From Alphaproteobacteria bacterium (GTDB lineage Bacteria > Pseudomonadota > Alphaproteobacteria > GCA-2731375), in the NCBI GenBank assembly GCA_965225945.1, contig CBDDBZ010000001.1, positions 14,196-38,195 on the forward strand: a DNA stretch of 24,000 nt, in the 5' to 3' direction. Below, one piece after another: positions 1-24,000 of the stretch (position 1 is its first letter; every line of letters begins with the position of its first letter). The notes under the pieces were generated by a model that made no database searches, was not told the DNA's origin, and was given only the letters and a program-made list of their open reading frames with translations. Made by a program: the position numbers and the translations under genes.

Positions 1-446
1 TCGCGCACCCGGCGGATCATGTCCTCCGAGATCGACTTGGTCCGCGCGGCGTACATCTGGTACCAGCCGTTATCCGGCGCGACGCGGGCCAGATCCTCGA
101 TCGAGGCGGTGCTTGCGCCGGACATGGTGAAGGGGATGTTGCGGCGCTTCGCCGCCTCCGCCAGCATCAGGTCGGCGCCCGGGCGAAACAGCGCGGCCAT
201 GCCGGTCGGCGAGATGCCGAAGGGGCTGGCGTATTCGCGGCCGAAGATCGCTTGGCTTTGGTCGCGAACCGAGACGTCGACCAGATAGCGCGGCACCAGG
301 CGATGCTCGCGAAACATCCGCTCGTTCCGCGCCAAGCCGTCCTCGTCCTCCGTCCCGCCCTCGATGAAGTCGAAGGCGATCTTGGGTATCCGACGCTTCG
401 CCAGCCGGCGCAGATCGTCGATGTTGACGGCGTTCTCGAGCTTCAT
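1..446 (-). CDS. FMN-dependent alpha-hydroxy-acid dehydrogenase (L-lactate dehydrogenase/glycolate oxidase family), N-terminal 148 codons; gene runs off the left edge
   Basis: Absent from the ORF track because it is edge-truncated. The reverse complement from ATG at 446-444 reads MKLENAVNIDDLRRLAKRRIPKIAFDFIEGGTEDEDGLARNERMFREHRLVPRYLVDV...GISPTGMAALFRPGADLMLAEAAKRRNIPFTMSGASTASIEDLA...WYQMY, with no stop before position 1. This matches the typical N-terminus of the LldD/glycolate-oxidase family. Confidence 0.8.
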   Translation of the reverse strand, partial: MKLENAVNIDDLRRLAKRRIPKIAFDFIEGGTEDEDGLARNERMFREHRLVPRYLVDVSVRDQSQAIFGREYASPFGISPTGMAALFRPGADLMLAEAAKRRNIPFTMSGASTASIEDLARVAPDNGWYQMYAARTKSISEDMIRRVR

Positions 447-506
447 CGGCCGGGCCCTCTCCCTTGGTTCGGCCGACGCGCACGCGGGCGGGGCGGCCGG
501 TAGTCC

Positions 507-1400
507 TCAGCCGGTCTCGGCGAGCGGTTCCCGTTCCTCGACGTGGCCCAGGATCGAGCTGCGGGAGCCGCGCTGGTTCTCGTAGATCGAACCCTCGTTA
601 CGCGCCGGCGGTAACGGCATGCGGACCGGCACGGGGGCGAGCCTGGCCACCACCGAAGGCGTGCCGGCGACCATGGCCGCGTCGTATTCCTCGATTTCCG
701 GCGTCCCCATCAGCGGCCAGGCGTCGGCGGCGGTGTATTGCTGCAGCAGGACGCGGCGATGGCTGTTCGACTGGTTGGGCGGCGAGCCATGCACCGCGCG
801 GACGTGATGCACGGTGATCGAGCCCGCCCGGCCCGTCAGCGCCACGGCTCGAGGGTAGATCGCATCGGCCGCCGCATCGTTGATGGCGCCACAAAAATAG
901 CCCTCGGCGTGATGATCGTAGGTCGGGCCCCTGTGGCTCCCCGGCACGATCCTGAGGGCGCCGTTCTCCAACGTCATGTCGTCGATCATGATGCCGACGG
1001 CGCAGAGGTCGTCGTTGGTATGGGGATAGAAGGCCCAGTCCTGGTGCCACTCGACCGGCGCCCCGCCGCCGGCCGCCTTCATGTTGAGCTTGGAGATCTG
1101 GTAGCGGACGTCGGGACCGATCAGCCGCACCACCACCTCGACGATCCCCGGGTGTCGGATCGCCCGCTCGTAGACCTCGTGAAAGGCTTGCGGCGTCTTC
1201 AGGCGGCGCACCTTGGGCGCGTCGGGGCCGTGCCCGTCCTCGAGATCGTAGAGCTCGGTGTGGCCTGTGACCTCGCGCGACTGCTCGACGAAGTCCTCGG
1301 TGACGCGCCGTAGTTCCGCCACCTCGCCCTGGGAAAGCACGTCGGCTACGACGAGGTACCCGTTCGCCCGATAGAACTCGACGTCGCGCTCGCTCAGCAT
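507..1400 (-). CDS. Phytanoyl-CoA dioxygenase (PhyH) family Fe(II)/2-oxoglutarate oxygenase
   Basis: This is the C-terminal 297 aa of the 632-aa track ORF, starting at MLSERDVEFYRANGYLVV (ATG 1400-1398). It has the HxD iron motif in VEWHQDWAFYP and a distal His in SITVHHVRAVHGS. The upstream part of the long ORF overlaps the EamA gene in another frame and is rejected. Confidence 0.85.
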   Translation of the reverse strand: MLSERDVEFYRANGYLVVADVLSQGEVAELRRVTEDFVEQSREVTGHTELYDLEDGHGPDAPKVRRLKTPQAFHEVYERAIRHPGIVEVVVRLIGPDVRYQISKLNMKAAGGGAPVEWHQDWAFYPHTNDDLCAVGIMIDDMTLENGALRIVPGSHRGPTYDHHAEGYFCGAINDAAADAIYPRAVALTGRAGSITVHHVRAVHGSPPNQSNSHRRVLLQQYTAADAWPLMGTPEIEEYDAAMVAGTPSVVARLAPVPVRMPLPPARNEGSIYENQRGSRSSILGHVEEREPLAETG

Positions 1401-1459
1401 GTGGATCTCCCGCCGGAAGGGCGCCTGGCTGGGCTGGATATTACGCCCGCGCGGGCCGG

Positions 1460-2380
1460 TCAAGGAAGAGGCGGCGGTCGAGATTTGCGTCCATTGCTTT
1501 GACCGCCGGCCGCGCCGCGCCGTTCGCGGCGCAGCACGTAGAGGGTGCTGGCGATAATGATCAGGCTGCCGAGCCAGGTCGCCACCCCCGGAGAATCGCC
1601 GAAGACGAGCCAACCCCCCACCGCCACCCATACCATCTTGGTGTAGTTGAAGGGCGCCAGAGTCGAGGCCTCGGCCCGCTGGAAGGCGCCGATCAGACAG
1701 AGGTGCGCGGCCACCCCGAAGGCGCCCAGCGCCATGAAGACGCCGTAGTCGGCCGCTTCGAGCGGGCGCCAGAAGAAGGGCACCGCCAGGCTGCACCAGA
1801 AGAGGCCGCCGAGGCCGGTGAAGAACAGCATGGTGAAGGTCCGCTCGCTCGCCGCCAGGGCCCGGGTCGCGATCTGGAACAGCGCCATGGTCACGGCCGT
1901 GACCAGCGGCATGAGCGCGGACCAATGGGCGAACTCGCCACCGGGACGCACGATCACCAGCACGCCCGAGAGGCCCACGATCACCGCGCCCCAGCGGTGA
2001 CGGTCCACCGGCTCCCCCAACAGCAGCGCGGCGAGGGCGACCATGAAGAGCGGCGAGGTGAAGCTGATCGCCGTCGCCTCGGCGATCGGCAGGTGGACCA
2101 GGGCGACATAGAGCGCGGCGATGGAGGCGACCAGCAGGAACGCCCGGGCCATGTGCATCACCGGCCGCCGGGTCCTGAACGCGTATCGTCGCGCCCCCGG
2201 CACGGCCAAGGCCCAGAGCACCAGATAAGTGGCGATGGCGAGGAAGTAGCCCCAGGTGATCTGGACGGGATGCAGATCCCGGGTGAGGTACTTGGCCCAG
2301 GTGTCGATGATGGCGATGAAAAGGATCGCGCTCGAAAACAGACCGATCGCCAGCGTGGTCCGCGCCTTCGGCGCGATCAT
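1460..2380 (-). CDS. DMT-superfamily (EamA-like) transporter
   Basis: 306-aa highly hydrophobic protein with about 10 predicted TM helices and two EamA-like halves. A GGGGGAGG Shine-Dalgarno sequence sits just upstream of the ATG at 2380. Confidence 0.85.
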   Translation of the reverse strand: MIAPKARTTLAIGLFSSAILFIAIIDTWAKYLTRDLHPVQITWGYFLAIATYLVLWALAVPGARRYAFRTRRPVMHMARAFLLVASIAALYVALVHLPIAEATAISFTSPLFMVALAALLLGEPVDRHRWGAVIVGLSGVLVIVRPGGEFAHWSALMPLVTAVTMALFQIATRALAASERTFTMLFFTGLGGLFWCSLAVPFFWRPLEAADYGVFMALGAFGVAAHLCLIGAFQRAEASTLAPFNYTKMVWVAVGGWLVFGDSPGVATWLGSLIIIASTLYVLRRERRGAAGGQSNGRKSRPPPLP

Positions 2381-2445
2381 GCCTCCCCCGGCGCGAAGCC
2401 GCCACCGCCGGCGATCCGGGCCCGCCCGCGCACGCGGAGCCAGCC

Positions 2446-3225
2446 CTAGGCGGTGACGCCGCCGTCGACCGGTAGCGCCGCGCCGGTGACGAAGGAGGCC
2501 TCGTCCGACAGCAGGAAGAGCGCCGCGTTGGCGATCTCGTGCGGCTGGCCGGGGCGGTTCATCGGGGTTTGCCCGCCGCGTTTCAGGACCAGCTCCTCCT
2601 TGTCCATGCCCTGGGTCGACTGCTGGTCGGGCCGGGCGACGAAGACCCGGAGCATCGGCGTGTCGACCGGTCCGGGGCAGACCGCGTTGACCCGGATGTT
2701 GTCGCCGGCGAGCCGCTTGGCGAGCGCCTTGGTGAAGCCGACGACGGCGAACTTGGCGGCCGAATAGACCGGGCTGAACTGCGAGCCCTGCAGGCCCGAG
2801 CTGGACGCGGTGTAGAGCAGCGCGCCGCCGCCGCGCGCCCGCATTTCCGGGATCGCCGCCTCGGTGGTGACCAGGATGGTGCGCAGGTTCAGTTCGACGG
2901 CGAGGTCGAAATCCGCCATGTCGATGCCCTCGATCGCCGCCGGACCCGGATGGCCGACGTGATCCCAGACGAAATCCAGGCCGCCGAAGGCGCTCGCCGT
3001 CTCGGCGACGATACGGCGCGAATCCTCGTCTTTTGTCAGATCGGCGACGATACCCTTGGCGCGCCCGCCCGCCGCCTCGATCTCCGCCACCACGGCCGCC
3101 ACCGCCTCGGCATCGATATCGACCACGCCGAGGGCCGCACCCTCGGCCGCGAAGCGGACCGCGCCCGCCCGTCCCATGCCCGAGCCCGCCGCCGTCACGA
3201 TTCCCAGCTTGCCCTCGAGCCGCAT
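2446..3225 (-). CDS. Short-chain dehydrogenase/reductase (SDR) family oxidoreductase
   Basis: 259 aa. N-terminal cofactor motif TAAGSGMG, catalytic YSAAK, and a PG motif (AVCPGPVDTPM). GGGAGGA SD upstream of the ATG at 3225. Confidence 0.9.
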   Translation of the reverse strand: MRLEGKLGIVTAAGSGMGRAGAVRFAAEGAALGVVDIDAEAVAAVVAEIEAAGGRAKGIVADLTKDEDSRRIVAETASAFGGLDFVWDHVGHPGPAAIEGIDMADFDLAVELNLRTILVTTEAAIPEMRARGGGALLYTASSSGLQGSQFSPVYSAAKFAVVGFTKALAKRLAGDNIRVNAVCPGPVDTPMLRVFVARPDQQSTQGMDKEELVLKRGGQTPMNRPGQPHEIANAALFLLSDEASFVTGAALPVDGGVTA

Positions 3226-3259
3226 CCTCGTTCCTCCCGATTGATCTCGTGCGACGCCA

Positions 3260-3308
3260 ATTCCGCGCCGCCCGGCGGATCCTAGCCTATTGCCCGCCGG
3301 CGCGGAAT
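3260..3308. repeat. GC-rich inverted repeat (11-bp stem ATTCCGCGCCG / CGGCGCGGAAT, 27-nt loop) between the M32 carboxypeptidase and SDR genes; possible transcript-end or processing hairpin
   Basis: Direct reading shows 3260-3270 perfectly complementary to 3298-3308. No U-tract follows on the minus-strand transcript, so it is not a canonical intrinsic terminator. Confidence 0.5.
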
Positions 3309-3315
3309 CGCGGCC

Positions 3316-4806
3316 TCAGCCGTAGCGCGCCTCCAAATGTCGGCGGAAGGTGGCGACGTCGAAGCTTCGCCCGGTGGCCCGGGTCAGCAGGGTCTCGGCG
3401 CCGCCCGGCAGCCGGCCGTGGCGATGCACGTTCTCGCGCAGCCAGGCCAGCAGCGGGCGGAAATCGCCCCGGGCCAGCGGCGCGCGCACCTCTCCCGCCG
3501 CCTCCGCCACCTCGAACAGTTGCGCCGCGGCGATCGCGCCCAGCGTGTAGGTCGGAAAATAGCCGAAGCTGCCGCCCATCCAGTGGATGTCCTGCAGGCA
3601 GCCGTCGGCGTCGTCGGGCGGGCGGATGCCGATCAGCTCCTCGTGCAGCTCGTTCCACGCCCCCGGCAGATCGGCCATGGCGAGATCGCCCGAGAGCAGC
3701 GCCACCTCCAGCCGGTGGCGCAGGATGATGTGCAACGGATAGGTCACCTCGTCCGCGTCCACCCGGATCAGGCTCCGCGCGACGCCGTGGGCGTGGCGGG
3801 CCAGGTTCTCGGCCGTCCAGGCGGGACCGTCGACGCCGAGCGCGCGGCGCACCTCGGGCGCGACGAAGGACAGGAACTCAGGCCCACGGCAGGCCTGCAT
3901 CTCGATGATCAGCGACTGGCTCTCGTGGATCGCCATGCCAAGCGAGGCGCCGACCGGCTGGTAGCGCCATTCGAGCGGCAATCCTTGGCCGTAGAGCGCG
4001 TGGCCGGTCTCGTGCAGCACCGCCATCACCGAGGGCCAGGGGTCGGCCTCGTCGTAACGCGTGGTGATGCGTGAATCGTCCCTGACCCCGCCGGTGAAGG
4101 GATGATGGCTCTCGTCCAGGCGGCCGTGCTCGAAATCGAAGCCGAGGACCCGCATGAGCCGCTCGGCCAGTTCGCGTTGCCGCGCCCGGGGAAAATTCCC
4201 CTCGAGGGGGAGCGCCGGCGGCGCCTCGCCCTGGCGCGCCAGCGCGCGGTCCACCAGATCGGGGAGAAATTGCGCCAATTCGTCGAGGATCGCCGTCACC
4301 CGGTCGAGGCGCAGGCCCGCCTCGTGCGCGTCCAGCAGGGTGTCGTGGACCGAGAGGCCGAAGGCCTCCCCCCGCGCCGTCGCCGCCTCGCGGACCAGTG
4401 CCAGGACTTTCTCCAGATGCGGTCGCTGGCGGGCGAAGTCGTTCGCCGGCCGGGCCTCGCGCCAGCACATCTCGGAGGCGGAGTTGGCCCTGGTCAGCGC
4501 CTCGTTGAGCGCCACCGGCACTGCCTGTTGGATCCGGAAGATGCGCCGCATCTCGCCGAGGTTGGCGCGCCGCCAGTCGTCGAGCGCCTCTTCGTCCGCC
4601 TCCGCCGCCGCCAGATCGTCGCCGAGCGTCGGCGCGCTCAGCATTTCCTGGCGCAGCCGGCCGAGGTAGGCGAGCTGTTCCGCCCGCCCGGCGGCGGCGC
4701 CCGAGGGCATGATGGTGGCGTGATCCCAGCCCAGGATGGCGCCGGCCTCGCCCAGCAGCGCGGCGCCGCGAAACCGTTCGACCAGGCGTTCGTAGGCACT
4801 CGCCAT
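3316..4806 (-). CDS. M32-family metallo-carboxypeptidase (Taq carboxypeptidase type)
   Basis: 496 aa carrying the full M32 motif set: HETGH (HExxH), DDSRIT (DxRxT), HESQS, IRVDAD and GCLQDIHW, plus GYFPTYTLG. Confidence 0.9.
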   Translation of the reverse strand: MASAYERLVERFRGAALLGEAGAILGWDHATIMPSGAAAGRAEQLAYLGRLRQEMLSAPTLGDDLAAAEADEEALDDWRRANLGEMRRIFRIQQAVPVALNEALTRANSASEMCWREARPANDFARQRPHLEKVLALVREAATARGEAFGLSVHDTLLDAHEAGLRLDRVTAILDELAQFLPDLVDRALARQGEAPPALPLEGNFPRARQRELAERLMRVLGFDFEHGRLDESHHPFTGGVRDDSRITTRYDEADPWPSVMAVLHETGHALYGQGLPLEWRYQPVGASLGMAIHESQSLIIEMQACRGPEFLSFVAPEVRRALGVDGPAWTAENLARHAHGVARSLIRVDADEVTYPLHIILRHRLEVALLSGDLAMADLPGAWNELHEELIGIRPPDDADGCLQDIHWMGGSFGYFPTYTLGAIAAAQLFEVAEAAGEVRAPLARGDFRPLLAWLRENVHRHGRLPGGAETLLTRATGRSFDVATFRRHLEARYG

Positions 4807-4827
4807 CGCTCGTGCGGGCGGCCTAGG

Positions 4828-5268
4828 CTAGAGGCTGAGCGGCTCGCGGGTCGCGACCAGGCCGGGGTTCTCGTGCCAGATGGCGGGGTCCGCGTCGACG
4901 AAGACCTCGAGCTGGTTGCCGTCGGGGTCGTGGAAATAGATCGACTTGGTGACGATGTGATCGGCCGTCCTGGCGATCTCGACTCCGTGCGCCTCCAGAT
5001 GCGTCTTGGCCTCGCGCAGCGTCTCCAGATCGTCGCCGATCTTGAAGGCGACATGCGCCAGGCCGGGCGCGTCGTCGGGGGCGTCGGGCGCCGCCTCGCC
5101 GACCGCGATCAGCGCCAGATCGTGATGGTTGTCTTCAATGGAGAAGAAGCTCATCTGGCCGGAATACCCGCCGACCTGCTTCAGCCCGAGGACATCACGG
5201 TAGAACGATATCGAACGCTCCAGATTTCTGACCTTGAGTACGACATGACCCAGCCCGTGGACTTGCAA
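4828..5268 (-). CDS. VOC-family protein (glyoxalase/bleomycin-resistance/extradiol-dioxygenase fold)
   Basis: Sequence HGLGHVVLKVRNLERSISFYRDVLGL...HVAFKI...SIYFHDPDGNQLEVF. I place the start at TTG 5268-5266 (MQVHGLGHV) because a strong GAGGAGGA SD lies 7 nt upstream. The track start, GTG 5337, has no SD but cannot be excluded. Confidence 0.8.
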   Translation of the reverse strand: MQVHGLGHVVLKVRNLERSISFYRDVLGLKQVGGYSGQMSFFSIEDNHHDLALIAVGEAAPDAPDDAPGLAHVAFKIGDDLETLREAKTHLEAHGVEIARTADHIVTKSIYFHDPDGNQLEVFVDADPAIWHENPGLVATREPLSL

Positions 5269-5363
5269 TTGCCGATCCTCCTCGCTCGCCGCTCGCGCGC
5301 GGCCGTTGCCAGGCACGAATGTAGTCCTGCGGGCCACCCGGGTCCAGGCCGGATCGGCCGCGC

Positions 5364-6329
5364 TCAGGCGCCGTGCTTGACGCGGACGAGCTTGCGCAAG
5401 CTCGGCAGGTCGTGGGGCGGCGGGTCCTCGGAGAACCGCGGCCAGGCGGTGAAGGAGACCTCGCCGAGGTAGACGTCGCCCCGGCTGTCGACCGCCAGGC
5501 CGTGCGGCGCGATGAACTGGCCCGGCGCCAGCCCGGCGCGGAGGTCACCGACCCGGGCGACCGCCTTGCCCAGGTTATCGACGATCGAGAGACGCGGGCC
5601 GATGTTCGGCACGTCGAAATTGACCGCCATGCCCGGGCCGAGCTCGCCGATGTAGCAGAGCGGGTCCTTACCCGTCTCCATGCAGAGGCCACAGGGCCGG
5701 TGCATGTCGTGCCACTGGGTCTCGAACTTGCCGTCGCCGTTGAACACCTGGACGCGGTGGTTCTCCCGGTCGGCGACGTAGACCCAACCGTCGGCGTCGC
5801 AGCAGATGTTGTGGGGGATGTTGAACTGGCCCGGATCGGTGCCGGGCTCGCCCCAGGAGAACAGCAGCTTGCCGTCGGGCGAAAATTTGTGCACCCGCGC
5901 GTTGCCGTAGCCGTCGGAGACGTAGAGCTCGCCCTGGGGCGAGAGCGCGGTGTGGGTGCAGCGGTGGAACGGCTCGCCCGCCATGTAAGCGCTCGGCTCG
6001 CCGGGAATGCCGAGGGTCATCACCACCTTGCCATCGAGCGTGCAGGCCCGCATCGTGTGATCGCCGTCGTCGGTGCAATAGAGCGTCTCGTCCGGGCCGA
6101 TGTGGAGGCCATGCGCCCGGCGGAACAGCCCCTCGCCCCAGGAGCGCAGGAAGTTGCCGTCGGCATCGAAGACGATCATCGGGTGTTCGCCGCGATTGAA
6201 GACGTAGACGTTGTCGTTGTGGTCGACCGCGACCGCCGCGACGTCGTTGAAGGCCCAGCCGTCGGGCAGCTTCGCCCACTCCCGCTCGACCCGATAGGTG
6301 AACGCGCCGCTTCCCAGGATCACCGACAT
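5364..6329 (-). CDS. NHL-repeat six-bladed beta-propeller protein (peptidyl-alpha-hydroxyglycine alpha-amidating lyase-like)
   Basis: Repeated NHL-type blades: VYVFNRGEHPMIVFDADGNF, LYVSDGYGNARVHKFSPDGKL, VYVADRENHRVQVFNGDGKF and PHGLAVDSRGDVYLGE. The start is set at MSVILGSG (ATG 6329-6327), which has GGAGGG 6 nt upstream. The 48-codon Arg-rich extension to 6473 is rejected. Confidence 0.8.
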   Translation of the reverse strand: MSVILGSGAFTYRVEREWAKLPDGWAFNDVAAVAVDHNDNVYVFNRGEHPMIVFDADGNFLRSWGEGLFRRAHGLHIGPDETLYCTDDGDHTMRACTLDGKVVMTLGIPGEPSAYMAGEPFHRCTHTALSPQGELYVSDGYGNARVHKFSPDGKLLFSWGEPGTDPGQFNIPHNICCDADGWVYVADRENHRVQVFNGDGKFETQWHDMHRPCGLCMETGKDPLCYIGELGPGMAVNFDVPNIGPRLSIVDNLGKAVARVGDLRAGLAPGQFIAPHGLAVDSRGDVYLGEVSFTAWPRFSEDPPPHDLPSLRKLVRVKHGA

Positions 6330-6465
6330 CGCCGTCCCTCCCCGTCTCCGATCGCTTCGGTGAAGAGTAGACCGCCAGCGGCCGCGAGGCCACCGGCGGT
6401 CTTGCGCACCGAGTGCCACCATCGCATCATCGCGTCCCGCCACGGAACCGGAGGCCCGTCGAGGC

Positions 6466-6816
6466 ATGCGCATTCACAACCTCTATAGCGACGACGACGG
6501 GCAATCCCATTTCCGCGATATCGAGGTCGAATGGGTGAGCGAGAGCCCGTCGGGCAAGCTCTCGGAACGGCTGCCGGCCAGCGGCATCATCTTTCGCCAG
6601 GTCCCCGCCGAATACGACCTCGACTGGCATCCCGCACCCCGGCGCCAGTACATCATCAACCTCGACGCGGGCGTGCGGATCACCGCAAGCGACGGCGAGG
6701 CCCGCGAGATCGGCGCCGGCGAGGTGATCCTGGTCGAGGACACCACCGGCCAGGGCCACCTCAGCCAAGCGCTCGCGGCAGAGATCCGCCACTGCATCTT
6801 CGTGCCGATCGATTGA
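6466..6816 (+). CDS. Small cupin-domain protein
   Basis: 116 aa with HPAPRRQYIINLDAGVRITASDGEAREIGAGEVILVEDTTGQGH, a pattern typical of single-domain cupins. It is divergent from the NHL gene. Confidence 0.7.
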   Translation: MRIHNLYSDDDGQSHFRDIEVEWVSESPSGKLSERLPASGIIFRQVPAEYDLDWHPAPRRQYIINLDAGVRITASDGEAREIGAGEVILVEDTTGQGHLSQALAAEIRHCIFVPID

Positions 6817-6862
6817 TCGATCCGACGGCGCGGCACCTGGCGCCCGCCTCGGGGCCGAGGGC

Positions 6863-8062
6863 ATGGTCTTGAGTTTCGAGCGCCGGGTGCTGGTCTGGAT
6901 GTGCGTGCTGATCGCGGTCAATCAGCTCGGCTTCGGCTCGATCGTGCCGGTCATGCCGCTCTATGCGCTGACCTTCGGCGTCTCCGCCTCGGCGATCGGC
7001 CTCGCCGTCGCGGTCTATGGTCTGGCGCGCTTCGTGATGGCGATGCCGGCGGGCCAGCTCGCGGACCGGCTGGGCCGGCGGCCGACGCTCGCCATCGGCG
7101 GCCTGATCTCGGCGGCGGGCAATATCTGGTGCGCGCTCGCCACCGGGTACCCCGAGTTCATCCTGGCCCGCTTCCTCGCCGGCGCCGGGGCCGGCCTGGT
7201 GCTCACCACGGGGCAAATCGTGCTCGCCGACATCACCACGCCCGCGCGTCGCGGCCGGACCATGGCGATTTACCAGGGAACCTTCATCTTCGCCGTCGGC
7301 ATCGGCCCGCTCCCCGGCGGCATCCTCGCCGAGCTCTATGGCCTGGCGGCGCCGTTCTGGGCCTATGGCGGCCTCGGCTTGGGCGTCAGCGCCGTCGCCT
7401 GGTTCGCGGTCGGCGAGACCCGGGGGCTCGCAGCCGAGGGCGCGGCCGGCGCCGCCGCGCGACCAACATTTCTGACCCAGATCCGGCTGCTGGCCGACCA
7501 GATCGGCTTCCTGCTGGTGTGCGCAATCGCCTTCATGAACGCGGTGGTCAGGACCGGCGGCCTCTTTACCATCATACCCGTCCTGGGGAGCGTGCGCCTG
7601 GCGCTCTCCGCCACCCAGATCGGCTTCGCCCTGGCGCTCGGCAGCCTCGTCGGCCTGCTGGCTGCCTATCCGGCCGGCATGCTGGTCGACCGCTTCGGCC
7701 GCAAGGCGGTGACCGTGCCGGCGACGATGCTGACGGCGGCCTCGATGGTGCTGTTCTGCCTCGCTCCCTCGCTTCCCTGGTTCACCGCCGCCTGCGTGGT
7801 CTGGGGCGTGGCCTCCTCGGTCGGCGGCAGCGCGCCGGCCGCCTATGCCGCCGATTCCGCCGCGCCGGGCATGAACGCGGCGGCGATGAGCACCTACCGC
7901 ATGGCCGGCGACTTCGGCTACGTGGTCGGCCCGATCGCCCTCGGCTTGATCGTCGACGCCCAGGGCCCGGTGGCGGCGCTGCTGCTGGCGGCGGCGCCGT
8001 TGGCGCTCGTCGGCCTGCTGTTCGCACGCTTCGCGCCGGAGAGCTATCGCGGCGACAGGTGA
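6863..8062 (+). CDS. MFS transporter
   Basis: 399 aa with about 12 TM segments and MFS motif A, GQLADRLGRRPT, between TM2 and TM3. Confidence 0.85.
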   Translation: MVLSFERRVLVWMCVLIAVNQLGFGSIVPVMPLYALTFGVSASAIGLAVAVYGLARFVMAMPAGQLADRLGRRPTLAIGGLISAAGNIWCALATGYPEFILARFLAGAGAGLVLTTGQIVLADITTPARRGRTMAIYQGTFIFAVGIGPLPGGILAELYGLAAPFWAYGGLGLGVSAVAWFAVGETRGLAAEGAAGAAARPTFLTQIRLLADQIGFLLVCAIAFMNAVVRTGGLFTIIPVLGSVRLALSATQIGFALALGSLVGLLAAYPAGMLVDRFGRKAVTVPATMLTAASMVLFCLAPSLPWFTAACVVWGVASSVGGSAPAAYAADSAAPGMNAAAMSTYRMAGDFGYVVGPIALGLIVDAQGPVAALLLAAAPLALVGLLFARFAPESYRGDR

Positions 8063-8094
8063 GGGCCGGCTTCGGGGACTTGTCGGGCGGACTC

Positions 8095-8766
8095 TCAGGG
8101 CACGGGCGACGCGAGGACGCAGCGATCCTCGGCGAAGGCGAGGGGGGCCTCGGTCAGGGCTTTGAGCCCGTCCGGCGTCAGCCCCTCGACCATCTCGCGG
8201 ACGAGAAAGCCCTCGGGCGTCACGTCGACGACGGCGAGATCGGTGTAGATCCGGTCCACCACGCCGAGGGCGGTCAGGGGGTAGCTACAATGCCCGACCA
8301 GGCGGGGCGCGCCGTCCTTGGTGGTGTGCGCCATCAGCACCCGTACCGAGCGCGCGCCCATCGCCAGGTCCATGGCGCCACCGACCAGCGGCCCCTTGTC
8401 CCCGCGAGCTGAATCCCAGTTGGCGAGGTCGCCCGAGGCGGAGACCTGGAAGGCGCCCAGCAAGGTGACGTCGAGATGGCCGCCCCGGATCATCGCGAAG
8501 GCATCGCCCGAGCCGACCACGGCGGCACCCCGCGCCAGTGTCACCCGTCGGCTGCCGGCGTCGACCAGGTCGGCGCTGGCCGCCTCGGCCGACGCGAGGG
8601 GACCGACGCCGACGAGGCCGTTTTCCGAATGGAACAGGATCTCCCGGCCCGGCGGCGCATGGTCGGCCGCCAGCACCGGCAGGCCGAGCCCGAGGTTGAC
8701 GTAAGCACCCTCGGCCAAGTCCTGGGCGGCGCGCCAGGCGATGGCTTCGCGGCTCAGCGCTTTCAC
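8095..8766 (-). CDS. 3-oxoacid/acetate CoA-transferase subunit B
   Basis: 223 aa with the family-I CoA-transferase active-site motif FHSENGLVG (catalytic Glu). It lies immediately downstream of subunit A, with a 10-nt gap. Confidence 0.9.
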   Translation of the reverse strand: MKALSREAIAWRAAQDLAEGAYVNLGLGLPVLAADHAPPGREILFHSENGLVGVGPLASAEAASADLVDAGSRRVTLARGAAVVGSGDAFAMIRGGHLDVTLLGAFQVSASGDLANWDSARGDKGPLVGGAMDLAMGARSVRVLMAHTTKDGAPRLVGHCSYPLTALGVVDRIYTDLAVVDVTPEGFLVREMVEGLTPDGLKALTEAPLAFAEDRCVLASPVP

Positions 8767-8776
8767 GGGCCGCTCC

Positions 8777-9445
8777 CTACGCCACGTCCGCCACGACGCG
8801 CTGGACGAAAATGCCGGCGATGTCGACGGCGTGGGGGTCCAGCGGGTCGTCGGACAGCTCGGCCACCTCCACCACCGTGGTTTCCGCCGCCGTCGCCATC
8901 GCGGAGGCGAAATTCAGCTGCGTGCCGGTGAAGGAAATATTGCCCCAGCGGTCGGCCCGCTCCGCCCGGATCAGCGCGAAGTCGGCCCGAATCGCGTATT
9001 CCAGAACGCACGGCCGGCCGTCGAAGTCGCGGATTTCCTTGCCCTCGGCGAGCCGCGTGCCGGCCCCAGTGGGCGTAAAGAAGGCCGGGATGCCGGCGCC
9101 GCCGGCGCGAATGCGCTCGACTAAGCTGCCCTGCGGCACCAGCTCCAGCGCCAGTTCGCCGTCGAAGATCTGCCGCTCGAAGCGGGCGGTGCCGGCGCCC
9201 CGGCTGCGGGCGGCGCTGGAGATCGCGGCGCGGATCCGGCGCGCCTCGAACAGCTCCGGCGCGTGGATCTCGATCATCCGCAGGCTGTTGACGATCACCG
9301 TCAGGTCCCCCGCCCCGCCCGCCGCCAGCGCCTTGATCAGGGCGACCGGCAGGCCGGCGCCGCCGAAGCCGTTCACCATCACCCGGGCCCCCGAGCCAAG
9401 CCCGGCGAGCGCCGCTTCCATACTCGCTACGCGCTTGTCGATCAC
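8777..9445 (-). CDS. 3-oxoacid/acetate CoA-transferase subunit A
   Basis: 222 aa with the typical N-terminus ...ALAGLGSGARVMVNGFGGAGLP and the sequence LVPQGSLVERIRAGGAGIPAFFTPTGAGT. GTG start at 9445. Confidence 0.9.
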   Translation of the reverse strand: MIDKRVASMEAALAGLGSGARVMVNGFGGAGLPVALIKALAAGGAGDLTVIVNSLRMIEIHAPELFEARRIRAAISSAARSRGAGTARFERQIFDGELALELVPQGSLVERIRAGGAGIPAFFTPTGAGTRLAEGKEIRDFDGRPCVLEYAIRADFALIRAERADRWGNISFTGTQLNFASAMATAAETTVVEVAELSDDPLDPHAVDIAGIFVQRVVADVA

Positions 9446-9570
9446 GGCGTGAAGACGCCCTCGCCGCTCTCCGGTCGGTCCAACGAGCGGTAGGCTTCCT
9501 CCGCCTGGTCGAACACCCCGTCGGCGCCGAGATCGGTGGCGAGTTCGCCGAATAACACCACGGCCTTCAT
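9442..9570 (-). CDS. 42-codon small ORF translationally coupled to CoA-transferase A; either a leader or upstream peptide, or a remnant of an MDR-type dehydrogenase
   Basis: Below the track length cutoff; my own translation is MKAVVLFGELATDLGADGVFDQAEEAYRSLDRPESGEGVFTP*. An AAGGAG SD lies 9 nt upstream of the ATG (9570-9568). 37 of 42 codons end in G or C. Its TGA overlaps the GTG start of the downstream gene (GTGA). Confidence 0.3.
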   Translation of the reverse strand: MKAVVLFGELATDLGADGVFDQAEEAYRSLDRPESGEGVFTP

Positions 9571-9624
9571 GGCGCCACGCTCCTTATCCGCCGACATCGG
9601 CGGAAATCCAAACCATTCGGGCGA

Positions 9625-10596
9625 TTACCCGCCTCCGGCCCGGTAACCACGCGGCAGGTCGAGGCCGACGCCCTCCAGCGCGCCGAACAGGCGATGCAGC
9701 GTCGCGACGTCGGCCTCCGGCAGGGGCGGCTTCATGATCGAGGCGACGTTGCGGCGCAGGTGCGCGACATCGCCGGTGCCGAACAGGACCACGTCCGCGC
9801 CCTCCTGGTGCGCGGCGTAGCGATAGGCGGCGTCGATCACGTCGTCGTCGCCGCTCTCGTGGAGCAGAAAATCCAGCGGCGCCGAAGCCGCGGCCAGATC
9901 CCTCGGCAGTCGGTTCTCGGCCGCCAGCTTCGCGATCGTTTCGCGCCGATAGTCGGGATCGCTGAAGATCCGCCGGACCACGAACATCAACAGCGTGCCG
10001 ATGCGCTTTTCCCGGGTCAGGGGAAAGACCAGGGCCCGCGCGTTCTGGTGCATCATGTGGAAGGCGAACATCACCACCTCCCAGTGGGGCTCATGCAGGG
10101 CGCGGGAGAGCATCTCGTGGCCCGAATCGCGTACCGCGGCCTCGGTGATGCCGAGATGGCACAACTTGCCGCGCTGCTTCTCCGCCAATAGCGCCGGCAC
10201 CAGGACCTCGCGGACGTGGTCGTATTCGGCCGGCCGCACGCCGTGGAAATGGAAGACGTCGACATGGTCGGTGCCGAGGCGACGGAGCGAGGCCTCCAGG
10301 TTCGCCACCACGCCCTTCGCGTCCAACAGCGCGCCGTCGCGGCGAATTCGGCTCTTGGTCGAGATCACCACCGAATCGCGATCCACTTCGCGGATCGCCT
10401 TGCCGACGATCTCCTCGGTGCCGTAGGCCTCCGCCGTGTCGATCAGGTTGACGCCGAGGTCGATGGCCTCGCGCACCAGGGCCACGGATTCCGCCTCGCT
10501 CCGGCCGGTGGCCTTGCCGAGCCGGCTGGAGCCGCCGCAGCCGAATCCGGCGACACCCACCCGCAATCCCGTCCGCCCCAGCGTCGTCCGCCGCAT
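9625..10596 (-). CDS. Aldo/keto reductase family oxidoreductase
   Basis: Start placed at MRRTTLGRTGLRVGVAGFGCG (ATG 10596-10594), the canonical AKR N-terminus. It also shows NLIDTAEAYG, VISTK and LRRLGTDHVDVFHFH. The 101-codon Arg/Gly-rich extension to 10899 is rejected. Confidence 0.85.
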   Translation of the reverse strand: MRRTTLGRTGLRVGVAGFGCGGSSRLGKATGRSEAESVALVREAIDLGVNLIDTAEAYGTEEIVGKAIREVDRDSVVISTKSRIRRDGALLDAKGVVANLEASLRRLGTDHVDVFHFHGVRPAEYDHVREVLVPALLAEKQRGKLCHLGITEAAVRDSGHEMLSRALHEPHWEVVMFAFHMMHQNARALVFPLTREKRIGTLLMFVVRRIFSDPDYRRETIAKLAAENRLPRDLAAASAPLDFLLHESGDDDVIDAAYRYAAHQEGADVVLFGTGDVAHLRRNVASIMKPPLPEADVATLHRLFGALEGVGLDLPRGYRAGGG

Positions 10597-10749
10597 GCCG
10601 TCCCCCCCGTGATCGGAAATTGGACCGGCGGATGCCGATCCGCGCCCTGAGCATAGCACGCGCCGTTGCCTGAACCGTCGCCCTCGTGTGAGAGTGCCGC
10701 CTCCTTGCCCTCGGGCGGCCCGCCGGCCAGCCTCCGAGGATGCGATCAG

Positions 10750-10869
10750 ATGAAAGCCGTGGTTCTGGGCGAGATGAACCTGCCGATCGACCGTACCTTC
10801 CCGTTGGCCGAGGCGGCGGCACACATGGGTGCCAACGCGCATTTCGCCAAGTTCGTGCTGGAGGTGTGA
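10750..10869 (+). pseudogene. Probable relic of a zinc-type/quinone oxidoreductase (MDR family): the N-terminal MKAVVL is joined directly to the C-terminal tail
   Basis: The 39-aa ORF reads MKAVVLGEMNLPIDRTFPLAEAAAHMGANAHFAKFVLEV*. The start resembles the usual MDR N-terminus, and IDRTFPLAEAA..H..G.H.GK.VLEV resembles the usual MDR C-terminus. The roughly 290 aa normally found between them are missing. Confidence 0.35.
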
Positions 10870-10879
10870 GGGGGGCGGG

Positions 10880-11218
10880 ATGGCGGTGCGTTTGGACAAG
10901 CCCTGGCGGGCGCTGACGGCGGAAAACGTGGAGGCGGTGGGCGGCCATCTGGGCGTCTATCAGTTGGCCGACGCGGCGACGCGAATCCTCTATATCGGCG
11001 TCGCGGGCGGGCGGACGCTCTTCGGCCTAAAAGGCGAGCTGCGCCGCGTCCTGGAGGCGCCGCCCGAGGGCGCCAGCCAATTCCGCGTCGAGGTCACCAT
11101 GAGCTACCGGACCCGGCACTTCGAGCTTTTGCAAGCGTATCGCTCGGACCACGACGGCCTGCCGCCCGCCAACACCGACGTCGACGTGGCGAGCCTCGGC
11201 CGCCTTCGCCTGGATTAG
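10880..11218 (+). CDS. Small stand-alone GIY-YIG-like domain protein (hypothetical)
   Basis: Start at MAVRLDKPW (ATG 10880) behind a GAGGGGGG SD. It contains GVY-x10-YIG (GVYQLADAATRILYIG), downstream Arg residues (GELRRVL), and FELLQAYRSDHDGLPPAN, which resembles the E...P..N segment of GIY-YIG nucleases. Confidence 0.55.
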   Translation: MAVRLDKPWRALTAENVEAVGGHLGVYQLADAATRILYIGVAGGRTLFGLKGELRRVLEAPPEGASQFRVEVTMSYRTRHFELLQAYRSDHDGLPPANTDVDVASLGRLRLD

Positions 11219-11220
11219 GG

Positions 11221-11250
11221 CGCCCGGTGACTCCGCGCCCGGTGACTCCG
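11221..11250. repeat. Perfect 15-bp tandem duplication (CGCCCGGTGACTCCG x2)
   Basis: Read directly: 11221-11235 is identical to 11236-11250. It starts 3 nt after the stop of the GIY-YIG-like ORF. Confidence 0.9.
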
Positions 11251-11426
11251 CTTGCCGCCGCGTGCGTAGTCGGCTAGAACGGCTGGGGAGCGAAATCGCG
11301 AACCCGAGCGGTTTCGATCGGGGGGGCCCGTAGACCTCGTAGGACATTTCCCGTCGGATCGCTCGCGCGAACGACGGACCCACGGGCGGCGGCGCCAACC
11401 AGGCAACAATAATCGGGAGCATTGGG

Positions 11427-12566
11427 TTGCGAAGCGCCAAGCTAGCCGTCGTCGTCATGACCATCTCGCTCGCGGGATGCGCCGTCGACTCCGAGGATCT
11501 CTGGCCGTTCGGCTCCAACGAGCCGGCGCCACCACCGCCCGCGCCGGTATCCCAAGGCGCGGCGCCGCCACCGCCACAGTTTCCGAGCGCGGGGTCGCCG
11601 GCATCGCTCGCGCCCGTGACGCCGGTGCGGGTGGGCGAAACCGGCACGCTGGTCGGCCGAAAGACCGCCGAGCTGCGCCGCGAGCTCGATCGCCTGAACC
11701 AGCGGCTCTCCGAGCAAGGCGAGCGTCTGACCCAGGTCCGCCGGGCGACGGTGGAGAACGCGCAGCGCTATCACGGCACCGTCGCGGCGGTGACCGCGCG
11801 CCTGCAGCTCGGCACCACGCCGGGCAATCCGGTGCTGGTGAGCCAGTGGAACGCCGCGCAGGCCGAGCTCGACCGGATCAACGGCGACATCATGGCCTTG
11901 AACACGCTGGCCAACGAGGTAGCGAGCAATTCGGCGCTGGCCAACTACGTGCTGGAATCGTCGCGCGCCGCCTATGGGCTGACCGGCGCGATCGACGAGG
12001 ATCATCGCCAGCTCGCGATCCTCGAGGACGATACCAACCGCACCGCCGTCCTGGTCGACCGCCTGTTGGCCGAGATCAACGAGGATATCGCTCGCCAGAG
12101 CGCCTATGTCGGCACCGAGCGCGACAATCTCGCGACCCTCAGCCAAGCGGTGAAAAACGGCGAGCTGTTCGGCTCCAACCTGGCGCTCCGCTCGGCCTAC
12201 GGGCGGGGTAATGCGCCGATGTTCTCGAACTCCTCGACGCCCCGGGGCGGCTTTGCCATGGGCGGCCGCCGCCCCCTGGTGGTGATCCGCTTCGACCGCC
12301 CGGACGTGGCCTATGAGCGGGCGCTCTATTCGGCCGTGGCCCGGGCGCTGGAGAACCGGCCGGCGGCGGCGTTCGACGTCGTCGCGGTGACGCCGGCGGC
12401 CGGCAAGGCGGCCCAGGTCGCGCTCTACCAGTCACAGTCGAAGCGCTTCGCCAATCGGGTGATGAAGTCGCTGACCGAGATGGGGATGCCGGCCAGCCGG
12501 GTCTCCCTCGCCGCGACCACCAGCCCCGGCGCGAGCACCAGCGAAGTCCACGTCTACCTGCGCTGA
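11427..12566 (+). CDS. Lipoprotein with a Pro-rich linker, a long coiled-coil region and an OmpA-C-like C-terminal domain (function unknown)
   Basis: TTG start with GGGAG 7 nt upstream. Signal peptide plus lipobox: LAVVVMTISLAGC. A Pro-rich tract (EPAPPPPAPVSQGAAPPPPQFP) is followed by heptad-like segments (ELRRELDRLNQRLSEQGERLTQV...). The C-terminus, VVIRFDRPDV...SQSKRFANRVMKSLTEMGMPASRVSL...EVHVYLR, weakly recalls OmpA-like domains. Confidence 0.75.
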   Translation: MRSAKLAVVVMTISLAGCAVDSEDLWPFGSNEPAPPPPAPVSQGAAPPPPQFPSAGSPASLAPVTPVRVGETGTLVGRKTAELRRELDRLNQRLSEQGERLTQVRRATVENAQRYHGTVAAVTARLQLGTTPGNPVLVSQWNAAQAELDRINGDIMALNTLANEVASNSALANYVLESSRAAYGLTGAIDEDHRQLAILEDDTNRTAVLVDRLLAEINEDIARQSAYVGTERDNLATLSQAVKNGELFGSNLALRSAYGRGNAPMFSNSSTPRGGFAMGGRRPLVVIRFDRPDVAYERALYSAVARALENRPAAAFDVVAVTPAAGKAAQVALYQSQSKRFANRVMKSLTEMGMPASRVSLAATTSPGASTSEVHVYLR

Positions 12567-12589
12567 ATGGATTTCGGCGCCGAGCCGCG

Positions 12590-13933
12590 TCACAGCGCCG
12601 CCAGGACACCCTCCACCAGCTTGGCCGAGAGGCCGACATAGTCGGCCGGGTCGAGCAGGCGGTCGATTTCCGCCGCATCGAGATGCTCGCTGACGCGAGT
12701 GTCTTCGCAAAGCGCCCGGCGGAAGCCGATCCCCTCCTCCTGGGCCCGCATGGCGACCTCGTAGACGACCTCGTGCGCGGTCTGCTTGCCGATCGTCTCG
12801 CCCAACACCAACATCACCCGCTCCGAGAGCAGCAGACCGCCCAGCAGATCGGCGTTCTCCCGCATACGCTCCGGCCGTACCTCCATGCCGGCCGTGACCG
12901 CCGCCATCCGCCGGGCGAGCGCACCGCTATAGATCATCATTTCCGGCAGCGCCGCGAGCTCGATCCTGAGCAGGCCGGCGTCCCGCTCGTGTTCGTGGAT
13001 CGCCGCGTCGGTGAGGGCTAGAAACTGCGACCTGACGAGGCGGGAGAGGGCGAAGGAGAGCTCCACCGAGGACGGGTTCTGCTTGTGCGGCATGGTGGAG
13101 CTGCCGACCTTGCCCATGTGGAAGGGTTCACGTAGCTCGCCGATTTCCGGTTTCTGCAGGCTATATATCTCCCGCGCCATCTTGCCCAGGGTGGCGCTGA
13201 CTTGAAGCATGAGTGAGGCCAGCTCGACGATGCGGTCGCGCGCCGAATGCCAGCAGATCGCCGGCACGCCGAGCTCGAGCTTGGCGAGTGCACGGGCCTG
13301 CATCTCGATTCCTTGGCTGCCGAAAGAGGCCATGGAGCCGACGGCCCCGGTGATGTTGCCGACGAAGATCCGCGTCTCCGCCTCGTCCATCCGCCGGCGA
13401 TGGCGGCCCAGCTCGTCGATCCAGACCGCGAGCTTGTAGCCGAAGGTGATGGGAAGCGCATGCTGACCGTGGGTGCGGCCGACCATGACCGTCGCCTTGT
13501 GGCTCTCGGCCTGGGACGCCAGGTTCGCCGTCACTCGGCTGAGGTCGGCCCGGAGCAGGCGCCAGGCCTCGCGCGCCTGCAGGATCGCGCCGGTATCCAT
13601 GATGTCCTGGGTCGTGGCGCCCCAATGGATGAACTCTCCGGCGCCGTCCTCGCAGAGCTGCTCCAGCGCGCGAAGCGCCGGCACCAGGGGATGCGCGGTC
13701 TCGGCGATGCCGGCGCCGATCGCCGCCAAGTCCACGTCCTCGACCCTCGCCTTGGCGCGGATCTCGCGCGCGGCGGCCTGCGGGATCATGCCCAGTTCGC
13801 CCTGCGCCTCGGCCAGCGCCACCTCGACCGCGAACCATTTGCGGACCCGGTTCTCGTCGCTATAGACGCTTCGGTAGTCGTCGGGCGCGAAACTCGGACC
13901 ATAGAGCACGGAATCGATTACATGGCTGGCCAC
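12590..13933 (-). CDS. Adenylosuccinate lyase family protein (fumarate-lyase superfamily; PurB/PcaB-like)
   Basis: Carries the superfamily signature GSSTMPHKQNP, plus TQDIMDTG and GRTHGQHALPITFG. I place the start at GTG 13933-13931 (VASHVIDSVLYG) because AGGAG lies 8 nt upstream; ATG 13972 is an alternative. The Ser/Ala/Arg-rich extension to 14347 is rejected. Confidence 0.85.
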   Translation of the reverse strand: MASHVIDSVLYGPSFAPDDYRSVYSDENRVRKWFAVEVALAEAQGELGMIPQAAAREIRAKARVEDVDLAAIGAGIAETAHPLVPALRALEQLCEDGAGEFIHWGATTQDIMDTGAILQAREAWRLLRADLSRVTANLASQAESHKATVMVGRTHGQHALPITFGYKLAVWIDELGRHRRRMDEAETRIFVGNITGAVGSMASFGSQGIEMQARALAKLELGVPAICWHSARDRIVELASLMLQVSATLGKMAREIYSLQKPEIGELREPFHMGKVGSSTMPHKQNPSSVELSFALSRLVRSQFLALTDAAIHEHERDAGLLRIELAALPEMMIYSGALARRMAAVTAGMEVRPERMRENADLLGGLLLSERVMLVLGETIGKQTAHEVVYEVAMRAQEEGIGFRRALCEDTRVSEHLDAAEIDRLLDPADYVGLSAKLVEGVLAAL

Positions 13934-14019
13934 GGCGGGCGCTCCTCTTGCTCTGGGCGGCGGGCCGATCATACCCGCTCGACCGGCGCCGTCGACCGGC
14001 GCGCGAGGCTGCGCCTCGG

Positions 14020-14049
14020 TTGACGCTTGCGCGACGCGCCACCTATTGT
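14020..14049 (+). promoter_or_regulatory. Putative sigma70-type promoter for the zauP-like/zapA operon
   Basis: TTGACG (14020-14025), an 18-nt spacer, then TATTGT (14044-14049), about 48 nt upstream of the ATG at 14097. This is a pattern match only. Confidence 0.3.
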
Positions 14050-14096
14050 GACCGCTGGGACGCCGGGTCGCGGCCGGCGACGATTCGGGCGAGCGC

Positions 14097-14384
14097 ATGG
14101 GCAAGGCCGAAACGATCAGGAAACGGCTGGAAGCGGCGATCGATCGCGTGGAAACGGCGCTCGAGACGGCGGAACGCCGGCGTGAGGCGGCACGAGAATT
14201 GGACGGGCTAGATAGCGACGAGGCGGCGGGACGGCTGGCCGACGCGGAGGCGAAGAGCGCACGGCTGAGCGGCGAACTCGAGACGCTCGAGGGGGAACAC
14301 GCGGCCTTGCGCGAAATCGCCGACACCGTCTCCGATCGGCTCGACAAGGCGATCGGCGAACTTCGGACCGTTTTGGAGGGCTGA
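14097..14384 (+). CDS. Small coiled-coil protein of the DUF4164/ZauP type (ZapA-associated upstream protein)
   Basis: 95 aa, almost entirely heptad-like and charged (RLEAAIDRVETALETAERRREAA...LSGELETLEGEHAALREI...). It ends 1 nt before zapA. This arrangement is known from Caulobacter, where zauP precedes zapA. Confidence 0.7.
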   Translation: MGKAETIRKRLEAAIDRVETALETAERRREAARELDGLDSDEAAGRLADAEAKSARLSGELETLEGEHAALREIADTVSDRLDKAIGELRTVLEG

Positions 14385-14385
14385 C

Positions 14386-14739
14386 ATGGGTCAGGTCTCG
14401 ATCACCGTCAACGGACGCGACTATAAGATCGCCTGCGACGACGGCGAGGAAGAGCACCTCGCCTACCTCGCGAGCTACATCAGTCACCATGCCGATGACC
14501 TGGTGGGCAGCGCGGGGCAGGTCGGCGAGGCGCGGTTGTTGCTGATGACCGCCCTGGTGCTGGCGGATGAGCTGTCGACCGCTTTTTCGGAACTCGACGA
14601 GCTGCGCGGTGGCGGGGACGGAGGCAACACTAGCGGCCTCATGCGCCCCGCCGGAACGGACAACGGCGATGCCCGCGAAGCGATGGAGGCGCTGGTCGCG
14701 AGCCTCGAACGTCTTGCCGAACGCTTGGAAAGCACCTAA
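14386..14739 (+). CDS. zapA: Cell division protein ZapA
   Basis: MGQVSITVNGRDYKIACDDGEEEHLAYLASYI....GEARLLLMTALVLADEL is the characteristic ZapA N-terminal domain, followed by a C-terminal coiled coil. GGAGGG SD upstream. Confidence 0.9.
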   Translation: MGQVSITVNGRDYKIACDDGEEEHLAYLASYISHHADDLVGSAGQVGEARLLLMTALVLADELSTAFSELDELRGGGDGGNTSGLMRPAGTDNGDAREAMEALVASLERLAERLEST

Positions 14740-14744
14740 TTATG

Positions 14745-14920
14745 CCGTTCGGACGGGCCTCTGCGATGCGCGTCAGGCTAAGCGTGTCCCTGGGCCAGTG
14801 CACGTTGTGACGGGAGCTGTCCCTTCCGGAGCCCTGGCTTCGGTATCACGGCGCCCACCTGCTGAGGCAGGCCACAGCGGACCGATAGACGCCAACGGCA
14901 CTCGCGGACCCGTCCGACCC
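14745..14920 (+). ncRNA. ssrS: 6S RNA (SsrS); boundaries approximate
   Basis: A roughly 225-nt non-coding gap lies between zapA and the 5-formyl-THF cyclo-ligase gene, which is the conserved zapA-ssrS-ygfA synteny. The 5' segment CGGACGGG (14750-14757) plus TCTGCGA (14761-14767) pairs with TCGCGGA (14902-14908) plus CCCGTCCG (14909-14916) to form a closing stem. An internal hairpin pairs 14826-14832 with 14837-14843. The region is therefore a long, interrupted hairpin of 6S-like size. Confidence 0.65.
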
Positions 14921-14966
14921 CTGTCCCGACGCACAGAGTCCGACCGATAAGTCCCCGAGGCGGGTG

Positions 14967-15662
14967 ATGTGGCCAAAAGTCGCCGATGGCGATATTTGGG
15001 TCAGACACATAGAGCCGGCGAGAATGCGCGAACGAGTGGAAGCGCCCGAGGGGGCGGCCCTGACCGCCGAGAAAGCCGCCATGCGGGCGCGCCAGGCGCG
15101 GCGGCGGTTCGAACTCAGCCTCGCCGCCGGCCGCGAGGCGGCGGGGGCGGCGCGCGATCATCTCCTGGCGAGCTTCGCCTTCGGGCCGGACCAGGTGATC
15201 GCCGCCTACTGGCCCTTGGTGGCGGAGTTCGACGCGCGGGCCATGTTGCGGGCCCTGCATCGGCGAGGCCATCCTTGCGTGCTGCCGGTGACGGGACCAC
15301 GCGGATCGGTGCTCCGCTTCCTGCGCTGGAGCCCGGAGACGCCGCTTCGCCTCGGCCGCTTCCGGATCCCGGCGCCGCCGCGCGAGGGGGCGGAATTGCG
15401 GCCCGAGGTGTTGCTGGTCCCGCTGCTCGCCTTCGATCGCCGGGGCCATAGGCTCGGCTGGGGCGGGGGCTATTATGATCGGACATTACGCTCGCTCCGC
15501 GCCGACGGGGGGCCACGGCCACTGGCCATCGGTGTCGGCTTTGCCGGGCAGGAAGTGGCGCGGGTACCGAGCGGGCCGAACGACGCCGCTCTCGACGCTA
15601 TCGTCAGCGAGGCCGGTGCCTGGCGCGTCGCGTCCGAGGGCAATTGCGGGGGGTTGAGCTAG
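14967..15662 (+). CDS. 5-formyltetrahydrofolate cyclo-ligase (MTHFS)
   Basis: Contains VLLVPLLAFDRRGHRLGWGGGYYDRTL, the family signature, in the position downstream of 6S RNA. ATG 14967 has GAGG 6 nt upstream; ATG 15024 is an alternative start. Confidence 0.85.
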   Translation: MWPKVADGDIWVRHIEPARMRERVEAPEGAALTAEKAAMRARQARRRFELSLAAGREAAGAARDHLLASFAFGPDQVIAAYWPLVAEFDARAMLRALHRRGHPCVLPVTGPRGSVLRFLRWSPETPLRLGRFRIPAPPREGAELRPEVLLVPLLAFDRRGHRLGWGGGYYDRTLRSLRADGGPRPLAIGVGFAGQEVARVPSGPNDAALDAIVSEAGAWRVASEGNCGGLS

Positions 15663-16478
15663 GTGAAGGTTCTCTATCTCGGCGATATCGTCGGCCGCGC
15701 CGCGCGCAACGCGGTCTACGAGCAGCTGCCCGGGTTTCGCCGCCGGCTCGGCCTCGACTTCGTCGTGGTCAACGCGGAAAACGCCGCCGCCGGCTTCGGT
15801 CTGAACGAGCGGATCGTGAAAGACCTGCTGGCCGCCGGCGCCGACGTCATCGTCACCGGCAATCACGGTTTCGACCAGCGGGAATCATTGCCCTTGTTCG
15901 ATTCTGAGCCGAGGCTGCTGCGTCCCCACAACTACCCCGCCGGCACGCCGGGCACCGGGCTCGGCGTCTACGACCTGCCGGACGGGCGCAAGGCCGGCGT
16001 GCTGCAGCTCATGGGGCGGCTGTTCATGGACCCGCTGGACGATCCCTTCGCCTGCGTCGAGGCGGCGCTCGCCGAGATCAGGCTCGGCCGCGACGTGGAC
16101 TTCCTGCTGGTCGACGTGCACGCCGAGGCGACCAGCGAAAAGATGGCGCTCGGACATGTGCTCGACGGCCGCGCGAGCGCCGTCGTCGGCACCCACACCC
16201 ACGTGCCGACCGCCGACATCCAGATCCTGCCCCGGGGGACCGCCTATCAGTCGGATACCGGAATGTGCGGCGACTATAATTCCGTGATCGGCATGGAGAA
16301 GACCGAGCCGATCAACCGTTTCCGCCACAAGATGTCCTCCGCCCGGCTGAAACCGGCGATGGGGGAGCCGACGATCTGTGGCATCTATCTCGAGGTTGAT
16401 CCCCGAACCGGCCTCGCGCGCCGCGCCGCGCCGCTCCGCCAAGGGGGTCGCCTGTCGCAAGCCTGGCCCGGCGGTTAG
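15663..16478 (+). CDS. YmdB-like metallophosphoesterase (TIGR00282 family, 2',3'-cyclic-nucleotide phosphodiesterase type)
   Basis: Sequence MKVLYLGDIVG, VVNAENAAAG, TGNH, DVHAEATSEK, GTHTHVPTAD. The GTG start directly abuts the upstream stop (TAGGTG). Confidence 0.9.
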   Translation: MKVLYLGDIVGRAARNAVYEQLPGFRRRLGLDFVVVNAENAAAGFGLNERIVKDLLAAGADVIVTGNHGFDQRESLPLFDSEPRLLRPHNYPAGTPGTGLGVYDLPDGRKAGVLQLMGRLFMDPLDDPFACVEAALAEIRLGRDVDFLLVDVHAEATSEKMALGHVLDGRASAVVGTHTHVPTADIQILPRGTAYQSDTGMCGDYNSVIGMEKTEPINRFRHKMSSARLKPAMGEPTICGIYLEVDPRTGLARRAAPLRQGGRLSQAWPGG

Positions 16479-16619
16479 GCGAGATCACGCACATCGGTCT
16501 TGTGTGAGCGTCGTCGTTGCGCGACCCTAGCGGCTGCGCGGAGAGATATTTCGACGCCGTCGGCCGCGCCGTCCACCAGGGCGGCGATCGAGCGGGCCGG
16601 CGAGCTCGGGGGAACGCGG

Positions 16620-17199
16620 ATGTCACGCATCGACCTACAAAACGAGAAACACGTCCTGGAGGCGGCGAGCGAGAACCTCAGCGACGGCCTGCTGGGCGAG
16701 GCGGCCGGTGCCTATGGCGAGCTGCTGTCGCACTATGAGGCCCTGGTGCGGCGGCTCGATCGCGACGCTCCCGCCGCCGAGCGGCGAAGCCCCGAGGCGA
16801 TGATGGAGAAGCTGATCGAAATCGGCATCGCGCTCTCGGCCGACCACAACTCCGACCGGCTGATGGAATCGATTTTGCGCGAGGCCAAGGATCTGACCAA
16901 TGCCGATGGCGGCACCCTCTACCGGCGGACCGACGACGACCAGCTCAGGTTCGAGATCATTCGCAACGATTCCCTCGAGATCGCCAAGGGCGGCACCACG
17001 GGGGAGGCGATCGAGTTCGACCCGTTGCCGATGTACGACGAGAACGGCGAGGCGAACTATCAAAACGTCGCGACTCACGTCGCCCTCAGCAAGCGGACCA
17101 TCAGCATTCCCGATGCCTACGACACGGAGGATTTCGACTTCACCGGCACGAAGCGGTTCGACGAAGCCATGGGGTATCGCTCGAAATCCTTCCTGACGG
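16620..17199 (+). pseudogene. 5' fragment of an IS-interrupted GAF/HD-GYP phosphodiesterase gene (N-terminal region plus the first part of the GAF domain)
   Basis: Starts at MSRIDLQNEK and runs through ...LTNADGGTLYRR...FDEAMGYRSKSFLT. The frame is then broken at 17199/17200 by the IS end, which adds 13 IS-encoded codons and a stop at 17238-17240. Confidence 0.85.
17192..17199. repeat. Target-site duplication CCTGACGG (left copy)
   Basis: The identical 8-mer occurs immediately outside both IS termini (17192-17199 and 19631-19638). Confidence 0.85.
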
Positions 17200-17213
17200 G
17201 TAACTACCCAGGT
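17200..17213. repeat. IS terminal inverted repeat (GTAACTACCCAGGT)
   Basis: It is the exact reverse complement of 19617-19630. Confidence 0.9.
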
Positions 17214-17280
17214 CTGATTGGCCCGAGCGTTTGTATGTGAGGGATCGTGGGGGTCCGGGCTGGTAGCGGTGCCGGTGTTC

Positions 17281-18819
17281 TCAGAGGCGCAGTTGGGGGA
17301 TTAGTTGCATCGGATCGGGATGCACCAGGGTCTGGAGGACGTTCCAGCCTTGCTTTCGGGCGGTGGCGATGACGGCACGCATTCTGGCGAAGTTGTAGGC
17401 ACCCCTCTCGGAGCGGAAGCCACCGGAGATCTTCTGGCGCAGCTTGGCCATTCGGAGGTCACGTTCGGCCTCATTGTTCGTAAACGGCGTGCGCGGGTCG
17501 GTGAGGAATCGCAGGCATCCCTCCTTGTGCTTGCGGAGGCGGAGCGCGAGGTTATGACCGATGCGGCGTTTCTTTCGTCCGCGCTTGCCGGTCCGGAGCG
17601 GCGGCTGCGCCTCGTGGAAGGCGATGGCGTGGTCGAGGATGCGGGCCCAGGCCCGCGAGATCCGGGCCACCAGGGAGGCGGGCACGTCGCGGCCGTTCTC
17701 ACGGGAGAAGCGGGTAGCCCTGTGTGCGCGCTCAAGGAGGCGGTGCATGCTCTTTGCCCAGTCTTCCTTCTCGATGTCGATCAGGGCCTGGAGTTCGCGC
17801 AGGTGATGGGCGTTGCAGGCGCCGTGGCGCACGCCCTTGAGGGTGAAGTAGGCGGCGTAATCGTCATGGATGAGGATGCCTTCGAGGTCCTTTTCGACAT
17901 CGCCGCGTCCCGCGCCGATGCGCAGGACGGTCAGGAATGGGGTGCACAGCACGTGGAGCCAGCGGGTACGGGCGGCGATCCGCAGGCCGGTTTCGTCGAG
18001 GTGCTTGACCGGGACCGCTGTGCGGATCACGTCTGCGACATGGGCGAGGAAGGGCTCGAAGCGCCTGGCGATTCGCCGGCCCATGGCGGTGATCGTGGCT
18101 GTGGAGATGGACACTGCGAAGAGGTCGCTCATGAGTTCGGCCAAGCGCTTCTCGGGAACGAACTGGGCGTACAGCAGGTAGCTCACCCAGGCGGTGATGC
18201 GTGGCCCGTACTGGACCGGGGCGGTCACGCCGTCCGGGAAGACGGCTCCTGTCACGGTGGCGCAGGCGCCGCAGAGGCAGCGATGGGCGCGGTGTTCGGT
18301 GACCTCCAGGGGGCGTGGCTCGGGCACATCGAAGACCTGTCGACAGACGGGCGCGCGGTGACGGTCGGCGTCCGACAGCGGTGCGCCGCAGCCCGAACAG
18401 GCGGAGGGGTCATGATCCACAACATGGTCCGGGCTCTCGGTCCGCGCCAGCGTCGTTCCCTTGTGGCCCGGCTGGCCGCCGCTTGGCCTGCCGGACTTGC
18501 CGCGCTGGCTTCGGGTGCGCCTCTGGGTTCCGCTCTTCTTGCGCAGGCCGTCGCTGGCGGGCGGCTTGCTGCTGGTGGTGCTGTCAAGCGCCGCGCTCCG
18601 CTCGAGCTCGGCGATGCGGTCCCGCAGGGTCGCGTTCTCCCGCTCGAGCGCGGCATTCTCCCGGACGAGCGCCGTGGCCAGGCGCAACAGCCCCTGGCCC
18701 CATTCCCGGAAGGCCTTGACGACTGTGATTGCGAAGGATGAGGGGTCAAGAAGATCTTGCAGGCACGCGAAGGCCTCGTCATGGGCGGCGAGGTCCTCGT
18801 GCCAGCGCGACAGCGTCAC
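17281..18819 (-). CDS. IS66-family transposase (TnpC type)
   Basis: 512 aa. N-terminal leucine-zipper-like segment (LVRENAALERENATLRDRIAELE), Cys-rich zinc-finger region (CSGCGAPL...HRCLCGAC), and DDE-type blocks HLDETG, LIHDDYAAY, CNAHHLR and FTNNEAERDLR. Confidence 0.9.
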   Translation of the reverse strand: MTLSRWHEDLAAHDEAFACLQDLLDPSSFAITVVKAFREWGQGLLRLATALVRENAALERENATLRDRIAELERSAALDSTTSSKPPASDGLRKKSGTQRRTRSQRGKSGRPSGGQPGHKGTTLARTESPDHVVDHDPSACSGCGAPLSDADRHRAPVCRQVFDVPEPRPLEVTEHRAHRCLCGACATVTGAVFPDGVTAPVQYGPRITAWVSYLLYAQFVPEKRLAELMSDLFAVSISTATITAMGRRIARRFEPFLAHVADVIRTAVPVKHLDETGLRIAARTRWLHVLCTPFLTVLRIGAGRGDVEKDLEGILIHDDYAAYFTLKGVRHGACNAHHLRELQALIDIEKEDWAKSMHRLLERAHRATRFSRENGRDVPASLVARISRAWARILDHAIAFHEAQPPLRTGKRGRKKRRIGHNLALRLRKHKEGCLRFLTDPRTPFTNNEAERDLRMAKLRQKISGGFRSERGAYNFARMRAVIATARKQGWNVLQTLVHPDPMQLIPQLRL

Positions 18820-19481
18820 GGGTCCTCGGCATCGACGGCCATCATGGCGGCCAGCACCGCGAGGCGTTCGCCCGCCGGCAAGGCCTTGTAACGCCGGCCC
18901 CAGTTGGCCGCCTTACGCTTGATGCGCTGGCGGTCGGTGAAGTTCCGGCCTGCGTAGCTCGCCCAATGCACCCGGTCGGGCGCGAAGTTGAACCACACGA
19001 CCTCGGTCCGCACCTGGGCCTGGGTCGTCACCTGCAGCGCCAGACTGCGCCAGCCCGCCAGCATCTCGTCATAGAGCGCCGAGGGATGGCCCGAGACCAT
19101 CACCTGGCAGGGCAGATCCTTGAGCAGGTCCAGGAGCGCGACATGGTCGACCTCCTCGTAGTCGAAGCGATAGCGCCGTGCCGAACGGCGGGTCGCGTGC
19201 AGATAGGGGGGATCGCTGTAGACCAGCTCCGGGCCCAGAAACGGGAACGAGGCCAAAAAGGCATGGGCACAGCCATGCACCAACTCGACCGGGTAGTCAC
19301 AGGCAAAGGCCTCGAGCGCCTGCGCATCGCGGTCGATGCCGATCGAGCGCACGCCCGTTGGCTTGCGCTTCATCAGCGCACCGCCCCCCAGGTGGCTCTC
19401 GATGTAAACGCTGTGCGGCGGCATCAGCGCAATCAGCGCCTGGCACAGACCGCTCGTCGCCTTCGACCCAAAATATTCCAC
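18816..19481 (-). CDS. D12-class (Dam/phage-type) N6-adenine DNA methyltransferase, carried as IS cargo
   Basis: 221 aa. YFGSK at the N-terminus, SAM-binding ESHLGGGA, IGIDRD, catalytic SDPPY, and QVMVSGHPSALYDEMLAGW, typical of small Dam-like enzymes. GTG start with GGGAG 6 nt upstream. Its TGA overlaps the transposase GTG (GTGA at 18816-18819). Confidence 0.85.
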   Translation of the reverse strand: MEYFGSKATSGLCQALIALMPPHSVYIESHLGGGALMKRKPTGVRSIGIDRDAQALEAFACDYPVELVHGCAHAFLASFPFLGPELVYSDPPYLHATRRSARRYRFDYEEVDHVALLDLLKDLPCQVMVSGHPSALYDEMLAGWRSLALQVTTQAQVRTEVVWFNFAPDRVHWASYAGRNFTDRQRIKRKAANWGRRYKALPAGERLAVLAAMMAVDAEDP

Positions 19482-19616
19482 GCGCCGCTCCCGTCACACG
19501 AGAGCGCAACCCATAGACGCCCGATTCTATGGAGTCAAGAGACGATCAACGACGCGGCGGCGGAAACCCGGCCCCGGCGACCACCTACATCATCCTCTCG
19601 CGGTCAGGAGCGGGGT

Positions 19617-19630
19617 ACCTGGGTAGTTAC
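19617..19630. repeat. IS terminal inverted repeat (ACCTGGGTAGTTAC)
   Basis: It is the exact reverse complement of 17200-17213. Confidence 0.9.
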
Positions 19631-19638
19631 CCTGACGG
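19631..19638. repeat. Target-site duplication CCTGACGG (right copy)
   Basis: Identical to 17192-17199 and directly abuts the IS end. Confidence 0.85.
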
Positions 19639-20981
19639 TACCGATGAAGACGCGCCAGGGCGACGTGATCGGCGTCCTACAGTTGATCAACGCCCGCGAT
19701 CCCTCGAGCGGGAACGTGGTGAGCTTCCCTCGGGAAATCGAGGACTATGTCGGCGCGCTCGCCTCGCAGGCCGCCGTGGCGCTGGACAACCAGCAACTGT
19801 TGGAAGCCCAGAAGGACCTGTTGGATTCCTTCATCATGCTGATCGCCGGCGCGATCGACGAGAAATCGCCTTACACCGGCGGCCACTGCAATCGGGTGCC
19901 GGAACTTGCGATGATGCTGGCTCGGGCCGCCTGCGAGGCCGAGGAGGGTCCCTTCGCCGACTTCGGCTTCGACGAGGAGCAGTGGTACGAGTTCCAGGTC
20001 GCCGGCTGGCTGCACGATTGCGGCAAGGTCACCACGCCCGAATATGTGGTCGACAAGGCGACCAAGCTGGAGACCATTTACGACCGCATCCACGAAGTCC
20101 GCACCCGCTTCGAGGTGCTCAGGCGCGATGCCGAGATCGCCTATCTGAAAGGATGCCTCGACGGCGGCGAGGAGGCGGCATTGGCGGGCCGGCGCGACGA
20201 GGCGATCCGGGGCCTGGAGGACGACTACGCCTTCGTCGCCGAGTGCAACATCGGCGGCGAATTTATGTCGGACGAGCGGATCGAGCGGCTCGGAAAGATC
20301 GCCGAAGTCACCTGGACCCGACATTTCGACGACCGTCTCGGCATCGGCCACGACGAGCAAAGCCGCAAGGAGCGCACGCAGGCCGCACCGCTGCCGGCAC
20401 TCGAGCTGCTGCTCGCCGACAAGGACGAACACCTGATTCACCGCCACCATCGCGAGACGCCGCCGGACGAGGAAGACCGGGGCTTCCGGATGGAAGTTCC
20501 GAAGCACGAGTACGACAACGGCGAGCTGCATAATCTGACGATTCGTCGCGGCACGCTGAACGCTGAGGAACGCTACAAGATCAATCACCACATCATTCAA
20601 ACCATCATCATGCTCGAAAAACTGCCGTTTCCGAAGCATCTGGAGCAGGTGCCGGAATATGCCGCGGGCCACCACGAGAAGATGGACGGCACCGGCTATC
20701 CCCGGCGGCTGGCGCGCGACGAGATGTCGGTGCCGGCCAGAATCATGGCCATCGCCGACATCTTCGAGGCGCTGACCGCCTCCGATCGGCCTTACAAGAA
20801 GGCCAAGACCTTGAGCGAGTTGCTCCGCATCATGGGCTTCATGCGCAAGGACCAGCACATCGATCCCGAGCTCTTCGAGCTGTTCCTCGAAAGCGGCGTC
20901 TACCGGCAATACGCCGAGGAGTTCCTGGAGACGGCGCAGATCGACGAGGTCGATATCGCGGGCTTTTTGGAAGATAGCTAG
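19639..20981 (+). pseudogene. 3' fragment of the IS-interrupted GAF/HD-GYP phosphodiesterase gene (end of the GAF domain plus the complete HD-GYP domain)
   Basis: Contains VPMKTRQGDVIGVLQLINA (GAF end), then the HD-GYP motifs GGHCNRV, WLHDCGK, GHHEKMDGTGYP and IADIFEALTASDRPYKK. The part of the 750-aa track ORF upstream of 19639 is antisense to the MTase and is not part of the gene. Confidence 0.85.
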
Positions 20982-20982
20982 A

Positions 20983-21054
20983 GGGTCGAGGCGGCGTTCC
21001 GCTCGCTCACCGATACCCCGCATCGTCGTCGGGAGCGGAACGCCGCCACGACCC
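20983..21054. terminator. Long near-perfect hairpin (22-bp stem with 1 mismatch, 28-nt loop) just after the HD-GYP stop; putative transcript-end or REP-like structure
   Basis: GGGTCGAGGCGGCGTTCCGCTC (20983-21004) is complementary to GAGCGGAACGCCGCCACGACCC (21033-21054), with a single A/A mismatch. No U-tract follows. Confidence 0.45.
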
Positions 21055-21068
21055 AAAATCATCCCGGT

Positions 21069-22306
21069 CAAACGTTTCAACCTGGTCGGAAAGTGCTCTA
21101 ATGTCCTGATCGATAAATTGATATGATTATGTCTCTATTTGTTTTCAGGAGGCGCGATTGATGGCGAGAGTGGCGGTGACGATCTCTTTGAGCGATGACG
21201 AGCGCGCCGAATTGGAGGCGCTGTCTCGTCGTCGCAAGACGTCGCAGGGGCTTGCGCGGCGGGCTCGGATCGTCTTGGCGGCGGCGGAAGGGTTGGAGAA
21301 CAAGGAGATCGCCGTTCGTCTCGAGGCGAGCGCGGACACCGTGGGCAAGTGGCGTCGCCGCTATGCGGCGGAGGGCCTCGACGGTCTGTACGACGAACCC
21401 CGCCCCGGCGCGCCGCGTCAAATCGGCGATGACGCCATCGCGGAAGCGGTCCGGCTGACGCTGGAAGAGACGCCGCCGGACGCGACCCATTGGAGCCTTC
21501 GCTCGATGGCGCGGGCGAGCGGCCACGCGCCCTCGACCATTCATCGCATCTGGCGGGCCTTCGGCTTGCAGCCGCATCGCTCGGAGACCTTCAAGCTGTC
21601 GAGCGATCCCTTCTTCGTGGAGAAGGTCCGCGACATCGTCGGTCTGTATTTGGCGCCGCCGGATCGTGCCCTGGTTCTCTGTGTCGACGAAAAGAGCCAG
21701 ATCCAGGCCTTGGACCGTTCCCAGCCCCTCTTGCCGATGCGCCCCGGGCAGGCGGAGCGGCGCAGCCACGACTACAAGCGCCACGGCACGACCTCTCTCT
21801 TCGCGGCCCTCGACATCGCCACGGGAGAGATCATCGGCAAATGTTTCCCGCGCCATCGGGCCCGAGAGTTCCGCAAATTCCTCGACCTCGTCGAGGCGAA
21901 CGTCCCTGGTGATCTCGACATCCACATCGTCATGGACAACTACGGGACCCACAAGACCAAGGCGATCCGCGACTGGTTCGCCAAACGGCCGCGCTGGCAG
22001 GCCCATTTCACACTGCTGACCGACAAGCAGATCAGGCGCGGCGTCCATCGCTCCACCAAGGAGTTGGAGCGCACCATCCTCGACTACATCGACACGACAA
22101 ACCAGAACCCCAAACCCTTCAAATGGACCAAATCCGCCGATGACATCCTCGCCGCCATCCAGCGCTTCTGCCTCCGAACAATCGAAATCGCTGAACAGCA
22201 GGCGAAAATCATGCGAACTTCGGAATCGGGACACTAGCCGGACTCTATTGAATGTAACCGATCCGAGCGTCCGCCCACAAGCCGAACGGCGCCAGGTTTC
22301 ACTTTG
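21069..22306 (+). mobile_element. IS630-family element, apparently decaying (degenerate ends, transposase with an internal deletion); boundaries approximate
   Basis: An AT-richer leader (21095-21150) unlike the surrounding DNA precedes the transposase gene. CAAACGTTTCAACCTGG (21069-21085) matches the reverse complement of CCAGGTTTCACTTTG (22292-22306) imperfectly. Further patchy matches lie inward (CTGATCGATAAATTGATA against the reverse complement of TATTGAATGTAACCGATCCG). No clean TA duplication was seen. Confidence 0.45.
21161..22237 (+). CDS. IS630-family transposase, ORF intact but missing about 15 aa that normally carry the third catalytic acidic residue
   Basis: N-terminal HTH region ([31 protein letters not shown]), [15 protein letters not shown] (first D) and [11 protein letters not shown] (second D). 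After RWQAHFT the sequence jumps to [14 protein letters not shown]. From memory, family members have ...HFTPTSASWINQVERWFAELT... at this point. AGGAGG SD upstream of the ATG at 21161. Confidence 0.85.
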
Positions 22307-22473
22307 CTTTTCAAGGGTGTGACAAAATGGCCCCGGCTCGTCGCGCCGAGCGGCGCTGATAGGCTTGCCCTTTCCGGACGCGTGGCGGGAAGCGGAGATG
22401 GCCGGGCTCGGTGGGCCGAGTGCGCTCGCCGGCACGCTCGCGCGACACGAATGTCGAGATCCTGGCCTATCTC

Positions 22474-23652
22474 CTAGCGATTCAACTCCCACATGGCGCG
22501 ATCGAGGCCGGCGAGGGTCAGCGGGAACATCCGGCGGCCCATGATCTGCTCAAGCATCTCCAGCGAGGGCGTATAGCGCCAATGGCGCTCGGGAACCGGA
22601 TTGAGCCAGACCGCATGCTTGAAGTGGTCCAGCATGCGGGTCATCCAGACTTGGCCCGGTTCCTCGTTCCAATGCTCGACGCTGCCGCCGGGATAGACCA
22701 CCTCGTAGGGGCTCATCGTCGCGTCGCCGACGAAGACCAGCTTCCAGTCGGGCCCGTAGGTGTGCAGCACCTGCCAGGTCGCGATCACCTCGGCGTGGCG
22801 GCGACGGTTATCCTTCCAGACCCGCTCGTAGAGGCAGTTGTGGAAGTAGTAATATTCCAAATGCTTGAACTCCGTCCGCGCGGCCGAGAACAGCTCCTCC
22901 AAGGTGCGGATGTGGTCGTCCATCGAGCCGCCGACATCGAGCAGTAGCAGCACCTTGATGGCGTTCCTGCGCTCGGGCCGCATCTGGATGTCGATATAGC
23001 CGCCGTTTTCGGCGGTCGACTTGATGGTGCCGTCGAGATCCAATTCGTCCGGCGAGCCCTCGCGGGCGAAGCGGCGAAGGCGCCTGAGCGCCACCTTGAT
23101 ATTGCGGGTGCCGAGCACCACCGAATCGTCGAAATTGCGGTATTCCCGCTTGTCCCAGACCTTGACCGCGCGGCGATGGCGCGAGCCTTCCTGGCCGACG
23201 CGGATGCCCTCGGGGTTGTAGCCGTAGGCGCCGAAGGGCGAGGTGCCACCGGTGCCGATCCACTTGTTGCCGCCATGGTGGCGCCCCTCCTGCTCCTCCA
23301 GGCGCTTCTTGAACGCCTCCATGAGCTTTTCCCAACCGCCCATGGCTTCGATCTGGGCTTTCTCCTCGTCGGTCAGGTAGAGTTCCGTGAGTTTGCGCAG
23401 CCATTCCTCCGGGATCTCGACCCCGACCGCGTCGTCCTCCGGCTCCAGCCCCTTGAAGACCTGGCCGAAGACCCGGTCGAACTTGTCGATGTTGCGCTCG
23501 TCCTTCACCAGGGACGCGCGGGAGAGGTAATAGAACTTCTCGACGCTGTATTCGGCGACGCCGGCCTTCATGGCATCCATCAGAGTCAGGTATTCCTTCA
23601 GGCTGACCGGCACCTTGCCCTTTTTCAGCTCGTAGAAGAAATCGATCAGCAT
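22474..23652 (-). CDS. VWA-domain protein (CoxE-like, partner of a MoxR-type ATPase)
   Basis: Start at MLIDFFYELKKGKVPVSLKEYLTLMDAM (ATG 23652-23650). MIDAS-like VLLLLDVGGSMDD, then KLVFVGDATMSPYE. The 64-codon Arg/Ala-rich extension to 23844 overlaps the upstream gene and is rejected. Confidence 0.85.
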   Translation of the reverse strand: MLIDFFYELKKGKVPVSLKEYLTLMDAMKAGVAEYSVEKFYYLSRASLVKDERNIDKFDRVFGQVFKGLEPEDDAVGVEIPEEWLRKLTELYLTDEEKAQIEAMGGWEKLMEAFKKRLEEQEGRHHGGNKWIGTGGTSPFGAYGYNPEGIRVGQEGSRHRRAVKVWDKREYRNFDDSVVLGTRNIKVALRRLRRFAREGSPDELDLDGTIKSTAENGGYIDIQMRPERRNAIKVLLLLDVGGSMDDHIRTLEELFSAARTEFKHLEYYYFHNCLYERVWKDNRRRHAEVIATWQVLHTYGPDWKLVFVGDATMSPYEVVYPGGSVEHWNEEPGQVWMTRMLDHFKHAVWLNPVPERHWRYTPSLEMLEQIMGRRMFPLTLAGLDRAMWELNR

Positions 23653-23675
23653 CGGATGGTCTCGCGGTCGCGGGA

Positions 23676-24000
23676 TCAGTTTCCCTGGCTCTCTCGCCGC
23701 GCGAGGAACGCCAGGCGCTCGAAGAGGTGCACGTCCTGCTCGTTCTTCAGCAGCGCGCCGTGCAGCGGCGGGATCAGCTTCCTCGGATCCTTGCTCCGCA
23801 GGACCTCGGGCGAGATGTCGTCGACCATCAGCAACTTCAGCCAATCCAACAATTCCGAGGTCGAGGGCTTCTTCTTCAGTCCCGGGACCTCGCGGATCTC
23901 GTAGAACACGTTCAGCGCCTCGCGCACCAGGTCCTTCAGGATCGAGGGATGATGCACGGCGATGATCTCCAGCATCGTCTCGCGCTCGGGGAAGCGGATG
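23676..24000 (-). CDS. MoxR-like AAA+ ATPase, C-terminal part; gene runs off the right edge
   Basis: The frame stays open to position 24000 (...IRFPERETMLEIIAVHHPSILKDLVREALNVFYEIRE...KKPSTSELLDWLKLL...). This is the typical C-terminal lid region of MoxR-family ATPases, and it sits 23 nt upstream of its usual VWA partner. Confidence 0.8.
   Translation of the reverse strand, partial: IRFPERETMLEIIAVHHPSILKDLVREALNVFYEIREVPGLKKKPSTSELLDWLKLLMVDDISPEVLRSKDPRKLIPPLHGALLKNEQDVHLFERLAFLARRESQGN

Follow-up and report, generated by a model that had tools for sequence, protein, structure and literature searches.

A Dam-like methylase cassette ahead of the transposase gene in an active IS66-family insertion sequence

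Why would an insertion sequence (IS) carry the gene of a Dam-like methylase directly ahead of its transposase gene? The question is raised by an element in a stretch of alphaproteobacterial DNA of 24,000 nucleotides (contig CBDDBZ010000001.1, positions 14,196 to 38,195), referred to here as the window, whose features are collected in Table 1. The perfect 14-bp inverted repeats and the 8-bp target duplication claimed in a first-pass annotation were read directly at the borders of the unit 17200-19630, and the repeats extended to 16 nt in a repeat search when the flanking GG/CC was included. Terminal repeats beginning with 5'-GTAA are typical of the IS66 family. Removal of the element and one copy of the duplication in silico restored a single open frame encoding a GAF and HD_5 (HD-GYP type) protein. 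The IS cleanly interrupts this GAF/HD-GYP gene.

Table 1 Features of the element and its insertion site in the window
Feature	Position	Strand	Remarks
IS66-family IS unit	17200-19630		2,431 bp; both genes on minus strand
Target-site duplication, copy 1	17192-17199		CCTGACGG; 8 bp; read from sequence
Target-site duplication, copy 2	19631-19638		CCTGACGG; 8 bp; read from sequence
Inverted repeat, promoter-distal end	17200-17213		GTAACTACCCAGGT; perfect 14 bp, GTAA-type
Inverted repeat, promoter-proximal end	19617-19630		ACCTGGGTAGTTAC; perfect 14 bp, GTAA-type
Host gene, 5' part	16500..17199	+	GAF domain region
Host gene, 3' part	19639..20981	+	rest of GAF and HD_5/HD-GYP domain
IS66-family DDE transposase	17281..18819	-	512 aa; DUF6444 N-terminal region, weak zf-IS66, DDE_Tnp_IS66
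Methylase core, Dam/DpnM-related	18816..19481	-	221 aa; motifs MEYFGSK, YIESHLGGGA, VYSDPPY
GTGA overlap	18816-18819	-	methylase stop TGA / transposase start GTG; plus strand reads TCAC
Methylase-transposase operon promoter (predicted)	19510..19538	-	-35 TTGACT 19538-19533, 17-nt spacer, -10 TATGGG 19515-19510
Dyad CCATAG-N10-CTATGG	19511..19532	.	overlaps spacer and -10

A search for further copies revealed that the architecture of ends, methylase and transposase recurs in many genomes. The complete 2,431-bp unit was found in about 30 additional places in other genomes at 99.2-99.8% identity and in about 45 more at 78-90%; the repeat GTAACTACCCAGGT was identical in about 30 copies elsewhere. 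Exact 8-bp duplications, each copy having its own, flanked 23 of the 33 full-length copies, and three MAGs contained at least 12, at least 12 and at least 22 copies with differing flanks. A megablast search of the element against PLSDB gave no match. As the first-pass annotation had proposed, the adenine-methylase-like gene lies within the repeats, and it did so in every copy; copies with the window-type transposase had always kept it. The gene arrangement and the boundaries are far beyond chance, and the recurrence at differing sites with differing duplications indicates that the element is active and the methylase integral to it. The IS represents a multicopy, transporter-type member of the IS66 family with a single-transposase layout.

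The assignment of the transposase to the IS66 family was confirmed by profile searches, which matched DDE_Tnp_IS66 (PF03050) at 3.9e-41 with positions 2-282 of 284 covered and the NCBIfam model transpos_IS66 (NF033517) at 1.8e-86 (290.7 bits, cut-off 180). A cluster of homologues with 98% identity (P0271) comprises 797 members. The element holds two ORFs only, and neither tnpA nor tnpB was found within it, as already noted at first pass; it was therefore grouped with the single-transposase subgroup and not with the canonical IS66 organisation. The transposases most closely related to the window type (55-59% identity) lack an accompanying methylase; the nearest of them (L089) forms a lone-gene IS.

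The protein encoded ahead of the transposase was placed beside DpnM and Dam by family profiles and predicted fold. Its motifs follow the order of Dam, with YFGSK as motif X, HLGGGA as motif I and DPPY (residues 90-93) as motif IV. Among 37 diverse and 26 close relatives, D90, P91 and P92 were invariant and G32 and G34 nearly so; a loss of catalytic residues, considered in the first-pass annotation, does not agree with the invariance of DPPY. The profile of the methylase family matched DpnM at 8.7e-10 and E. coli Dam at 4e-6, and the methylase matched PADLOC MTase_II at 7e-22 and PHROG 56 at 1e-19. PF02086 was matched at E<0.1 by 35 of 37 relatives (best 9e-15); the methylase itself scored 13.1 bits, below the cut-off of 22, and matched TIGR00571 only partially. 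The earlier description as a D12-class enzyme with all expected motifs overstates the case: the YFGSK, HLGGGA and DPPY motifs and the Dam/DpnM kinship hold, but the score of the protein itself falls short of the threshold and the target-recognition region is missing.

The profile alignment paired methylase residues 3-68 with DpnM 17-80 and residues 82-160 with DpnM 184-267, a jump which means that about 100 residues are missing. According to alignment and model, these correspond to the target-recognition region that Dam and DpnM carry between motifs I-III and IV. The alignment-based AF2 model (pLDDT 91.6) found its best fold matches in DpnM, Dam and T4 Dam, with a TM of about 0.5 for DpnM and Dam, and consists of a bare Rossmann core followed by two extra C-terminal helices. 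This conserved basic helical pair (residues 181-219) is the sole candidate for a DNA-binding part; profile searches of the methylase gave no match to an HTH family, and no recognisable DNA-binding domain was present apart from the two helices. Since the target-recognition region is missing, GATC specificity cannot be assumed, and the putative activity may be that of a minimal or non-specific m6A enzyme or involve a new mode of recognition. With dN/dS values of 0.16-0.25, against 0.24-0.61 in the transposase, the methylase is under purifying selection and at least as constrained as its partner.

Comparison of the upstream regions showed the methylase gene to be a cassette with its own near-consensus promoter of predicted sigma-70 type and an invariant dyad. 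In the relatives the promoter is conserved as TTGACA-N17-TAYGCT; a simple promoter scanner skips the one in the window because the last -10 base is a G in this lineage. In 105 of 109 unique upstream regions, promoter and dyad were present a single time, at a distance of 57-70 nt from the methylase start. Within the dyad, TAG and CTA of TAG-N10-CTA were invariant across all lineages (93 unique sequences), and the flanking pair showed compensatory variants, being A-T in 67, G-C in nine and C-G in the type associated with a DDE_5 transposase. The invariant CTA lies within the -10 of the operon promoter, its adenine being the -11 base. The dyad was also detected upstream of stand-alone methylase relatives on Xanthomonas, Shewanella and Lichenicola plasmids and on other contigs; it travels with the methylase and not with the transposase. 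A half-site in the IS ends (CTAC/GTAG) was rejected, as it is not conserved between lineages, and a LexA-type box was considered unlikely because spacing and sequence differ from those of known boxes.

The GTGA overlap of the two minus-strand genes, claimed at first pass, was read directly, and all window-type copies have a gap of 0-6 nt between methylase and transposase. In other lineages the two genes lie 10-130 nt apart, so that translational coupling is not general. No separate promoter is visible for the transposase gene, whose start codon shares bases with the methylase stop.

Methylases with 66-78% identity to that of the window precede IS66 transposases which are only about 30% identical to each other. 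Members of the same group also precede a DDE_5 transposase whose IS has other ends (GTAACTAC... in the IS66 type, CTCAAGAGTCCCGAG... in the DDE_5 type). For the DDE_5 cases (L098, L135) a nested insertion was rejected, as both genes are enclosed by the inverted repeats of a 2.68-kb unit that is present in two copies with 99.96% identity. By this comparison, three or more deeply divergent IS66 lineages have the cassette ahead of the transposase gene, and so does an unrelated DDE_5 transposase. The transposase backbones that carry it thus number four or more and come from two IS families; position and orientation are always equal, with the cassette promoter-proximal to the transposase. The recruitment by several unrelated transposases suggests that the methylase is probably more than cargo. 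A further partnership with an ISSp1 (IS1380) transposase on a Sphingobium plasmid was discarded as accidental, the same backbone block preceding other genes in other plasmids. Reuse of the cassette by unrelated transposases spans numerous phyla and habitats; in metagenomes, the protein clusters number in the thousands. The closest relatives outside ISs (45-55% identity) are stand-alone 'DNA adenine methylase' genes on conjugative plasmids (134 of the 189 plasmid records with such genes were conjugative) and on P2-like phages, among them SEN4 and SEN5. The cassette derives from orphan methylases of conjugative plasmids and phages.

The best reading of this arrangement, which we put forward with moderate confidence, is a self-controlled methylase-transposase operon. 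A single promoter would transcribe both genes, and the GTGA overlap would couple their translation, tying the supply of transposase to the methylase promoter. The methylase may act on its own promoter through the dyad, by binding it, by methylating the TAG/CTA adenines including that at -11, or both, and thereby shut it off. In a naive cell reached by a plasmid or phage, where methylase is lacking and the site unmodified, the operon would fire and give a burst of methylase and transposase, whereas it would be kept low in an established host. The methylase may additionally shield the carrier DNA from restriction, as is thought for its plasmid and phage relatives. Several observations count against self-control. 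Beyond the two basic C-terminal helices the protein offers no recognisable part for binding DNA, it lacks the target-recognition domain of Dam, and the distance between the two genes in other lineages speaks against coupling as a general feature. The half-sites are spaced 15 bp centre to centre, which is unusual for a dimeric repressor, and the -10 of this lineage, TATGGG, is weaker than that of others. The dyad was missing in half of the stand-alone relatives sampled, an internal promoter may drive the transposase gene, and a plain anti-restriction cargo role explains the purifying selection equally well. The dyad could also be bound by a widespread host factor; binding by the unrelated N-termini of the transposases is unlikely.

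More tentatively, the Dam-like methylase lacking a target-recognition region may form, together with its dyad promoter, a portable control module that was repeatedly recruited, by three or more deep IS66 lineages as well as by a DDE_5 lineage resembling IS701. Such a module would make the transposase self-limiting and independent of the host, switched on in a naive cell and later silenced epigenetically or by binding. If this holds, the element would encode a methylase as a dedicated regulator of transposition. Control of the operon by the methylase would provide a compact, host-independent transposition switch upon horizontal transfer. Genomes with many such elements would then also receive orphan adenine methylation from this widespread source.

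The methylase might instead be plain cargo of a transporter IS without any part in transposition. As an orphan enzyme for anti-restriction or methylome modification, it would serve the carrier plasmid, phage or host, and the upstream slot would be no more than the place where a promoter-bearing cassette inserts without killing the element. We consider this a real possibility, though a doubtful one. It would fit the relatives at 45-55% identity that stand alone on conjugative plasmids and P2-like phages, the occurrence of the promoter-dyad without any transposase and the recognition of transporter ISs (tIS) in the IS66 family; orphan methylases are, moreover, among the most enriched functions of plasmid leading regions (PMC11541004). 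It does not readily explain why four or more backbones, belonging to two IS families, acquired the cassette each time in the same place and direction, nor why the methylase is at least as constrained as a transposase that lacks a visible promoter and overlaps the methylase stop codon. Furthermore, most copies are chromosomal, where anti-restriction gives the element little. A chance adjacency, or a secondary insertion of the methylase into one IS copy, is refuted: no point in its support was found, and the whole unit including its ends is present in more than 70 copies with 78-100% identity from many genomes and in 58 or more metagenome contigs of a sister lineage.

Two further explanations concern the way in which the methylase would act. 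As a sensor of replication or entry in the manner of IS10 and IS50, it would methylate the ends or the promoter independently of host Dam, so that only hemimethylated or unmethylated copies transpose. The invariant CTA in the -10 with its adenine at -11, and the established Dam control of IS10, IS50 and IS903, are consistent with this idea. The comparison with IS10 and IS50 made at first pass finds no Dam site (GATC) in the element ends; a methylation site common to the ends of the IS66-type and DDE_5-type carriers is excluded, since those beginning with GTAACTAC and CTCAAGAGTCCCGAG are completely different. A sensor function of this kind is improbable. Alternatively, a catalytically dead methylase fold could serve as a DNA-binding accessory factor that functionally replaces TnpA/TnpB, which would agree with the lost target-recognition domain, the extra basic C-terminal helical pair and the position in the accessory-gene slot. 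In the 37 diverse and 26 close relatives, DPPY and the glycine-rich SAM loop vary little or not at all, which is unexpected for a dead enzyme and renders this proposal very improbable.

The element shares features with several known systems and differs from each of them. With the single-transposase (ISBst12-like) organisation of the IS66 family it has in common DDE_Tnp_IS66, the 8-bp duplication, the GTAA repeats and the lack of tnpA/tnpB, but it possesses an additional, unrelated gene that brings a promoter, precedes the transposase gene and overlaps it. Transporter ISs (tIS), which carry passenger genes, have been described as confined to the IS1595 and IS66 families (TnCentral preprint, bioRxiv 10.1101/2021.05.26.445724). 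Like these, the element moves a non-transposase gene inside its ends; unlike lineage-specific cargo, the cassette is shared by several IS66 lineages and by a DDE_5 IS, in each case promoter-proximal to the transposase. Searches of the literature turned up no account of an IS66 element that carries a methylase. The first-pass view of the arrangement as unusual is supported to that extent and weakened by the prior recognition of tIS in this family: passenger-gene IS66 elements are a known category, of which the methylase cassette appears to be a new variant.

Restriction-modification systems include self-regulating methylases, such as those of the M.SsoII type with an N-terminal HTH, and controller proteins. 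A dyad as putative operator over the methylase promoter, and the proposed order of expression on entry into a naive cell and later shut-off, are shared with them; the element differs in that no HTH was detected, no restriction enzyme is present and a transposase gene lies downstream. The orphan methylases of phages and of the leading regions of conjugative plasmids (PMC11541004; PMC7736820) are the nearest non-IS homologues, some with the promoter dyad. The enzymes M.EcoGIX and M.BceJIII, which act on single-stranded DNA, belong to the beta class, whereas the window methylase is Dam-like and rides in an IS, so that they offer an analogy only. Hia5 and Hin1523, non-specific Dam-related enzymes of Mu-like prophages (PMC3299994), share the Dam/DpnM-related core, DPPY, FxGxG and an aberrant target-recognition region. 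Compared by description, Hia5 retains a divergent region of about 90 residues which is absent in the window methylase; the likeness suggests by analogy that a relaxed specificity is possible.

Regulation by Dam is established for IS10/Tn10, IS50/Tn5 and IS903. The Dam control of IS10, IS50 and IS903 is cited in PMC2864759. A potentially methylatable adenine in the -10 and a putative link between adenine methylation and transposase expression or end activity are common to these ISs and the present element. They rely on host Dam and GATC, whereas the element would bring its own enzyme and has ends without GATC. Textbook methylation-regulated transposons use the methylase of their host; here, the IS itself carries the gene of the enzyme.

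All features described in the first-pass annotation of the IS66-family element, i.e. the terminal repeats, the target duplication, the two minus-strand ORFs and their GTGA overlap, were found at the coordinates listed in the table; this observation was borne out, the functional interpretation only in part. The 221-aa and 512-aa ORFs are the sole long ORFs in the element that fit homology, and in the window lineage the methylase stop and the transposase start share GTGA in the same orientation. In-silico excision of the element together with one copy of the duplication restored an unbroken frame for a protein with GAF and HD_5 (HD-GYP type) domains. The element is a clean and probably recent insertion into this GAF/HD-GYP gene.

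Window positions of the features of the methylase-bearing IS66 element
Feature	Sequence	Position	Strand	Remark
Terminal inverted repeat	GTAACTACCCAGGT	17200-17213		perfect match to other end
Terminal inverted repeat	ACCTGGGTAGTTAC	19617-19630		perfect match to other end
Target duplication, 8 bp	CCTGACGG	17192-17199 and 19631-19638		one at each end
Methylase ORF, 221 aa		19481..18816	minus	
Transposase ORF, 512 aa		18819..17281	minus	
Dyad	CCATAG-N10-CTATGG	19511-19532		sole such site in 24 kb
Putative -35		19538-19533	minus	
Putative -10	TATGGG	19515-19510	minus	

Directly after the stop of the HD-GYP gene, a 22-nt inverted repeat (20983-21054; 95% complementary, 28 nt between the arms) precedes a second mobile element (21098-22238); for the repeat, a terminator, a REP-like element and an IS end are all conceivable. 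The second element encodes an IS630-type transposase of 359 aa (HTH_32/HTH_29 and DDE_3; ORF 21158-22237, plus strand). Its copies, 99.5% identical and set apart from that of the window by a 45-bp indel, adjoin IS66-methylase copies in two other loci, L012 (2663-3844) and L022 (2259-3443).

In a scan of one genome per species, relatives of the 221-aa protein were encoded at 411 sites. End-to-end alignment of the full 2,431-bp unit was possible in 79 retained loci, about 30 of them at 99.2-99.8% and about 45 at 78-90% identity. The window's genome lay outside the fetched species representatives, and its own flanks occurred in none of the fetched loci. An own, distinct and exact 8-bp duplication was present at 23 of the 33 full-length copies, with several more one base off, and three MAGs carried at least 12, at least 12 and at least 22 copies. 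The methylase gene lies directly upstream in every copy with a transposase of the window's lineage (gap 0-6 nt); thus, copies lacking it, named beforehand as the sign of a secondary insertion, were not encountered. The element is active, and the methylase is integral to it.

Single loci revealed further variation. The only locus whose methylase matches at 100% from residue 1 onward (L001, CAUVXB020000002.1, 3852-6231) aligns to element bases 1-2380 only, its transposase-distal end being absent or replaced. One MAG labelled Dehalococcoidia contains a copy with 99.4% identity to the element of the window (L017, CBDHFB010000011.1, 3846-6276) and, in addition, an 84% variant of its own (L034, L036-L038). 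The remaining near-identical copies come from Alphaproteobacteria MAGs; the L017 copy reflects either very recent transfer across phyla or an error in binning. Longimicrobiales and Tectimicrobiota MAGs contain variants, too. Three elements are split by 2-2.5 kb insertions (L032, L062, L064), and two copies are interrupted by an IstB-like (IS21) gene on the opposite strand immediately downstream of the methylase (L096/L097). In the predicted protein P0127 (236 aa), presumably a deletion derivative, the first two-thirds of the methylase run into the C-terminal end of an IS66 transposase. A lone methylase gene, 84% identical, with an intact promoter-dyad, no transposase downstream and a DUF4096 (IS5-type N-terminal) gene nearby (L080, 4001-4666), is probably a decayed copy.

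The proposed IS66 affiliation of the transposase was confirmed by matches to DDE_Tnp_IS66 (3.9e-41), DUF6444 and NCBIfam transpos_IS66 (290.7 bits); the zf-IS66 match was sub-threshold. The element contains neither tnpA nor tnpB, and the closest methylase-free transposase relatives (55-59% identity) are lone-transposase ISs. The element is a member of the single-transposase subgroup of IS66.

The assignment of the 221-aa protein to the D12 class stood for its catalytic motifs, with DPPY invariant and the glycine loop almost so. Of the 37 diverse members of a family profile, 35 match PF02086; the protein alone scores 13.1 bits, below the cut-off of 22, and its TIGR00571 match is restricted to the motif IV-VIII part. 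PADLOC MTase_II (7e-22) and PHROG 56 'DNA methyltransferase' (1e-19) agreed with a methylase assignment. The family is very large (3,794 90%-clusters at E<=1e-3; 5,554 50%-clusters). Its profile matches DpnM (8.7e-10) and E. coli Dam (4e-6) in two separate segments, with residues 3-68 corresponding to DpnM 17-80 (motifs X and I) and residues 82-160 to DpnM 184-267 (motif IV onward), and therefore about 100 residues that form the target-recognition domain of Dam/DpnM are absent. No recognisable DNA-binding domain was found in the methylase. An alignment-based AlphaFold model (pLDDT 91.6) consists of a Rossmann core and two C-terminal helices (181-219); its best PDB matches were DpnM, E. coli Dam, Mcbe1 and T4 Dam with TM of about 0.5, as expected when one domain is missing. 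Between window-type variants, the methylase had dN/dS values of 0.16-0.25, the transposase values of 0.24-0.61. The protein is very probably a catalytically active member of the Dam lineage of adenine methylases, possibly with relaxed specificity. The Hia5 family, Dam-related with a divergent recognition region and non-specific (PMC3299994), offers a parallel to be taken as a lead only.

The methylase gene and its promoter form a cassette that is shared by several transposases. On 80 metagenome contigs, many of whole-element size (2.2-2.8 kb), nearly all methylases 66-78% identical to the window's have a transposase gene behind them. The partners are a large IS66 lineage that shares about 30% identity with the transposase of the window (L081-L083 belong here, too), a third IS66 lineage at about 33% identity to either of these, individual cases whose N-termini are of other IS66 types (DUF6444, LZ_Tnp_IS66) and, outside IS66, a DDE_5 (IS701-like) transposase. 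In one gammaproteobacterial MAG, two 2.68-kb copies of the DDE_5 type, 99.96% identical, have own repeats (CTCAAGAGTCCCGAGTTCTCG / CTCATGAGTCCCGACTTCTCG) around a 117-aa ORF, the dyad promoter with its methylase gene and the transposase gene, which rules out a nested insertion; a 77%-identical DDE_5 transposase occurs elsewhere without methylase. The 117-aa ORF, a conserved third gene on the opposite strand upstream of the methylase (L171/L172, 1745-4422; L170), has a homologue in L135 (39-422) and no Pfam match. Methylase identity was 0.70-0.77 across transposase types and 0.77 within the largest, and in a neighbour-joining tree, a crude method with short internal branches here, the methylases of the third IS66 lineage and the DDE_5 type were nested inside those of the large lineage. 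Identities and nesting point to movement of the cassette between backbones, with certainty at least once, given two IS families, and probably three times.

Stand-alone relatives (42-55% identity), annotated as 'DNA adenine methylase', occur on plasmids, in P2-like phages (SEN4/SEN5) and beside a Phage_GPA replication gene. Among 189 plasmid records with a relative, 134 were conjugative; no relative above 60% identity was found in plasmid and phage records. The IS-borne methylases formed one clade in the neighbour-joining tree, a long branch apart from these orphans. An IS1380-family transposase that appeared to be paired with such a gene on a Sphingobium plasmid was judged an accidental neighbour, since the same backbone block precedes other genes elsewhere. 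Orphan methylases figure prominently in the leading regions of plasmids (PMC11541004), but the characterised ssDNA methylases there are of the beta class (PMC7736820) and thus only an analogy for the Dam-like IS enzyme.

Alignment of the upstream DNA revealed a conserved 30-nt block about 57-70 nt before the methylase start, TTGAC(A)-N2-yRTAG-N10-CTAYG, in 105 of 109 unique regions; as exact pattern it occurs once per gene at 139 loci. The block can be read as a near-consensus promoter (TTGACA, 17 nt, TAYGCT) on which a dyad is superimposed. TAG and CTA are invariant among 93 unique sequences while the intervening ten bases are free, and TAG sits in the spacer, a stretch in which promoter function demands no particular base. 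Next to the core, 67 sequences have an A-T pair, 9 a G-C pair and 9 a half-changed pair, and the DDE_5-type elements have C-G; in some lineages the arms reach 10 bp with compensatory differences. The same dyad, sometimes in tandem, is located ahead of stand-alone relatives both on plasmids (Xanthomonas, Shewanella, Lichenicola) and on other contigs, and is thus a feature of the methylase gene rather than of the IS; upstream of five other stand-alone relatives, half of the sample, it was absent. About half of the unique promoter sequences, mostly of the large sister lineage, contain a GATC just downstream of the -10 (…CTATGCTGTTGATCC…; positions 32-35 of a 36-nt promoter block, e.g. L099, 1139-1175). 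The window lineage has none there and one GATC just upstream of the -35 (19544-19547). In L121 (3501-5027), a dyad-promoter methylase is followed, 7 nt past its stop, by an Ogg-HhH (8-oxoguanine DNA glycosylase-like) gene and no transposase.

A single predicted promoter, a strong one, lies upstream of the two genes, and the dyad accompanies the methylase whichever transposase follows. The methylase may be the factor acting at the dyad, by binding it or through methylation of the adenines in TAG/CTA, including the one at the -11 base of the -10. If so, the operon would be self-limiting, and the supply of transposase would follow it. To this methylase-controlled operon we assign an even chance. 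The enzyme's lack of a recognisable DNA-binding domain, the unusual half-site spacing and the missing dyad in half of the sampled stand-alone relatives count against it. Selection on the methylase is explained equally well by a pure anti-restriction role as plain cargo, which we consider the less probable reading. A sensor of element ends or replication, as in IS10, appears improbable.

Save for the canonical three-gene set, the element shows the tested features of the IS66 family, in which elements with passenger genes, the transporter ISs, are a known category (bioRxiv 10.1101/2021.05.26.445724). In the literature searched, no account of a methylase within an IS66 element was found. As far as we can tell, a Dam-like enzyme devoid of its target-recognition domain as standing IS component, the conserved promoter-dyad of the IS methylase and the reuse of the cassette across transposase lineages and families are new. 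A self-limiting operon of this kind would respond to entry into a naive cell with a burst of expression and later quiescence, a logic known from restriction-modification control and from the Dam control of IS10.
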